DNA from: a virus | IMG/VR virus record: IMGVR_UViG_3300023442_000001 | Location: 7,299 to 71,298 of that record | DNA length: 64,000 bases | Reading direction: 5' to 3' (one strand) | Shown here: in pieces, positions 1 to 64,000 of the stretch | How positions within the stretch are numbered: the stretch's first letter is position 1 | Layout: every line of letters starts with the position of its first letter | Program-made: the position numbers and the translations under genes | Notes under the pieces: model-generated | Databases searched by the model: none | Told to the model about the DNA's origin: nothing | Seen by the model: only the letters and a program-made list of their open reading frames with translations

Positions 1-464
1 CGGTAATTGGTTGTTTTGATCATAACAAATTATTGGGAACGATTTCTTGGACTTTAGATGGACCAAATAAATTACATACAGATATCGACTTTCCCAAAGA
101 AACAGAAAAAGTTAGACAAGAAGGAAGAATTTTAGCCGCTTCTTGGAGAATCATTACAGATCATAATTATCGTCATAAAATTTCAGTTGTATCGAGTTTA
201 ATATTAGCAACAATTGAAGAAATGATGATCGGTAATGTTCAAACTGCTTTATTTACATTTAATCCAAAACATGAACGGGTATATAGAAGAATTTTAAATA
301 TGAAAACTTTAGCTAGACATGATGGAACAATTCATGGAATGGATAATGCTCCTGCCGTTTTAATGCGACTTGATATAGAAAATCTTCATCCGAAATGGAT
401 ACAGAATATTATTGATAAATATAATCTTTTTATGATTGAACGTGGGATACAAAAACATGATTGA
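1..464 (+). CDS. FeeM-like N-acyl amino acid synthase / GNAT-fold acyltransferase (5'-truncated)
   Basis: Frame is open back to the window edge. GTISWTLDGP..LHTD..FP.E...R.EGR.LA..WR and FNPKHERVYRR...NAPAVLMRLD resemble the FeeM/AHL-synthase-like family. Confidence 0.6.
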   Translation, partial: VIGCFDHNKLLGTISWTLDGPNKLHTDIDFPKETEKVRQEGRILAASWRIITDHNYRHKISVVSSLILATIEEMMIGNVQTALFTFNPKHERVYRRILNMKTLARHDGTIHGMDNAPAVLMRLDIENLHPKWIQNIIDKYNLFMIERGIQKHD

Positions 465-1287
465 AATTCTTACATCAACTCCCAAACAATTAAAGTTTAA
501 TATTAATATCAATACGATTAAATATGATAATATTAAGGCTTTTATTCGTTTTAAAATTAAAGATATTGAATATGGTTTTGAAGGTCAAATAAGAGATAAT
601 ATTATTTATATTCAAATTCCTATATTAAATAATGTAATAAATTTTGAAAAATTAAACAATAATATAATTACTAGAGGAAGATTAGACATCTATGGAAATG
701 GATTTTATATGACACCATGGGAAGATGATTTTAACATTAAACAAGGAAATATTGAGACGGATGAATTTTCGGCTAAAATAAATTCAAATGATTTTGTAAC
801 AGTAGATGAAATAGACCAATTCGATGAAAATGTATCGGCTAATATCGTAGGATTTGAATCTTTACCATCTGGAGGTAAAAAAGAAACACTTGATGGAATT
901 GATTACGACACTAATGAACTTGTTAAAGATAAAGATTTAGAAGAGGCACAGAAAATTAATAATATTGTTTTAATGCGTGTGAAAGAACGATTAAGAAAAA
1001 TGGAATTGGAGAAAAAATCAAAACCAAAAAAGAAAAATAAAAAGAAAAAAAGAAAAAATATTAAGGAGGATAATCAACCGGATATTAAAGATAAAAAACA
1101 TATTAATAAAGCAAACATAATAACAAAAGAAAATATACTTTCCTTTATGGAAAGTAAGGGTATTAAGAATGCCCGATTTCAAAATATGATTCTTGAACGA
1201 GCTGAAATGTTATCAGAAGGGACTGATATTCAAAGTCTCTTCGAAACAGTTAAAAAAATGTTAGACACAACAGTAAAGCTTAATTAG
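457..1287 (+). CDS. hypothetical phage protein (acidic middle, Lys-rich segment)
   Basis: ORF 436..1287. ATG at 457 overlaps the end of the upstream gene and is the likely start. Confidence 0.6.
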   Translation: MIEILTSTPKQLKFNININTIKYDNIKAFIRFKIKDIEYGFEGQIRDNIIYIQIPILNNVINFEKLNNNIITRGRLDIYGNGFYMTPWEDDFNIKQGNIETDEFSAKINSNDFVTVDEIDQFDENVSANIVGFESLPSGGKKETLDGIDYDTNELVKDKDLEEAQKINNIVLMRVKERLRKMELEKKSKPKKKNKKKKRKNIKEDNQPDIKDKKHINKANIITKENILSFMESKGIKNARFQNMILERAEMLSEGTDIQSLFETVKKMLDTTVKLN

Positions 1288-1305
1288 CTTCGGAGGGATT
1301 TTTAA

Positions 1306-1473
1306 ATGGATCTTACTTCATATATGGAAGATATGATCGCCGGTTTCGAAGAAGAGGATAAAGATCTTTCATTAAAAGAAAGAGAAGAAATTGATACATA
1401 TCAAAAGGTAAGGGAGAAACTTCTTAGATTTACAGATCCAAAAGATCCAACGAGATGTAAAACATGTGACTAA
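1306..1473 (+). CDS. small hypothetical protein (55 aa, C-terminal CxxC), absent from the ORF track
   Basis: GGAGGGA RBS at about 1292; reads MDLTSYMEDMIAGFEEED...RCKTCD*. Confidence 0.6.
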   Translation: MDLTSYMEDMIAGFEEEDKDLSLKEREEIDTYQKVREKLLRFTDPKDPTRCKTCD

Positions 1474-1505
1474 ATTATAAAAAATTTTTAATGGGGTAAA
1501 TTACA

Positions 1506-1769
1506 ATGCGGCTAGCAGATATCAACAAAAACTCAGTTAAAGATATTTCTAAACAAGAATTGATGAATCTTCATAAACGAGTTCATCAGTTATGGGGTGG
1601 AGCTAAAGCCGCAGATTTTCCAAGTAAAAAAATGAAAAAATGGTTGAAAGATATTCATCAAATTCTTGTAGATGAAATGTCTAATAGAAACATTAATCAT
1701 AGAAGTCCTTTGTTAGAAACAGTCATTTCTTCTAAAAATAAAATTGAACTGATTAATGTATATTTATGA
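1506..1769 (+). CDS. hypothetical protein
   Basis: 87-aa ORF in the co-oriented gene run. Confidence 0.6.
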   Translation: MRLADINKNSVKDISKQELMNLHKRVHQLWGGAKAADFPSKKMKKWLKDIHQILVDEMSNRNINHRSPLLETVISSKNKIELINVYL

Positions 1770-1803
1770 TAATCCCAACTAGATTTTCAGAGGAAAAATT
1801 ATA

Positions 1804-2283
1804 ATGCCTAAATTATATTTTACTGGTTATAAAGGTAAAAGTTTTATTTCTAAGTTGATTAAATATTGGACACGTTCGGAATATTCACATGTCGAGCAAT
1901 GTTTAAATTTAGAAACTTTAAAAGGATATGGAGCATATCAGGGATATAAAGTTGGGTATTTATATCCATCTTATCATGAGAAAGGGACTCGTTATGATAT
2001 TTTTGAATTAGAGTGTACACAAGAACAATTAGAAAAATTTAATTATTTCAAAAGACAGCAAGAAGGTAAAAAATACGATTATAAAGGGATTATGGGTTTC
2101 GTCACAAATAAAGAAGAAATGAATAATAGAAATAAATGGTATTGTTCAGAAATTGAAATATATGCCTGTAACTATGCTGGTATTAGGCTATTAAATTGGG
2201 ATGTAATTAAGATGAAACTTGTCAGTCCAGGAATGTTTCTTTCAAGTCCACTACTCAAGAAAATTAAGAGTGGGAAAACATAA
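1804..2283 (+). CDS. permuted papain-like NlpC/P60 (YiiX/YebB-like) amidase/peptidase
   Basis: His motif YSHVE precedes the Cys motif KWYCSE, with GKKYD between; this is the circularly permuted order. Confidence 0.8.
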   Translation: MPKLYFTGYKGKSFISKLIKYWTRSEYSHVEQCLNLETLKGYGAYQGYKVGYLYPSYHEKGTRYDIFELECTQEQLEKFNYFKRQQEGKKYDYKGIMGFVTNKEEMNNRNKWYCSEIEIYACNYAGIRLLNWDVIKMKLVSPGMFLSSPLLKKIKSGKT

Positions 2284-2335
2284 AACAAAATTAGTTTCAT
2301 TTTATTAATATCTAATAAAGGAGAAGTTAAAAGAA

Positions 2336-3010
2336 ATGAACACTGCATTAATTGAATTTTATTACAATCTTGGAAAGGCTGAACTTTTTCTGGAGAAAGC
2401 TCCTCCCAATATGAAAGCTTCTGAGGGAATGTCTGTTTTTAGAAAATTATTATCTTTATTTAGCAAAGTAAAGGCAGACGCAACAAAGGCTGGTGTTCCA
2501 AAAGAAACCCTTAAGAGAGCTGAAGATCTTGCTAATAAAGCCAGATCGAAAAAGCTTCTGGTTAAAGAAGATGTCGAAATGCTCAATGAGGGAATCCTTG
2601 GTACAGTTATCTGGGAAGTAATTAAATACATAGTACGAGCAATTCTTATTATTTTGGCTGGATGGGCGATTTTAATTTTTGGTACAGCTTTATTTCCCCC
2701 GGGCGTTATTCTTTTTTCTATCATCGCATATGGTATTTGGGCTGTTGGGGGACTGGCGAGTTTTATCTATATGATCTACAGTATTATGAAAAAGATATCT
2801 TCTGGTTCTGCGGAAGGACAGGCAAAGAAAATAGATGCTCTTAAAAAATCAGTAGAAGCGTTAGACAAAACAATAAAAGATTATAAAAAAGCGATATCCG
2901 TAGCTCAAAAAGAAGGAGCATCACCAAAAGAGATTGCAAAAATGCAAAAGAACTTGAAGAATTTAGAGAAGAAGAAACAAGAATTAATAAAGAAGATGGC
3001 TGATAAATAA
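2336..3010 (+). CDS. membrane-hairpin / coiled-coil protein, putative internal head (ejection) protein
   Basis: Central hydrophobic segment at about aa 87-150, Lys-rich coiled-coil C-terminus, LxE motifs in the N-terminus. Confidence 0.5.
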   Translation: MNTALIEFYYNLGKAELFLEKAPPNMKASEGMSVFRKLLSLFSKVKADATKAGVPKETLKRAEDLANKARSKKLLVKEDVEMLNEGILGTVIWEVIKYIVRAILIILAGWAILIFGTALFPPGVILFSIIAYGIWAVGGLASFIYMIYSIMKKISSGSAEGQAKKIDALKKSVEALDKTIKDYKKAISVAQKEGASPKEIAKMQKNLKNLEKKKQELIKKMADK

Positions 3011-3028
3011 AAAGTGAGAAATTTATTT

Positions 3029-3829
3029 ATGGAAAATAAACTATCATTAATAGAATTTTATTTTCAAGAATCAAAAAATATAGATTTTGAGAAAGTAAAC
3101 AAGGCAGTAGAAAATAATATTAAACGAATAAAACGATATTTAAAGAAACAAAATTTAGATCCCAAGATCATAGAAAAATATGCTAAATCGGCATCTGAGA
3201 ATGTTTATAAAAGAATGCAAGCGTTATTGAAAACAGATCAAAATCTAGATTTGAATAATAAAATTTTAATTAAAAATATTGGTTCTATTATAACAGAAGA
3301 GGGTTTAAAATCTTATAAACGGTTAAATGCAAACTTAAAAGCTAAAGTTGATAATTTTAAAAATATTAAAGTAAGTTTTACAATATTATATATTCTATTA
3401 TTCAGCCAGTTTATCCTCATGATTTTAACAAGAGCTTTGACGTTAGCATTTGGCCCAATTGGTGATACGCTTTATAGTTATATTTATTCTGTAATTGTTG
3501 CCCCTTTAACGGAAGAATATGCTAAACGAGTTAGCATTGAAAAAAATATTCCTTGGTTATATACTGGGATTTTTGCTGGTTTTGAATTTTTATCATCTAT
3601 TATGATTAGTGTAAATCCAATATATGTAGCTTTGAGGGCGGCGGTTGTTTTAATGCATTTAACCACAACTTTTATTCAGAAAAAATTCATGAATATTAGT
3701 GATAAATCTATTGATCCAAAGAAAATGAAAACATTAGGGTTTGTTTTTGCAGTTTTGATTCATGGTCTTTGGAATCTTTTAGCGACCATTTATCAATCAG
3801 ACATAAAAAATTTTATAATGGGTGGATAA
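3029..3829 (+). CDS. PrsW-family glutamic intramembrane protease with soluble N-terminal extension
   Basis: APLTEEYAK, GFEF, MH and IHGLWN motifs in a multi-TM C-terminal half. Start is ATG 3029 or GTG 3014. Confidence 0.75.
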   Translation: MENKLSLIEFYFQESKNIDFEKVNKAVENNIKRIKRYLKKQNLDPKIIEKYAKSASENVYKRMQALLKTDQNLDLNNKILIKNIGSIITEEGLKSYKRLNANLKAKVDNFKNIKVSFTILYILLFSQFILMILTRALTLAFGPIGDTLYSYIYSVIVAPLTEEYAKRVSIEKNIPWLYTGIFAGFEFLSSIMISVNPIYVALRAAVVLMHLTTTFIQKKFMNISDKSIDPKKMKTLGFVFAVLIHGLWNLLATIYQSDIKNFIMGG

Positions 3830-3832
3830 TTA

Positions 3833-4210
3833 ATGAATAGTTTATTAGAAACATATTTAGAAAAATTATTTTTCGAAGATGATTATATTAGACATATTAC
3901 GGATATTACATCTCAATATTTTGAAAAAGATATTATAATTTTCGAAACTCATAAAGACATTCAATTGGGTTTATTGCGTTATACAGATCCCCCAATTGGG
4001 AAAATTTTTATTTTTAAATTACCAGAAGAAAAGGAAATCGCATTCCACACAAATGGAATGCGATTTCCTATTGACATATATTTTTTTGATAGAAACGGTT
4101 ATCTTGTTAAACGTTATAAAAATGCCTTTCCTGGTATATCTTATATTCCTTCCGATAAACCTGCCAAATATGTTATCGAAATTCCTGTCGCATATCCCCA
4201 AATTGCTTAA
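3833..4210 (+). CDS. DUF192-family protein
   Basis: GLL...FIF...FHTNGMRFPIDIYFFD...PAKYVIEIP signature. Confidence 0.75.
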   Translation: MNSLLETYLEKLFFEDDYIRHITDITSQYFEKDIIIFETHKDIQLGLLRYTDPPIGKIFIFKLPEEKEIAFHTNGMRFPIDIYFFDRNGYLVKRYKNAFPGISYIPSDKPAKYVIEIPVAYPQIA

Positions 4211-4268
4211 ATAAGATATTATTTATTATGAAAGGTTGTGTTTTTAAAAAATGTAATAGAAAAGGGGG

Positions 4269-4279
4269 GTGAGAACAAA
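4269..4279 (+). promoter_or_regulatory. candidate late promoter motif GTGAGAACAAA (copy 1)
   Basis: Intergenic, preceded by a G-run, about 65 nt upstream of the first fibre gene; one of 8 copies. Confidence 0.7.
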
Positions 4280-4343
4280 GCATTGATGGGTGATATTGAC
4301 CAAAAAACACACTAACTCCATAGTTTAAAAGAGGAATTTTATA

Positions 4344-6080
4344 ATGGGTATCCGGACTATTGTAACCAGAACCGGGAAAGGTTCTGCCCTTACTTGGGAT
4401 GAAATGGATGGGAATTTGACGGGCTTGGATACTGATTTATCTACTGTAGAGAATGAACTTCAATCGAAGGCCCCTTTAAATTCTCCCACGTTTACGGGAA
4501 TTCCCAGTGCACCAACAGCGAATCCTGGAACAAATACGACACAAATTGCTACGACAGCATTCGTTCAAAATGCAATTAGCTCTGTTTCTGGTATTACAGA
4601 TCATTCTGCGTTAGATAATTTAGATTATGCGAGTTCTGGGCATACCGGATTTGCAGCATCGACAGATTCTCGTTTTCCTAGCGCAGACGAGAAAGATGCT
4701 TTACAGGGAACGTATGCAACTCCAAGTAATTCAAATAGATATGTAACAGATGCCGATCCGAGAATGACGGATTCTCGTGATCCAAATCCACATGCATCAA
4801 CTCATGCGTCTGGTTCGAGTGATCCGATTTCTCCAGAAGATATTGGGGCAGCTCCAATTAATTCTCCATCATTTACGGGGACACCGACCGCCCCAACACC
4901 AGCCTCTGGAACCAATTCAACGATAATTGCTACGACAGCATTCGTTCAAACTGAAATTTCAAATATTAATTTTCCTGTATCGTTTGGAACGATTTCAGCT
5001 AGAAATAGTCTCGGAGGATTGATTGGGTCAATTATAGCTGGAGCGTCTTCAGATACATTTACGTTCAAAGAAGGTTCAAATATTACGTTGTCTTTTAGCG
5101 GTTCTGAATTGGTTATTTCATCCACAGCGTCTGGTGGAACAACGGATCACGCTTCTTTATCAAATTTAGATTATTCAAATTCTGGTCATACTGGTTTCGC
5201 ATCTTCGACAGATTTAACGAATCATACATCAAATACATCGATTCATTTTACAGAATCTTCAATAAATCATAATAATATTCAAAATATTGGAACGTATAGT
5301 CATACTCAATTAGATAATCACGTCGATACGACATCGATTCATTTTGCTGAAACAGATATAGATCATAATAATATTCAAAATATTGGAACAAATACGCATG
5401 CTCAAATTGATAGTCATATTTCTGATAGTTCTATTCATTATGTCGAGTCTTCAATAGACCATAATAATATTCAAAATATTGGAACGTATAGTCACGCAAC
5501 AATAGATTTACATATCGATAATCAAAATAACCCCCACTCCGTAACAGCGACTCAAGTCGGAAAAGACACAGCTCAATGGAACGCAGATCGTATTTTAGGC
5601 GTTCCCGTTGATGATACTAACAAAGCTGACGGAAATGTTTTAGCATATGATTCAGCTTCGGGATCAATTGTTTATGCCACACCTTCTGGGGGTAGCGGGG
5701 GTGGATTGTATGAATATACCGCTGCTAGTTATTCAAATTGTTTTATCGTTGCTTCCGGTCCTGGAGTTGATTTTACGTGGACAGACGGAACACCTCAAGT
5801 TGGGGCGTTTACAATCCCAGCCGGAGTAACTTTATATCAAGCAACATTTCGATTTACGTCGAATGGTCAGAGAGTTGAAGTTGTTTGTCATCCAGGAAAT
5901 TCATCTGATCTGACATTCAGATATCCAAGCGTAACTATTTGGAATGCTTCAGCGGATCCAAGAGTTATAGAAAGTTTTGCCGTTCGAAAAGATTCGACTG
6001 TTCATGACCGAATTTGGTGGGTTGGTTCATCCAACGGCGCTGAATATGTGGTGAATCTTATTACATCAGTTTCAGGATAA
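4344..6080 (+). CDS. tail fibre protein 1
   Basis: N-terminal TRxGKGSALTxxEMDxN anchor-type motif, SPxFTGxPxAPT fibre repeats and His-rich repeats; C-terminal domain shared with the next gene. Confidence 0.75.
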   Translation: MGIRTIVTRTGKGSALTWDEMDGNLTGLDTDLSTVENELQSKAPLNSPTFTGIPSAPTANPGTNTTQIATTAFVQNAISSVSGITDHSALDNLDYASSGHTGFAASTDSRFPSADEKDALQGTYATPSNSNRYVTDADPRMTDSRDPNPHASTHASGSSDPISPEDIGAAPINSPSFTGTPTAPTPASGTNSTIIATTAFVQTEISNINFPVSFGTISARNSLGGLIGSIIAGASSDTFTFKEGSNITLSFSGSELVISSTASGGTTDHASLSNLDYSNSGHTGFASSTDLTNHTSNTSIHFTESSINHNNIQNIGTYSHTQLDNHVDTTSIHFAETDIDHNNIQNIGTNTHAQIDSHISDSSIHYVESSIDHNNIQNIGTYSHATIDLHIDNQNNPHSVTATQVGKDTAQWNADRILGVPVDDTNKADGNVLAYDSASGSIVYATPSGGSGGGLYEYTAASYSNCFIVASGPGVDFTWTDGTPQVGAFTIPAGVTLYQATFRFTSNGQRVEVVCHPGNSSDLTFRYPSVTIWNASADPRVIESFAVRKDSTVHDRIWWVGSSNGAEYVVNLITSVSG

Positions 6081-6108
6081 AAATTTTTAAATAACGAGGA
6101 TTTCATCA

Positions 6109-9100
6109 ATGGCTAGAAAATTAAGCGCCCGTTTTAACGTATATAATAAAATCGACAATGGAGATGGAACTTGGGACCTACAAATAAATATTCCTCCAGC
6201 TAATGGAGATGTTAATGATATTGAGATAGGTGCGGCAGTAATTACGGATCAAGGATCTCAAACATATTTTCGTTGGAAGGTTATCGCTTTAGATTCTCAA
6301 GGCCCTATTTCTGGAACCCAACGTTGGATTACAATTGAGCCCGATGATGAAGGAACCCCTCCGACTCCTTCATGGGCTGATGGATTAATTGCTAATCCTG
6401 TTAAACCCAATTCAAAAATCGTTTGGATTACTTATCCAGAAGAATTTGCGTTAAGTCCCGCTTTAACATCTTATGCTTCAAATGTTGATAAAGGGGTAAT
6501 TGATGAAAATTTTGTAGAAAAAACAGATCCAGAAATTGTTGATCCGAAGATCCCCGCCGCACATGCTGCATCCCATGCTCTAGATGGGACCGATGCTATT
6601 ACTCCAGCGGATATCGGAGCGGTTTCTGATTCCGATCCTCGATTGACTGATGCAAGAACTCCGTTAGCTCATGCTTCATCCCATGCTATTGGGGGTTCGG
6701 ATGAAATTACTCCAGCGGATATTGGGGCTGCCGATAAAATTCACTTACACACAGAATATTATGATCAAACAGCTTTTATAACAGTATCGTCCGGAACATC
6801 CGATGCAGGTAAACCTGTTAAAACAACAAATACTGGAAAATTAGATCCGAGTTTAATTCCAACGACAGCGACAGATGCGATAAATGTTAATACAGACACA
6901 ACATTATTTAACAATATATTATCTTCGACTGAAACAAACGTTCAAGCTGCGTTGGAAAAATTAGATGACCACGGACACGCAACGTATGCGAACCATATTG
7001 CGGATTCTTCTATCCATTTTACAGAAACATCGATCAATCATAATAATATTTTAAATAGTGGAACAAATACACATAGTCAAATTGACACACATATTGGGGA
7101 TTCATCTATCCATTTTACGGAATCTTCAATTTCACACCAGAATATTTCTGGGGCTGGAATTCGAACTCATGCAGAAATTGATTCACATTTAGGAAATTCA
7201 ACTTTACATTTTGCTGAAACATCTATCGACCATTCAAATATTTCTAATTTAGATTATGCGAGTTCCGGTCATACTGGGTTTGCTTCTGATTCAGATTCAA
7301 GATTCCCAACGACAGATGAAAAGGCTGCGTTGGCTGGAACATCTGGTGCTCCCAGCGCGGCTAATAAATATGTAACAGATGTTGATCCTCGTATGTCAAA
7401 TGCGAGAACTCCTTTAGCCCACGCAGCAAGTCATAAAACCGGTGGGTCTGATGAGTTAACTCCAGCCGATATTGGGGCAGAACCAGCCGATCCAAATATT
7501 CAAGCGCACTTATCTGATACGAATAACCCACATTCAGTTACCGCAGCTCAAACTGGGGCTATTCCCACATCTGAAAAAGGAAGTCCAAGTGGGGTTGCGA
7601 CTTTAGATTCGGGCGGAAAAATTCCTTCTTCACAACTTCCAGATAGTATTATCGGAGCCGTTGTCTATAAAGGAACGTGGGATGCTGATACAAATACCCC
7701 AGCTATTCCGCTAGCTGATTCTTCAAATAAGGGTTGGTATTATAAAGTTTCTGTAGCTGGTAATACGAACATTAACGGAATTACAGATTGGGGAGTTGGA
7801 GACTGGATTATTTCAAACGGAACATCTTGGGATCAGGTTAAAAATACAGAATCTGTGACTTCTGTAAATGGACAGACAGGAGCTATTTCTGGTCTTGAGA
7901 TCGAAGCAAATAAAAAAACATCAATTTTAGGAAATGAAAGTGATATATTTTATCCGACTACAAATGCTGTAAAAACATACGTAGATAATCAAATCACATC
8001 ACACAATCATGATTCATCTTATTATCTTAAATCTGAATTTATTTCCACTTCTTCTGGGGTTTCAGATGCAGGGAAGCCAATTGTCTTAGGATCAGATGGA
8101 AAAATTGATCCGACTATGTATGATACGACTTCAGTATCTACGGCCGATTCTGTGACAGTAAATACGAATACATTTAATAATATTTTAACTTCAGCCGATA
8201 CTAATGTTCAATTGGCTTTAGAAACATTAGACGATCATGGACATAGTGAATACGCATTAGCTTCTGATTCTCGTTTTCCGACAACCGACGAAAAGAATGC
8301 TTTATTGGGCACTAATGGATCGCCTAGTGCCTCCAACCGATATGTTACCGATTCTGATCCTAGATTGACTGATGCTAGATCTCCTTTATCACACGCGTCA
8401 ACACATTTTTCAAACGGTTCTGATCCTATTACTCCGGCCGATATCGGCGCAATCGATTCAACAGAAAAAGGAATTGCGAACGGAATTGCTACACTAGATT
8501 CGAACGGAAAAGTCCCAACATCCCAACTTCCAGATAGTGTGGTTTCTGGATTAGAATTTCAGGGAACGTGGAATGCGTCAACCAATACTCCTAATATTCC
8601 CGTAGCTGACCCGTCAAACAAGGGTTGGTATTATCGTGTCAACGTAGCTGGTAATACGAACATTAACGGAATTTCAGATTGGCAAGTTGGTGACTGGATT
8701 GTTTCTGAGGGAGATCAATGGGTTAAAATTGATAATACAGAATCCGTAACTTCGGTCAATGGACGGACTGGAGCTGTTACTGGACTTGAAGAAACAACGA
8801 ATAAGACAGGAGATATGAGTTCTCCAAGCGATACGTTATATCCGACAGTCAATGCGGTTCGTTCGTATGTTTATGCGAAGTCTGATTTTATCGATGTGTC
8901 ATCTGGAACATCAGATGCAAATAAACCAATTAAAACAAATGTTAATGGATTATTAGACGCTTCATTTATTGATTCGTCAAGTCTTACGGTTCTTTCTGGA
9001 AACGTATCTGTTGATACATCCACGTTTAATGGAATCCTTTCAGGAACCGATACAGATGTTCAGAAAGCTTTAGAAACTCTAGATTCACATACTCATACGG

Positions 9101-10140
9101 TTTCAAATGATGCTACAGCTATAGCGACAATCACGACTAATTTTAACGGAATTCTTTCAACATCTGACACAGATGTTCAGAAAGCCTTAGAAACATTAGA
9201 TGATCATAGTCACTCAGGTTCTGAAATTACATTAACAACAACGAATTTTAATAATATCCTTTCAGGAACCGATACAGATGTTCAAAAGGCTTTAGAGACG
9301 TTAGATGATCATACTCACGCATTTTCAACCGATGCGACAGGAATCGCAACAATTACAACGAATTTTAATAATATTTTGTCGGCCTCGGATACGGATGTTC
9401 AGAAAGCCTTAGAAACATTAGATGATCATACACATCCGTTTACGGGAGCCGATGCGACTTCTATAAATACAATTACTACGAATTTTAACGGAATTCTTTC
9501 AACATCTGACACAGATGTTCAGAAAGCCTTAGAAACATTAGATGATCATACTCACACTACTTACGATTCTCATATTTCTGATACGAACAATCCACACTCA
9601 GTGACAGCAACTCAAGTTGGAAAAGACACGGCTCAATGGAATGCTGATAGAATTCAAGGGGTCACAGTTGATAACACGAATATAGCCGATGGACGTGTTT
9701 TAGCTTATGACTCTACTTCTGGGAATATTGTTTATGTTGATCAGAGTGGAGGCGGTGGGTCTGGAATTCAAGTATATAATGCTTCAAGTTATGCGGATTG
9801 TGAAATTAAAGCGACCGGCCCCGGAGTTGATTTTACCTGGACGGATGGAACTCCTCAAGTTGGGGCCTTTACGATTCCTGCTGGAGTTACATTATTAGGA
9901 GCGAAAATTAAATTTGTTTCTAATGGTCAAAGAGTTGAAATTGTATGTGACCCAGGAAATACAAGCGATGTTAATTTTGAATATCCAGATATTACGATTT
10001 GGAATATTTCAGCCGCTCCTAGGGTTATTGAAAGTTTTGCTGTCAGAAAAGATTCTACAGTTCATGACCGAGTTTGGTGGGTCGGTTCAACAAATGGTGT
10101 AACTTATGTTGTACGATTAAATACAACCGTTGTCAGATAA
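6109..10140 (+). CDS. long tail fibre protein 2
   Basis: GVATLDSxGKxPxSQLP and YKGTWDA modules (twice), VTSVNG motifs, and LETLDDHTH repeats. Confidence 0.8.
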   Translation: MARKLSARFNVYNKIDNGDGTWDLQINIPPANGDVNDIEIGAAVITDQGSQTYFRWKVIALDSQGPISGTQRWITIEPDDEGTPPTPSWADGLIANPVKPNSKIVWITYPEEFALSPALTSYASNVDKGVIDENFVEKTDPEIVDPKIPAAHAASHALDGTDAITPADIGAVSDSDPRLTDARTPLAHASSHAIGGSDEITPADIGAADKIHLHTEYYDQTAFITVSSGTSDAGKPVKTTNTGKLDPSLIPTTATDAINVNTDTTLFNNILSSTETNVQAALEKLDDHGHATYANHIADSSIHFTETSINHNNILNSGTNTHSQIDTHIGDSSIHFTESSISHQNISGAGIRTHAEIDSHLGNSTLHFAETSIDHSNISNLDYASSGHTGFASDSDSRFPTTDEKAALAGTSGAPSAANKYVTDVDPRMSNARTPLAHAASHKTGGSDELTPADIGAEPADPNIQAHLSDTNNPHSVTAAQTGAIPTSEKGSPSGVATLDSGGKIPSSQLPDSIIGAVVYKGTWDADTNTPAIPLADSSNKGWYYKVSVAGNTNINGITDWGVGDWIISNGTSWDQVKNTESVTSVNGQTGAISGLEIEANKKTSILGNESDIFYPTTNAVKTYVDNQITSHNHDSSYYLKSEFISTSSGVSDAGKPIVLGSDGKIDPTMYDTTSVSTADSVTVNTNTFNNILTSADTNVQLALETLDDHGHSEYALASDSRFPTTDEKNALLGTNGSPSASNRYVTDSDPRLTDARSPLSHASTHFSNGSDPITPADIGAIDSTEKGIANGIATLDSNGKVPTSQLPDSVVSGLEFQGTWNASTNTPNIPVADPSNKGWYYRVNVAGNTNINGISDWQVGDWIVSEGDQWVKIDNTESVTSVNGRTGAVTGLEETTNKTGDMSSPSDTLYPTVNAVRSYVYAKSDFIDVSSGTSDANKPIKTNVNGLLDASFIDSSSLTVLSGNVSVDTSTFNGILSGTDTDVQKALETLDSHTHTVSNDATAIATITTNFNGILSTSDTDVQKALETLDDHSHSGSEITLTTTNFNNILSGTDTDVQKALETLDDHTHAFSTDATGIATITTNFNNILSASDTDVQKALETLDDHTHPFTGADATSINTITTNFNGILSTSDTDVQKALETLDDHTHTTYDSHISDTNNPHSVTATQVGKDTAQWNADRIQGVTVDNTNIADGRVLAYDSTSGNIVYVDQSGGGGSGIQVYNASSYADCEIKATGPGVDFTWTDGTPQVGAFTIPAGVTLLGAKIKFVSNGQRVEIVCDPGNTSDVNFEYPDITIWNISAAPRVIESFAVRKDSTVHDRVWWVGSTNGVTYVVRLNTTVVR
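9139..9550 (+). repeat. exact 70-nt direct repeat (9139-9208 and 9481-9550) within the fibre repeat array
   Basis: aattttaacggaattctttcaacatctgacacagatgttcagaaagccttagaaacattagatgatcata occurs twice, with degenerate copies across about 9.0-9.55 kb and 10.6-12.6 kb. Confidence 0.9.
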
Positions 10141-10166
10141 TTAAAAAATAGAGAGGTCTGATTAAT

Positions 10167-13100
10167 ATGGCACGTAAATTAAGCGCCCGTTTTCAAATTT
10201 ATAACAAAACAAATATCGACACAAATACGTGGGATGTTTTGGTTAATATCCCAGTTTCAAACGGAGATATTAACGACATTGTTGTTAATTCGGTGATTGT
10301 TTTTGATTTGGGATCTCAAAATTATGTCCGATTTAAAATTACATCTTTAGATACTCAAGGTCCTCCATCTGGAACACAAAGATGGGTCAGAGCTGTTTTT
10401 GACGATGAGGGAACCCCTCCAACCGATATTGGTTGGAATGACGGTATTATAATGGGACCATTTGATTCGTCAATTCCAATCGGATGGGTTACATATGCGG
10501 CCGAACAAGCCCTATCACAGTCTTTAGTCAATTATGCAGATAATATGAATGAATGGGCCGAGAAAAACAAAGGGGCCGAATATGTTAAGGCGGATGCAAC
10601 CGCATTTACTCAAATTTTATCAACAACAGATACTACCGTCCAAAAAGCTTTAGAGACACTCGATACACATACACATGCTTTTTCTACAGATGCGACAGGA
10701 ATCGCGACAGTTACAACGAATTTTAATAATATTTTGTCTGCATCCGATACGGATGTCCAAAAAGCGTTAGATACGTTAGATGACCATAGTCATGAAACTA
10801 CATTAACCATGCAAGTTATGCGGGAACCGACAGGGTTTCCGAATTTAACAGATTCACAATATTCATTTGATTCGACATCTAGAACATTTACAATTCAACC
10901 TGTTTCTGGATCATTTGATATTTGGTATTATGGAAATAAAATTACAAAAACTTCGCCAGATAGTATTGTTATTAGTGATCAGGATGGAGTTCATTTTATA
11001 TATTTTGATTCAAACGGAAATCTTCAAGATTCTTTAACTAGATGGGATCTTTCTCTACACGTCCCTGTCGTAGCTATTTATTGGAATGTTTCAAGACAGG
11101 AAGCCTTTGTTTTAGAAGAACGTCATGGTTTATCTATGGATTGGGCTACACATAAATACCTCCATACAACGATCGGGACACGTTATGTGTCTGGGCTTGA
11201 TTTATTTGGTTATGTTGTAGGAAGTCCTGTTGATAATGATTTACAATTTGGTTTAACAAGCGGAAAAATTGCTGATGAAGATTTAGAACATAATATTGTG
11301 GATTCGATTTCACCGACTAACCCCTTCGAACAAATCCTGTCTAAACCGGCTCAAATTCCTATTATGAGCCTTGAAGGTTCTGGGGTATGGTATGAGACCC
11401 CCCCAACTGATTTCGTTGCTAGAACAGCCGGTACGGGCCGTTTAGCGTATAATTCTTTCGATGGTACGAACTGGATTCAAGTTGAAGCTACAAATAATTA
11501 TTACGTAGCCTATTGGATAGTTGCGACAAATGATATTAATAACCCAATCAAAGCCGTTCAAGGGCAACGTGAAGATTCATCATTAACTGATGCTATTGAT
11601 AATAATACTTGGGATAGTTTAAATTTAGGAACATTTCCATTTACAGAAGCCAAAATTCTTTATCGAATAATTTATAAAACATCAACTGTAGCAACGAATA
11701 CGATTAAAGCACGAATCGACGATGTAGCGGATTTTCGAAATGCTTCACTTTTACCAACATCGACATATGTCGCAACCGATCACGGAACATTATCAGGTCT
11801 AAATGATCCTGATCATCCCGCTTCAGCGATTTATACTCAAACAACGAATTTTAATAATATTTTGTCTTCTTCTGATGTAGATGTTCAATCCGCTTTAGAA
11901 ACCTTAGATGATCATACTCATGATTCTTCATCCACTACTGTTGTTACGACAAACTTTGACGGAATTTTATCTTCTGCTGATACGAATGTTCAATTTGCCT
12001 TAGAAACAATCGATAATCATACACATCCGGCTCCTGCGGCCAATGTAATTTCTACGAATGTTACGAATTTTAATAATATTTTATCAGGAACTGATACGAA
12101 TGTTCAAACGGCATTAGAGACTCTAGATGATCATACTCATATTATAGATTCAACATCTATCAATACAATTACGACAAATTTTAATAATATTCTTTCAGTT
12201 TCAGATACTAATATTCAAAAAGCTTTGGACACCTTGGATGATCATACACACCCTGCTCCAAATGCTTCTGGAGTTGCCACATCAACAACGAATTTTAACG
12301 GAATTCTTTCTTCCGCGGATACTGATATTCAGAAAGCCTTAGATACGTTAGATGATCATACTCATGCCGCACCAAACGCTTCAGCCATTTCTACAGATAC
12401 GACAACATTCAATGGTATTTTATCTGCGGCGGACACAAATATCCAAAATGCATTAAATACTATCGATGATCATAGTCATACAGCCGCTCAAACTTCAACA
12501 AACACGGCTTCATTTTCTGGGATTCTTTCGACTTCCGATGTAGATGTTCAAACCGCATTAGAAACATTAAGTTCCCATGGGCATAATGCTGGAGAAATTT
12601 CATTAAATTCAGCATCATTTAAAGGAATTGTTCGGTCTTCAAATGTTCAAGCAGGAATTACGGATATAGATACATATTTAGCAGATTCTTTAGACATCAT
12701 CGTTGATGCAGCTATAGATGGCACAGATGCGGTTAAAGTTGCCATTCAAAATGGTCATAGAAAAATTGGCTTAAAAAATGGAAATTATGTATGGATCGAT
12801 ACATTATTTGATTTTTCGGACGGAGATTCTTTAGAAATAGTTGGTCTTGGAGAAAATGTAAATATTACAGTAAATACTCCGACATCATCGACTTTCACAA
12901 GTTCAACGGCTACCGGAGTCTTTTCAGGAACGATAGTTGCAACAGGAACCGCTATAGATATTAGTCTAAATAGAATATATACGGCTGCGGATTATACCAC
13001 TAATATTGCGGTGGGAGATATTCTTCATTTAGGTTCTGAATATGATAATGCTTATTTATTCGGAAAATATACAGTTAAATCTGTAACTTCGACATATGTT

Positions 13101-13973
13101 GAAATTAATGAAAAATTTCCATTCACAGAAAATATTCAAGATATGGGAATACAATATTTTTGGACAGCTAAATCTGCAAATGCGTTAACATTCATATTAA
13201 AAAATTTAAATATTACATTTAACGATACCACTAATGAATTTTTAGGTTTTAGTAATTATCCATATTTTAATAAAATTCGTTTTGAAAATGTTATATTTAA
13301 CAATATTGGTAATTTTGATTATGATGCATGGCCAGTTGATGAATATATTGTTAAAAATTGTAAATTCCATTCAACCTCAAATGCTTCAATATATGGTAAT
13401 TTTGTGGCTGAAGATTGCGAATTTAATAATGTAAGAGTTCAATATTTTGCGGGTGCGAAAAATTCTATTTTTGATAAAAATACTGAAACAGCATTAATTT
13501 TAACTAATTTTTTAGGTTATTCTGCATCATATATGATAGACTGTAATTTTCAAAATGCTACCGCTTATATACTAGATTGGAGAGAATTGGGATTGAAAGG
13601 ATTTGTCGCTAAAGGAAATTATGGAACGTTTATGAATACAGTCGATTCTAAAGTTTATAGTATTTCTGGATATTATGGTCAAGAAGAAAATCCAATAATA
13701 AGAACGGTTACGGGATCTGAAACATTACGAATAGATGATCAAATAGTTTTATTGAATTTTTCTGCTTCTGGGACTATTACATTGCCATCTATTGACCTTT
13801 ATGGTTTTCGAAAATTAGTAATAAAAGATATAAGCGGAACAATTTTTCAAAATCCTGTAACAATTGATCCTTCCGGAAATGAAACTATTGATGGTCAACT
13901 TACATTTACATTCGATGTTGATTATGGGGCTTTGACTCTTATTGGAATAGGTGGGAAGTGGCATATTATTTAA
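10167..13973 (+). CDS. tail fibre protein 3 with beta-helix-like distal region
   Basis: N-terminus paralogous to fibre 2 (MARKLSARF), TNFNNILSxxDTxVQxALxTLDDHxH repeats, and a C-terminal IKDISG...W.II domain. Confidence 0.75.
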   Translation: MARKLSARFQIYNKTNIDTNTWDVLVNIPVSNGDINDIVVNSVIVFDLGSQNYVRFKITSLDTQGPPSGTQRWVRAVFDDEGTPPTDIGWNDGIIMGPFDSSIPIGWVTYAAEQALSQSLVNYADNMNEWAEKNKGAEYVKADATAFTQILSTTDTTVQKALETLDTHTHAFSTDATGIATVTTNFNNILSASDTDVQKALDTLDDHSHETTLTMQVMREPTGFPNLTDSQYSFDSTSRTFTIQPVSGSFDIWYYGNKITKTSPDSIVISDQDGVHFIYFDSNGNLQDSLTRWDLSLHVPVVAIYWNVSRQEAFVLEERHGLSMDWATHKYLHTTIGTRYVSGLDLFGYVVGSPVDNDLQFGLTSGKIADEDLEHNIVDSISPTNPFEQILSKPAQIPIMSLEGSGVWYETPPTDFVARTAGTGRLAYNSFDGTNWIQVEATNNYYVAYWIVATNDINNPIKAVQGQREDSSLTDAIDNNTWDSLNLGTFPFTEAKILYRIIYKTSTVATNTIKARIDDVADFRNASLLPTSTYVATDHGTLSGLNDPDHPASAIYTQTTNFNNILSSSDVDVQSALETLDDHTHDSSSTTVVTTNFDGILSSADTNVQFALETIDNHTHPAPAANVISTNVTNFNNILSGTDTNVQTALETLDDHTHIIDSTSINTITTNFNNILSVSDTNIQKALDTLDDHTHPAPNASGVATSTTNFNGILSSADTDIQKALDTLDDHTHAAPNASAISTDTTTFNGILSAADTNIQNALNTIDDHSHTAAQTSTNTASFSGILSTSDVDVQTALETLSSHGHNAGEISLNSASFKGIVRSSNVQAGITDIDTYLADSLDIIVDAAIDGTDAVKVAIQNGHRKIGLKNGNYVWIDTLFDFSDGDSLEIVGLGENVNITVNTPTSSTFTSSTATGVFSGTIVATGTAIDISLNRIYTAADYTTNIAVGDILHLGSEYDNAYLFGKYTVKSVTSTYVEINEKFPFTENIQDMGIQYFWTAKSANALTFILKNLNITFNDTTNEFLGFSNYPYFNKIRFENVIFNNIGNFDYDAWPVDEYIVKNCKFHSTSNASIYGNFVAEDCEFNNVRVQYFAGAKNSIFDKNTETALILTNFLGYSASYMIDCNFQNATAYILDWRELGLKGFVAKGNYGTFMNTVDSKVYSISGYYGQEENPIIRTVTGSETLRIDDQIVLLNFSASGTITLPSIDLYGFRKLVIKDISGTIFQNPVTIDPSGNETIDGQLTFTFDVDYGALTLIGIGGKWHII

Positions 13974-14009
13974 ATAAAACATAATTATAATTATAGTGAG
14001 GATTAAAAA

Positions 14010-15356
14010 ATGACATATTTATTTGGCTTTTCTGGAACATCATCTAAATATGATAAAAAATATGATGCTCTTGTTGATGCTGGTGGTGGAGGAGATTATT
14101 TAGATATTCCAGACGCCATTGCGGCTGGAAAAAAGAAACTTTTAATCGCTCCTGGGACATATAGTTGGAATACAGTCGTCTTAAATGACGGCGATTTTTT
14201 AATGTTAGAAGGTTTAAGTGAAAAACCTGATGATGTTATTATTCAACCGGTTTTGGATTCAACATCCTATGTTTTTGATATTTCAGGAATTAACAATATA
14301 ACAGGTGTGGAATTTATTGGAGGGGATTATTCATATAGTGTAGCGTCAAAAACGGTTTCTTTAATACAAAATTTTGCAAATTATCAAGATTTTACAACTT
14401 TATTTAATGCAAACGATATTATCGGATTTGGTCGACCGGCTCATGACACGGCATGTGTTTCACCATATGCCACGATTACCGCTCTTGATAGTACATCATT
14501 AACTTTTGACGCAAATTTGTATTTTTTTGATGAAAATGATAATTCAAATTATATTAGTATTTTTAAAGAAACTTTGACCCCTCCGTCTTTAATATGTAAA
14601 AATTTAACTTTTGATTGTACGTGTGATACGCCCAATTTATGGGCAACGTTTGTTTATGATGATCCTAATGATGATTGGTCAGTTTGGATTCAAAAATTTA
14701 CAAATGTTAATATTAAATACGTTAATTTTGTTAGTAGTGCAAAATTTAATTATGTTAATAATTGGGGTCGTGTACATCGAGATTCCTTTTTTTATAATGT
14801 TTTTATAGAAGGTGGAAAAATCGAAAATAGTATGAGAATTCCAGGAGGTTTCCATATTATTCATAAAAATTATGGAAGAACTGCTGAATTAGATTTTTCA
14901 GACGGTGGATTTTATGGAATTGGTGTAATTACAGATTCTTGGCTCTATGGCGGGGATACCCCAGATAATAAATATAAACAATATAGTGCTCCTGTTTTTT
15001 CAATGTTGGGTTCATTTACCATGGATAGTGGGTCTTTCCCAAATAAAATTAATGGAATGGTTGGAAAACCAGACGGAACGATATCTTTATCTAATACCTC
15101 TTCGGAAGGAACGGTAATAAAAACTGATTTTATAGCTACAACTTACGGGGCCCAAACTAGAACATTATATTTATCCAATGTTCCGCCATATACTCTATAT
15201 ACGATCAAAGACATAAGTGGAAATGCTTCAGTAAACAATATAACGATTAACACAGGGGATGGGGCTTTAATCGATGGTCAAACATCGATTGTTCTTAATA
15301 CGGATTATAGCTCAGTTACTTTAGTTAACGATGGATCAAATTGGTTCATTATTTAA
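14010..15356 (+). CDS. tail spike / receptor-binding protein (paralog A)
   Basis: VDAGGGGDY..I.DAI...IAPGTY beta-helix cap motif; C-terminal domain shared with neighbours. Confidence 0.65.
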   Translation: MTYLFGFSGTSSKYDKKYDALVDAGGGGDYLDIPDAIAAGKKKLLIAPGTYSWNTVVLNDGDFLMLEGLSEKPDDVIIQPVLDSTSYVFDISGINNITGVEFIGGDYSYSVASKTVSLIQNFANYQDFTTLFNANDIIGFGRPAHDTACVSPYATITALDSTSLTFDANLYFFDENDNSNYISIFKETLTPPSLICKNLTFDCTCDTPNLWATFVYDDPNDDWSVWIQKFTNVNIKYVNFVSSAKFNYVNNWGRVHRDSFFYNVFIEGGKIENSMRIPGGFHIIHKNYGRTAELDFSDGGFYGIGVITDSWLYGGDTPDNKYKQYSAPVFSMLGSFTMDSGSFPNKINGMVGKPDGTISLSNTSSEGTVIKTDFIATTYGAQTRTLYLSNVPPYTLYTIKDISGNASVNNITINTGDGALIDGQTSIVLNTDYSSVTLVNDGSNWFII

Positions 15357-15398
15357 AAAATTGATAATTAATCCCATATAATAAAGGAGAAAGTAAAA

Positions 15399-16736
15399 AT
15401 GACTTACAAATTTGGTTCGGTATCAACTCCCCCGAAGTATGATAAAAAATATGACGCTCTCGTTGACGCTGGTGGTGGAGGAGATTATTTAGATATTCCG
15501 GATGCAATTTCCGCCGGAAAAAAGAAACTTTTAATCGCTCCTGGGACATATAGTTGGAGCACGGTTGTTTTAAACGATGGAGATGTATTAGTTTTAGAAG
15601 GTTTAAGTGAAAAATCTGACGATATTATTATTCAACCGGTTTTAGATGCTTCAACGTCTGTTTTTGATATTTCAGGAATTACTCCTCCGACAAATTTAAC
15701 ATTAACAGGTTATGATTATTCATATTCGTCTGCTTCAAAAAAAGTTTCGTTAATTCAAAATTTTGCGAATTATTCAGATTTTACAACATTATTTTCAGTT
15801 AATGACGTCGTTTCATTTGGGCAGCCTGCTAGACAGACGTCTACATCAGCACCTTACGCGGTCATAACTGCCGTAGATAGTACGTCTTTAACCTTCAATT
15901 CAGATTTATATATTTTTAATCAGAACGATAATACATACAATGTTCATATTTTTAAGGAGGATTGGAATCCTCCAGTATTGGCATGTAATAATTTAACTTT
16001 CGATTGTACATGTGATGCTGCCGTTTGGACTACATTCATAAAAGACAGTTCAACAGATGATTGGGCCGTCTGGATTCAAAAATTTAGAAATGTTAAAATA
16101 AAATATATTAATTATGTTTCGGGATCCTTTTTTGGTTATACAGCGAACTGGGGAAGAGTTCATAAAGAGTCATTTTTTCATAACGTAATGATTGAAGGAA
16201 GTGTTCAAGCTAATGATATGAGAATTCCAAATGGCCTCGGAGTAGTCCATAAAAATTATTCTCAGAGTGCTGATTTAGATTTTTCTGACGGAAGCATTTA
16301 TGCATTAGGGGTCGTTACAGACTCTAGTATTGATGGCGGCGATTATTTTATGACGAAATATAAATTTCAAAATAATCCAGTATGTTCTGTTCTTGGAAAT
16401 CTTACTATGGACCAGCCGATATATACAACTGGAATTGTCGGTATTGTAGGCACCCCAACTGGAACAAGTTTATTTGGTCCAAATACTGGTCGTGTTGGGA
16501 CCGTGACGGAATTGGTCGATACAAGTTCGATACCAGTTACAAAGACGCTATATTTATGGAATATGCCTCCGTATACACCTTATACTATTAAAGATAATGG
16601 AAATGCTGCGACAAACAATATAACAATTAACACAGGGGATGGTGCTCTAATCGACGGACAAAGTTCTATTACGATAAATACGAATTATAGCTCAGTGACC
16701 TTGATTAATGATGGATCAAATTGGTTTATTATTTAA
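15399..16736 (+). CDS. tail spike / receptor-binding protein (paralog B)
   Basis: Colinear paralog of 14010..15356 with near-identical termini. Confidence 0.65.
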   Translation: MTYKFGSVSTPPKYDKKYDALVDAGGGGDYLDIPDAISAGKKKLLIAPGTYSWSTVVLNDGDVLVLEGLSEKSDDIIIQPVLDASTSVFDISGITPPTNLTLTGYDYSYSSASKKVSLIQNFANYSDFTTLFSVNDVVSFGQPARQTSTSAPYAVITAVDSTSLTFNSDLYIFNQNDNTYNVHIFKEDWNPPVLACNNLTFDCTCDAAVWTTFIKDSSTDDWAVWIQKFRNVKIKYINYVSGSFFGYTANWGRVHKESFFHNVMIEGSVQANDMRIPNGLGVVHKNYSQSADLDFSDGSIYALGVVTDSSIDGGDYFMTKYKFQNNPVCSVLGNLTMDQPIYTTGIVGIVGTPTGTSLFGPNTGRVGTVTELVDTSSIPVTKTLYLWNMPPYTPYTIKDNGNAATNNITINTGDGALIDGQSSITINTNYSSVTLINDGSNWFII

Positions 16737-16769
16737 AAAATAAAAAAAATAAAGGAGTTCAGAAAAAAT

Positions 16770-18326
16770 ATGGCTTATATTAAAGGAGCTGAATTTGTTA
16801 TCGAAAGTAAAGGAGCGTTACAGACACATATTCATAAATCTCTATTAGCTCAATCACAAAATTTAAAAGTTGTAGGGCCTGGAGGAGATTATTCTGATAT
16901 TAATTCAGCTTTTGCGGCTGGAGAACAGGCTTTATATTTAAGAAACGGGACACATACTTTAACCGCAGATTATGTTGTTGATCCCGATCAGCCGTTTATC
17001 TTAATGGGTGAGGATATGAGAAAAACAATTTTTAAATTTAGCGATTATAGAATATTATTTGAAGTGTGTGATAAATTTCGACCTGGTGGATTGACAACAT
17101 ATAATAGTACGGCCGGAAGTAATATTATTACGGTGACGACATCTGGATGGGATTATACAACTGAAGGTATCCAGATTGGAGATTTTATACAATTAAGTGG
17201 AGAACCCTCACTATGGTGGTTTAGAGTCACCGGATTCCCAGCTTCAAATCAAATTCAATTAGATCGAAATGTTGTTAGTTCCGCAACAAATCAATATTTT
17301 AAGTGGTCTAGGCATCGGTTTTCATGTAATGTGGACACAACATCGGGAACGGATATTGTAACTTTAAATGCCCCATCAAACCTTAATTTTCAAACTTGGG
17401 GCGTTAAAGCTGGGTGGATTATTGAATTAGATCGATGGTATGAAATTATTGATGTCGGCTCTAATTGGCTTCAAATATCAATTCCTTATATGGGGCCAAC
17501 ACAGACTTATAATAATGTAGATATTGAAGTTGCACATAAAAATTTAATTTTAAAAAATTTAACAATGCAATGTAAAATTGATGATTCTTTCTTTGTCGGA
17601 TATGGATCTGGGCTAATTAATCCTGTTTTGAAGAAACTTTATGTTGAATTAGATCCGAACGGATCGAGTGCATATGAATTAAATTGGAGTGAAGATGGAA
17701 TAAATGGATATATGAATGAATGTTATTTTGTCGGTATTCATGTATATATTCCTCCTTTAAGTAAACTTGAAAATTCATATTTTCGTTTCCCAACGTTTAA
17801 TGTTCCATCGCAAGGTGGACAATATTTTTATTGTGTTTTTGATAGCAATCCGGCTGGTAATAATGTTTTTTATTCATATATGTATAATAATATCAAATGT
17901 AAATTTACGAGTTGTACTTTTTTGAACGTTGGCGATGAATTTTTAAGAATGAAATATTCTCCATTATTAGAGAATTGTATCGGATATGCAGGGACCACAA
18001 AATTTAATGTGTCTAATAATAATGGTAAAATTGTTCGTTATATTTCATCTCCAGGATCATATTGGATAGAAACACAGGCTACTGTTTATTGCGATACAAC
18101 ATCCGGGTCGATGACTGTGTATTTAGCGGAACAACAAGTTGAGGAAGGGTTTAAAATACGTATTGTGGACTGGGGAAATTATGCAGCAACAAACCCAATA
18201 ACAGTAAATCCTGCTAGTTCTACAATAAACGGACAAACTGGATCAGAAACTTTATCAACAAATGGAACTGTTGTCGAATATGAATTCGATGGAGTTTCTA
18301 ATTGGAGAAAAATTGTGTTAAAATAA
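16770..18326 (+). CDS. tail spike / receptor-binding protein C
   Basis: VGPGGDYSDINSA...LRNGTH cap motif; C-terminal DTTSG...IVDWGNYAATNPITV domain. Confidence 0.6.
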   Translation: MAYIKGAEFVIESKGALQTHIHKSLLAQSQNLKVVGPGGDYSDINSAFAAGEQALYLRNGTHTLTADYVVDPDQPFILMGEDMRKTIFKFSDYRILFEVCDKFRPGGLTTYNSTAGSNIITVTTSGWDYTTEGIQIGDFIQLSGEPSLWWFRVTGFPASNQIQLDRNVVSSATNQYFKWSRHRFSCNVDTTSGTDIVTLNAPSNLNFQTWGVKAGWIIELDRWYEIIDVGSNWLQISIPYMGPTQTYNNVDIEVAHKNLILKNLTMQCKIDDSFFVGYGSGLINPVLKKLYVELDPNGSSAYELNWSEDGINGYMNECYFVGIHVYIPPLSKLENSYFRFPTFNVPSQGGQYFYCVFDSNPAGNNVFYSYMYNNIKCKFTSCTFLNVGDEFLRMKYSPLLENCIGYAGTTKFNVSNNNGKIVRYISSPGSYWIETQATVYCDTTSGSMTVYLAEQQVEEGFKIRIVDWGNYAATNPITVNPASSTINGQTGSETLSTNGTVVEYEFDGVSNWRKIVLK

Positions 18327-18362
18327 ATTAATATAGGATGTTTGAAAAAGGAGGAAGAATTT

Positions 18363-18620
18363 ATGAATCTTAGTGAAATTTTTTTCGGAATGTCATTAGA
18401 AGATATTCAAAAAAATGAAGATTATCAGGAATTACGTCGGAAGGCTGTTACTGTCAGAAATCACATTCGAATGATGGTCGATCATCAACTTCAATTACAA
18501 TTAAATCAATTATTTCAAGGCCGTCGGTTTGATCGTATGATTATGGAAGCTCGGAGTAACGAACAAGAATTACGGAAGGTATTATCAGATATTTATATGT
18601 TTTTAAGTGAAAAAATGTAA
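18363..18620 (+). CDS. small helical protein, possible fibre assembly chaperone
   Basis: GGAGG RBS before ATG 18363; last gene before a strong hairpin. Confidence 0.5.
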   Translation: MNLSEIFFGMSLEDIQKNEDYQELRRKAVTVRNHIRMMVDHQLQLQLNQLFQGRRFDRMIMEARSNEQELRKVLSDIYMFLSEKM

Positions 18621-18650
18621 TATTTTTTGATAGTTTTATTTAATATTTAT

Positions 18651-18708
18651 TCTCCCCCCAAGATCTAATGAGCCAATTATTATCATTAGATCTTGGGGGG
18701 AGATTTTT
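18651..18708 (+). terminator. intrinsic terminator (21-bp perfect stem)
   Basis: TCTCCCCCCAAGATCTAATGA / TCATTAGATCTTGGGGGGAGA followed by TTTTT. Confidence 0.85.
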
Positions 18709-18711
18709 AGG

Positions 18712-18722
18712 GTGAGAACAAA
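18712..18722 (+). promoter_or_regulatory. candidate late promoter GTGAGAACAAA (copy 2)
   Basis: Directly after the terminator, upstream of 18768. Confidence 0.7.
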
Positions 18723-18767
18723 GGGGTGACGAGGTTTTTATTGAATTTATGAGGAAAACACGATAAA

Positions 18768-19607
18768 ATGGCCTATATTCTTCCCGATTATATAATTGAT
18801 CAGAACCAATATATCTTACCTGAACAGATTATCGATATCGAAGGGAAAGTTATCCTTCCTGATTTGATGTATTGGATTGATCAATTTATTCGTAAGTCGA
18901 AATTAAATAAAAAACATTATCCAAACCCAATTAATGTTAATGTGAACGATATTTATTTTGATTATATCACATTATATATTGAAAATGGTTATTTCGCGGA
19001 TGATTATGTCGAACGTGGTTTTTCAACACTTTCTTTTATAGAATTATTATTTAATGAAAATTGGAATTCTGATAAATTTACTTATTTATATTCTGAAGTG
19101 ACCGATAGAAAATTATGGCCAAAAAATATTTTAAGACATGCAATGTTATATCCGAAAGAAGCAAGATATTTTATTCCGGATATAAATGGAACATATAATG
19201 TTTTTAGAATTTCACAAACGGATGTTTCTTTATTATATGATATTCATAGATTTAAAACTGGATCTTCGCCGTATATAGAAGGTGATTATATTTTATCTGG
19301 ATATGTCGAAGATGGGCCGCCTCTATTTTCTAATTCTTATTATTTTGAAACCGGATATATAGAAGATGATTATATTGCCGAATCGAATTATTTAAAATCA
19401 AGATATAATTTTGATAATTTAACCGAATTAGGGAAATTAATGTATATTTATTTAGATTTCATGGCGAATAAATCAATAGAAAAAGTGAATTGGAATTACC
19501 CTATGTCTTCTGGTACAAATCTTTTAACAACGTTTTATGAAGCATATATTATGGAATTAATTTTTAATTATTATAGTGAAAAATCTTATTTAGAGGAGAA
19601 TAACTAA
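18768..19607 (+). CDS. putative baseplate-associated protein with Tyr/acidic repeats
   Basis: Three YxExxYxxxxY(V/I) repeats; abuts the large baseplate gene. Confidence 0.5.
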   Translation: MAYILPDYIIDQNQYILPEQIIDIEGKVILPDLMYWIDQFIRKSKLNKKHYPNPINVNVNDIYFDYITLYIENGYFADDYVERGFSTLSFIELLFNENWNSDKFTYLYSEVTDRKLWPKNILRHAMLYPKEARYFIPDINGTYNVFRISQTDVSLLYDIHRFKTGSSPYIEGDYILSGYVEDGPPLFSNSYYFETGYIEDDYIAESNYLKSRYNFDNLTELGKLMYIYLDFMANKSIEKVNWNYPMSSGTNLLTTFYEAYIMELIFNYYSEKSYLEENN

Positions 19608-22600
19608 GTGTTTACTGTTGATGATCTCCTAGCGATATTTCAATATCTAAAAGATAAATCTAATTTTTTAGAATTAGAAGACGTTTTTAAAATTTTATCT
19701 GAGTCTGAACGTGCAAAAGCTAAAGATTTGTTTACGAATGTATTGGATCAGATTGTTCATTCATCTGAAGATTATAAACGCTTAAGAAAATTTTTAATTG
19801 ATTGGTATTCGACACATAAAACCCTAACATCTCTCCAAAGCAATATTTCCGACGTATACGCCCTTCCAGAAGATGCCTTAGATGAATTATTATTAAGTTT
19901 AGGATATAATTTTATTAATAGGCCGTTATTTACAAAACAAAAATTTCTTTTAGAATTAATTACACTTTATAAGGGTAAAGGAACTGCGAATACCATTATA
20001 AAATTATTAGAATTTCTGGGATTTACCGATGTTGATTTAGTTGAATATTGGTTGGCAGCTATTCCTGGTGGATATGGAGATTATGATCTTGTTTTTAAAT
20101 CTGAAACTGTCAGTACGGATACGAGTACGGCAACGAAATGGCCAGATTTACAATATGAGGATGTAATTTCTGGTGATTCTCATTGGATGCTTTCAAAAGA
20201 TGAAATGAAAAGTCTCATTGATAACAATGAGATTTCAATTCCGTTTAAAACTCCTTATTTTTCATACCGTCCCAATTATTCTCAAAAAATTTTAGAAGGT
20301 ACTTTAGCAATTCTGAATCGTTTAATTCATATTCAATATTATGAAGCTACATCAGCCCAATTAATTATTGATCCCACAACAAAAATTGGAAAATTTAAAA
20401 TTGGAGAAACGATTACATCAAGCCAAAGCGGGATATCAACAACTATTTTGTCGTCATCATATACTCGTTTAGCTATTCCGGATTCCGATGCTCAATCAAT
20501 GAATCTTGGGGAGACTATTACGAATTCTGATGGAAGTTCGGCTACGATTATAAATATAATCAGAGCATCGGATTCGTTTGAAGATTATGTAACACGATAT
20601 AGGATTATCAAATCATCCACAGGAATTTATTTATCATTATTAGAATTATTTATGGGAACGTTATATGCTTTTAAAAAATATGTTCAAGAAGAATTAAATT
20701 TAACAATTAGAAATGGATTTTCTACTATAGTTCCGTATGGATTTACCGCTTCTGATGATATGCTCGGTCAACCAATTTTATTGACTGATGATTCTGATAC
20801 AAATTTAGGATATGGAACTGTTAGATATATCGATCATTCTGAAAATAAAATATATTTTGATGAATCTGAAGGGGCTAATTTTGTAGCAGCCACATACTTT
20901 CAAAGATTAGATTTAGATTATTCGCCATATGGAGTGAAAATTCCTATTTCTTCGAAAGAGAGAGATAAAAATCTTCCTATTGATATTTTTAATTTTTATC
21001 ATGGGGATATTGAAATCGCATCTTCTAAAGATTACGATAAAATTATCGAAGAATATGTTGTTTTGACTGATAGGCCAAGACCTAAATCAGATGGGACACG
21101 AGCTAATATTGTCAAAGCTGAAAATTATAAAAAATATATAGATTATTTTACATATAATCTAGACAGACACTTATTTTCAAATACTGATGGGTTTGATGAA
21201 AAAGATATACTATTAACTTTTAATCCTGAATTAAAAGCATATATAGATAATGTTTTTGTGACAGGGGATCCTTTAGATAGTCTTGTTAATTTATTTACAG
21301 AGCTTGTAAATTGGATTATGTCTAATGTTAGGTTTGATTTTCCTAACATTGGAGCTATTATGGTTGGGGGTGAATATGTTTTTAAAGATATTGAAAATAT
21401 TTTAAATTTCTTTAAACCATTTCGATCAAGGTTTATCCAAGGAAAAGTTGATTTAGCATATCTTTTTGATAATCCACTTTTTGAATCTGTTATTGTAGAA
21501 GATTTTGGAGGTATTTTAGAATATTTCGATATTCATGATTATTTGGTCATGGATAGTTTACCTAACTATTATCAACAAAATTATACAAATGGTATTCCAG
21601 ATTCAACAGAAGGATGGCTCACAGATCCTTATGAATTTTTAGATACGGGAAGTTATTTTGATATCGGTGTATGTGATGATAAAAATCGATTTGACATGTT
21701 TGAAAATTATGGAACTATTGAATATTTAGCTTGCCAGCGTCAAATTATTGAACAAAATAGATTAAAAGATTTTTTCACAAATTCAGATAATACATTATTA
21801 CAGAATCATATTCCCACAGAATATGGTGGGGAATGGGTTCCGTTTATTGGCTCTTCTAATTTACATATTTATAATAATAAAGTAATTGATAAGACGGATA
21901 ACGATATTCCAGCAATATATTATAATAAATCATCTGTCGGTTATAATTTTAGAGTTATTGCAAGCATATATGGCTATGATGAAAATGGATATGGATATCT
22001 TATTTTAAGAGGAAGAGATTTTTCAGGAGATCAAGAATATTATGGAGTGAAATTTAGATATTATTCAGGAACTTCCAAATCTATTCAAATATGGATTGTT
22101 CAAAAATTTTCTGGACAAACAGAAGAAATTATTTATTCACATCCTGATTATATTCCAATCTCGACATCCACATTTGAACTTAGGGCAGAATTAATAAATA
22201 GAAAATTTATAATTTATGTTGATGGAACAAAATATTTTGAATATGACATGATCCAAGATACTAATATTACGAATTATATTTATGGGGTTGGATATGCAGG
22301 TATAGGATCTAGTTTAAATCCTGGCGCAAATTATATAAATCAGAGTGTCCAAATTAATACTGTTGAAATTGATGTTTTAGATAATCCTATATACGAAGAA
22401 TCCGAATTTGATTCGAATGGTTTGTTAACGTATGCGTTACAAGCACACGGATGGCTTGATTTCGATTCAAATCAAATTTTAGATTGTCCTTGGATGAATG
22501 ATATAGTCCGTATTTATTCTATTATTGATCCTCCAGAAATTACTTCAACTCCTATTAAATTTATCCAAGCTGGTAATACTTATACGTATGATGTTGAGGC

Positions 22601-23369
22601 GACAGATCCACAGAATAAAGAGATTGTGTATAGTTTGGTAAATCCGCCTCAGGATATGTTTATTGATTCTACTTCTGGATTAATTACATGGGTCACATCG
22701 ACAAGTGACATCGGAAGATATAAAATTTCAATTTTGGCAGAGAGTGGGCCTTCCTCATTTACGTATCAAAATTATACGATGGGCGTATATGATCCAAATG
22801 GTCCTATTTTTTCAGATGAGTTTATATTCGACAACACAGAAAATGATATAACCAAACATGTTACCGAAACGGGGCATAGTTGGTATCTTATAGATCCACA
22901 AAATGTTAATATGAATTCTGGTTTTATAACGACGAGTTTAAATTCGACAACTTTGTGGATTGACAAATTTAATTTAAATTCACAACTAAAATATGAAATT
23001 TCTTTTGATCTTTCTAATGAGAAATTATTTACTTGTATTATTGGATCGATCAATAAAGATACGACATGGTTGACAGCAAAGGTTCGAACTGATATATCTA
23101 CAATGGACGTGATTTTATGGCATGGAGGTATTCCATATATAACTAATAATGTCTCTATTGGAAATACTTTAGATAATGCAAATTTACAAAATCTAAAATT
23201 TATTTTAGATAGGTCATCTGCTCCTCAAATTTTAGAAATTTATATTGATAATACTTTGATTACTACGCTTAATTATACGGATTCAAATATCACAAATTTT
23301 ACGGATGTAGGAATTAAATTAGAGTCTGTTAACACTCAATTACATAGATTTTCCGTGACACGATTATAA
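19608..23369 (+). CDS. large baseplate wedge protein (gp7-like) with Ig/cadherin-like and beta-sandwich C-terminal domains
   Basis: LYKGKGT...LLEFLG wedge-type motif; PPEITSTP...YTYDVEATDP....YSL...MFIDSTSGLITW Ig-like repeat. Confidence 0.6.
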   Translation: MFTVDDLLAIFQYLKDKSNFLELEDVFKILSESERAKAKDLFTNVLDQIVHSSEDYKRLRKFLIDWYSTHKTLTSLQSNISDVYALPEDALDELLLSLGYNFINRPLFTKQKFLLELITLYKGKGTANTIIKLLEFLGFTDVDLVEYWLAAIPGGYGDYDLVFKSETVSTDTSTATKWPDLQYEDVISGDSHWMLSKDEMKSLIDNNEISIPFKTPYFSYRPNYSQKILEGTLAILNRLIHIQYYEATSAQLIIDPTTKIGKFKIGETITSSQSGISTTILSSSYTRLAIPDSDAQSMNLGETITNSDGSSATIINIIRASDSFEDYVTRYRIIKSSTGIYLSLLELFMGTLYAFKKYVQEELNLTIRNGFSTIVPYGFTASDDMLGQPILLTDDSDTNLGYGTVRYIDHSENKIYFDESEGANFVAATYFQRLDLDYSPYGVKIPISSKERDKNLPIDIFNFYHGDIEIASSKDYDKIIEEYVVLTDRPRPKSDGTRANIVKAENYKKYIDYFTYNLDRHLFSNTDGFDEKDILLTFNPELKAYIDNVFVTGDPLDSLVNLFTELVNWIMSNVRFDFPNIGAIMVGGEYVFKDIENILNFFKPFRSRFIQGKVDLAYLFDNPLFESVIVEDFGGILEYFDIHDYLVMDSLPNYYQQNYTNGIPDSTEGWLTDPYEFLDTGSYFDIGVCDDKNRFDMFENYGTIEYLACQRQIIEQNRLKDFFTNSDNTLLQNHIPTEYGGEWVPFIGSSNLHIYNNKVIDKTDNDIPAIYYNKSSVGYNFRVIASIYGYDENGYGYLILRGRDFSGDQEYYGVKFRYYSGTSKSIQIWIVQKFSGQTEEIIYSHPDYIPISTSTFELRAELINRKFIIYVDGTKYFEYDMIQDTNITNYIYGVGYAGIGSSLNPGANYINQSVQINTVEIDVLDNPIYEESEFDSNGLLTYALQAHGWLDFDSNQILDCPWMNDIVRIYSIIDPPEITSTPIKFIQAGNTYTYDVEATDPQNKEIVYSLVNPPQDMFIDSTSGLITWVTSTSDIGRYKISILAESGPSSFTYQNYTMGVYDPNGPIFSDEFIFDNTENDITKHVTETGHSWYLIDPQNVNMNSGFITTSLNSTTLWIDKFNLNSQLKYEISFDLSNEKLFTCIIGSINKDTTWLTAKVRTDISTMDVILWHGGIPYITNNVSIGNTLDNANLQNLKFILDRSSAPQILEIYIDNTLITTLNYTDSNITNFTDVGIKLESVNTQLHRFSVTRL

Positions 23370-23391
23370 TTTTTTACCAGGGAGAAAAAAC

Positions 23392-24606
23392 ATGAACGGA
23401 TACTATTTGACGCTTTCTGAATTTATTAAAAATCATTTAGATGAAGATATAGATAATTTAATGATAATGGCACGGAGGCATTTTCCTCAAAGTGTAGTCG
23501 TACAAGATATTAAAAAATTTAGAAAATATGTTAGTAAAGTCAAACAACGCATGGTGAATAGTTTTTCAGAAGAAAATAAATTATATACTCGTCAAAAGAA
23601 ATTATTTTTTGATATTTTAGAATCCTCAAAACAACCTATTAGTGTAATAGATCTATGTAATAATTTAAAATGTTCACCAGAAGTTTTATCAAATATTATT
23701 AATGAATACCGACAGCATGGCCATGAGATTGCTGTTACCAATTTTATGGTTTCCTTAGAAAAGACAATCCATCATGATATTGATAAAAAATATGAAAAGC
23801 CTTTAGTTAACGATAAAGAAATTATTTTCGGAGTTGTTTCGGATTTACATTTTGGATCATCTGCTTGTCAAATTACAGCTTTAAATAAATTTGCTGAAAT
23901 ATGTAAACATAGGGGAGTCGAGCATATTTTAGTGGCAGGGGATATTTTAGCTGGACATAATGTTTATCCAGGCCAACAAATGGATTTGTATGCTTTGGGG
24001 GCGGATGAACAAGAACAATCTTGTATTTTGAATCTACCAAAAGGTTTTCAATGGTATATGATCGGTGGGAATCATGACTATTCTTTTATAAAACAAACAG
24101 GTCATAATCCTATTCGATTTTTATCATATAATAGAGATGATATTCATTATTTAGGTTTTGATGAAGCTACAATTAAAATCCTTCCAAATGTTTCTGCTAA
24201 ACTTTGGCATCCATCAGGTGGAAATAGCTATGCATTAAGTTATCGTCTTCAGAAAGGAATCGAAAGAGTCACTATCGATGAACTTTATAAATTATCTAAT
24301 TGTTCTAAAGATTGTGCGGATTTGAGATTTTTCTTTGCCGGGCATTTACATGTTCAAATGCAAGCATTATTTGGTGGAATTTGTGGAATGCAGTGTGGAA
24401 CATTCGAAGGATCTACAAATTATTTGAGGCGGAAGGGTCTGGTTCCGGCAATTGGAGGTTATATAATTGAGGCTACATTAAATGAAGACAATGGAGCACT
24501 TAAAGATTTCAACGCTAAATTTTATCTTTTCGAAGAAATTGAAAATGATTGGATGAATTATAAACATTCAATTGAAGAACCGAAATTTTCAAAGGTTTTA
24601 TTCTAA
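23392..24606 (+). CDS. calcineurin-like metallophosphoesterase with N-terminal HTH-like region
   Basis: SDLH, AGD, GNHD, H and GHLH motifs. Confidence 0.85.
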   Translation: MNGYYLTLSEFIKNHLDEDIDNLMIMARRHFPQSVVVQDIKKFRKYVSKVKQRMVNSFSEENKLYTRQKKLFFDILESSKQPISVIDLCNNLKCSPEVLSNIINEYRQHGHEIAVTNFMVSLEKTIHHDIDKKYEKPLVNDKEIIFGVVSDLHFGSSACQITALNKFAEICKHRGVEHILVAGDILAGHNVYPGQQMDLYALGADEQEQSCILNLPKGFQWYMIGGNHDYSFIKQTGHNPIRFLSYNRDDIHYLGFDEATIKILPNVSAKLWHPSGGNSYALSYRLQKGIERVTIDELYKLSNCSKDCADLRFFFAGHLHVQMQALFGGICGMQCGTFEGSTNYLRRKGLVPAIGGYIIEATLNEDNGALKDFNAKFYLFEEIENDWMNYKHSIEEPKFSKVLF

Positions 24607-24639
24607 AAATCAAATTTTGTGAAAAGAGAGGAGAGAATT

Positions 24640-25134
24640 ATGGACTGGAAAACATTGACAAGAGGAATTAAAACTTCTGAATTTTGGTTGGTTATTGGGT
24701 TTTTGATTCTGTCAACATCTGGACAATTTTTTAATGTTCCAGATGTAGGAAACATTTCATCTCAATTAGATAAGATTTTAACTACATTAGCTCAAGCTAT
24801 TGCGATTGCTATTTATATATGGGGTCGTATTAAATATAAAGTAACACATCTCGAAAAGACCGCAGAAAAAATTGAAAATGTAATAAAAAAAGAAAATTTA
24901 CCTAATGATAACGAATCAGAATCAAAGAATAAAAAAGATATTAATCCTGAAGTTTTAAATCAAATTCTATTAGAAAAAGTTCTGAATTTGTTTGAAACAA
25001 ATCAACTATCTGATTCTTTGCAAAAATCTAAAAGTAAAAAAACAAAACGAAAGAAAACTGATGTCTTATCCGAAGAAGAAAAAAATTTGATTAATGATCT
25101 GATGGAAGATCGAGACATTATAGATCTTTTATAA
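24640..25134 (+). CDS. two-TM membrane protein, holin-like
   Basis: GIKTSEFWL followed by two hydrophobic helices and a charged tail. ATG 24640 follows a GAGGAG RBS. Confidence 0.45.
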   Translation: MDWKTLTRGIKTSEFWLVIGFLILSTSGQFFNVPDVGNISSQLDKILTTLAQAIAIAIYIWGRIKYKVTHLEKTAEKIENVIKKENLPNDNESESKNKKDINPEVLNQILLEKVLNLFETNQLSDSLQKSKSKKTKRKKTDVLSEEEKNLINDLMEDRDIIDLL

Positions 25135-25149
25135 TATGAGGAAATCGTT

Positions 25150-26226
25150 ATGAAAATACGATTAAAAACAAATTCTGTAATTAAAGGTCGTTTTTATAAA
25201 GAAGGAGATATCGTTGAAATAACAGACAAAGACACAATTAATCATATTAAATATCTAAAGCGTTCGGATAATATTGATTTTGAAATTGAAAAACCTTTAG
25301 GTTCTAAATCATATGATATCTTTGGTAAATCGTTAAATTATCGATTTGATGATAATGACGAAAGAGATTTTATCTTACGTAGTTATGTTCCGATAAGAGA
25401 AAATCTTCCTAATATTGTTGATTATACTTCTGAAATGAGTCCTGTCAAAGACCAGAAAAATCTTGGATCGTGTACGGGCTTCGCAATAGCTGCTGTTAAA
25501 GAATGGCAGGAGAGGAAGGAATATCTTAGAGAAATTAAAGAAGGAAGTTATTATAGACGAGAAAATGATCAATACGATTTAAGTGAACAATGGCTTTATT
25601 ATAAAGCTAAAGAAATTGATCCTTGGCCAAATGAAGAGGGCACAAGTTTACGATATGTATTAAAAATCTTGCAGAAGCAGGGTGTTCCTCCAGAAGAAGG
25701 ATGGGTTTATAATGATAGAGAGAAGGGGGAAGCCAAGCCGTGGGCGAAATTAATTGCGAGATGGAATTTTGGAGGAAAATATTATCGAATAACATCAATT
25801 CCTGAATTAAAATATGCCTTATATGATAAGGGCCCGGTCGTTATTGGAATCGTTTGTTTTGAAGAAATTTTTAATCCTGGTCCTTCCGGAATTGTTCCAT
25901 ATCCTAGAAATCCTTGGATGTATTACGGTGGTCATGCTGTTGCTGTTGTGGGATACGATGATAGAAGAAAATTATTTAAATTTAAAAATTCATGGTCTCC
26001 TCGGTGGGGACAAAATGGATATGGATATCTTCCCTATAAGTACATACAAGATTTTATGATGGATGCATGGGTAATGGAAGATATTTCTGTTAAATTTGAA
26101 TATGTGAAAACTGGGATTAATCCTGTAGCTGAGCCAACACAGACAGTTTTGGTAGAGCAAGAAAATTCTAATGAAACCGGTGAGACAACTATTTGGAAAA
26201 AAATAAAAGAAAAATTATACAGGTAA
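25150..26226 (+). CDS. papain-family (C1) cysteine protease
   Basis: VKDQ..LGSCTGFA, LSEQ, GGHAVAVVGY and KNSW...WGQNGYG motifs. Confidence 0.92.
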   Translation: MKIRLKTNSVIKGRFYKEGDIVEITDKDTINHIKYLKRSDNIDFEIEKPLGSKSYDIFGKSLNYRFDDNDERDFILRSYVPIRENLPNIVDYTSEMSPVKDQKNLGSCTGFAIAAVKEWQERKEYLREIKEGSYYRRENDQYDLSEQWLYYKAKEIDPWPNEEGTSLRYVLKILQKQGVPPEEGWVYNDREKGEAKPWAKLIARWNFGGKYYRITSIPELKYALYDKGPVVIGIVCFEEIFNPGPSGIVPYPRNPWMYYGGHAVAVVGYDDRRKLFKFKNSWSPRWGQNGYGYLPYKYIQDFMMDAWVMEDISVKFEYVKTGINPVAEPTQTVLVEQENSNETGETTIWKKIKEKLYR

Positions 26227-26232
26227 ATAAGA

Positions 26233-26592
26233 ATGGATGTACATAAAAAATATTCTTTATTTATTGGGCGTTATCAACCCTTACATAAAGGACATATTAC
26301 TCTTATACGTTCTGTGTTAAATGAAGGAAAAAATGTAGCTGTTGGATTGAGAGATACACCAATTTCCGAAAGTGATCCTTATTCTATCGAAGAACGTATG
26401 CAGATGTTTTCAAAAGAATTTGAGAAAGAAATCAATTCCGGACAGATGATAATATTTCCTATCGTAGATATTGAAGCCGTATGTTATGGTAGGAAAGTAG
26501 GCTATGAAATTCGAGAAATTAGGTTATCAGAAGAAATAGAAAAGATTAGTGCCACAGCGATTCGGAAGGGAGAATTATTAAATGAAAGGTAA
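26233..26592 (+). CDS. HxGH nucleotidyltransferase (cytidylyltransferase/NMNAT-like)
   Basis: IGRYQPLHKGH and ISATAIR motifs. Confidence 0.85.
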   Translation: MDVHKKYSLFIGRYQPLHKGHITLIRSVLNEGKNVAVGLRDTPISESDPYSIEERMQMFSKEFEKEINSGQMIIFPIVDIEAVCYGRKVGYEIREIRLSEEIEKISATAIRKGELLNER

Positions 26593-27298
26593 AACCATAT
26601 TTTTATATGGTCTCCCTTGTTCAGGAAAGACTACTATTGCCAGAAGAATTTTTAATAAGTTTAAAAATTCTATTCGTATTGTTCATTTAGATGGCGATGA
26701 TATTCGTAAACGATTAAATAATGATCTAGGTTTTTCAGATGAAGATCGAAAGAGAAATATAGAAAGAATTGCAAATGTTTGCCAGCTATTAAATGAATAT
26801 GGAATTAATGTTATATGTTCTTTTGTTGCCCCGACAAAAGAAATACGCCAAATTTTAAAAAATAAAATTGATAATATTTATTTGATATATGTAAACACTC
26901 CTCTTAAAATTTGTATTGAGAGAGATGTTAAAGGAATGTATGAAAAGGCTATAAAAGGTGAAATTAAAGAATTTACAGGAATTGATGGTGTATTTGAAGA
27001 AGATGATAACGATCCTTATATTTTGGGAAATTTACCATCCATTGAAGACAGTATTAAAATGTTATTAAATATAGTTTCTTTTGACGTTCCTAAATCTAAA
27101 TTTTCTGAAAAATTATTAAAAACATTCGGTTATCGAATTTTTTCTTCTATGGTCTTGGGGAGTTTAGCTTATTTTTTTACAGGAAATGTAAATGTATTAA
27201 TTGGGGTATTAATCATAGATCTTATATTGAAATTTAGTGTATATCTGATTTATGAGTATATCTGGGAATATCTTAAATTTAAAATAAACACGAGGTGA
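26582..27298 (+). CDS. cysC: adenylyl-sulfate (APS) kinase with C-terminal membrane domain (DUF2061-like)
   Basis: GLPCSGKTT P-loop, LDGDDIR, DLGFS..DR..NI.R, RDVKGMY.KA..GEI..FTGI; hydrophobic tail KTFGYR...YEYIW. Confidence 0.9.
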   Translation: MKGKTIFLYGLPCSGKTTIARRIFNKFKNSIRIVHLDGDDIRKRLNNDLGFSDEDRKRNIERIANVCQLLNEYGINVICSFVAPTKEIRQILKNKIDNIYLIYVNTPLKICIERDVKGMYEKAIKGEIKEFTGIDGVFEEDDNDPYILGNLPSIEDSIKMLLNIVSFDVPKSKFSEKLLKTFGYRIFSSMVLGSLAYFFTGNVNVLIGVLIIDLILKFSVYLIYEYIWEYLKFKINTR

Positions 27299-27301
27299 AA
27301 C

Positions 27302-27850
27302 ATGAAAAGAGTGGCTGTTGTCGGACACGCAAATATCGAAAAATGGTTTCATAATGTTCCTCCAAATAATGGAGAAGAATATAATATACAAATATACAAT
27401 ATAATTTTTAAGGATCTTCTTTTATTTGGGAAACAATTAGTATCGGAAGATTTAAATGTAGAATTTGTATCTGGAATGGCTAGGGGGATTGATGAAATTT
27501 GGGCGGATGTAGCTATTAAATTAAATGTTCCGTTATCGTTAATAATTCCAGGTTCTATTAAATGGCATAGTTCGCGCCCTTATTCAAGGGGAATAAGGGC
27601 ACAGGCTATTAAATATGCAAAAATTTGTTCATATATGAAAATTAATAGAATTATGGAAGTCCCAAAACATTATAATCAAGGCCATTATAAATATGTAAAT
27701 TTTGCTAGAAATCAAGCTCTGGTAGATTATTCTACTGATGTTTATTCATATTTAATGGGGCCTTCGGTTGGAACAGAAGATTGTATAAATAGAGCTATAA
27801 AGGCAAAAAAATATAGAAAAAATTTATATAAGAAGTTGATGGGGTTTTAA
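27302..27850 (+). CDS. SLOG-superfamily (YspA/DUF1273-like) protein
   Basis: VAVVGH, VSGMARGIDEIWA, RNQALVD and GTEDC motifs. Confidence 0.75.
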   Translation: MKRVAVVGHANIEKWFHNVPPNNGEEYNIQIYNIIFKDLLLFGKQLVSEDLNVEFVSGMARGIDEIWADVAIKLNVPLSLIIPGSIKWHSSRPYSRGIRAQAIKYAKICSYMKINRIMEVPKHYNQGHYKYVNFARNQALVDYSTDVYSYLMGPSVGTEDCINRAIKAKKYRKNLYKKLMGF

Positions 27851-27861
27851 AAAATAATTAA

Positions 27862-28269
27862 ATGAATATTAAAGAATATTTAATTGAATTAAAAGATATA
27901 ATTAATATTATGGAAGAAGTTGGTTTAGATATTGTTCCTTTTAGATTCTTAAAAGGATTCCTTCCTATTATTGCTAGAAATGTTTCTCCAGAAATTATTT
28001 TAGTATATTTCGCATTACGACAAAGCTATTATTTATATAATAAATATTTAGATAATTTATTATCAAGCTGTTTAGAATTTGATAATGATGAAAGAAAATA
28101 TAATTTATGTATTTTGGCTATGAAATATGAGGCTTTAATGGAGCGTATTAAAAAGTTACAAGAAGTTTATGATAAAAAGTCGAGTAATCTTCTTAAAAAG
28201 AAAATTGATATATTGACAAATAAAGCTGAAAAATATAAATTAGAATATAATGAATTATTGTTATCATAA
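27862..28269 (+). CDS. hypothetical protein, paralog of the C-terminal domain of 35994..36884
   Basis: Hydrophobic helix, then Y.LY...C...K..C....AL...I..L...KKI..L..K pattern shared with the 36-kb protein. Confidence 0.55.
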   Translation: MNIKEYLIELKDIINIMEEVGLDIVPFRFLKGFLPIIARNVSPEIILVYFALRQSYYLYNKYLDNLLSSCLEFDNDERKYNLCILAMKYEALMERIKKLQEVYDKKSSNLLKKKIDILTNKAEKYKLEYNELLLS

Positions 28270-28290
28270 TAGAAAGGGGAATAATGAATT

Positions 28291-28470
28291 ATGATGAATA
28301 TTGAATGTCCATTTTGTTCAGGTATGAAGTTTTATAAATCCAGAAATGAGTTTATTTTTTGTATTAATTGTGGCGCAGAGTTTTCAGTGGATGCTTATTT
28401 TATGGATATGGATGAATGGGAAGAAGGGGGAAGAGAAGGGGGTGAGAACAAAGATTTGAGTGGTCTGTAG
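28291..28470 (+). CDS. small zinc-ribbon protein (59 aa), absent from the ORF track
   Basis: MMNIECPFC...FCINCGAEF with an acidic tail; GGGGA RBS upstream. Confidence 0.6.
   Translation: MMNIECPFCSGMKFYKSRNEFIFCINCGAEFSVDAYFMDMDEWEEGGREGGENKDLSGL
28442..28452 (+). promoter_or_regulatory. candidate late promoter GTGAGAACAAA (copy 3)
   Basis: Upstream of the 28516/sheath operon; lies within the 3' end of the zinc-ribbon ORF. Confidence 0.7.
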
Positions 28471-28515
28471 CCTAAATAAGCGACATTTATATAATGATTT
28501 CCGGGAGTATGTAAA

Positions 28516-29214
28516 ATGACCAAAGAAAAAAATACTTTATTTATAGTTGGTGATGATCAATATAAAATACGTGATCAATCTAATAAATTAAAACAAGAAA
28601 CACGACCTAAGGGTTATGTAGAGATTTACGAAGTAGATGAAAACGGAGAAAAAATACTTAGAAATAAATCAAATCTTGTTGTTTATTTAGCTAGAGAATA
28701 TGTAGCATCAAGAGTTTTTAATCGAAGAAATTTGGTTCCTCAAATTCCGCATACGCCGGATGAATTTATATATTGGTTTGGAATTGGAGATGGAGGAACT
28801 CCGAGTGGGGATCCTCTGAATCCATTGCCTCCAACATTAACAGATACAGGATTGGTTTCAGAAAAGAAATTTTTATCTGGTTCGACTGGCGATGCTAATG
28901 TAGGAGATTATAGGGATAATACAGCTCCAGACGGAGAAGGTTTTTATAAATTAAAAATTGATAGTGTTGAATTCACGCCAGATCCTGACAATGATAGTCG
29001 TTATTTAATTGCTAAGGCGACTATTAATATAGATTTAGCTTATGCTGATGGAGTTACATTTAGTGAGGCTGGTTTATTTACATCTCCCCCTGATGCGGCT
29101 GATTCGACACAGGGAGATGCTAATGGGCCTTTTCATTTATTTGCCCGTTTAACATTTCCGGCAGTAGTTAAATCATCCAGGCAGATTGTTTTTGTCTGGT
29201 ATCTTTATTTTTAA
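28516..29214 (+). CDS. baseplate / tail-collar structural protein
   Basis: NLVV...GIGDGG...EAGLF...LFARLTFP.VVK...W pattern typical of myovirus baseplate-fibre junction proteins. Confidence 0.6.
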   Translation: MTKEKNTLFIVGDDQYKIRDQSNKLKQETRPKGYVEIYEVDENGEKILRNKSNLVVYLAREYVASRVFNRRNLVPQIPHTPDEFIYWFGIGDGGTPSGDPLNPLPPTLTDTGLVSEKKFLSGSTGDANVGDYRDNTAPDGEGFYKLKIDSVEFTPDPDNDSRYLIAKATINIDLAYADGVTFSEAGLFTSPPDAADSTQGDANGPFHLFARLTFPAVVKSSRQIVFVWYLYF

Positions 29215-29260
29215 AAAAGAATGGGCCTTTAAAGGTTAAACATTTTGGAGGATTTTTAAA

Positions 29261-31213
29261 ATGGCAAATGAATCTGCTGGTGTTTATTCCCAGATTATCC
29301 AATTAGGAAATTATGTTTCTGCCGTTCCGAGTACGGTTGCTTTTATTGCAGCCTTGACGGATCGTGGAGAAGATAATAAATTGAAATTTATTTCTTCTCA
29401 AGAAGAACTTATCGGTGAATTTGGAAAACCAAATATGGCCAAATATGGGCGGTCTTATGGTCAAGGTTTATACAATGCGTTTAATTTTTTAGCTGAATCA
29501 GGTGCTCTTTATTTTATTCGTGTTTTGCCTGATGATGCTACGTTTGCGAATATTCGTATTTCTGTAACGGATACGGGTGTTCAAGTCGATCAATTTACAG
29601 ATATGAATTCTATCGAAGAACTTCAAACTAAACTTGAAAGTGAAACCAATTTATATCCAGTATGTATTTTATATCCAATTGGCCGTGGGGATTATTATAA
29701 TAATTTATCAGTTAAATTTACGAAAGTTAGCAATCCCGTTCAGAACGATGTATATCAGATGGATATTTATTCTCTTCAGGAAGACGGGTCTAATATTATT
29801 GTCGAATCGTTTAATATTTCATTTGATCCAAATGCTATGGGGGCAGATGGCGAATCAATTTATCTCCCTTATGTTCTTGAAAAATATTCATCATATATTC
29901 GGGCTCTTACAGAAAGAGCAAATGGATCATATGCTGAAGGTTATGATCGAGCTTTTCGTGTTTATGACAAGGAAGTTGGCGTTCTTTCAGCAAGTGTGGC
30001 CAATGCTACGCTTACAGATTCAGGACAAGATTTTTCTGACTGGAAATCCGGATATTATATTACATTAATCGATAGGCGTGGGCGTAAGGCTGCTGGTTTT
30101 ACCGCTGAGGCGGGAGCCTTGACAGATCCTACACAGATTCAGCTTTATACGACATCTGATGGATCTGCCCAGGGATGGGCCGATATTGATACTGATTTTG
30201 ATGGAAATAATGTAATTTCTTATAGTGTTAAAAAAATGGATAGGGATGTTTCCACGGAATTCGTTTCTAATGTACCATTTAGATATGGTTCAGTAGGATC
30301 GCTCATTGACACGAATGGAAATATTAATTCAAGTGTTGCGAACCAATATCTAGCAAATGCATACACAGGAAATTTGAAAAATCCAAAAGCTCCTGGTTTT
30401 TCTGCTTCGTCAGAATCGTCATATGAACGGGCTGTTTTAGATACTGAGAATGTATATTTCAACATTGTTTTAGATGGTGGATACCCAGAATCCGTCAAAA
30501 CTTCGATTGCTCAACTTTGTTATGAATTAAGACGGGATTGTATTGCCATTCTAGATATGGGCGATAATGCGTCTTCAGATGCTGCGGTATCTGTTCGGGA
30601 TAATAATCTTGCTTTTAATTCATATTTTATTGCTCTTTATGATAATTATTCAAAAGTCTATGATCAATTTACTGGACAAGATATTTGGGTATCTCCAACA
30701 TATCATATGTCATATTTAATTCCTAGAAATGATAATTTAGCTTCGATTTATGCAGCTCCTGCTGGATTTAATAGGACCGCTATTCAAAACATTAAAGAAC
30801 TTCGTTATGTCCCTCGACAGGGAGATCGTGATCTTCTATACGTGAATCAGATTAACGTGATTGCCAAATTTAAGGAAGGTTATGCTCCATGGAGCCAATT
30901 AACCAGCCAGGTTAAAGCTGGTCCAATGCAAGATCTGAATATAGCTCGTCTTGTTTTGTATATCGAACGTGCTTTGAAAGAGTTTGCACGTGGATTTATT
31001 TTTGAAGAAAACGATGAAGTGACTTGGAGTGCGGTGTCTGCTGAAGTGATTAATTTCTTAGAAGATATCAAACGGAATCGTGGTTTATATTCGTATAAGG
31101 TAGAAGTTGGTGCTACTGATTATGAACGGAAGAATAAGACTTTTCATATTAATGTAACCTTAGAGCCGACTCGGACAACTGAACGTATCAATCTTAAGTT
31201 CTTTGTCGAATAA
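29261..31213 (+). CDS. contractile tail sheath protein
   Basis: AGVYS..., FGKP, RRDCIAILD, APAGFNR, LNIARL...FIFEEND, V.LEPTRTTERI motifs. Confidence 0.95.
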   Translation: MANESAGVYSQIIQLGNYVSAVPSTVAFIAALTDRGEDNKLKFISSQEELIGEFGKPNMAKYGRSYGQGLYNAFNFLAESGALYFIRVLPDDATFANIRISVTDTGVQVDQFTDMNSIEELQTKLESETNLYPVCILYPIGRGDYYNNLSVKFTKVSNPVQNDVYQMDIYSLQEDGSNIIVESFNISFDPNAMGADGESIYLPYVLEKYSSYIRALTERANGSYAEGYDRAFRVYDKEVGVLSASVANATLTDSGQDFSDWKSGYYITLIDRRGRKAAGFTAEAGALTDPTQIQLYTTSDGSAQGWADIDTDFDGNNVISYSVKKMDRDVSTEFVSNVPFRYGSVGSLIDTNGNINSSVANQYLANAYTGNLKNPKAPGFSASSESSYERAVLDTENVYFNIVLDGGYPESVKTSIAQLCYELRRDCIAILDMGDNASSDAAVSVRDNNLAFNSYFIALYDNYSKVYDQFTGQDIWVSPTYHMSYLIPRNDNLASIYAAPAGFNRTAIQNIKELRYVPRQGDRDLLYVNQINVIAKFKEGYAPWSQLTSQVKAGPMQDLNIARLVLYIERALKEFARGFIFEENDEVTWSAVSAEVINFLEDIKRNRGLYSYKVEVGATDYERKNKTFHINVTLEPTRTTERINLKFFVE

Positions 31214-31238
31214 AAACAAAAAATTAAATAATTTTTAC

Positions 31239-31276
31239 AAAAAAATAGGGTCCCCATAATGGGGACCCTATTTTTT
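31239..31276. terminator. bidirectional intrinsic terminator
   Basis: AAAAAATAGGGTCCCCAT-A-ATGGGGACCCTATTTTTT between convergent genes. Confidence 0.9.
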
Positions 31277-31442
31277 AATTCATGAAAATAAGAATAATCC
31301 CCCACATTGATAAATAAGCCATTAATACCATATCTAGAGCTTGTTGGATCGGATGATCTAGTAATGTTGTACATATTTTATATATCTTATATATAAAGCG
31401 AAAGAAAAAATAAATTGTTGAGACGGCTAAAAACATTTTCAT
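31275..31442 (-). CDS. small membrane protein (55 aa)
   Basis: AAGGAG RBS, ATG 31442, two hydrophobic stretches. Confidence 0.55.
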   Translation of the reverse strand: MKMFLAVSTIYFFFRFIYKIYKICTTLLDHPIQQALDMVLMAYLSMWGIILIFMN

Positions 31443-31586
31443 GTTACTCTCCTTTTGGATATAAGTTTTTGACAAATCCGTAAATGAAATATACGATAAC
31501 GATGACTAGCAAACCTATATTGAAATAACGAAGAAGAAAATCTGTATTCCATTTGGGGCTCCTTGAACTTTGAGGACTTACGGATA

Positions 31587-31805
31587 ATGACTGAGAAAAC
31601 TGCCACTTTAATTAATCTTAATCGAAAATTACAGGCTAATCTTAGAGAAATGAATATTACGATATGTAAACGGTTAGATTTTATTTGGTTAGAAAACAAT
31701 CTTCCAAAAACCCGAGCCGATCATCCTCTATTCAATGAAACATATGAACTCCTTAAAAAGATTATTAAACTTAAGTTTGGTGATAATTGGCTTAAAAAGA
31801 GTTAA
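31587..31805 (+). CDS. small hypothetical protein (WLxxN...HPxF family)
   Basis: GAGGA RBS before ATG 31587; paralogous to 31919..32116. Confidence 0.6.
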   Translation: MTEKTATLINLNRKLQANLREMNITICKRLDFIWLENNLPKTRADHPLFNETYELLKKIIKLKFGDNWLKKS

Positions 31806-31903
31806 AGTTTTTTGAAAAAGATATTTAGATAAAATATAAAAATGAGAACCCCCCATACAAAACATGTCCCGCCTAACAAAATTAGTCCAATGTATTGAAT
31901 CAT
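31802..31903 (-). CDS. 33-aa single-TM peptide, absent from the ORF track
   Basis: MIQYIGLILLGGTCFVWGVLIFIFYLNIFFKKL*; paralog at 33335..33427. Confidence 0.6.
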   Translation of the reverse strand: MIQYIGLILLGGTCFVWGVLIFIFYLNIFFKKL

Positions 31904-31918
31904 TTTTCACTACAGTGA

Positions 31919-32116
31919 TTAAAGTTCATTTCGTATTTCTTCTCTAATAGCTTTTTTGATCAATTCGATAGCTTCTTTGAATTTTGGATGTTCTTTATTT
32001 TGGAAATGGATATTCCTTGCTAACCATTTTAGGTTAACAAGATTTAGTTCGGTCTTCCGAATTGTTGGGAGATCGAAATCCTTTAAGATTTCTTTGAGAT
32101 TGTCTTTTGTATTCAT
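31919..32116 (-). CDS. small hypothetical protein (WLxxN...HPxF family)
   Basis: LKWLARNIHFQNKEHPKFKEAIELIKK aligns with FIWLENNLPKTRADHPLFNETYELLKK of the 31587 protein. Confidence 0.65.
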   Translation of the reverse strand: MNTKDNLKEILKDFDLPTIRKTELNLVNLKWLARNIHFQNKEHPKFKEAIELIKKAIREEIRNEL

Positions 32117-32127
32117 AATAGACCCCT

Positions 32128-32712
32128 TTAGGATTTGATGAGTTTTAAATAGTGAACTTCCTTTTTAGGAGGTTGTATAGGGTACTCTGGTTCTCTAATA
32201 TCCACTCTAATCAAATCTTGTAAGAGTTCCCCATTCGAATTACAGAGAAACGCTTTCGCTAGTTTCCCTGCTAAACTATTCCAAAATAGATCATTGCCTC
32301 CGTATACCATAATCAAAGCAACATATTCTTGTTTACAATATGGATCAACAATTATGATCCGTGTATCAGCTTTTTTCTCATCGAAGGCATGTATTTCAAA
32401 CGCAATTCGACCATCATTTTCGGCAAGTTTGTGAAAAATTTTAAGAGATGGGATTTTATCCTCTGCTGCTGCAAAGAATTCATAGTATTCTGGAAACATG
32501 AAAAAGTGATAATACCTCATAGAATGCTTATTAAAAGAGAATCCCATGTTTGTACCTTCAATTTCAACACCACGACTATATCTTAAATTTACTATTCCAG
32601 AGTAAAAATCTTTTTTGGTAATAAGAGCTTTGAGTTCTGGAAATACGTTTTGAACGTTTTGGAAAATCTCATCAATCGTGATCTCTCTGACTGCATTGAT
32701 TTCCATTTTCAC
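32128..32712 (-). CDS. hypothetical protein (putative early gene)
   Basis: C-terminal GKL...FLCNSNGELL motif shared with the adjacent gene. Confidence 0.65.
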   Translation of the reverse strand: MKMEINAVREITIDEIFQNVQNVFPELKALITKKDFYSGIVNLRYSRGVEIEGTNMGFSFNKHSMRYYHFFMFPEYYEFFAAAEDKIPSLKIFHKLAENDGRIAFEIHAFDEKKADTRIIIVDPYCKQEYVALIMVYGGNDLFWNSLAGKLAKAFLCNSNGELLQDLIRVDIREPEYPIQPPKKEVHYLKLIKS

Positions 32713-32737
32713 TTCCTTTCATTTAAAGTGAACGATT

Positions 32738-33190
32738 TTAGAGGAAACGAAACGGTTTTACGTATAAATTTTGATGTTGATTTCCATCATCATCTATAAA
32801 TTCCATGGGGGTTTCTAATAACTCCCCACATGGATTACATAAGATTTTTTCACCTATTTTTCCTATGATTGATTTATGAAACTCCCTACTCTTTCCTTCT
32901 CCTGTTACCTCCATGATCCAATGATTTTGATTATATATAAATTTAAATGTTAATGTAACATTATCATTGCTAATTTCAGTCATGATGACATCATAAAGCT
33001 GTTCCGGTTGAAGAATATTATATCCCTCTTTATATTTTTCTTCTGTTAATAAATATAGAATTTCATATGGTTTTGGACATTTGTTCCAAATTTTCAATCG
33101 AGGCGGATTTGGATTTTCTCCAATCATTTTCAAGATGATTGGGACAATTTCAAATGGAGTTTTGTCAACCATACGCACTACAATTTTCAT
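32738..33190 (-). CDS. hypothetical protein (paralog of 32128..32712)
   Basis: GKI...ILCNPCGELL motif; GGAG RBS supports ATG 33190. Confidence 0.65.
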   Translation of the reverse strand: MKIVVRMVDKTPFEIVPIILKMIGENPNPPRLKIWNKCPKPYEILYLLTEEKYKEGYNILQPEQLYDVIMTEISNDNVTLTFKFIYNQNHWIMEVTGEGKSREFHKSIIGKIGEKILCNPCGELLETPMEFIDDDGNQHQNLYVKPFRFL

Positions 33191-33334
33191 AACCCATTCT
33201 CCTTTAAAATTTCCAAAGACACCTCCCATATTTCGTTTTTTGTTCTGTTTTGATTTATTTTTTTATGAAAAAACGTATGATTTACTTAAGAAAATTATTA
33301 AATTTAAATTTGGAGATAATTGGATTAATAATAA

Positions 33335-33427
33335 TTAAAGTTTTCTGAAAAAGATATTGAGATAAAATATAAAAATAAAGATCCCCCACACTAAACAAAC
33401 TCCAATTAACAAACACCATTCAAACAT
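33335..33427 (-). CDS. 30-aa single-TM peptide, absent from the ORF track
   Basis: AGGTG RBS; MFEWCLLIGVCLVWGIFIFIFYLNIFFRKL*. Confidence 0.6.
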   Translation of the reverse strand: MFEWCLLIGVCLVWGIFIFIFYLNIFFRKL

Positions 33428-33474
33428 TTTTTTCACCTTTTATAGTGGATTTATATCGACTTAAAATTTTTAGG

Positions 33475-33503
33475 AAAAAAGAAAGGGGATTATTTATCCC
33501 CTT
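33475..33503 (-). terminator. intrinsic terminator
   Basis: AAGGGGAT/ATCCCCTT stem with a U-tract on the minus strand, downstream of the 33511 gene. Confidence 0.6.
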
Positions 33504-33510
33504 GATTATA

Positions 33511-33936
33511 TTAGATTAGATGACAGAACAATTCTGTTTCGATAAGCTTCTTTTCTCGAAGCTCATCGAAATCGGATTGTTCTCCGGTGGTAACAGAGAA
33601 CATTACGTTTCTTTTTCCTTCTTCGATACAGATCATTATTTTGATCTGTATCGTTTTATACATGATTTCGATTTTAATTCTAGGATTTAGACTTGACGAC
33701 CCCAGAAAAAAGTTTTTATATAACCACTCCTTGTCTGTTTCAGACCAGGGGTGATGATAGTCATATACTGTTACTTTCCTGATAAATTGACCATATGCCT
33801 CTTCTTCCACAAATGAACTACTGGTGATAGTGTTTTCTATCACTATATAAAATAATTTTTTGAATTTTGTTTCTAGAATGTTAAAGTAGTCTTTGAATAT
33901 GGGTGCGTGGATGATTCTTTTGATTTCCATTTTCAC
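33511..33936 (-). CDS. hypothetical protein (putative early gene)
   Basis: 141-aa ORF with GGAGG RBS. Confidence 0.65.
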   Translation of the reverse strand: MKMEIKRIIHAPIFKDYFNILETKFKKLFYIVIENTITSSSFVEEEAYGQFIRKVTVYDYHHPWSETDKEWLYKNFFLGSSSLNPRIKIEIMYKTIQIKIMICIEEGKRNVMFSVTTGEQSDFDELREKKLIETELFCHLI

Positions 33937-33981
33937 CTCCGGTTAGAATTTACACCTTTTTTGGGTTAAAAAGGGGGGCGA

Positions 33982-34458
33982 TTACTCGCCCCCTTCTTCG
34001 GCGTGTTCTATATCCCACAACCAGTATGGGATGATCCCAATCTGGTTCGCTAAGTAAATTGGATGATTATGATCATTGATTTCGACTTTTTTTAGAAGGC
34101 TCGTGTCGCCTTCTACCTCTAAAATTCGGCGTAGTGTGCCCGAGCCGGGGGTGCGAAACACCGCCGCTCGGATCTGTACCATTGCCGCCTGTGGCCACTC
34201 AACCCATTTTCTATATTTGAATAGACTTTTTACATCACCATTTATTATTGAGGTCCATTCTTCATCAAGCAGGTAGCAGTTCATTGAAGTCGTGGGGACT
34301 TCAATGAATCCATACTCTCCTTCATTATTTGGGGTTTCGTACCCGAAAGAGATTCTGGTGGATCCTCCGGGTAAGTTTTTACTAATTTTCTGGATTTCCT
34401 TTATTGTTTTGTTTTCAATCAACTCATTAAACTCTCCTTCAATGTAAATCTTTTCCAT
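33982..34458 (-). CDS. hypothetical protein (putative early gene)
   Basis: 158-aa ORF with AAGGAG RBS; first gene of the minus-strand island. Confidence 0.7.
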   Translation of the reverse strand: MEKIYIEGEFNELIENKTIKEIQKISKNLPGGSTRISFGYETPNNEGEYGFIEVPTTSMNCYLLDEEWTSIINGDVKSLFKYRKWVEWPQAAMVQIRAAVFRTPGSGTLRRILEVEGDTSLLKKVEINDHNHPIYLANQIGIIPYWLWDIEHAEEGGE

Positions 34459-34613
34459 CTTCTAACTCCTTTCTTCCGGGTGCACCACGTCAGGATTAAA
34501 GTAATCCCCAGTTGGTACAAAAACTGGGGATAAATTCTTTCACTAATTAATATATATAACTATTTGTTTTCTAAATCATTTTATCGTAAAGAAATAATGG
34601 GGGATTTTGGGGG

Positions 34614-34624
34614 GTGAGAACAAA
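34614..34624 (+). promoter_or_regulatory. candidate late promoter GTGAGAACAAA (copy 4)
   Basis: G-run plus motif upstream of 34663. Confidence 0.7.
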
Positions 34625-34662
34625 ACTTATGAGAATCATTAAAAAAAGGAATAATTTAAATA

Positions 34663-35094
34663 ATGAAAACCAAAATTCAAAAGATTAACGAATGTATGTT
34701 CGCTGAGGTAAATATTCCTAAAAACGAATCCCATAAAAGAATAATGGTAGATTTTGATGGAACGATTCATAAATATTCTAAAGGATTTTATGATGGTTCT
34801 ATTTATGATGAACCCTTTGAAGGTGTAAAAGAAGCTTTAAATCAATTAAAAGAAAAAGGTTATGAAATTATTATTTATAGTGCTCGAATCTGTCCCGATG
34901 TAAATGAAGATCATGAACATCAAATGGAAGAAATGAAAGAATGGTTAAATAGATATGAAATTCCTTTTGACGATATGACATATAAGAAATTAGCAGCGGA
35001 TCTTTATATTGATGATCGTGGATATCGATTTGAAGGTGATTGGAATAAAGAGTTTCCTATTATGTTAGAAATATTAGAAAGGAAGGGAAATTAA
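34663..35094 (+). CDS. HAD-superfamily phosphatase (minimal, capless)
   Basis: VDFDGT, YSAR and K..ADLYIDDR motifs. Confidence 0.85.
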   Translation: MKTKIQKINECMFAEVNIPKNESHKRIMVDFDGTIHKYSKGFYDGSIYDEPFEGVKEALNQLKEKGYEIIIYSARICPDVNEDHEHQMEEMKEWLNRYEIPFDDMTYKKLAADLYIDDRGYRFEGDWNKEFPIMLEILERKGN

Positions 35095-35105
35095 GTGAGA
35101 ACAAA
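35095..35105 (+). promoter_or_regulatory. candidate late promoter GTGAGAACAAA (copy 5)
   Basis: Immediately after the HAD stop codon, upstream of the tube gene. Confidence 0.65.
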
Positions 35106-35166
35106 TAAAAGGATTGTGAGGCGTTATGTAATTGTTTAACGTAAAATTTTTGGAGGTATTTCTGGA

Positions 35167-35895
35167 ATGAAATATTCTTTTGCTGCTTTAAGCCAAAATT
35201 TGTGGAGCCGTAAGTTCGGTGGAACCACAGTTGGCGTAGCTAATCCTTATGTTAGTGGATATCATTTTATCTGGTTTTCGAATCTTCCGAGACTTTTATA
35301 TGCATATACTCAGAATGGGTCTAGTGGCATTTCAAGTAATGGAGAAATTCAAAATATTTTAGCCGCGTCTTGTTTAAGCGTTACGCCTCCAGGCGGTACC
35401 TTAAATAAGATTGATTTCACCGGCCTTGGTGGGACAAAATGGGCTGTTCCAGGAACGGTTGATTATGGTGATTCCGTTTCTATTAAATTTCTTGAATTTG
35501 AAAACACTCCAATTTTAGATATTTTTCATGGTTGGATTAAAATGATTCGGGATTATCGGACTGGAACAACTGATATGTTAGCTGGCGATGAAGGGGATGG
35601 ATATACAAAGAAAACGTATGCCGCTTTTATGTATTATTGGACAACCGCTCCTGATGGTTTAACTGTCCAATATTATGCAGCCTATGATGGTGTATTTCCA
35701 CTCAAAGACCCTCAAGATATTTTTTCAAGTGATGTTGAATCTGTCGGTCGAGTGGATATTGAAATTGATTTTAATGTTGATTATATTTGGCATGAACCTT
35801 GGGTTAAAGATAAATGCGCTAGCTTAGCTCAATCTCTGTTCCGCCAGTCAAGGGATACTATTCGTACATATGGTCAGACAGAAGCTGGAGCTTAA
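35167..35895 (+). CDS. tail tube protein (gp19-like)
   Basis: SVTPPG.TL..I......PG.VDY...VSIKFLE...W...YDGVFP...IDFNVD tube-fold pattern, in myovirus context. Confidence 0.7.
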   Translation: MKYSFAALSQNLWSRKFGGTTVGVANPYVSGYHFIWFSNLPRLLYAYTQNGSSGISSNGEIQNILAASCLSVTPPGGTLNKIDFTGLGGTKWAVPGTVDYGDSVSIKFLEFENTPILDIFHGWIKMIRDYRTGTTDMLAGDEGDGYTKKTYAAFMYYWTTAPDGLTVQYYAAYDGVFPLKDPQDIFSSDVESVGRVDIEIDFNVDYIWHEPWVKDKCASLAQSLFRQSRDTIRTYGQTEAGA

Positions 35896-35919
35896 GGGGA
35901 TAGAGAAAAGAATTGGGGG

Positions 35920-35930
35920 GTGAGAACAAA
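35920..35930 (+). promoter_or_regulatory. candidate late promoter GTGAGAACAAA (copy 6)
   Basis: Upstream of ATG 35994. Confidence 0.7.
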
Positions 35931-35993
35931 GAGTTGAAAGATGTGGGATTTGCCACAAATTCTAATTACTTATTTGAAGAGAGGAATAAAATA

Positions 35994-36884
35994 ATGAGCA
36001 CTCTGTCACATGATTTGAAGGAAAGTATTACTTTTATGTCTATTGCACGGGAAACCGCTGCTAGCATTTTAGAAGCTAATGGGGCTACGGAAGATCTTGT
36101 TTCTTACGTGCTGAATGAGGCTTCTGACTATCAGATTATGTCTCTTCTGGTAAATGAGAAGATGCCTGAAGAGAAGTATAATCTTGAAGAAGAGATGAAG
36201 GTATTTGATCAGTTTAAGCAAATTGTAGCTGAAAATTCTGAGTTTCTGGCTACGGCTTTTGGTTTCGGTACTGTTTATAATCTTATTGAGAATGTACAGC
36301 CCACTAGCCTGTATGGCGTATCAACCGCTAAACCCATTCTTGAGCATTTTCTAGCTCTCCAGGAACAGGCCACTCCTGCTGAGGTGGCTATGGGCCAGGG
36401 TGTAACATCAACGGCTAAATGGCGTCAGCTTCAGCAAGCTGTTGGTGTAGGCACTAAGGAAGGTAAGTCTATGGTAGCTCGTCTGGCTGAGCTGAAGGCT
36501 CGTCTGAATCAGATGTTTGACAAGGGCCTGGATAACGCTTCAACTTTTATGAGCAAACTGAAGACGGATATTCCAAAGTATCTGTCAGACAATCGTGGGG
36601 CCGTAGCCGTTGGTGGAGCTATTTTGGCTGCTCTGATTGCTTATGGTCTCTATCGTATTTATAAGAATCGTAAGAATAAGGCTCTTCAGGCTTGTAAGGA
36701 TAAGCCAGGTGAGGCTAAGAAGCTTTGCATCAAGAATTTTGAGAAGAAGGCCCTCAAAGATCAGATCAATGGTCTGAAGGCTGCCAAGGCTATGTGCAAG
36801 TCTTCTAAGAATCCAGATAAGTGTGTGGCTGCTCTGGATAAGAAGATTGAAAAACTGAATAAGAAGATGGCCAAAGTTGGTTAA
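35994..36884 (+). CDS. putative abundant internal head protein with TM helix and Cys/Lys-rich C-terminus
   Basis: GAGGA RBS supports ATG 35994; many (L/I/V)xE motifs in the N-terminal half; distinct CTG/AAG-rich codon usage; own promoter motif and terminator. Confidence 0.55.
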   Translation: MSTLSHDLKESITFMSIARETAASILEANGATEDLVSYVLNEASDYQIMSLLVNEKMPEEKYNLEEEMKVFDQFKQIVAENSEFLATAFGFGTVYNLIENVQPTSLYGVSTAKPILEHFLALQEQATPAEVAMGQGVTSTAKWRQLQQAVGVGTKEGKSMVARLAELKARLNQMFDKGLDNASTFMSKLKTDIPKYLSDNRGAVAVGGAILAALIAYGLYRIYKNRKNKALQACKDKPGEAKKLCIKNFEKKALKDQINGLKAAKAMCKSSKNPDKCVAALDKKIEKLNKKMAKVG

Positions 36885-36924
36885 TTGATTTAGCTGTTCC
36901 ACGCACCTCCTTTTATTTTCTATT

Positions 36925-36966
36925 TCTCTCCCCCTATTGGGTTTTCCAATGGGGGGAGAGATTTTT
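36925..36966 (+). terminator. intrinsic terminator
   Basis: TCTCTCCCCCTATTGG / CCAATGGGGGGAGAGA followed by TTTTT. Confidence 0.8.
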
Positions 36967-36969
36967 AGT

Positions 36970-36980
36970 GTGAGAACAAA
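36970..36980 (+). promoter_or_regulatory. candidate late promoter GTGAGAACAAA (copy 7)
   Basis: After the terminator, upstream of the baseplate operon. Confidence 0.7.
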
Positions 36981-37075
36981 GGGTTGAGATAGAAAATAGC
37001 GAAAAGACTTGATTTTTGAATCATTATTGATTAGAATATAACGCGAAACCCAAACTTTGAAAAGGAGAATGAGAA

Positions 37076-37864
37076 ATGCCATTCACAGGATTCCAAGTTG
37101 AATATCCAAAGTATGAAGTAATTACCCCGCAAACTAAGAAATCATTTACGGTACGTTCTTTAACTGTCGCAGAAGAAGAAAGACTTAAGGGAAGCTTCGT
37201 TACACCTGCAAAAATTACAGAACATTTAAATCGTTGTCTTTTCGATGCTATTGTTGAAAAGCCAGAAGGAATTCATGATTTCAATTCGTTTCTGAAAAAT
37301 TTAACAATTAAAGATCGTGAAGCACTTCTTTTTGGTTTATACCATATCACATATGACGAAGATCGAAATTATACCGTTCGATGTGTGTCCTGCGGGAAAA
37401 CATATGATGTAACGGTAGAAGCTTCGGATACATTTAATTTTAATCCATATCCTGGTGATGATATTCTTGAAAAGCGTATTCCCTTGAAGCTCAAAGTTTT
37501 ATCAAATGTAACAGTTGTTTTAAAACAACCTACTCTCATGGATGAATGGATGGCCATTAAAGATTTGGCTAGAAATCCAACTTTCAATTTAGATAATATT
37601 ACGGAAACATTGATTATTGAATCCATTACAAACGAACTTCCAAGCGGGGAAGTTATAGAATACACAGATCGTGGTGATATTATTGATGCTTATAAGGCCC
37701 TTCCTGCTAGGGATAAAAGAATTATTTATAAAACTTGGTATGAAGAAGTTGGACAATATGGAATCGATCTCAAAATGAAGTCTTATTGCGTACATTGTGG
37801 GGCCGAGGAGGTAGTAAATATCGACCTTTCCGAGCAATTTTTTCGCGCAATCTTTGAATCATAA
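37076..37864 (+). CDS. baseplate hub assembly protein (T4 gp26-like)
   Basis: P.Y.V..P......VRSLTVAEE motif and two CxxC pairs. Confidence 0.7.
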   Translation: MPFTGFQVEYPKYEVITPQTKKSFTVRSLTVAEEERLKGSFVTPAKITEHLNRCLFDAIVEKPEGIHDFNSFLKNLTIKDREALLFGLYHITYDEDRNYTVRCVSCGKTYDVTVEASDTFNFNPYPGDDILEKRIPLKLKVLSNVTVVLKQPTLMDEWMAIKDLARNPTFNLDNITETLIIESITNELPSGEVIEYTDRGDIIDAYKALPARDKRIIYKTWYEEVGQYGIDLKMKSYCVHCGAEEVVNIDLSEQFFRAIFES

Positions 37865-38078
37865 TGAAATTGATAGATATAGAAAAGATTTAGAAGAAAC
37901 TATTTTTTTGGTCATGGAAACGTCTAAACAAAGTTATCCAGAAGTAATGACTATGCCAGTTCATAGATTTAAAAATTATCTCAATTGGAAAATCAAATTT
38001 GAGGAACAAAAAAGAAAACTAATGGAAAAAGAAATGGAGAAATCTTCATCCTATGGCTTCCAAAATAGAAAAGTTTAA
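37854..38078 (+). CDS. small baseplate/tail assembly protein
   Basis: SY.EVM.MPV..F..Y motif typical of the small gene that follows gp26-like genes; start uncertain. Confidence 0.5.
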   Translation: MNHNEIDRYRKDLEETIFLVMETSKQSYPEVMTMPVHRFKNYLNWKIKFEEQKRKLMEKEMEKSSSYGFQNRKV

Positions 38079-38481
38079 AAAATATTTAATTGGATCAGAA
38101 GATCAATATATCGATTATGTAGGAATAATTTCTCCTTCTGGGGAATTAAGAAAAGTGACAAACCTGGAAGCTATTCTTAATTCTTGGATGAATATTCTTC
38201 GAACGCCAAAAGGCACTCATTTATATGATCCAGAATTTGGTTCAAATTTACATAAATTTATTTTTGAACCTGTGACCGAAGAAACGGCGGAAGCTATCCG
38301 TGAAGATATTTATGATTCTATAATGAATTATGATGATAGGGCATCGATTGATTCAATCGATGTCCTTTTTTTTAAAGATAGGAAAGGTTTTGTTGTGGAA
38401 ATTACGGCTAAATATGGAAATGAAACTAAAAAAATAAAAGTCCCTATTTTGGATTTAATTTATCCAACGGAGACGGCTTAA
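38053..38481 (+). CDS. baseplate wedge gp25-like protein
   Basis: NILRTPKG....DPEFGS.L..FIFEP...YDDR motif. Confidence 0.9.
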   Translation: MASKIEKFKKYLIGSEDQYIDYVGIISPSGELRKVTNLEAILNSWMNILRTPKGTHLYDPEFGSNLHKFIFEPVTEETAEAIREDIYDSIMNYDDRASIDSIDVLFFKDRKGFVVEITAKYGNETKKIKVPILDLIYPTETA

Positions 38482-38484
38482 AAA

Positions 38485-39129
38485 ATGCAGAATTATTTAC
38501 GAATATATGATTATATACATGAATATCAAAATCTTATTTATGATTATTATAGTAAACATGCGATTGCCTTTATTGTTACGTATTATAATTTAAATAAAGA
38601 CGTAACCGTATGGGATGATGATACCGTATTTAGTGGATCATATGAACGAATTGGAGATATGACAGGAATAAGATTTAATAAAATTTTAACTTTACCAGTT
38701 TTTTATATTGAAGAAATTAATACTATATTTGACGCTAGAGAAGAAGGTTATCTAAAAGATGGAGAAACGAGCTTTGTGATTCCGTCTTCATATGATTTTG
38801 TTCCATATCCAGGGGACTTTATTAAATTAGAACAATCAGTTTTAAGACCAAATAATGATATATATCCTGTTTTTATTGTAACTGGGGTTGAAAAATCTGT
38901 TAATACAGATAAAACATTTTGGAAATTAAAGGCTAAAGTCAGAGAAAGTTTGACAACGACACAATTAGATAATCAAGTTGAGAATTTATATGCTTTTGTG
39001 GAATATACCAAAAATATTCATACATATGAAGATGCTTTAATTATAGCACAATCACTTAAACGTCATGAAGAGTTAGCACAAGTTGCAAAAAATTTTTTCG
39101 ATAGAAATTCCGGATTCTATTTTATTTAG
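38485..39129 (+). CDS. virion structural protein (neck/baseplate-associated, uncertain)
   Basis: Position in the baseplate operon; beta-barrel-like P.PGDFI...F.VTGV segment. Confidence 0.45.
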   Translation: MQNYLRIYDYIHEYQNLIYDYYSKHAIAFIVTYYNLNKDVTVWDDDTVFSGSYERIGDMTGIRFNKILTLPVFYIEEINTIFDAREEGYLKDGETSFVIPSSYDFVPYPGDFIKLEQSVLRPNNDIYPVFIVTGVEKSVNTDKTFWKLKAKVRESLTTTQLDNQVENLYAFVEYTKNIHTYEDALIIAQSLKRHEELAQVAKNFFDRNSGFYFI

Positions 39130-39140
39130 GGGTATGATAC

Positions 39141-42020
39141 ATGGCCAATCAATTACCGTCTGAACAGATCTTTCTTTCAAAAGATAAGATTCGATCTGAT
39201 TTAATAGAGAAACATCTTAAAACTTATATGGAATTAGAAAATGTTGATTTAGTTGAATCTTCATTTTTATCATTTTTGGTTGACGTTTTATCAACATTAT
39301 CGTCAAATTTATTATTTTATCAATCCTCTGTATATAGAGAATTCTTTTTAACTACGGCCCAATTACCTAATTCTGTTTTTAATTTATCTAAATTTTTAGG
39401 TTATAACCCAAAAGAAGCAACGCCTGCTGAAACATCTTTATTAGTCTCTGTCCCTTTAACATTTGAAGATGATAATGTTTATTTTAAAATTCCAAGATAT
39501 GATATTAGTCTGGGTCAAACATTTAAATTTTTAGCTGGAGATATTCAATTTATTTCAACTCATGATGTTGAGGTATTTATTGAAAATCAATTGGCTAATC
39601 CTGTAGCTAAATTAAGATATACAGACGAATTAGGTAAAACATTATCATCGACAGGGCAAGTTGATTTAAATAAGAGAATTCTCTATTTTGCGGTTCCTGT
39701 AAAACAAATAGAATATAAACAGTTTGAATTTCAAGTTGACAGTGCTTTACGTGCTTTTCAGTTTTATGATATTTTTGTTTCTATTCAAGGCGATCATGTT
39801 GCGACAATTGAGGTTCAGGTAAAAGAACCGGGAAGTAATTCATATATAACTTGGCAAGAATATGATTCTCTTTATTTAATGGATTCAGATACTCGTGGAT
39901 ATATTGTTCAAAGAAAAGAAAATGGCCGACAAATTTATTTTGGGAATGACGTAATCGGAAAACAGCCACCAGCCGGATCAACAATTCTAGTGACTGTTGG
40001 ATTGACAAAAGGAAAAGCTGGAAATGTTATCAAGGGAACAATCAATAGAGGAGATACTCTTTATCATACAGAAATAACAATAAATGGAATTACGTATAAT
40101 TCAAGTATACCGTCCGATAGAGTTAAAATTGTTTCATATTCTGTAACGAATCCAAATGCTGCTCAATTTGGTGATGACGAAGAATCTCTAGAAGATATTA
40201 GAAAAAATGCATTAAATAATCTGACGGCTTCACAAAGACTTGTTTCGTATAATGATTTTTTAAACCTTTCATCTGTGCTTCCAAACTTGGATACAAATTT
40301 ATTAAAGAATACGACTCCGATTTTGAAAAAATCTGATGCGCGTATTAATGAAATTCAATTATTTAATGTTCTGAAATATAATAATGAAATTATTCCTATT
40401 CGTAATTTATTTACGACAAAGCCAGCCGGTGTTGAAACAATTCAAAGATTTGAAATAATTTCAGATGGTGAAAAAGATTATTATTCTATGTTTGATATCG
40501 AATGGCAAGAAGAAGAGTATGTGGCAGGTGTTTCCAGCCATATGGCAAATTATGTTTATTATGTAGATTCATATACTGCGACTCCCAATGTTGAAAATTC
40601 TTATAACCCAACGAACTATAGCGTTTATCCTGTTAATTTTAATATTGTTACGGATCGAACCACTAAAGAGGCAACCGTAATTTTTGAATATTTTTCTTCG
40701 GAAAAAGATACTGATCATGAATTAAATCCGTTTATCGATGGAACTGACCATCTCAGAATATATTGTGACATGACGATTGTAAATAATGGTCAAACATTGC
40801 GTATGGAACGTGTTAAAGATAGTTATACTGTTGATATAGGTCAACAAAATGATTCTATTATTACAATACTTGAAAATATTTCATCGACGACTCCATCTTC
40901 GGGTTATATAGAATTGACAAATGGAGCTGAGACGGTTTATTTTAAATATAAAAGTAAAAATGATACGTTAAAACAGTTTACTTTAGAGAATGGGGTAACA
41001 TTAGATAAAGATTATGCGGGATATACGTTGAATATCATAACAAATGATTATAAATTTATTTTGTCTGGGCTCGCTAAAGAACGTTTCGAAGAGGGACCGG
41101 TTACATTATCTTTTTCTCTTTATCATCCAGCTCTTGATACTTCCCGGTCATTATTGACAGCAACAGTTGGGTTCACTTTTAAAAAACAATTATCAACCGT
41201 TATGAAAAGTAATATGAAAATTGGGACCGGAGCTACAATTTATGATATCCCTTGTATTGAAAAAGTTTATTACGATAATCTTGTAGCGCAAGGAGAAAAA
41301 GAACTTTTTGAAAGTATTGTTATGCAGACTTTTGTCAATTCATTAAATCTTGATAATTATAGGATGCTAACTGATTTTACAAATATTAAATTTACGAATA
41401 CGACTGGAAAAATTAAAAATATGGCGTTTAATGAAGTAACGAAAACAATTGAGAGTCGTTCTTTAACTTCCGTTCCAAATCCTACAACAAATACTGGTAA
41501 AGCATATATTGTGAACGGAAGAGAATCTGGTGATTGGAATCCAGGGACACCAAATACGTTCTATACCGATTATATAGCGATATCAGATGGATCAACTTGG
41601 CTTTTTATTGAACCGAAATTAGATATGGTTGTATACATAAATGATGAATCTATCAAATTAACATATTCTGAAGCTGGCTGGCTTACGACAAATAATTATG
41701 AAATTCCCTTACGAATTGTTTGTGATGTATATCCAAAAAGCACATATACGGGAGATCCATTAAAATTAGTTGACGAAATTAAAGAAACATTAATTTCTGC
41801 ATTTGAAGATCGTTTCGGAGGGGATATTACAATACATAGATCTGAAATTATCGACGTTATTCATAATGTTGAAGATGTTAGTCATGTTCAATTGATTGAG
41901 CCAAGAACTTCGATTTTTTTCAATTATGATTTGCGTTCTCTAACTCAAGATGAACTTTTGAAATATGGGCCAGAATACGTCTATTTTAATAAAGATTCTA
42001 TCTTCATTAGGATTAGATAA
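39141..42020 (+). CDS. baseplate wedge protein (T4 gp6-like)
   Basis: EFFLTTAQ..NSV....KFLGY.P, IYFGNDVIGK.P, T.G..GN, G.DEESLEDIR...QRLVS..D motifs. Confidence 0.85.
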   Translation: MANQLPSEQIFLSKDKIRSDLIEKHLKTYMELENVDLVESSFLSFLVDVLSTLSSNLLFYQSSVYREFFLTTAQLPNSVFNLSKFLGYNPKEATPAETSLLVSVPLTFEDDNVYFKIPRYDISLGQTFKFLAGDIQFISTHDVEVFIENQLANPVAKLRYTDELGKTLSSTGQVDLNKRILYFAVPVKQIEYKQFEFQVDSALRAFQFYDIFVSIQGDHVATIEVQVKEPGSNSYITWQEYDSLYLMDSDTRGYIVQRKENGRQIYFGNDVIGKQPPAGSTILVTVGLTKGKAGNVIKGTINRGDTLYHTEITINGITYNSSIPSDRVKIVSYSVTNPNAAQFGDDEESLEDIRKNALNNLTASQRLVSYNDFLNLSSVLPNLDTNLLKNTTPILKKSDARINEIQLFNVLKYNNEIIPIRNLFTTKPAGVETIQRFEIISDGEKDYYSMFDIEWQEEEYVAGVSSHMANYVYYVDSYTATPNVENSYNPTNYSVYPVNFNIVTDRTTKEATVIFEYFSSEKDTDHELNPFIDGTDHLRIYCDMTIVNNGQTLRMERVKDSYTVDIGQQNDSIITILENISSTTPSSGYIELTNGAETVYFKYKSKNDTLKQFTLENGVTLDKDYAGYTLNIITNDYKFILSGLAKERFEEGPVTLSFSLYHPALDTSRSLLTATVGFTFKKQLSTVMKSNMKIGTGATIYDIPCIEKVYYDNLVAQGEKELFESIVMQTFVNSLNLDNYRMLTDFTNIKFTNTTGKIKNMAFNEVTKTIESRSLTSVPNPTTNTGKAYIVNGRESGDWNPGTPNTFYTDYIAISDGSTWLFIEPKLDMVVYINDESIKLTYSEAGWLTTNNYEIPLRIVCDVYPKSTYTGDPLKLVDEIKETLISAFEDRFGGDITIHRSEIIDVIHNVEDVSHVQLIEPRTSIFFNYDLRSLTQDELLKYGPEYVYFNKDSIFIRIR

Positions 42021-42022
42021 TC

Positions 42023-43144
42023 ATGTTGATAGATAAAGAATCAATTAATTTTAGAGATCTAGAGCGTTTAATTTTAAAGATTTCTGCCAATGAATTGTCT
42101 AGATTGAATGAACCCTGTTATTATCCAAGTCTGAAAATTGGATTTTATGAATTGTTAGATAAAGTTAGACTTACTGAAACGGATGTGAAACGTTATACGA
42201 AAACATATTGGGAGGGAATGCCAGAAAAAAATTGGAAATTACATAATGATCCTATTTCAATTTTTATGATTGAGTTGATGGGAACATTTTTAGATGCGAA
42301 AAGAGAGATAGGATATAATTCTTTAATCCTTCTTTATATGATCCGTATTTATACGAATTTGATGAATAAACAAATTAAATTTTGTAATAAAGATGTTTTC
42401 AAATATACATTAGAGCATATGAATAAAACTCATTTATTTGTACGCGAAGGGTCGATTCCAAATGCTATTTATTTTATGACGAAAATTTTAGCCAAAAAAT
42501 ATAGAAATGATATTTTAAATAATAATAAAAAAGGTATTTCCAAGTTCATTACTGAATCTCGTCATCGTATTTCACAAAGTGTTAAAAGTTTTGCTGAAAC
42601 ATATTATAAATTTCATAAAGAAGGTAAACAATTTGGGGAACTAAAAGATACATATGAAGTAGATGAAGAAGGAAGTGTGATTCAAACAGGAACGCCAGAA
42701 ACCGCCAAAGAGACTATTTTTATAGACAAAATTTTAATTGATATCATAGCATATAAAAGCGTGGAAGATAGAATATTATCTGAGGCAAAAAGATTAGCTG
42801 GAATTACAGATGAATGGGTTTTAATTTTTAAAGAAAATATGTTTGATGTTGATACTAGAGAATATTTAAGAAGAATTATGTTTGTCTTTTTAAAGAAATT
42901 AACTAGTATTCGTGAATTATGTTCACGACAATATTATGATATAATCAAACAGTTAATGTTTATTAAAAAAAGTACCGAATTGGTTTATTTTAAAAAAGAA
43001 GTAATTGAATTTACTAATTATATTATTAAAAAGGCAAAAAAGGAATCCGAATTCCTTCGTTTATCAAAAGCAAATCGTTACCGTATTTATTATTTTGTAG
43101 CTTATGTTGTCACATTAATTCTTAGGAAGAAGATGTGCCGGTAA
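42023..43144 (+). CDS. hypothetical all-helical basic protein
   Basis: 373-aa ORF ending the plus-strand run; no family recognised. Confidence 0.6.
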   Translation: MLIDKESINFRDLERLILKISANELSRLNEPCYYPSLKIGFYELLDKVRLTETDVKRYTKTYWEGMPEKNWKLHNDPISIFMIELMGTFLDAKREIGYNSLILLYMIRIYTNLMNKQIKFCNKDVFKYTLEHMNKTHLFVREGSIPNAIYFMTKILAKKYRNDILNNNKKGISKFITESRHRISQSVKSFAETYYKFHKEGKQFGELKDTYEVDEEGSVIQTGTPETAKETIFIDKILIDIIAYKSVEDRILSEAKRLAGITDEWVLIFKENMFDVDTREYLRRIMFVFLKKLTSIRELCSRQYYDIIKQLMFIKKSTELVYFKKEVIEFTNYIIKKAKKESEFLRLSKANRYRIYYFVAYVVTLILRKKMCR

Positions 43145-44243
43145 AAGATAAAGTTTGAAAAACATTTTGAGCATCTTCAGAAACTCTGGGTTCGACTGTT
43201 TCTATATTAGATGATGATTCTTGTAATGGTGCAAGATTTCCACTATTTGTCGTTTCTCCTTCTTGAGTTTCAGATTGACTTGAAGTTAAATAATTATATG
43301 CAGGTTTATCTTCTTCCATATTATCCAAATAACTTTTTAAAGTTGTCCTTCCCGGAAGATCAATATTCCCGCCTATCATACTTGAATATAAACTATTAAA
43401 ATCGATTCTAACGTCCACAATGCCCATTCTCTGGTTCTTTCCGATCTGCTGCTGGTCTCCCCCTTTGATGACCGTAATGTTCGATATAAAGGCTCCTCGT
43501 AGCTCCCAGATACCTTTTACTTTAACCTTGTGGACAAATGGCCAGCTATATGAAAATCCATCTTCTGTTAATGGGATTCCTAATAATAATAGAGCGGCTA
43601 ACGGCCCTATAATATATTTTTTTGTAGATTCCGTATCTCCCGGTTTAGGATTATATAATCGTATTGTCATTGTGTATGAAGGTTGAAAACTACTATTTGC
43701 CCATAAGAGTGGGAAATCTAATCGAGCCCCAGCTAATGTTGCATCTAATGTTTTTGTAAGATTTCCAATGATTCCCTGACCTAAAGGTTGTAAGGCTTGT
43801 TTAATTCCTTTTTCAACTTTATTAATCAAAGGCTGAGCTTGATTTGGAATCAATCTTTTTAAAAGATTGACAGCATCTGTTGCGGTACGAGTCCCCATCA
43901 TTTGAGCGACTGAGGATACTCCAAAAGATGCTGTTTCTTGTAACCTACTTAAAAAACTAGCTTGATATTCATTCGAAAAGGCATCCGACGGAAAATTATC
44001 CGCTAAAAATGCCACCTTCAAAGGTCCTTGTGAATTAGATATTGTAAATCCATGTGATGCTAAAAGATCAGAATATTTACTCCAAACATTTGCTAAATAA
44101 AAAGACGCTCCATTATTCGTGTTTAATCTCGATCTAAGTTCAGACGGTTTAATTTCGGCTATTGGAAAACTGGATTCCATAACCTTATCGCTTTGATATG
44201 TAGATGGAGGTAAACCAATAATATCAGGTATTACGATGGCCAT
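43122..44243 (-). CDS. putative baseplate tail-tube initiator/cap protein
   Basis: P.LW..S.F.PSY.MTIRL...I.NITV.KGG...VDVRIDF tube-like fold; follows the tape-measure-like gene. Confidence 0.5.
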   Translation of the reverse strand: MAIVIPDIIGLPPSTYQSDKVMESSFPIAEIKPSELRSRLNTNNGASFYLANVWSKYSDLLASHGFTISNSQGPLKVAFLADNFPSDAFSNEYQASFLSRLQETASFGVSSVAQMMGTRTATDAVNLLKRLIPNQAQPLINKVEKGIKQALQPLGQGIIGNLTKTLDATLAGARLDFPLLWANSSFQPSYTMTIRLYNPKPGDTESTKKYIIGPLAALLLLGIPLTEDGFSYSWPFVHKVKVKGIWELRGAFISNITVIKGGDQQQIGKNQRMGIVDVRIDFNSLYSSMIGGNIDLPGRTTLKSYLDNMEEDKPAYNYLTSSQSETQEGETTNSGNLAPLQESSSNIETVEPRVSEDAQNVFQTLSFTGTSSS

Positions 44244-47197
44244 TAGAATAATTCTCCGCTTAATATTTTCTGAACATATGGGCTAGCAGCTTCTATCATT
44301 TGATCAAACCAACCCATGGCTTTTTCTTTACCTTGATTTACGATGTTTTGCAGATTTTCAGTATTAAAATTTGAAATTTGAATCATAGTAGATTCTAATG
44401 CTTTTTGGAAAGCTTCTCTTCCCTGTTTAGCTTGTTCTTCTAGATTTTTCATAATCTTATTAATATTTTCTTCATTTAACCCTCTCGATCTAAGTTCTTT
44501 CATAATCTCTGCTCTAATAACAGCTTCTTTATCTTTATATATGTCGAACATTTCTTTAGCTTTAACATTTCCAGTATCTTTCAAGCCCATAACTTTTTGT
44601 AAAAATTCTTGACTTTCAGTTCTCGCTACTGATTTTAATTCAGAATATTTATCTTTTAACAATCGTAATTTTTCTGCATCGAACTTATCCATGATTTTCA
44701 TATATTGTCGCATGACTTCCGGCTTCATAGAATTATAATAAGCTAAAGCAGCCTCTGTTGTTATTCCATATTTTTTTGCAAAATCATTTACTAATTTTCT
44801 ACCTTCAGTTGATAATTCTGTTAATTTTTTGTGGCCCAAACCTACCATTGCTGTTGTCTTGTCTTTGACATTTTCTACTGTTTTCTTTACATCATATAGT
44901 GTATCTTTAACAATTTTTTTATTTTCCATAGCTAAATCAATAATTGTGCCTTTCTGACGTAAATAATCTAGAAATGCCTGTTCACGGGCTTTTCCATATC
45001 CTTCAGGGTTTAATCTTGGATCGGGCCAACCATAATGTTTTTTCCAACCAATTTCTTTCCAAAATTGTTTTCTAAGTTTACTAACTTGTTCCGCCCCATA
45101 CATAGCATAAATTTCACTATTTCTTAACATTATTTCTTCTTGGGCTTTCGAAATTAAATGTGCAACATCGGCTGTGAACCATCCATATGTTTCTTTGATC
45201 CATGACATATCTCGCATTTTAAATTGATTTCGAATATCTAAAAATCTTAAAGCTAATTGATCACCACCTCGAACTTTTTCTAAAACTTTGTTTCCTATTT
45301 CTGATGTCCGGTTTTGCATTTCCTTATATTGTTCATCAATTCGTTTATTACGTTTATCCATCCATGGTTGAATAAATTTATCATTGATCCAAGATCCAAT
45401 GGCAGTTCCGATTGAGCCCGATATAATTAATGGCATCACTTCTGGAATAAAGCCTGCAATTGTCGATCCCATAGATTTTACAGCGGAACTGGCAAAAATG
45501 GCTGTGGCACCTTGAATGACGAAATCTTTAACACCTCCAATAAATGATGTAATGGTATCTTTAATTCCTGATAAGAAAGAACCTGCTAAATTCTTTAGAG
45601 TAAAAAATGAATTTTTTATAAAATCCCATATGGCTCTAACTTTTTGGCGTTTTGTTTCTGAAATATATGTATCCGCTACTAGCGTTATTTTTTTAGAAAT
45701 ATGTTCTAATTGTAAAGCTGCTACTTCACTAAAATATGCCGTGGCAAACGTAGAAATACGTTCCCCTTCTGGAATTCTTAACAAAGCACGAGTCGTTAAT
45801 TTTAATTTCTTTTCTCCGGCTTTATACGCATGTCCTAATAACCCGAAAGCTCTTCCTAATGGAACTCCGACTGTTCGGCCTAATAATTTTTTAGTCCCTG
45901 CCCCAATTAAGGTTCCTATATCTTCAACCATCCAAGCGGGAGCCTGTTTTCCTCGTTTCTGAAAAGCCGCTTCAATCCATCTGGTAACGACAGATACTTT
46001 ATTTCTCTTTTCGAGTAATTGTTCTGGATAATCTCTTCCAGTAATGGCAGCCGCCATATCTCTTAACGGAAAATACATATTATAAATATAATTTTTAATA
46101 TTTTCTAATTGCCACATAAGGCCAGTATAAATAAGATGAAGTGTTTGAATTTGGTTTTGCACAGGATGATTCGTTCTGGGTAAATCATTGGCAAACATAG
46201 GTCTCTGACGAATTAATCCAAATAACGTTAATTTTCCAAAACCAACACTCTGCTTAAAAAACCATGCACCAAAGCGGAAAAAAATATGATTTTCTAATGT
46301 GGTTTCTAATGCATTTTGAAATTGTTTAAAAAAAGTAATTTGTCCAGCCAATGCTAGTTTAATGGATCTTAAATAATTCTCCTGATAATTTTTAAAATTT
46401 CTAATAAAATCCATAAATATATTAGTTTTCTTTGACTCTTCTTCTACAAAAGAACGTAGATTCATATATTGAAGACGTAATCCTTCACTTAATGTTCTTG
46501 ATACAACTCCAGATTGTTCCTGTGCCCGTTTATTAATTTCAGCCATTGCTTTTTCCACCGGCATAATAACTTCTGCCGGATGGACATTCACCATTCCTCC
46601 TTTTGTAACATATCCCCCAACTTGCAGGCTTGGAATTTTAAACATCTTTTTTAAATTTAATTTACCACCAAAAATATCTTTTATTTTTGAAAATCCACCT
46701 TTAAATATATCTGCTATTCCAGCGGCAATACTTCCAAACATAGAAGAAACTTTTTCTTTGACACTTTCAGCAATTTTTCTAAATGTTGGCGTTTCAAAAA
46801 ATTTCCCAATAAAATAACCAAACACTGGAGATATATTTCTAAACATCTGTGCAGCAATAGCTTGTTTATTAAAACTAATATCTTCAGAGATTACGTTTTT
46901 TATTTCGTTTGCTGTATCAGCTAAAGCTTTAATTGATCCTTTTGTCAATTCAGTTGTCTGTTTTAAGGATTCTCTCGTAATTGTTTCAGTAGCTTTAATC
47001 ATACGAACCATCAGTCTATTCACATTATTGACAAGATCTGATGATTCCTTTTTCATGGTTTTTAATTCTTTTATTTTTTTAGCTTCATCTGTTTTTGGAA
47101 CTTTTTCTAATAATGACTTAGATGGATTTATCTGACGCAATCGCTGATCAGCATTTTTTTCCATCAAATTAACTATCTGTTTCGTTGTCTTTGCCAT
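44243..47197 (-). CDS. tape-measure-like protein
   Basis: 984-aa helical/coiled-coil protein with the PSLQVGGYV..GG...VHPAEVIMP motif often found in tape-measure proteins. Confidence 0.65.
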   Translation of the reverse strand: MAKTTKQIVNLMEKNADQRLRQINPSKSLLEKVPKTDEAKKIKELKTMKKESSDLVNNVNRLMVRMIKATETITRESLKQTTELTKGSIKALADTANEIKNVISEDISFNKQAIAAQMFRNISPVFGYFIGKFFETPTFRKIAESVKEKVSSMFGSIAAGIADIFKGGFSKIKDIFGGKLNLKKMFKIPSLQVGGYVTKGGMVNVHPAEVIMPVEKAMAEINKRAQEQSGVVSRTLSEGLRLQYMNLRSFVEEESKKTNIFMDFIRNFKNYQENYLRSIKLALAGQITFFKQFQNALETTLENHIFFRFGAWFFKQSVGFGKLTLFGLIRQRPMFANDLPRTNHPVQNQIQTLHLIYTGLMWQLENIKNYIYNMYFPLRDMAAAITGRDYPEQLLEKRNKVSVVTRWIEAAFQKRGKQAPAWMVEDIGTLIGAGTKKLLGRTVGVPLGRAFGLLGHAYKAGEKKLKLTTRALLRIPEGERISTFATAYFSEVAALQLEHISKKITLVADTYISETKRQKVRAIWDFIKNSFFTLKNLAGSFLSGIKDTITSFIGGVKDFVIQGATAIFASSAVKSMGSTIAGFIPEVMPLIISGSIGTAIGSWINDKFIQPWMDKRNKRIDEQYKEMQNRTSEIGNKVLEKVRGGDQLALRFLDIRNQFKMRDMSWIKETYGWFTADVAHLISKAQEEIMLRNSEIYAMYGAEQVSKLRKQFWKEIGWKKHYGWPDPRLNPEGYGKAREQAFLDYLRQKGTIIDLAMENKKIVKDTLYDVKKTVENVKDKTTAMVGLGHKKLTELSTEGRKLVNDFAKKYGITTEAALAYYNSMKPEVMRQYMKIMDKFDAEKLRLLKDKYSELKSVARTESQEFLQKVMGLKDTGNVKAKEMFDIYKDKEAVIRAEIMKELRSRGLNEENINKIMKNLEEQAKQGREAFQKALESTMIQISNFNTENLQNIVNQGKEKAMGWFDQMIEAASPYVQKILSGELF

Positions 47198-47199
47198 TG

Positions 47200-48114
47200 T
47201 TATGGATTCCTATTTTTAACTAAGGTTTTTAAAGCAAGAATGACTAACCTGTCATTTGGATTGGATTCTGCTAAAATAGCAAGAACTTCAGAAGGAGCCC
47301 ATAATTCTTGTATGAAAAAAATTCCACTTGCTGGAGTAATCCCAAGCTTGTTATAAGCTTTCTTTACCGAATTATAAAAAGATATAAATGCATTATCTAA
47401 ATTTAAACTTTCCCCTTTAAGAAGAAAATCTTCTATAATGGAATCTTGTATATATTCAATCATAAATTTCATGTCTCTTGATTCAAATAAAGGATAAACT
47501 CTTTTTTTCCATCCATCCTTACCTAATTTTTTAAAATTTCCTTTTCTCTCTATATCATAGTATATGAATCTTATGAAATCATTTAATGCTTTTTTATTTG
47601 TAATTATTTCTTCTGCAAGATTTTCAAATAAATTTTGATAAAAAACTAATAATGGTTTTTGAAAATATTTTAATATATCTATTTTAGATGAATACATATG
47701 CATTAATTCATGTAATAAAATTTTTCCAACAAAATCATCATCTGTAAATCCCAAAAAATTTGTCATTTTTTCAATAAAAATAAAAATTTTATCATCTAAT
47801 AAACTAAATAATGCTAAGGCATTTTTTGCATTTCTTATATCATTTGGTGGATAATTTTTAATCTTATGAACTAATTTATCTATAAAATTTTTATCCCTAT
47901 AAACAGGAAGAATAATGCCTTTTTGTATTAATTCAATAATGGGTGTATTTAAATTATTTTTCTGAAAAAAATCAGATTCATCTACCATTTTTATAAAACG
48001 TTGCACTAACGTTTGATTTGTATATAATGTTCCAACAGATGCTTTGATAGGTATATTTTTTGTTAAAGGTGTTTTCGCCCAAAATTCAGATATATAAGAT
48101 GATTTATTTTCCAT
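47200..48114 (-). CDS. zincin-like metallopeptidase (HExxH)
   Basis: LLHELMHMY with a distal Glu (SEVLA). Confidence 0.6.
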   Translation of the reverse strand: MENKSSYISEFWAKTPLTKNIPIKASVGTLYTNQTLVQRFIKMVDESDFFQKNNLNTPIIELIQKGIILPVYRDKNFIDKLVHKIKNYPPNDIRNAKNALALFSLLDDKIFIFIEKMTNFLGFTDDDFVGKILLHELMHMYSSKIDILKYFQKPLLVFYQNLFENLAEEIITNKKALNDFIRFIYYDIERKGNFKKLGKDGWKKRVYPLFESRDMKFMIEYIQDSIIEDFLLKGESLNLDNAFISFYNSVKKAYNKLGITPASGIFFIQELWAPSEVLAILAESNPNDRLVILALKTLVKNRNP

Positions 48115-49782
48115 TTAAAAATCTCTCCCGTTAAAAAATCCAAATAAATCCATAGCATTATCATTTATTTGTTTACTATCTGAGATAAATTGATTTTGTT
48201 GCTCTATAATTTCGTTAATGTTTAAGGGGTCTATCGTATTTTCGTAGTTATTATTTAATACATTTGAAATTTCAGATAAAACTTCTTTATTGTTTTTTAT
48301 ATAAAGTGAAAATGTACTTGAACAATATTTTCGAACATAAAATACAAATGCAGCCGTCAATGCGATGTCATCTTTTAATCCAGGCCCTGCTTCAACTCTC
48401 CCATTCTTTTTCTGTTCTAATCCTACAAGTTGTAATGCTAATCTTTCTGATTTAATTATTTCAGGAAATTCAGATACATAACTATAAAGAGCTTCTATCA
48501 TTAATGGACGGGTTTTCGGATTTGTATTTACTCCAGGATAAAACTTACCATTTCGTTCTTCTTTGAAAATATTGTAATTATAATTAACATCACGGCCTAA
48601 AGTTTCAATTATTTGATTTCCATATGAATTAGATTCTATTATAAGAATATTATTTGGAAATATTTGATTAACATATCGTATTACTTCAATAAATTCAAAA
48701 ACTTCGCTTTTACATTCAAAATCAGCTATTTGGTTAACAGTTTCATAATCCCAAACGCTTATGGCAGAATTATCATTTCCATGAGGGGATGCGGTATCGA
48801 TTCCAATTAAATAAAAATTCTTTTTATCAGGTTTTTCAAATATCCACAATTCTCCTGTTTTGATTCTTGTTTTGATTATAGGGGAACAGCAATTATTTTG
48901 AAGCGTTCGACATATATCGGTATCAAAAAACGATCCACCCCCAGGTAAGAATTTTAATTCTAATTCTTGGTCAATTTTATCTTGATTATATTGAAATAAT
49001 CTTTTTTGGTTTTCATACCATTCTGGATCATTTGCTAATTCAGGAATATCACTCCAATGAATTCTAAACGGAGTAAATATATCGTTTTCTTGTAACGCTG
49101 CCATATATCGTTCGTAAAACCATTTACCAACGCCCTCAACTTTGTTTGGAGTTGATAGAATAACGGTTCCATAAGGAATTCCTTTCATTCTTGCGTTCTT
49201 TTGACTTGTGGCTAGAGCTGGAACAATTGCTGTCCATGCTGTATCGATATGTTTGATAAATGCTGCCTCATCTATCACTAAAAATGTAATTGATTTACCG
49301 CGTAATGTTTTTTCTGGAGCATTCGGATTAACAGGCGAGGCGAATACTTTACTCCCGTTTGTCAGAATGAATGATTGTTCTGTTTTCTTAGCAAACCCTT
49401 TACCTGAAACTCCACCAGATGGCTTCATCCAAGAAGGAAGTTTTTCAATCATTCCACGTATATCACGAGAAAAGTCCGTGGCTTCTTTTGCATCTTTTGA
49501 GATAATTCCGATGACAACATTATCGTAGAAAATAACCAACCAGGCACATAAAGCTTTTGTAATTGTTGAAATACCAATTTGTCTTGATTTGAGAACGATA
49601 ACGTGATGTCTATTTAAAATTGTGTTTACTAATTCATTTTGGACATCATATGGTTTAAAGTAAACGTCCCCACCAGGCAATTCAATTTTAATATAATTTG
49701 AACAAAAAAAATCAAAATTATTTTTACATAAAAGATATTCTGATAGATAGTCTTCTAATTTGTCTTTTTTAGTACGAGACAT
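48115..49782 (-). CDS. terL: terminase large subunit
   Basis: KSRQIGIST Walker A, LVIDEAAF Walker B, LSTP, QELE, GIDTA and DDIA nuclease motifs. Confidence 0.95.
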   Translation of the reverse strand: MSRTKKDKLEDYLSEYLLCKNNFDFFCSNYIKIELPGGDVYFKPYDVQNELVNTILNRHHVIVLKSRQIGISTITKALCAWLVIFYDNVVIGIISKDAKEATDFSRDIRGMIEKLPSWMKPSGGVSGKGFAKKTEQSFILTNGSKVFASPVNPNAPEKTLRGKSITFLVIDEAAFIKHIDTAWTAIVPALATSQKNARMKGIPYGTVILSTPNKVEGVGKWFYERYMAALQENDIFTPFRIHWSDIPELANDPEWYENQKRLFQYNQDKIDQELELKFLPGGGSFFDTDICRTLQNNCCSPIIKTRIKTGELWIFEKPDKKNFYLIGIDTASPHGNDNSAISVWDYETVNQIADFECKSEVFEFIEVIRYVNQIFPNNILIIESNSYGNQIIETLGRDVNYNYNIFKEERNGKFYPGVNTNPKTRPLMIEALYSYVSEFPEIIKSERLALQLVGLEQKKNGRVEAGPGLKDDIALTAAFVFYVRKYCSSTFSLYIKNNKEVLSEISNVLNNNYENTIDPLNINEIIEQQNQFISDSKQINDNAMDLFGFFNGRDF

Positions 49783-50999
49783 TAATAAACCCTCATTGTC
49801 CGCGCTCCTAACATTTCAACATCCATAACCCAAATCTGATCATATCTAAAACTGTAATTGACCCCGAAACAAATATATTTTCCATATAAATCTTTATATT
49901 TTTCAGATGTAAAATCTAAAATAAAAGCATTCCCAACTTGTTTAAAATCAGATAATTTATACCCTCGTGAAATATGAAAGCTGACCATGCTCAGATTAGC
50001 GATTTGTTTTAATAATTTAAAATCTATAAAATCATCAGTACCTAACTGTGTACCGGTTGTATATGTTCCTGTGGTATTTTTAATTTCATCTAAAATAAAT
50101 AAATTATTATTTTGATGTTTCAACCCATATTCATTAATTAATTCTTCTATAGAATATGTTTTAATCTCATATAAATTATCTTTAGGTGATATAATATATT
50201 TTTGATTAAATGTTAGACTTCCAATTAACGAATTTAAATTATATGAAGATTTAACATCGCTTGTGATGATATATTGATTATCTGTTAAGGATTCTATCCG
50301 ATTTAAATTTTGTTGATCATCGACGGATAATTGTGTGGCTATAAATATTTCTCTGGAGTTAAATCTTTGAGTTAAATTATATAGACTTAATTTTCCAGTT
50401 TCATCAGAAAAAAATGCAGAAATTCCTTCAAATATTCCATATACATCTTTTAGATATTTTAAGTGATTAATACATGAAGATGGGGGTAATAAAAATTGTT
50501 TAAAATGAAGATTTCGTATTCTGTCAGAATCAAGTTCAAAACCAGCTATATTTATAATATCTTGAATAATATTTTCTAACATAACATCATGATAAACTTT
50601 ATTGATAATTTTTTTATATTTAATAAATGGGTCAAGAGGAACAGATGTAATAATAAATGGGACATAATCTTTTTGGCTTTGTTCATCGCCAACTAATTTA
50701 CTGCCTATTGGCATCGGAAATTTACTTTCGAGATGAATAAGACGAAATGATAATTCATCTATAGTTGTTTGATCTTCGCTTGATAATTGTTCAATTTTTA
50801 AATCTATACGTTTGTCTCCATATATTTGATCTAATAAAATAGAATCTGGGGGTAATAAAAATTTGAGTTCTATAATAGGATAGATTGTTGATAAATTATA
50901 CGAAATATTACATCCAACCAAATCACCCGAATAATCTTCTCCGCCAATGAATACTTTAATATCAAATTCATTACGCGGAGTTAATGGTTTAACAGACAT
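49782..50999 (-). CDS. putative baseplate hub protein (gp27-like)
   Basis: Size, beta-rich termini (GKYIC.GV.Y.F) and late-gene context; family assignment tentative. Confidence 0.45.
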   Translation of the reverse strand: MSVKPLTPRNEFDIKVFIGGEDYSGDLVGCNISYNLSTIYPIIELKFLLPPDSILLDQIYGDKRIDLKIEQLSSEDQTTIDELSFRLIHLESKFPMPIGSKLVGDEQSQKDYVPFIITSVPLDPFIKYKKIINKVYHDVMLENIIQDIINIAGFELDSDRIRNLHFKQFLLPPSSCINHLKYLKDVYGIFEGISAFFSDETGKLSLYNLTQRFNSREIFIATQLSVDDQQNLNRIESLTDNQYIITSDVKSSYNLNSLIGSLTFNQKYIISPKDNLYEIKTYSIEELINEYGLKHQNNNLFILDEIKNTTGTYTTGTQLGTDDFIDFKLLKQIANLSMVSFHISRGYKLSDFKQVGNAFILDFTSEKYKDLYGKYICFGVNYSFRYDQIWVMDVEMLGARTMRVY

Positions 51000-51047
51000 C
51001 TAAATCTCCTTTTTATTATTTAAAAATTATGTCGCACTCTCCCATGA

Positions 51048-51058
51048 TTTGTTCTCAC
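51048..51058 (-). promoter_or_regulatory. candidate late promoter GTGAGAACAAA (copy 8, minus strand)
   Basis: TTTGTTCTCACCCCCC on the plus strand, oriented toward the hub/terminase operon. Confidence 0.75.
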
Positions 51059-51092
51059 CCCCCATTTCTCCATAAAAATTAATAATTTAGAC

Positions 51093-51129
51093 AAAAAAAT
51101 AGGGGATGGAGAGATTTTCTCTCCATCCC
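51093..51129 (-). terminator. intrinsic terminator ending the RNAP-containing gene run
   Basis: GGGATGGAGAGA/TCTCTCCATCCC stem with a U-tract on the minus strand. Confidence 0.85.
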
Positions 51130-51148
51130 ACCAGAAGGAGGGAGGGAA

Positions 51149-52033
51149 TTATCTGATGAGTTCTGCCATTTCTGTCGGGATAATTAGAACAGTTTCGGCA
51201 AGGTTTTCCATCATTTTTTTAACATTAAGACTACGCACATTTGTTGCGTATTTTGCAATCAAAAGAAACATATCCCATGCACTCAGACTTCCTTTAGAAT
51301 TCATAATATTTTGCATTTCGTCTGTTATTTGTGCAGATCTCCGTTTCCCAAATTCCTCTAACATAGCTACCGTATTTGTAATATCATCTTCGGTGTATTT
51401 TTTATTTATCGAAGATTCGATAATAGAATTAATCGATGTATTAAAACGTTCCATATAATTAGATACTACGGAAACACTAAATGTTTTGGCTCCCCGACTA
51501 TGAATTTGTCGGAAACGACCAAAAATAGATCCTTTAGGAAGACGGACAGAATAATAATTATTCCCACTATAAATAGATAATCCAAATTGGAGGCTTTTAG
51601 CAAACCGTCCGTCATAAGAATTCATTACCGTAATCATAGGGAAAATATCATCTTGTTCTGGACTCTGTGTAGGATTCCCTAAAACATATTCAGCCATCAT
51701 AAAAGAAAAATATGCTCCCATTTCAATTCGTTCTTCTTTGATATTGATATCACCTTCTTGAAGCATATGAATAATTTCATTTCGAATCTTATCATTGCCT
51801 TCAAATTTATAATGCCGAGATACAAATGAAATAAAAACTTGATCATCTAGAGCTTCTTCTGGTTTTCCTGTAAAAACCGCTAGACAATTAATGCGGTCAT
51901 CTCGATCCGTTTTTACTTTTCGATATGATACAGATCCTGTTCGATCTGTATAATAAAATGTTCCTCTATCAGAATTTGTAAACCCTAAATCTCGCCAACA
52001 TTCTTCAATGTAGCTTCGAGTTTCTTCAGACAT
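51149..52033 (-). CDS. DUF932-like protein
   Basis: VS..YK...N, NSYDG and H..G motifs, plus SAWDMF. Confidence 0.5.
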   Translation of the reverse strand: MSEETRSYIEECWRDLGFTNSDRGTFYYTDRTGSVSYRKVKTDRDDRINCLAVFTGKPEEALDDQVFISFVSRHYKFEGNDKIRNEIIHMLQEGDINIKEERIEMGAYFSFMMAEYVLGNPTQSPEQDDIFPMITVMNSYDGRFAKSLQFGLSIYSGNNYYSVRLPKGSIFGRFRQIHSRGAKTFSVSVVSNYMERFNTSINSIIESSINKKYTEDDITNTVAMLEEFGKRRSAQITDEMQNIMNSKGSLSAWDMFLLIAKYATNVRSLNVKKMMENLAETVLIIPTEMAELIR

Positions 52034-52035
52034 GT

Positions 52036-52596
52036 TTAAATCCTTTCCGCCTCAAAATAAATGTACCAGTCTCGATTATCCATTCGGAAATGTTTAGCTA
52101 ATGCGGTTACTTTAAAATATTTCTCACGTTCAATATAATATTTTACTAATTTTTCTGTCCAAACAGATTGGTGAGGGTCATTTTTCGTATTAAAGATTTC
52201 AGTATGAATTTTTAATAATTGAACATGATAGTGGGTTGAATCCTGAGTATATAAATTTAAAGATTTAGTAACTTCTTCGAAATCAGGCACTACACCAATT
52301 AATTTCCCGCCTTTAGGCATTACACGATATATACAGTAGAGTAAATAAAATAAAGAATTATCGATTGGAGAAAAATGTTCTAAAATACGATAAGCGTGTA
52401 CATAATCAATTTGAAGTGAACATCCTTCTAAGAATTTAAGAATATCGGTATTTAAATAAATAACATTAGCGTGCATTGTTTTTTCTGGATAATTTCGATC
52501 AACCAGAATAATTTCATCGAATCCGCCACTATAAAATGGAATATTATTAAAATCAATTCCTGGTCCTGCGCCTAAGATAGCATGACGGTTAGCCAT
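52036..52596 (-). CDS. class I SAM-dependent methyltransferase
   Basis: LGAG motif I, RILEHF, and RVMPKGGKL..VVPD. Confidence 0.8.
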   Translation of the reverse strand: MANRHAILGAGPGIDFNNIPFYSGGFDEIILVDRNYPEKTMHANVIYLNTDILKFLEGCSLQIDYVHAYRILEHFSPIDNSLFYLLYCIYRVMPKGGKLIGVVPDFEEVTKSLNLYTQDSTHYHVQLLKIHTEIFNTKNDPHQSVWTEKLVKYYIEREKYFKVTALAKHFRMDNRDWYIYFEAERI

Positions 52597-53336
52597 TATT
52601 TTAACTCCAAGAAAAATGAAGACAATGCTTTCGTAAATGGATAGAGATAAATATTTAGATATGAATGTTTATCTATTTCATTAACATCGATAAGAGATTT
52701 TACAGAGCTATCTATATCAATCTTTCCTAATTTTTTAATATAAATAAAACTTCCCTTTTTAGATTTTCTTGGGATTATGAAATCATCTATATTTTGAGAT
52801 GATAAGATCTCTTCTTTAATGCGTTTACAAGTTAAGAATAAACCTCGAATATTAATAAAATTAATTTCATCTAATAATTTTTTTAAATATTTTTCCATAC
52901 CAGAATAAAAATTTGAAAGTCCTTTAAATATATATTTTTGATCTTCGGATTTGCCAATAAAAGATTTTCTATTATATGAAATAATAAATTTTGTATAATG
53001 TGCATCCAATCTTAATGGGAGTGAGAAATTCATTTTTTTTAATGGCTTTGTAGTAAAGAAGCCATCAAATTGTCTGATTATTATATCATTTTCTGTAAGT
53101 TCATTTTCGAATATAATTCGATCAATAGTTTTGATTGTTATATTTCTAATTAAATTTGAAATGTGAGGGTTTTCTCGTTCTATCAAACCAATTTTAATTA
53201 CACGTTCTTGTTTGTTTTCTAACGGGATATCTGAAACATCATATCCTAAATTTTTTAGGACATGATATGCACATGCACTTATATCATAAGAATATAAAGA
53301 ATCATAAATTAGATCAATGTCTTGTCTGATTTTCAT
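52596..53336 (-). CDS. small divergent family-B DNA polymerase palm-like protein
   Basis: YSYDISAC (motif A-like), IRQFDGF (motif C-like) and FKG; ATG 53336 is the likely start. Confidence 0.45.
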   Translation of the reverse strand: MKIRQDIDLIYDSLYSYDISACAYHVLKNLGYDVSDIPLENKQERVIKIGLIERENPHISNLIRNITIKTIDRIIFENELTENDIIIRQFDGFFTTKPLKKMNFSLPLRLDAHYTKFIISYNRKSFIGKSEDQKYIFKGLSNFYSGMEKYLKKLLDEINFINIRGLFLTCKRIKEEILSSQNIDDFIIPRKSKKGSFIYIKKLGKIDIDSSVKSLIDVNEIDKHSYLNIYLYPFTKALSSFFLELK

Positions 53337-53348
53337 GATTGTATTCGT

Positions 53349-53385
53349 AAAAACCTCTCCCAACAATGTTTTGGGAGAGGTTTTT
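53349..53385. terminator. perfect 15-bp hairpin (terminator/attenuator)
   Basis: AAAAACCTCTCCCAA / TTGGGAGAGGTTTTT just downstream of the 53389 gene. Confidence 0.75.
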
Positions 53386-53388
53386 ATT

Positions 53389-54141
53389 TTAAATGATGTA
53401 TTCTTCCCACTTCATAATTGTATGAAGAATCTTAATGGCGTGATTGACGTCTTTAACCTTATCGTGACGCTCGTATAGCTTTGTAAATACATCAATCAAT
53501 GGAATTGATTCATTGATCAGTTTATCATAAAAATTATGAAATTCTCTAACATCCACCATAGACTCAAATGGAATGTTCCTAAGATCTGTTGTCATTTCCA
53601 CAAGCTTATATCGATCAAGATTTTTCTTAGATTTCGAAATATCCATGCGTGTTGGGATAAAAATTCCTCGATGATATGTTCCATAAAAAATTGTATGTGT
53701 AATACGCAGACCATACCAACGCATATATTCATCGTTAATTTGAAATTCGATCATATACCCATTGTTATACATTAACATTTGCGTTGGAGCAAGGTCAGGA
53801 ACCTTAATCTTGTGTGTCTTTACAACAGGATAAAGATCATCGACCGATTCATCTTGTTTCGAAGGAGCCACGAAAATAATACATTTATCTACAATAACAT
53901 GTGTTCCTTCATCGGGAATGATATTAAGAGATTTTACGGAAGTAATTTCTCGTTTATATTTTTGCCACCATTGAGACAATGATAACATCGAATATTCATT
54001 CGTCACAGGAGTCTCTTCCTGTTGTTCAGGTTCTGAAATAGTTTCTTCCTGGACTAATTTTTCTGGTTCTTGAGCTGTCGGTGGCATAGTTGGAGAAGTT
54101 TGATTATCAATTCCCTTTAAAAGATTTTGGATGTCAATCAT
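53389..54141 (-). CDS. hypothetical protein coupled to the RNAP beta gene
   Basis: ATG 54141 overlaps the end of the beta gene; disordered acidic N-terminus. Confidence 0.6.
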   Translation of the reverse strand: MIDIQNLLKGIDNQTSPTMPPTAQEPEKLVQEETISEPEQQEETPVTNEYSMLSLSQWWQKYKREITSVKSLNIIPDEGTHVIVDKCIIFVAPSKQDESVDDLYPVVKTHKIKVPDLAPTQMLMYNNGYMIEFQINDEYMRWYGLRITHTIFYGTYHRGIFIPTRMDISKSKKNLDRYKLVEMTTDLRNIPFESMVDVREFHNFYDKLINESIPLIDVFTKLYERHDKVKDVNHAIKILHTIMKWEEYII

Positions 54142-57088
54142 TTTTGTCTCCCTTGGTTGATGGTTGGTCAACGATTTCTATCCCGATTACTTTCAAATAT
54201 GAATCAAATAAATTTACAATTTCTGGTGTTTTTATTTCTTCATTTGATTCAGTTTCATTTATTAAATGTTTGACATAAGCAAAACTATCTGAACGTAAGA
54301 AAAATTCTTGTAATGTTTTAGGCATATCTAAAGCAATAAGACATGCCGCTTCCATTTCTCCAAATCTTTGACCGCCTTTATTCCTCTTTCCTCCTAATGG
54401 TTGGAGCGTCCGTTTTGAATATGGCCCAATAGATCGAGCAGCTAATTTATTTTTAGCAATATGATTTAATTTCATTATATACATATAACCTAAAGCAATA
54501 TCAAAACTTTTATTTAATTTAGGATCATAAATAGTTTCTTCAAAATCCCGCCCAACATATTCTAATGCTTTTTGAATATTTTCATATTTTGGAGATTCGA
54601 ATGGATACAGAAGTAAATAAAGATTATTTAAAAAGTCTTCGGTTATTTCTTTGATTTCTAATAATTTCTTAAAATCTGCTACCATTTTTTGATCTTTTGT
54701 TGGATCGATTAACTTAATAAAATCAAATATATATTCTTTAATCTTAAAGGATGGTTCATTATTTCTTAACATTTTTTTGGCATTTTCGCGGACATGATGA
54801 AATGCCCACCCTAAATGTAATTCAAATAATTGTCCTAAATTCATTCGGGAGATGATTCCTAATGGATTGATAATCATCTCTAATGGTTGATCGTCCTTTG
54901 TTTTAGGCATTTCTTTGTCAGGAACGATCTTGGTGATTACACCCTTTCCTCCATGTCGATTTGCTAGCTTATCTCCCAAACTAATATAATCCTTATAAAT
55001 AAGATTAAATTTAAATAACACACCATTAATCTTTTCGCCTTTATATTTTAGGCGACCAATATAATCGAAAACATTAAGATTCCATTTATCACAAAGATAT
55101 TTATACTGATCTGATTTCTTTCCATATGATTGTTCAATTATTTTTTTGATTTTATTATTTCGTTCAGATTCTTTGCTAATTCTATGTTCGATAAAATTAT
55201 TAAATGCTCGGATAGTTGTATTCCATTCATTTGGATAGATATGAAGATCACCCACAAGATAAGTTTTCTTAGCTACATGTGTTATTTCATCTAATAAAAT
55301 TTTATCACTATCTTGAGCATATTTATATGGGATAGATTTAATCCTTGCATAAAAACTTCCCTGATTAATAGTTTCTAATTCTTCGTAAAGTGGTTTGTCA
55401 TTATCCAATAACAGAAGAACTTGATCTGGAGTTAGTAAAATTTCTTTTTCTTCGATATGTAGAGACGTTAATTTTTTAGCAGCCGACTCGGAAATTACAA
55501 TTCCGTCTTCATAATTATAACCATTAATCATAATTCCTGTTAAAAGATTTTTTCCAAACATTAAAATATCATTATAATAATGAGAATACGCTAAGATATC
55601 TCCCTTATTAAATTTTCCATTGTCGATAAGGTCCGGATTTACATAAAATAAAGATAAATTGTCTTGAATATTGATTGGACCGATTCGAATAATATCAACT
55701 TCACCATTTTTATATGCCACAATGAGCATACTCATTTCATCTAAATAAACGACTTCACCATCATCTTTAGCGACTTTCACTGTTTCCGATTCGACCAAAA
55801 ATTCTTTCTGTGCTTTTGTAGCGATTAATGGTCTTTCGAATTCTTCTAAAGGAATAGCTTGCCGCATCTGTGATGCAGCCATTTGTAATCGAGTTTGGTC
55901 GTTATGTTCAATAAATGGAGTTAATAACGGAATTGTAACAATATTTGTTTCTTCATTAATTTCTTCTGAAAATCGTCCCGTTTCATCTAATTTACAATTT
56001 GGAATTAAACTTTGAATAATTCCACAATTATCTCTATCAGGTGTATCTACAGGATCTATACGACCATACATCGAATCATGTAAATCTCTAAATTTTGGTG
56101 GTATATTATCCCTATTAAATGAATTAGGTCCAATTAATGTACTTCGGACTTTTTTTGTTAGAAAATCAATTGGGTTAATAGAGAAATCATATTGAATGAC
56201 ATTACTCTGATTACAATGACTTAAAAGAATTTGTTTATTGATTTTAAATCGTGGTTTATGTCTCCTATTATGCAGCGCAAATTCAAATAATTTTGAAATA
56301 ATTATAGGTAAAAATGATTCTGATTGAACTCGTTTATTACGATAATCCAAATCGTCAATAAAAATATTATTTTCTAAAATATGCATAAATTCATCTACAA
56401 TATTATCTGTATGTAAAAATTGAGAATTGATAATATCTATTTTAGGGGCTAAATTTAAAGCATATAAAAAGTCATCCCCTTTATTATATACATCTGTTTC
56501 CGAAATATAAGATCCAATTTCCCTAATCAAATCTGAATCATCCATCTCAGATGATTCTTCAGCTATTAATTGAAGTTCTTCTAAAAATGAATTATACAAA
56601 TTATGTGCGTTTTCATTGGGTTTAAATGAAAAAGATCGATCCCTTAGAAAATAATAAAATATTAAGGATGCAGGACAATACTTTCCTAAAAAGTTAATAT
56701 AAAAATGAAAAGGTGTATCTGACTTATCTCTGTAAAGGAAAGTAATTGAGGCCATATTAAATTTTATTGTAATAAAATCTTCTGTAATTCTAAATGGAAT
56801 GTCTAATATTTGAAAATAAGGGATCTTTTTATATCCATTGATAATAAAATGATCATCATCTAAAATTGGGATATTTAAACTTAAATCTATCGTTTTCGTT
56901 CCTTTACGAAAAATAATTGTAATTTTATTTTTCAGAGTTTTATCAATGATATTTTTTTCAGGAGAAAATGTTACATTAAATTCTTCTAACTCAAAATCTG
57001 TTTCATTTTGAACTATTTCTAAACAGGTTTTAAGTTTATTATAAAAATCAGAATATTCTTTACGCCGATATTCAAAAATGTTATTCAC
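54134..57088 (-). CDS. rpoB: phage DNA-directed RNA polymerase beta subunit
   Basis: YGRIDPVDTPD...G, QMRQA.PL, GYNYEDGIVISE, GDKLANRHGGKGVI, SRMNLGQ and GGQRFGEME motifs. Confidence 0.96.
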   Translation of the reverse strand: MNNIFEYRRKEYSDFYNKLKTCLEIVQNETDFELEEFNVTFSPEKNIIDKTLKNKITIIFRKGTKTIDLSLNIPILDDDHFIINGYKKIPYFQILDIPFRITEDFITIKFNMASITFLYRDKSDTPFHFYINFLGKYCPASLIFYYFLRDRSFSFKPNENAHNLYNSFLEELQLIAEESSEMDDSDLIREIGSYISETDVYNKGDDFLYALNLAPKIDIINSQFLHTDNIVDEFMHILENNIFIDDLDYRNKRVQSESFLPIIISKLFEFALHNRRHKPRFKINKQILLSHCNQSNVIQYDFSINPIDFLTKKVRSTLIGPNSFNRDNIPPKFRDLHDSMYGRIDPVDTPDRDNCGIIQSLIPNCKLDETGRFSEEINEETNIVTIPLLTPFIEHNDQTRLQMAASQMRQAIPLEEFERPLIATKAQKEFLVESETVKVAKDDGEVVYLDEMSMLIVAYKNGEVDIIRIGPINIQDNLSLFYVNPDLIDNGKFNKGDILAYSHYYNDILMFGKNLLTGIMINGYNYEDGIVISESAAKKLTSLHIEEKEILLTPDQVLLLLDNDKPLYEELETINQGSFYARIKSIPYKYAQDSDKILLDEITHVAKKTYLVGDLHIYPNEWNTTIRAFNNFIEHRISKESERNNKIKKIIEQSYGKKSDQYKYLCDKWNLNVFDYIGRLKYKGEKINGVLFKFNLIYKDYISLGDKLANRHGGKGVITKIVPDKEMPKTKDDQPLEMIINPLGIISRMNLGQLFELHLGWAFHHVRENAKKMLRNNEPSFKIKEYIFDFIKLIDPTKDQKMVADFKKLLEIKEITEDFLNNLYLLLYPFESPKYENIQKALEYVGRDFEETIYDPKLNKSFDIALGYMYIMKLNHIAKNKLAARSIGPYSKRTLQPLGGKRNKGGQRFGEMEAACLIALDMPKTLQEFFLRSDSFAYVKHLINETESNEEIKTPEIVNLFDSYLKVIGIEIVDQPSTKGDKND

Positions 57089-59726
57089 ACTCTGTTTCCT
57101 CCACCGAGATTCCTCGTAAAATTTTATCGAAAATTCCTCGATATCTTACATTTCCATATTTTATTCCATTTAACAGATGTCTCTTAGGATTCTCAAATCC
57201 GAGACCAAGAATCCATGATTCTAAAGCTGGAACGCTTTTAATGGACATAAAGTGAAATGGATATTTTTCCCTATCAGGAATTAATCTCCATTTCATTCCA
57301 TTATGCCACATTAATTGTGAAACAATGCATTCAAAATGAACATGATTAATCGTACTATTATTATTGTATATATCAAAGATAGATTTTACTAAATCTTCTG
57401 GAGTTTTATTTTCAACTTTATCATAATGATGTAAAAGATATGAAATGATTGATAAATCATTAACAATATCTTGTTGTTTAAACTGAATATCTCTAACAAT
57501 GGCTGTTCCAGATGTATGAAATGTTCTTAAAACTAATTGCGTATTTACTTCTCCTAATGACTGTGCGCTTATTACTCCGATAAATCTTGAATCAAGTTTT
57601 TTATAAAATTCTCCATAACATGTCAAACAAATCTTTTCATTTTTACAGAAAATAGGAGACCTAATAAAGATAGTTTTTCCAATAAGTGATTTATAATTTT
57701 CTTTATCGATAATCGAAATATTTACATCATCCTTATTAAAGGAAAACCATTTTCCGATCAAAAGTCTGGCTTTCTTTTCTGAATCTACATCAACACGTAA
57801 TTTATCATTTGTCCCACAATCTTTTGTGTTCAAATCCAATTCAAGATTGATTGTTAAAAATATAAGTTTTCTAGATAAATATCCAGAGTTTGAAGTATTC
57901 AAAGCAACATCTAAAAGTCCTTTGCGAGATCCATATGTCGAAATAAAAAATTCATCTTTCGTAAGCCCATGTAATAATGAATGTTTAATTGGTTTATTTA
58001 AAATTTCGCCTTTAAAATTAGAAATAAATCCTCTAGTTAAAACTAATTGTTTTGCCTGATCCCAACTTCCTCTAGCTCCTGACTCAATAAGATCCTTATA
58101 TTTAAAATTTTCTTTTATTTTTTGAATTGTCTCATCTGAAGAAAATAATTTCAATTGAGTTTCAGAATCATTTGTCTTTTCGAAAATAGATTTTCTAATT
58201 TCTTCAAATGTTTGATTATAAAATCCTTTAAGAGATAAAGTATTTCCAAACGATGAGCTTAAAAATCCTAAATCTTTAATATTATCAATCACTTGTTTTG
58301 TCGTTTCTACATCATAATTGTCTTTTACTTCATTTAAAATTGATATGAGTTTTTTCTTATCTATAGGTCCTTCATATTTAATGTCTAAATCTTCTGGAAA
58401 TTGTTGTTTAAAAATTTTAAAACCTTCTTCTGACTTCGTTAAATTAAAAATTCCTAAAACAACATCCTGATTCGGAGTTGTAATTAACGATCCGTTTGCA
58501 GGTGATGAAAGAAGATTCGTAATAACTTTATCTTTAAGTTCATCTTGAGATTCTAATGAAATATAAATTGCCATTTGATCGCCGTCAAAATCCGCATTAT
58601 ATGGTGGACAAATTAAAGGATGTATTTTAATTACTTCTTCAGGCGTTGGAAGAATTTTAAAAATTGATAGACTTGGCCTATGTAATGACGGCTGTCTATT
58701 TAAGAAACAATATTCTCCGTTAACAATTTCTGATAAATCTTCATATATATCAAGTTTTCTATATTGTATACAATCATCTATAAATTGAATAGCTTCATTT
58801 ATAAATTTAAATTTTCCTTTATAAATTAAATGTTTAGCTAAATGTATTTTATATAATTCTAATAGAATAAAATACGAAATACGACACTCATCTAATTTAA
58901 GAGTTGGATCTGGAACGATAACAGCTCTCCCAGAGAAATCGATCCTTCGACCCAACATATTATGTCTTACTAAACCTTCTTTCTTAGAAAGCTTGGCCAA
59001 AATATGATTATATAATTCATTCACTGATTTTTGAATTTGTCGGTAATACCAATTAAAAAGTTTTGGATTATTATTAATATTGAAATTTGACGAAATAATA
59101 CTATTCTTTCGAATTAAAATAGTTGAATAATATCGATTGAATTCATCTAAAACACTAACTTTTCCCTCCATGATTGGCCTTAAATCAGGAGGAATGACCA
59201 GAATATTATGAATGAATAATTTATCTATATTCTGAGCAACAATAGACAAATCTTCTGTTTTGCTCAGCTCATTTTCAACAAGAATTTTGATTGCGTCTAT
59301 GCCTGTATAAACTTTTGCATCTTCTTTTACACTTTCCACTTCATCAATAATTAGGGATTTATCTGTTTCATAGACAATATGTTTTCCTGATAAAATATGA
59401 TTAATGATTTTTTTGCTTAAATTTAATTCATTTAAAAGATCGAAAAATATGGGATTGATGATTGGAAATGGTAATGAAATCTTAGCAAATCTTTGTCGTC
59501 TGACATTCGAATGTTCAATATCAACGTTACAAATAGAACATTTAGAGCCCGCTTTTGCGGGTCCATAATAAACACCACATTGGCACATATAATTATGTTT
59601 AGGTCCAAAAATCTGTTCCGAAAATAAGCCTTCTGGATGATAATGGGATTTTAAGAAAATTTTATGTGTTGTAATCTCTGGCAAAGATTTGGCATATTCA
59701 TCTATATTTAGAAGAATTGGAAACAA
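57081..59726 (-). CDS. rpoC: phage DNA-directed RNA polymerase beta' subunit
   Basis: GLFSEQIFGP plus Zn finger, PPDLRP, LGRRIDFSGRAVI, NRQPSLH, catalytic NADFDGDQ, SGYLSRKL and QLVLRTFH. Confidence 0.97.
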   Translation of the reverse strand: MFPILLNIDEYAKSLPEITTHKIFLKSHYHPEGLFSEQIFGPKHNYMCQCGVYYGPAKAGSKCSICNVDIEHSNVRRQRFAKISLPFPIINPIFFDLLNELNLSKKIINHILSGKHIVYETDKSLIIDEVESVKEDAKVYTGIDAIKILVENELSKTEDLSIVAQNIDKLFIHNILVIPPDLRPIMEGKVSVLDEFNRYYSTILIRKNSIISSNFNINNNPKLFNWYYRQIQKSVNELYNHILAKLSKKEGLVRHNMLGRRIDFSGRAVIVPDPTLKLDECRISYFILLELYKIHLAKHLIYKGKFKFINEAIQFIDDCIQYRKLDIYEDLSEIVNGEYCFLNRQPSLHRPSLSIFKILPTPEEVIKIHPLICPPYNADFDGDQMAIYISLESQDELKDKVITNLLSSPANGSLITTPNQDVVLGIFNLTKSEEGFKIFKQQFPEDLDIKYEGPIDKKKLISILNEVKDNYDVETTKQVIDNIKDLGFLSSSFGNTLSLKGFYNQTFEEIRKSIFEKTNDSETQLKLFSSDETIQKIKENFKYKDLIESGARGSWDQAKQLVLTRGFISNFKGEILNKPIKHSLLHGLTKDEFFISTYGSRKGLLDVALNTSNSGYLSRKLIFLTINLELDLNTKDCGTNDKLRVDVDSEKKARLLIGKWFSFNKDDVNISIIDKENYKSLIGKTIFIRSPIFCKNEKICLTCYGEFYKKLDSRFIGVISAQSLGEVNTQLVLRTFHTSGTAIVRDIQFKQQDIVNDLSIISYLLHHYDKVENKTPEDLVKSIFDIYNNNSTINHVHFECIVSQLMWHNGMKWRLIPDREKYPFHFMSIKSVPALESWILGLGFENPKRHLLNGIKYGNVRYRGIFDKILRGISVEETECE

Positions 59727-59744
59727 AGGCAGTTCCTCCGTATG

Positions 59745-60188
59745 TTAGAATAATCCAAATGAGTCGATAAAATAAAATCTCTCATCTTCGGTTAAATATT
59801 TTGAATATTCTGGGACAATAGGATAAGGAATTTCTTCAATAAGAATGATTTCATCTAAAAATTGTTGAACTTTCTTTCTAGAAAGTAATACATTTAAATT
59901 CCAGAAACAAAGTTCTTGTCTTACATATTTTACTACGTCTAAAAAATTATTAAAAGAAACATACATAGATTTAATTTCTTCCGGTAAACAAATGCTTTGA
60001 TCTCCTTTTTTCAAAGGATGTTTACCATAAAAATAGATGTTTTTGATTTTCCCTTTTTTTATATCTAAAATAAAACCCCTTGATTTATAATTCTTTTTAT
60101 GATGTATTCGATATAATTTAGGAAATTCCGTAAAGTTTGGTATTAAAACTAATGTTGGTTCAATTTTTGAAATAATTGGTACCAACAT
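59745..60188 (-). CDS. putative E2/UBC-like conjugating enzyme
   Basis: HPLKKGDQSICL has the same H-P-x8-C spacing as the UBC active site (HPNIxxxGxICL); lies in the Ubl operon. Confidence 0.5.
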   Translation of the reverse strand: MLVPIISKIEPTLVLIPNFTEFPKLYRIHHKKNYKSRGFILDIKKGKIKNIYFYGKHPLKKGDQSICLPEEIKSMYVSFNNFLDVVKYVRQELCFWNLNVLLSRKKVQQFLDEIILIEEIPYPIVPEYSKYLTEDERFYFIDSFGLF

Positions 60189-60200
60189 TACATTCCCCCC

Positions 60201-61025
60201 CTAACATGCATATGTTTCAGGACATATCATGAGGTCACCTCCTGGTAGTGTTTTCAAGAGAATAATCTTCCCTCGAAAAAAATTGTAACATTGAAAAATC
60301 AATTTGTCAATTTTATTTATTAAATTTTTTAAATCACTTTTTACAATTTCATCATATGAACATATAGTTCCTTTATAGAAAACATATATGGTAGATTTAA
60401 ATTTAAAATTTTTAATAAATTTTTGCAGCTCAATTGATGATAAAATATATGAAAACTGATTTTTATATTTAGAGGAAAGAATTAAATCAATATGTGCTTT
60501 GGAATAATTCAATTCCACGATTGATAAATCGTCTTTTATGACGACAAATTTTTCATCTAATTGGTTGAAATTGTTGATATATGTTTCTATGAACTTATTT
60601 AATGTATTTCTATCTAAGACTATACTATAATCTTCTGATATAATCCTCCTGGGTAGAAACTCTTTTTTCTTACGTGCATCGACAAAAAGATCATTTTCAT
60701 TAAAATAAATTTTATGTGATTTTTGATAATAATGTGAACTATCTCTTGTGTCAATAATTAATTCTCCCGAAATTTTTTCATCTGAAACAAAAAATGGAAA
60801 TGCTTGTACTTTAATATTTGGATATTGTTGAGTCAACTTTTGTTTTAAAATAAGGGCCTTATTTTGTCCAATATCATGTTCCGTATATGGAGTATTAAAT
60901 AAATTCTTTTCTTTAACAATATCCCCATCATAAATGTTAAGTTCAGTTATTTGATTTGGAAAAGTGTTAATTTTTGTGGCAATATTGGAACCGACACTCC
61001 CCACCCCTAAAATAGAAATCCTCAT
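60201..61025 (-). CDS. ThiF/E1-like protein 2 (degenerate adenylation domain plus unknown C-terminal domain)
   Basis: GVGSVG, DGDIV..KNL and DIG.NKA motifs; lacks the RQ of the NLxRQ motif. Confidence 0.8.
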   Translation of the reverse strand: MRISILGVGSVGSNIATKINTFPNQITELNIYDGDIVKEKNLFNTPYTEHDIGQNKALILKQKLTQQYPNIKVQAFPFFVSDEKISGELIIDTRDSSHYYQKSHKIYFNENDLFVDARKKKEFLPRRIISEDYSIVLDRNTLNKFIETYINNFNQLDEKFVVIKDDLSIVELNYSKAHIDLILSSKYKNQFSYILSSIELQKFIKNFKFKSTIYVFYKGTICSYDEIVKSDLKNLINKIDKLIFQCYNFFRGKIILLKTLPGGDLMICPETYAC

Positions 61026-61039
61026 GTTCCCTCCGCTAT

Positions 61040-61081
61040 AAAAATTAAAAGAGGGAGAGAGGCAATTTATCCTCTCTCCCT
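61040..61081 (-). terminator. hairpin terminator/stabiliser after the Ubl gene
   Basis: AGGGAGAGAGG/CCTCTCTCCCT stem followed by CTTTTAATTTTT on the minus strand. Confidence 0.75.
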
Positions 61082-61093
61082 GTATATTACGAA

Positions 61094-61525
61094 TTAACCC
61101 TTACTTCCAGCGGGGCGAATGAATTCGAGATTATCCCCTTCTTTGAGAACGTAAGAATAGCTTTCTACCTGCCCATTTACATAAGCTTCTGCACCGGCAG
61201 GGATGTTCAGAATCTGATTAAGAAGATCCATCACATCCCGAACACTCTTACCTACCAGTGGAAAAGTATCTCGGTTGGCACCACAGGACACCCGGATAAG
61301 AGCGGATACGCTATTGTCGTCCTCATTCCGTACCGCATTTACTGTTGCACGAACGCCGCCAAGGCTGTTGCTTTCAGAAGTTGTCTCATTTGTTGCGGTA
61401 TGATTCAGGATAGCATCGATCATTACGGCCTTGCGAGCCTTCCTCATACCGGAAATACCAAGAGCCTTGCAGATTTCATAGAGTTCGGGAACAGTCTTGG
61501 CGGTCAGTTCATCACGAGTGTACAT
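61094..61525 (-). CDS. ubiquitin-like (beta-grasp) protein with N-terminal Rho-N-like domain
   Basis: EL..KTV.EL..I.K.LGI.G..K.RK..MI.AIL (Rho_N pattern); C-domain ends ...VNG.......L.EGD.LEFIRPAGSKG with terminal Gly. Confidence 0.8.
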   Translation of the reverse strand: MYTRDELTAKTVPELYEICKALGISGMRKARKAVMIDAILNHTATNETTSESNSLGGVRATVNAVRNEDDNSVSALIRVSCGANRDTFPLVGKSVRDVMDLLNQILNIPAGAEAYVNGQVESYSYVLKEGDNLEFIRPAGSKG

Positions 61526-61556
61526 AGATCTCTCCTTAATGATGATTGGTGAAAAA

Positions 61557-62249
61557 CTATCGGGCTACACGTTGTTTGGCGTCCAAAATTAATGGACTTC
61601 TAAGATCAAAATACCACTCAGAATAATTTTTAAAATCTAAATTATTTAAACATTGATAAAATACACACAACATAGTCGATGCTATATACATATTCGTAAA
61701 TAATAGTTGAGGACTTGATACTTGTCGTTCTTCACAACTTAATTCATGAGGCAGTTTGTCAGAAAAATTTTCAATTTCCGGATGGTACTGCGTTAAGTCT
61801 GGTGTTTCATTTTTCCCTCCTTTCTTGATGAAGAGTTGTACGTTACCATCATATAATTCATTACCACCATTAATAATAATAATATTATTAAGATTTTTAG
61901 CATGTTCATTAATAAGATATCTTGTTTTGTGATTATCTACACAAATAAATACAATATCTTTATCTTGAATAAATTCATGAATATTATCCTGATCTAAATA
62001 AATAAAATGTGATTTAAATTTTACATTTGGAAATTTAGTTTGGAGTTCAATTCGCTTTACGTTTGATTTACTCGCCACTCCTTCGATGTTTTCGAATGTC
62101 TGGCGAGCTTTATTTTTTTCTTCATAAATGTCACCATCAATAAGATGAACTGTTACATCTTCATTTCCCTCCGAATAATTTAAAAATCGACTCAGATAAT
62201 CTGTGACAAATGTTCCAATTCCTCCAAGTCCAACAATCACGATTCGCAT
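61557..62249 (-). CDS. ThiF/E1-like activating enzyme
   Basis: GLGGIG, DGD.YE.KN..RQ, K, CVDN..TR, GGNE...G.V, candidate catalytic Cys in SCEE, and PQL..TN. Confidence 0.9.
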   Translation of the reverse strand: MRIVIVGLGGIGTFVTDYLSRFLNYSEGNEDVTVHLIDGDIYEEKNKARQTFENIEGVASKSNVKRIELQTKFPNVKFKSHFIYLDQDNIHEFIQDKDIVFICVDNHKTRYLINEHAKNLNNIIIINGGNELYDGNVQLFIKKGGKNETPDLTQYHPEIENFSDKLPHELSCEERQVSSPQLLFTNMYIASTMLCVFYQCLNNLDFKNYSEWYFDLRSPLILDAKQRVAR

Positions 62250-62262
62250 TTAGACTCCTTTC

Positions 62263-62970
62263 TTACCAATTCATATTATGAAAATTGCTTGTTAACCAAT
62301 TTGGATAATGATTAGTATATTGATGTCTGATAGGCTGTGCCTGGGATACTTGCGTCATCCATTCAGATGGATATTTCGCATATTGAAATCTTCCAAAATT
62401 TGAAATAATTTTATTCGGATCTTTTACAATAGCCCTAAATCCATCTACCACAATACTAATACTCATAGACGGTGTTTTGTCAATATTTCCTAAAGTGATA
62501 TGTAATCCATCAAAATATTGTTCATCATTTGAATCAACAGAAGAATGAAATGCATTCATGTTTCCATGGGAATGAATAGTCCCGAATAAAGATAATTCTT
62601 GTGGGTGAAGAATATTATTTGAATACGAAAGATGACCTCCTGATACCATTTGTTTCGGGGCGGAAAGATAATATTGATTATCGTTATCAATATAAATTAA
62701 AACAATTGCTTCAGAATGATATTTTTTATATACGTCTAGAAAAAATGAATATGTAATATTCATAAGTTCCATTGGAAAATTAAAACTTGACTTAAGTTCA
62801 ATCCATTCTTTAGGATCAGATAAAACAGGAATTTGAAATTTTTTACTTTTTGTTAATGATTTATAAAATTGTGTTTCTCTTTTAATATATACACCACTTT
62901 TTCCAACAACGAATGCGATTTTGGATTCTGGTTTAAGATTTTCATTCCGACATATAATAACGTCAAACAT
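62263..62970 (-). CDS. JAB/MPN+ metallo-isopeptidase
   Basis: Glu in SEA, then GTIHSH...AFHS..D..DE and DGLHITLG. Confidence 0.9.
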   Translation of the reverse strand: MFDVIICRNENLKPESKIAFVVGKSGVYIKRETQFYKSLTKSKKFQIPVLSDPKEWIELKSSFNFPMELMNITYSFFLDVYKKYHSEAIVLIYIDNDNQYYLSAPKQMVSGGHLSYSNNILHPQELSLFGTIHSHGNMNAFHSSVDSNDEQYFDGLHITLGNIDKTPSMSISIVVDGFRAIVKDPNKIISNFGRFQYAKYPSEWMTQVSQAQPIRHQYTNHYPNWLTSNFHNMNW

Positions 62971-62973
62971 TTG

Positions 62974-64000
62974 TCACCTCATTGTTCGGGCCATATTGAA
63001 AGATCTATCGTGGGATGGATGTATTACAGATCGATATAACCATATCATTTTTTTGAAAATTGTATCATAAATTTGTCGTGGAGATTTTCCAAATGTAAGA
63101 CCACATAACATACGTTTTTCGGGTGTTAAATAATCAGAAATTGGTGCACTAATAGGATACACACAATCACCTTCAATTTTAATTCTTGGTCTAACCGGTT
63201 TAAAATATTCCGTTTCTAAAATATCAAATGGAAGCCCAAAATTATTATTTGTGATAACAACTTTATATCCATGCCATAAAATTTCATATTTTAATTTAAT
63301 GTTTTGACCTCGGCAATATCCATAAGTATTTAAATGACACTTAAACCATACATCTTCTGTATATGTTTTGAGAAGTGGATATAAGAAAATGTTTAATTTT
63401 GCATACGATGTATCAAAAGATGTGTTTATGACTACTAGATATCTTTCAAACGTTTCATCATTGCATTCTAAAAGAACTTTAATATTACCATCATCGTCAT
63501 AATATAGATCTAAAATTTTTACAATTTGATTATTATATTCATCATGAATACAATAGAAATAATATTCTCCAACTTTTACCGTATAAAAATTCCCGTTTGC
63601 TTCTCTCAAAGAAATAAATTTAATCCCATCTTCTTCTTGAATTAAATCATTCGGAATATGATTATAAAGTTTTGAGGGATGTATAAATAATTTATCATCA
63701 AATTCAAATGTTTCAAACTCACATATCGCTGTTCTAAATACTCCACTCTCTGGTTTAAAAAGATCTTTTTTAATGAACTTTCTATTATATTTAAAAAATT
63801 GATCTTCGTACAAAGGTAATGAGAGTGGAATACATGAATATATATTTTTTTTGACTGATATAATTCTGAAATAATTTTCTAAATAATTTACATCAATCTC
63901 ATCACCAAATATATCTTTCAAAATAAATGGATTAATTTCTTTAATATCAGAGATTGAAATGACAGTTGTCGTATATGTATCCGGGAACTTCACTCTAAGA
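62974..64000 (-). CDS. hypothetical protein upstream of JAB (probably 5'-truncated)
   Basis: Frame is open to the window edge; 3-nt gap to the JAB start codon. Confidence 0.6.
   Translation of the reverse strand, partial: LRVKFPDTYTTTVISISDIKEINPFILKDIFGDEIDVNYLENYFRIISVKKNIYSCIPLSLPLYEDQFFKYNRKFIKKDLFKPESGVFRTAICEFETFEFDDKLFIHPSKLYNHIPNDLIQEEDGIKFISLREANGNFYTVKVGEYYFYCIHDEYNNQIVKILDLYYDDDGNIKVLLECNDETFERYLVVINTSFDTSYAKLNIFLYPLLKTYTEDVWFKCHLNTYGYCRGQNIKLKYEILWHGYKVVITNNNFGLPFDILETEYFKPVRPRIKIEGDCVYPISAPISDYLTPEKRMLCGLTFGKSPRQIYDTIFKKMIWLYRSVIHPSHDRSFNMARTMR

What the first reader, a model, noticed from the sequence alone, without database searches (positions are those of the whole stretch)
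61040..61525. Ubl fused to a Rho-N-like domain, with a ready-made C-terminal Gly and signs of high expression
Seen: an N-terminal ~42-aa Rho_N-like helical module, an S/T/N/E-rich linker, then a Ubl ending in single-Gly KG (like PRTRC protein C-type Ubls) rather than GG. The gene is visibly more GC-rich than its AT-rich neighbours and is followed by a strong hairpin. Inference: the Ubl is made in excess over the enzymes. It needs no maturation, so JAB would be a deconjugase. Conjugation would graft a nucleic-acid- or protein-binding Rho-N module onto targets.
Basis: partly seen in the sequence, partly recalled or inferred. Interest (0 to 1): 0.72.

Follow-up and report, generated by a model that had tools for sequence, protein, structure and literature searches.

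The report
Phage ubiquitin-like modifier with Rho-N head
A large uncultured phage carries a small, apparently highly expressed protein that joins a Rho-type helical module to a ubiquitin-like domain ending in glycine, set among genes for activating, conjugating and removing enzymes next to the phage's RNA polymerase genes, which suggests that phages too may tag proteins in a ubiquitin-like way.

Summary
ORF 61094..61525 (-) encodes 143 aa. Residues 6-46 are a Rho_N module (Pfam E 2.1e-8, above cut-off). Residues 51-64 are a disordered linker. Residues 65-143 form a beta-grasp Ubl that ends ...PAGSKG-stop.

Gene GC is 0.477 and GC3 is 0.438, against a record median GC3 of 0.20. An 11-bp hairpin with a T tract lies 12 nt after the stop.

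Neither feature is peculiar to this genome. In 59 of 59 related IMG/VR loci the gene is GC-richer than its surroundings. A strong 3' hairpin follows it in 85% of them, against 4% of other ORFs. The codon shift looks like translational selection.

The gene sits in a conserved cassette: JAB, E1, Ubl, a second E1-like gene, an E2-like gene (HP..C motif), then RNAP beta'/beta.

My reading is that this is the modifier of a phage-borne Ubl conjugation system, distantly PRTRC-like but not a member. Conjugation, targets and expression level are inferred, not shown. However, 18 of 50 relatives carry C-terminal extensions, and poly-Ubl forms exist, so across the family JAB probably also matures the Ubl.

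The parts
61094..61525 (-). Rho_N-Ubl gene, 143 aa including the stop codon at 61094-61096
   Evidence: ORF list. 478 representative homologues at E <= 1e-3. 59 IMG/VR loci.
61388..61510 (-). Rho_N (helix-extended-helix) module, residues 6-46
   Evidence: Pfam PF07498, 34.4 bits, above the cut-off. Rho 3l0o_A at E 1.4e-3. 50 of 73 family members hit Rho_N. Helices 4-8, 12-22 and 32-50 in the model.
61334..61375 (-). S/T/N/E-rich flexible linker, residues 51-64
   Evidence: Low pLDDT (block 51-60 has mean 47). Length and sequence vary in alignments A1 and A2.
61097..61333 (-). Beta-grasp ubiquitin-like domain, residues 65-143, ending AGSKG
   Evidence: AF2 model. Foldseek rows are MoaD, NEDD8, SAMP1, TtuB and ubiquitin. 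ThiS at 19.4 bits, below cut-off. K142 is invariant and G143 is at least 90% conserved in 73 sequences.
61530..61537 (-). Shine-Dalgarno-like AAGGAGAG, 4 nt before the ATG
   Evidence: Read from the sequence. The neighbouring genes also have good SD motifs, so this does not set the gene apart.
61042..61081 (-). Intrinsic-terminator-like hairpin (stem 61052-61081) with a T-rich tail
   Evidence: Scan. MFE -23.1, z -3.85. A strong hairpin in the same position in 85% of relatives, against 4% of 458 other ORFs.
61557..62249 (-). E1-like adenylating enzyme (E1a), 230 aa
   Evidence: Pfam ThiF E 6.5e-21. PRTRC_ThiF E 1e-12, below cut-off. Invariant GxGGxG, D38, R49-Q50, D105-N106, R110 and C172 in 44 sequences.
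62263..62970 (-). JAB/JAMM metallopeptidase, 235 aa
   Evidence: PRTRC_A E 2.6e-10 and Prok-JAB E 3.5e-4, both below cut-off. HSHx7SxxD is visible in the translation (the motif definition is recalled). tblastn finds it in 54 of 59 loci.
60201..61025 (-). Second E1-like protein (E1b), 274 aa. Only the N-terminal Rossmann part matches ThiF
   Evidence: ThiF E 1.8e-10 over residues 2-84. Alignment A5 has invariant G7, G9, G12, D33, D35, D92 and R94, and no R-Q pair.
59745..60188 (-). E2-like protein, 147 aa, with ...GKHPLKKGDQSICLPEE...
   Evidence: H57 and C67 invariant and P58 at least 90% conserved in 38 sequences. The ORF follows E1b directly in relatives. The AF2 model gives only weak matches, but these are mostly E2/UEV chains (best Z 4.3; BubB Z 3.8).
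54134..59726 (-). RNA polymerase beta' (57081-59726) and beta (54134-57088) genes directly downstream of the cassette
   Evidence: tblastn finds them in the same order in 58 and 57 of 59 loci. They have 24-30% identity to annotated phage and bacterial rpoC.

Best explanation
The gene encodes the modifier protein of a phage-borne ubiquitin-like conjugation cassette. The cassette is conserved, directly upstream of the RNA polymerase beta'/beta genes, in a lineage of uncultured large (probably jumbo) tailed phages.

Proposed mechanism:
1. E1a adenylates the free C-terminal Gly143 of the beta-grasp domain. It probably also takes the Ubl onto its invariant Cys172. E1a may work together with the degenerate E1-like paralogue E1b.
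2. The Ubl passes to the invariant Cys67 of the small E2-like protein.
3. It is then attached to target proteins, so each target acquires a flexibly tethered Rho_N helix-extended-helix module that could bind nucleic acid or a protein partner.
4. The JAB peptidase reverses conjugation. In relatives with KGC, longer tails or poly-Ubl precursors, it also exposes the glycine.

The gene is tuned for high output through a translational-selection type of codon usage. It ends in its own hairpin terminator, so less transcription reaches the downstream enzyme and polymerase genes.

Shown here: domain architecture, fold, conserved C-terminus, conserved synteny, conserved catalytic-type residues, conserved codon bias and conserved hairpin.

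Inferred: adenylation, thioester transfer, conjugation, the targets, what the Rho_N module binds, and the expression level.
For: Architecture and fold.

C-terminus:
- K142 is invariant and G143 is at least 90% conserved in 73 sequences.
- 32 of 50 distinct IMG/VR relatives end exactly KG.

Cassette, by tblastn on 59 IMG/VR loci:
- RNAP beta' in 58, beta in 57, E1a in 55, JAB in 54.
- E1b in 40 downstream of the Ubl, plus 11 cross-hits on E1a. By ORF position, E1b is found in 54 distinct loci.
- The closest relative, a 211-kb MAG contig, carries the whole cassette at 38-76% identity.

Enzymes:
- E1a keeps GxGGxG, R49-Q50, D105-N106, R110 and C172 in 44 of 44 sequences.
- JAB has HxHx7SxxD.
- The E2-like protein has invariant H57 and C67. 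Its fold rows are weak but mostly E2/UEV chains.

Expression signals:
- GC3 0.438 against a median of 0.202.
- The gene is GC-richer than its locus in 59 of 59 relatives, by a mean of +0.129.
- GC3 ranks first in 40 of 53 loci.
- Gene GC tracks background GC, r = 0.86.
- Ubl against neighbours: TTA 0.05 vs 0.42 (lower in 53 of 53), CTG 0.34 vs 0.05, ATC 0.38 vs 0.13, TTC 0.56 vs 0.26, CGT+CGC 0.49 vs 0.13. From established knowledge of bacterial codon bias, this is the usual signature of highly expressed genes.
- Hairpin. The median MFE of the 70 nt downstream is -25.2 against -8.1 kcal/mol.
Against: - No conjugate, thioester or transcript has been observed, and no RNA run holds the stretch.
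- The E2 assignment rests on a motif and on weak fold matches: Foldseek best E 0.24, VIA Z at most 4.3, and Pfam UQ_con in 1 of 38 members.
- ThiS is below its Pfam cut-off for this protein, and no Foldseek PDB row reaches E <= 1e-3.
- Known high-copy structural genes in the same record have only slightly raised GC3: sheath 0.23, tube-like 0.247. The three other GC3-rich ORFs could not be identified. The link between GC3 and expression is therefore not calibrated within this genome.
- All cassette genes have good SD motifs.
- JAB and E1a lie upstream of the hairpin with a 31-nt gap and no evident promoter, so any excess of Ubl over them is not explained by the terminator.
- Only 23% of the genome is in hand, so partners elsewhere in the genome are unseen.
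Confidence: 0.6

Rival explanations
1. The protein is a sulfur carrier rather than a protein modifier. E1a adenylates Gly143, which is then thiocarboxylated as in ThiS, MoaD, CysO or TtuB. The Rho_N module brings the activated sulfur to a nucleic acid, for RNA or DNA thiolation. JAB trims a C-terminal cap or adduct, as Mec+ does for CysO-Cys.
For: - The nearest sequence families of the Ubl domain are ThiS (15 of 73 members) and TGS.
- Structural neighbours include MoaD, TtuB and SAMP1.
- E1a is most similar to the ThiF/MoeB adenylyltransferases.
- 14 of 50 relatives end KGC, a glycine followed by one cysteine. This recalls the CysO-cysteine adduct cleaved by a JAB enzyme (recalled from the literature).
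- Rho_N belongs to a nucleic-acid-binding part of Rho.
Against: - An E2-like protein with invariant His and Cys is conserved in the cassette.
- The C-terminus is K-G, not the G-G usual for sulfur carriers.
- No rhodanese, cysteine desulfurase, TtuA, MoaE or ThiG type partner was seen among the six cassette-area proteins scanned. Only 23% of the genome is available, though.
- Poly-Ubl precursors (13 of 156) are typical of modifiers, not carriers.
Confidence: 0.12
2. The protein is an abundant non-covalent adaptor or nucleoid/transcription-associated protein. The beta-grasp serves only as a protein-binding domain and the Rho_N module as a DNA/RNA-binding head. The neighbouring E1 and JAB genes act on something else.
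For: - The codon bias and its own terminator suggest a stoichiometric, abundant protein.
- Versions with 2-3 tandem Rho_N modules (21 of 156) and Rho_N-only arrays (3 of 156) suggest that multivalent binding matters.
- Synteny with the RNAP genes is tight.
- Orphan Ubl-only homologues in Desulfobacterota MAGs have no E1 or JAB within 6 kb.
Against: - The extreme C-terminus (AGxKG) is the best conserved part of the protein and usually ends exactly at Gly. That is hard to explain without C-terminal chemistry.
- The gene lies between two E1-like genes in nearly all loci.
Confidence: 0.13
3. The GC-rich composition reflects foreign origin (a recent horizontal transfer from a GC-richer donor) rather than expression level.
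For: - The composition jump is sharp, from 0.47-0.49 to 0.25-0.30 within about 100 nt.
- Ubl-only homologues exist in GC-rich (0.54-0.63) Desulfobacterota MAGs.
Against: - The excess is present in 59 of 59 relatives. It scales with each genome's own background (r = 0.86), at a nearly constant offset.
- Synteny is conserved.
- The shift is specific to certain codons, not a uniform GC enrichment. AAG rises only from 0.23 to 0.30, while TTA falls from 0.42 to 0.05.
Confidence: 0.04

Closest known systems
PRTRC cassettes of integrative and conjugative elements (NCBIfam TIGR03735 PRTRC_A, TIGR03736 PRTRC_ThiF, TIGR03738 PRTRC_C)
   Same: A JAB peptidase, a ThiF-type E1 and a small Ubl encoded together on a mobile element. 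The window's JAB and E1a find PRTRC_A (E 2.6e-10) and PRTRC_ThiF (E 1e-12) among their NCBIfam hits.
   Different: - Both hits are far below the curated cut-offs (40.2 vs 101.8 bits and 47.9 vs 144.75 bits).
- PRTRC_C and PRTRC_B have no match in the record at E <= 1.
- The element here is a phage, there are two E1-like genes, and the Ubl carries a Rho_N head.
- In the papers listed, PRTRC appears as an annotation label. I saw only the search listing and abstract openings.
Bil (bacterial ISG15-like) and Bub operons of bacterial anti-phage defence
   Same: The parts list is the same: Ubl, E2, JAB and E1. Ubls with one beta-grasp domain preceded by variable N-terminal domains are described (PMC11601603, section 5 read). 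BubB is among the weak structural neighbours of the E2-like protein (9eav_D, Z 3.8).
   Different: - Those are host defence operons, whereas this cassette is in phage genomes next to the RNAP genes.
- The N-terminal domains listed in that section are coiled coils, DUF1508 and N/G-rich tails. Rho_N is not mentioned, but Table S1 could not be opened.
- Bub enzymes work through oxyesters and lack a catalytic Cys (PMC11601596, abstract). E1a and the E2-like protein here keep invariant cysteines.
- There is no second E1-like gene in those operons as described.
CBASS type II Cap2 (E1-E2 fusion) and Cap3 (JAB)
   Same: E1a and E1b match PADLOC 'E1-E2' (Cap2-type) models in the Rossmann part, with E down to 4.4e-11 and 1.2e-10. 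A JAB peptidase is the reverser.
   Different: In CBASS the conjugated species is the cyclase's own C-terminus, not a separate Ubl. The E1 and E2 are fused. It is a host defence system.
Archaeal SAMP/UbaA/JAMM and Thermus TtuB/TtuC systems
   Same: A ThiS/MoaD-like beta-grasp protein with a C-terminal Gly, activated by a MoeB/ThiF-like E1 and removed by a JAMM peptidase. SAMP1 and TtuB are structural neighbours. SAMP-activating E1 is among E1a's NCBIfam hits (E 1.8e-13).
   Different: Those systems lack an E2 and end in Gly-Gly. They are cellular and double as sulfur carriers. They have no N-terminal Rho_N module.
Rho termination factor N-terminal helical subdomain, and the related HeH/SAP/LEM motifs
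   Same: Sequence match above the Pfam cut-off and to solved Rho chains. Some family members also match SAP (9 of 73) and HeH (2 of 73).
   Different: It stands alone, without Rho's OB-fold RNA-binding domain or ATPase. What it binds here is unknown.
Lambda/T1 tail assembly protein I (Ubl) with the TAPK JAB peptidase
   Same: A phage-encoded Ubl with a conserved C-terminal Gly beside a JAB peptidase (PMC1779556, passages read).
   Different: That pair has no E1 or E2, sits in the tail module, and its Ubl is followed by a C-terminal domain. Here the Ubl is C-terminal and lies in an enzyme cassette next to the RNAP genes.

Membership tests
Rho_N (PF07498) | Score above the Pfam gathering cut-off over the full ~43-residue model | tested here: met
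   34.4 bits against 24.9, model positions 1-41 of 43, residues 6-46. 50 of 73 family members match at E <= 0.01.
Beta-grasp ubiquitin-like fold (ThiS/MoaD/ubiquitin superfamily) | Beta-grasp fold: a mixed sheet gripping one helix | tested here: met
   AF2 model with pLDDT 84-96 over blocks 71-140, giving strands, helix 95-106, then strands. Foldseek rows are MoaD, NEDD8, SUMO, SAMP1, TtuB and ubiquitin with TMt 0.58-0.71. All E-values are above 1e-3 because the query has two domains.
Beta-grasp ubiquitin-like fold (ThiS/MoaD/ubiquitin superfamily) | Membership of Pfam ThiS (PF02597) by sequence | tested here: inconclusive
   19.4 bits against a cut-off of 22.5. 15 of 73 relatives match at E <= 0.01.
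Conjugatable Ubl modifier | Exposed C-terminal glycine at the end of the beta-grasp | tested here: met
   Ends ...AGSKG-stop. G143 is at least 90% conserved and K142 invariant in 73 sequences. 32 of 50 relatives end KG, 14 end KGC and 4 have short tails.
Conjugatable Ubl modifier | Covalent attachment to targets through the C-terminal Gly | not testable with these tools
   Needs biochemistry or mass spectrometry.
PRTRC system | Ubl matches PRTRC_C (TIGR03738) | tested here: not met
   No match at E <= 1 for the protein or in six-frame search of the record.
PRTRC system | JAB and E1 reach the PRTRC_A and PRTRC_ThiF cut-offs | tested here: not met
   40.2 bits against 101.8, and 47.9 bits against 144.75. 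This indicates distant relationship only.
PRTRC system | PRTRC_B present | tested here: not met
   No match at E <= 1 in the 71-kb record. The record is only 23% of the genome.
PRTRC system | ParB-related protein and proteins D, E and F in the cassette | not tested
   I did not search with those models. None appeared among the NCBIfam hits of the six proteins scanned.
E1/E2/JAB Ubl conjugation system (Bil-like parts list) | E1 with an intact adenylation site and a candidate catalytic Cys | tested here: met
   ThiF E 6.5e-21. Invariant G7, G9, G10, G12, D38, R49, Q50, D105, N106, R110 and C172 in 44 sequences. The roles of these residues are inferred from MoeB/ThiF knowledge.
E1/E2/JAB Ubl conjugation system (Bil-like parts list) | E2 (UBC fold with an HPN...C active-site motif) | tested here: inconclusive
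   H57 and C67 are invariant and P58 is at least 90% conserved. The consensus is HPNA.P.TGEFCLP in 38 sequences. Fold matches are mostly E2/UEV but weak (Z at most 4.3; Foldseek E 0.24). UQ_con matches 1 of 38 members.
E1/E2/JAB Ubl conjugation system (Bil-like parts list) | JAMM metalloprotease motif | tested here: met
   HSHGNMNAFHSSVD, which fits HxHx7SxxD, in ORF 62263-62970. Family hits are below cut-off. The motif definition is recalled.
Rho-independent terminator | G+C-rich stem-loop followed by a U tract directly after the stop | tested here: met
   11-bp stem with 7 G-C pairs, then CTTTTAATTT. z = -3.85. Whether it terminates the host or the phage polymerase is not testable here. Several relatives have the stem without a clear T run.

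The most novel reading that the evidence does not exclude
A widespread lineage of large phages carries its own complete ubiquitin-like conjugation machinery: an active E1 paired with a degenerate E1-like paralogue as in eukaryotic heterodimeric E1s, a minimal E2, a JAMM protease, and an abundant modifier. The phages would use it offensively, covalently tagging host or phage transcription or nucleoid proteins with a nucleic-acid-binding Rho_N module. This would mirror the host's Bil, Bub and CBASS conjugation defences. The constant linkage to the phage RNA polymerase genes would then reflect a role in transcriptional takeover.
Probability: 0.2. Interest if true: 0.85.

Novelty: new variant of a known kind. 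Interest (0 to 1): 0.66.

Why it matters
All bacterial Ubl-conjugation pathways characterised so far (CBASS Cap2/Cap3, Bil, Bub) are host defences (abstracts and section 5 of PMC11601603 and PMC11601596).

Here the same kind of machinery is a conserved core-like module of phages. I found 59 IMG/VR loci on contigs of up to 277 kb, and 478 clusters at 50% identity for the modifier. The modifier brings its own Rho_N binding module and appears to be made in bulk.

If it does conjugate, it would be a phage-side counterpart of ubiquitination. It would also offer a simple system for asking how a modifier with an effector domain changes its targets. The paired E1-like genes bear on how heterodimeric E1s arose.

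The lineage-wide codon bias and 3' hairpin also make this a clean case for studying expression tuning in very AT-rich phage genomes.

I found no description of this cassette. The searches were made, and term searches inside two jumbo-phage reviews. Subscription-only papers and supplements were not visible.

Tried and rejected
- **Complex prediction** of E1a + E1b + Ubl(62-143): no verdict. A control scored as high as the query, so I do not use it in either direction.
- **Sequencing runs**: no RNA holder listed. DNA holders were one probable source sample and small-share runs. I laid no reads, so I make no statement on expression or habitat.
- **Cultured relatives.** blastn of 59700-64000 and tblastn of the Ubl against 50,697 phage records gave no match. 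E1a finds only ThiF genes at 27-31% identity in three Bacillus jumbo phages and one fecal contig. The one context I looked at (next to a NADAR gene) is different.
- **Identity of the three other GC3-rich ORFs** (33982-34458, 35913-36884, 33511-33936). Pfam and PHROGs gave nothing useful, and the Atlas gave no usable hit. The homologue search returned only hypothetical proteins. I therefore could not calibrate GC3 against a known abundant protein. The sheath and the tube-like gene have GC3 of only 0.23-0.25.
- **PADLOC** on the Ubl, JAB and E2-like protein: nothing for the Ubl or JAB, and one weak chance-level row for the E2-like protein.
- **Rfam** over 59500-63000: no match at E <= 1.
- **tRNA genes** in the window: none. 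A tRNA-based explanation of the two codon regimes could not be examined.
- **BFVD fold search:** only separate Ubl or Rho_N matches. No viral protein covers both domains.
- **Sigma-70 promoter scan:** not above the shuffle expectation (74 against 64.8 +/- 6.7), and no site lies just upstream of the Ubl.
I repeated it with A1.
- **A recent-HGT origin for the GC excess** is rejected (see rivals).
Full report
**1. What is at the coordinates**

The finding spans one ORF, 61094..61525 on the minus strand (143 aa, ATG start), and the 50 nt after its stop codon.

- Pfam places a Rho_N module at residues 6-46 (34.4 bits, cut-off 24.9, E 2.1e-8). It gives a sub-threshold ThiS match at 93-139 (19.4 bits against 22.5).
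- A profile of eight homologues finds solved Rho chains at the N-terminus (3l0o_A, E 1.4e-3, positions 5-49).
- An AlphaFold2 model built on 73 homologues has mean pLDDT 86.8. It shows helices 4-8, 12-22 and 32-50, an unstructured stretch around 51-64, and a beta-grasp at 65-136.
- Foldseek against the PDB returns almost only ubiquitin-type domains: MoaD 6jbz_B, NEDD8 3dqv_B, SAMP1 4hro_B, TtuB 5gha_H, Mth1743 1ryj and ubiquitin. TMt is 0.58-0.71 and rmsd 2.2-3.2 A over about 70-80 columns. No row reaches E <= 1e-3, which is expected for a two-domain query.
- The protein ends ...RPAGSKG-stop.

**2. Composition and the hairpin**

- GC is 0.43-0.49 across the gene and 0.18-0.35 in the flanks.
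- I called 60 non-overlapping ORFs of at least 80 aa in the 71,298-bp record. The gene has GC 0.477 against a median of 0.308. Its GC3 is 0.438 against a median of 0.202 (sd 0.066), the second highest.
- Codon use differs sharply from the rest of the record. There is no TTA or TTG among 12 Leu codons, while TTA makes up 59% of Leu codons elsewhere. AAG is 6 of 7 Lys, CAG 2 of 2 Gln and ATC 5 of 8 Ile.
- Twelve nucleotides after the stop lies an 11-bp stem (7 G-C pairs, loop of 8) followed by CTTTTAATTT. Its MFE is -23.1 kcal/mol, z = -3.85, and 0 of 200 shuffles fold as well.

**3. The family**

An exhaustive HMMER search finds 478 representative proteins (clusters at 50% identity) at E <= 1e-3 and 118 at E <= 1e-10.

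I classified 156 proteins (the best 150 representatives plus the first eight hits) with two HMMs cut from alignment A2:

| Architecture | Count |
|---|---|
| Rho_N-Ubl | 99 |
| Rho_N x2-Ubl | 20 |
| Rho_N x3-Ubl | 1 |
| Ubl alone | 20 |
| Tandem Ubl x2 | 7 |
| Tandem Ubl x3 | 5 |
| Tandem Ubl x4 | 1 |
| Rho_N arrays only | 3 |

- In 73 single-Rho_N members, K142 is invariant and G143 is at least 90% conserved.
- Of 50 distinct Ubl proteins in the IMG/VR loci, 32 end KG, 14 end KGC and 4 have 1-5 further residues.
- Among the 156 proteins, 85 end exactly at [AGSP]GxKG and 39 have an extension, of which 17 are a single Cys. The remaining 32 did not fit my pattern, and by eye 10 of those also end KG.

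This phage's Ubl is therefore 'ready-made', but about a third of its relatives are not.

**4. Context**

The window is part of an IMG/VR virus record estimated at 23% complete. It encodes a tail sheath, a tube-like protein, a baseplate protein, tail fibres and a large terminase. It is therefore a fragment of a large tailed phage.

All the following genes are on the minus strand:

| Coordinates | Gene | Evidence |
|---|---|---|
| 62263-62970 | JAB | HxHx7SxxD visible; PRTRC_A E 2.6e-10, below cut-off |
| 61557-62249 | E1a | ThiF E 6.5e-21 |
| 61094-61525 | Rho_N-Ubl | sections 1-3 |
| 60201-61025 | E1b, second E1-like gene | only residues 2-84 match ThiF |
| 59745-60188 | 147-aa ORF, no family hit | |
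| 57081-59726 | RNAP beta' | |
| 54134-57088 | RNAP beta | |

I fetched 59 related IMG/VR loci on contigs of up to 277 kb. tblastn with the window's proteins finds, in the same order and on the same strand, beta' in 58, beta in 57, E1a in 55 and JAB in 54. E1b is found downstream of the Ubl in 40, plus 11 cross-hits on E1a. The misses are mostly at contig ends.

By ORF position, an E1b-sized ORF follows the Ubl in 54 distinct loci. The ORF upstream of JAB (62974-63993) has no counterpart in any locus, so JAB is the upstream edge of the cassette.

The small ORF right after E1b aligns across 38 sequences with invariant H57 and C67 and a consensus HPNA.P.TGEFCLP. That is the pattern of the E2/UBC active site (recalled). 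Its AF2 model (pLDDT 82.9) gives only weak structural matches: Foldseek best E 0.24 to a UBC, and VIA best Z 4.3. Most of the top 50 are E2/UEV chains, including bacterial BubB. I call it E2-like and treat membership as inconclusive.

E1a keeps every residue I know to matter in MoeB/ThiF adenylation (GxGGxG, R49-Q50, D105-N106, R110), plus an invariant C172, in 44 of 44 sequences. E1b keeps the nucleotide-binding glycines and some acidic residues but lacks the R-Q pair. In relatives it ends in a nearly invariant ...ETGAA; the window's version ends PETYAC.

**5. Are the expression signals chance or lineage-wide?**

- In all 59 loci the Ubl gene is GC-richer than the rest of its roughly 12-kb locus, by +0.066 to +0.219 (mean +0.129).
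- In 53 distinct loci with a full gene, its GC3 ranks first among about 10 plus-strand ORFs in 40 loci, second in 6, third in 4 and lower in 3.
- Gene GC follows the background GC of each genome (r = 0.86, n = 50). This argues against a recent import.
- Pooled over the 53 loci, the shift is codon-specific:

| Codon | Ubl | Neighbours | Direction holds in |
|---|---|---|---|
| TTA | 0.05 | 0.42 | 53 of 53 (lower) |
| CTG | 0.34 | 0.05 | 43 of 53 |
| ATC | 0.38 | 0.13 | 48 of 53 |
| TTC | 0.56 | 0.26 | 49 of 53 |
| AAC | 0.38 | 0.21 | 44 of 53 |
| GAC | 0.36 | 0.17 | 44 of 53 |
| CGT+CGC | 0.49 | 0.13 | 51 of 53 |
| GGT | 0.48 | 0.36 | 44 of 53 |
| AAG | 0.30 | 0.23 | 34 of 53 |

  A preference for C-ending pyrimidine codons, CGT/CGC, GGT and CTG is the classical mark of translational selection in bacteria (established knowledge).
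- The 70 nt after the Ubl stop fold with a median MFE of -25.2 kcal/mol, against -8.1 for 458 other ORFs in the same loci. 85% reach -20 or lower, against 4%. The stems differ in sequence between loci, and some lack a clear T run. The structure is conserved, not the sequence.

One caveat matters. Within this record the tail sheath and tube-like genes, which should be abundant, have GC3 of only 0.23-0.25. The three other GC3-rich ORFs remain unidentified. High expression is therefore an inference from the kind of bias, not a calibrated measurement. No RNA data were available (see Tried and rejected).

**6. How it most likely works**

The parts add up to a Ubl conjugation cassette:
- a modifier with a free, conserved C-terminal Gly;
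- an intact E1 with a conserved Cys;
- an E2-like protein with conserved His and Cys;
- a JAMM peptidase;
- an extra, degenerate E1-like protein that could pair with E1a, as inactive subunits do in eukaryotic E1s (inference).

I propose the sequence adenylation, thioester, E2, target. The target thereby receives a flexibly tethered Rho_N module. JAB acts as remover and, in relatives with KGC, tails or poly-Ubl, as maturase.

The hairpin closes a JAB-E1a-Ubl unit. It should lower read-through into E1b, E2 and the RNAP genes. Excess of Ubl over JAB and E1a would have to come from translation.

The constant position next to the RNAP genes suggests co-regulation with, or action on, transcription. 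That is speculation. The main rival is a sulfur-carrier role, supported by the ThiS/MoaD-like neighbours and the KGC ends. It is weakened by the E2-like gene, the K-G ending and the poly-Ubl precursors.

**7. Comparison with known systems**

- The JAB and E1a are distantly PRTRC-like. They fall far below the curated cut-offs, and PRTRC_C and PRTRC_B have no match. This is not a PRTRC member.
- The parts list equals that of Bil operons. Bil and Bub Ubls with extra N-terminal domains are described (PMC11601603, section 5). Those are host defence operons, and Rho_N is not among the domains named there. The supplementary table could not be opened.
- Bub enzymes use oxyesters (PMC11601596, abstract), whereas cysteines are conserved here.
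- Lambda TAPI/TAPK is a phage Ubl-JAB pair without E1 or E2 (PMC1779556, passages).
- Asgard 'Nidhogg' viruses were reported to encode three ThiF/E1-like proteins (bioRxiv 10.1101/2021.07.29.454249, passages). I did not test any relationship to them.
- Term searches inside two jumbo-phage reviews found no mention of JAB or Ubl, and found ubiquitin only in another context (PMC7824862) or not at all (PMC13282480).
- BFVD holds no viral protein matching both domains, and no cultured phage in the 50,697-record collection encodes the Ubl.

**8. Relatives outside IMG/VR**

- A 211-kb contig binned as a 'Candidatus Woesearchaeota' MAG (GC 0.275) carries the whole cassette. Identities are JAB 57%, E1a 65%, Ubl 65%, E1b 54%, E2-like 38% and beta' 76%. 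It is most simply a phage contig.
- Eleven Desulfobacterota MAG loci encode roughly 90-aa Ubl-only homologues (41-49% identity to residues 71-143; one further locus looks frameshifted) that end GEKG plus 0-5 residues in most. tblastn finds no E1 or JAB within 6 kb, and one lies beside an IS1595 transposase. Their role is unknown.

**9. Verdict**

This is a new variant of a known kind of system. It is a phage-borne E1/E2-like/JAB cassette whose modifier carries a Rho_N head and shows lineage-wide signs of high expression. I put confidence in the conjugation mechanism at 0.6.

Noticed in passing
window 59745-60188 (-): A 147-aa ORF with no Pfam or NCBIfam hit carries ...GKHPLKKGDQSICLPEE.... The ORF in the same position after E1b in 37 relatives has invariant His and Cys with consensus HPNA.P.TGEFCLP. 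This points to a minimal E2-like enzyme. Fold matches are mostly E2/UEV chains but weak (Z at most 4.3).
   Followed up: yes
window 60201-61025 (-): A second E1-like protein. Only the first ~85 residues match ThiF, and the R-Q pair of active E1s is missing. In relatives the extreme C-terminus is a nearly invariant ...ETGAA (the window has PETYAC). This may be an inactive E1 partner, or a protein whose own tail is a substrate.
   Followed up: partly
window 54134-59726 (-): Unsplit RNA polymerase beta' (881 aa) and beta (984 aa) genes follow the cassette. The same linkage is seen in 58 and 57 of 59 related loci. Identity to any cultured-phage or bacterial rpoC is only 24-30%.
   Followed up: partly
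window 33982-34458 (-), 35913-36884 (+), 33511-33936 (-): Three further ORFs share the GC3-rich codon regime (0.459, 0.410, 0.387 against a median of 0.20). Two of them are followed by strong hairpins. None could be assigned a family or function.
   Followed up: partly
L061 (BPGB01000002.1, 28017-40478): A 211-kb, 27.5% GC contig binned as a 'Candidatus Woesearchaeota' MAG carries the whole JAB-E1-Ubl-E1b-E2-RNAP cassette at 38-76% identity. It is probably a phage contig rather than archaeal chromosome.
   Followed up: partly
L062-L072, L074 (Desulfobacterota MAG contigs): Roughly 90-aa Ubl-only homologues (41-49% identity to residues 71-143) that end GEKG plus 0-5 residues in most. They sit in GC-rich bacterial contigs, with no E1 or JAB found within 6 kb. 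One is next to an IS1595 transposase, and L074 looks frameshifted.
   Followed up: partly
proteins P0011, P0016, P0037, P0040, P0101, P0120 and others: Tandem poly-Ubl versions (2-4 beta-grasp repeats) of the same family, reminiscent of polyubiquitin precursors. A subgroup ends Gly-Cys (17 of 156 proteins; 14 of 50 IMG/VR Ubls).
   Followed up: partly
related loci L002-L060, between the Ubl and E1b and between the E2-like gene and RNAP beta': About half the relatives have an extra 140-215-aa ORF between the Ubl and E1b. Most have one or two 65-90-aa ORFs between the E2-like gene and beta'. The window lacks both.
   Followed up: no
window 62974-63993 (-): A 339-aa ORF upstream of JAB has no family hit and no counterpart in any of the 59 related loci, so the cassette's upstream neighbour is variable.
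   Followed up: partly
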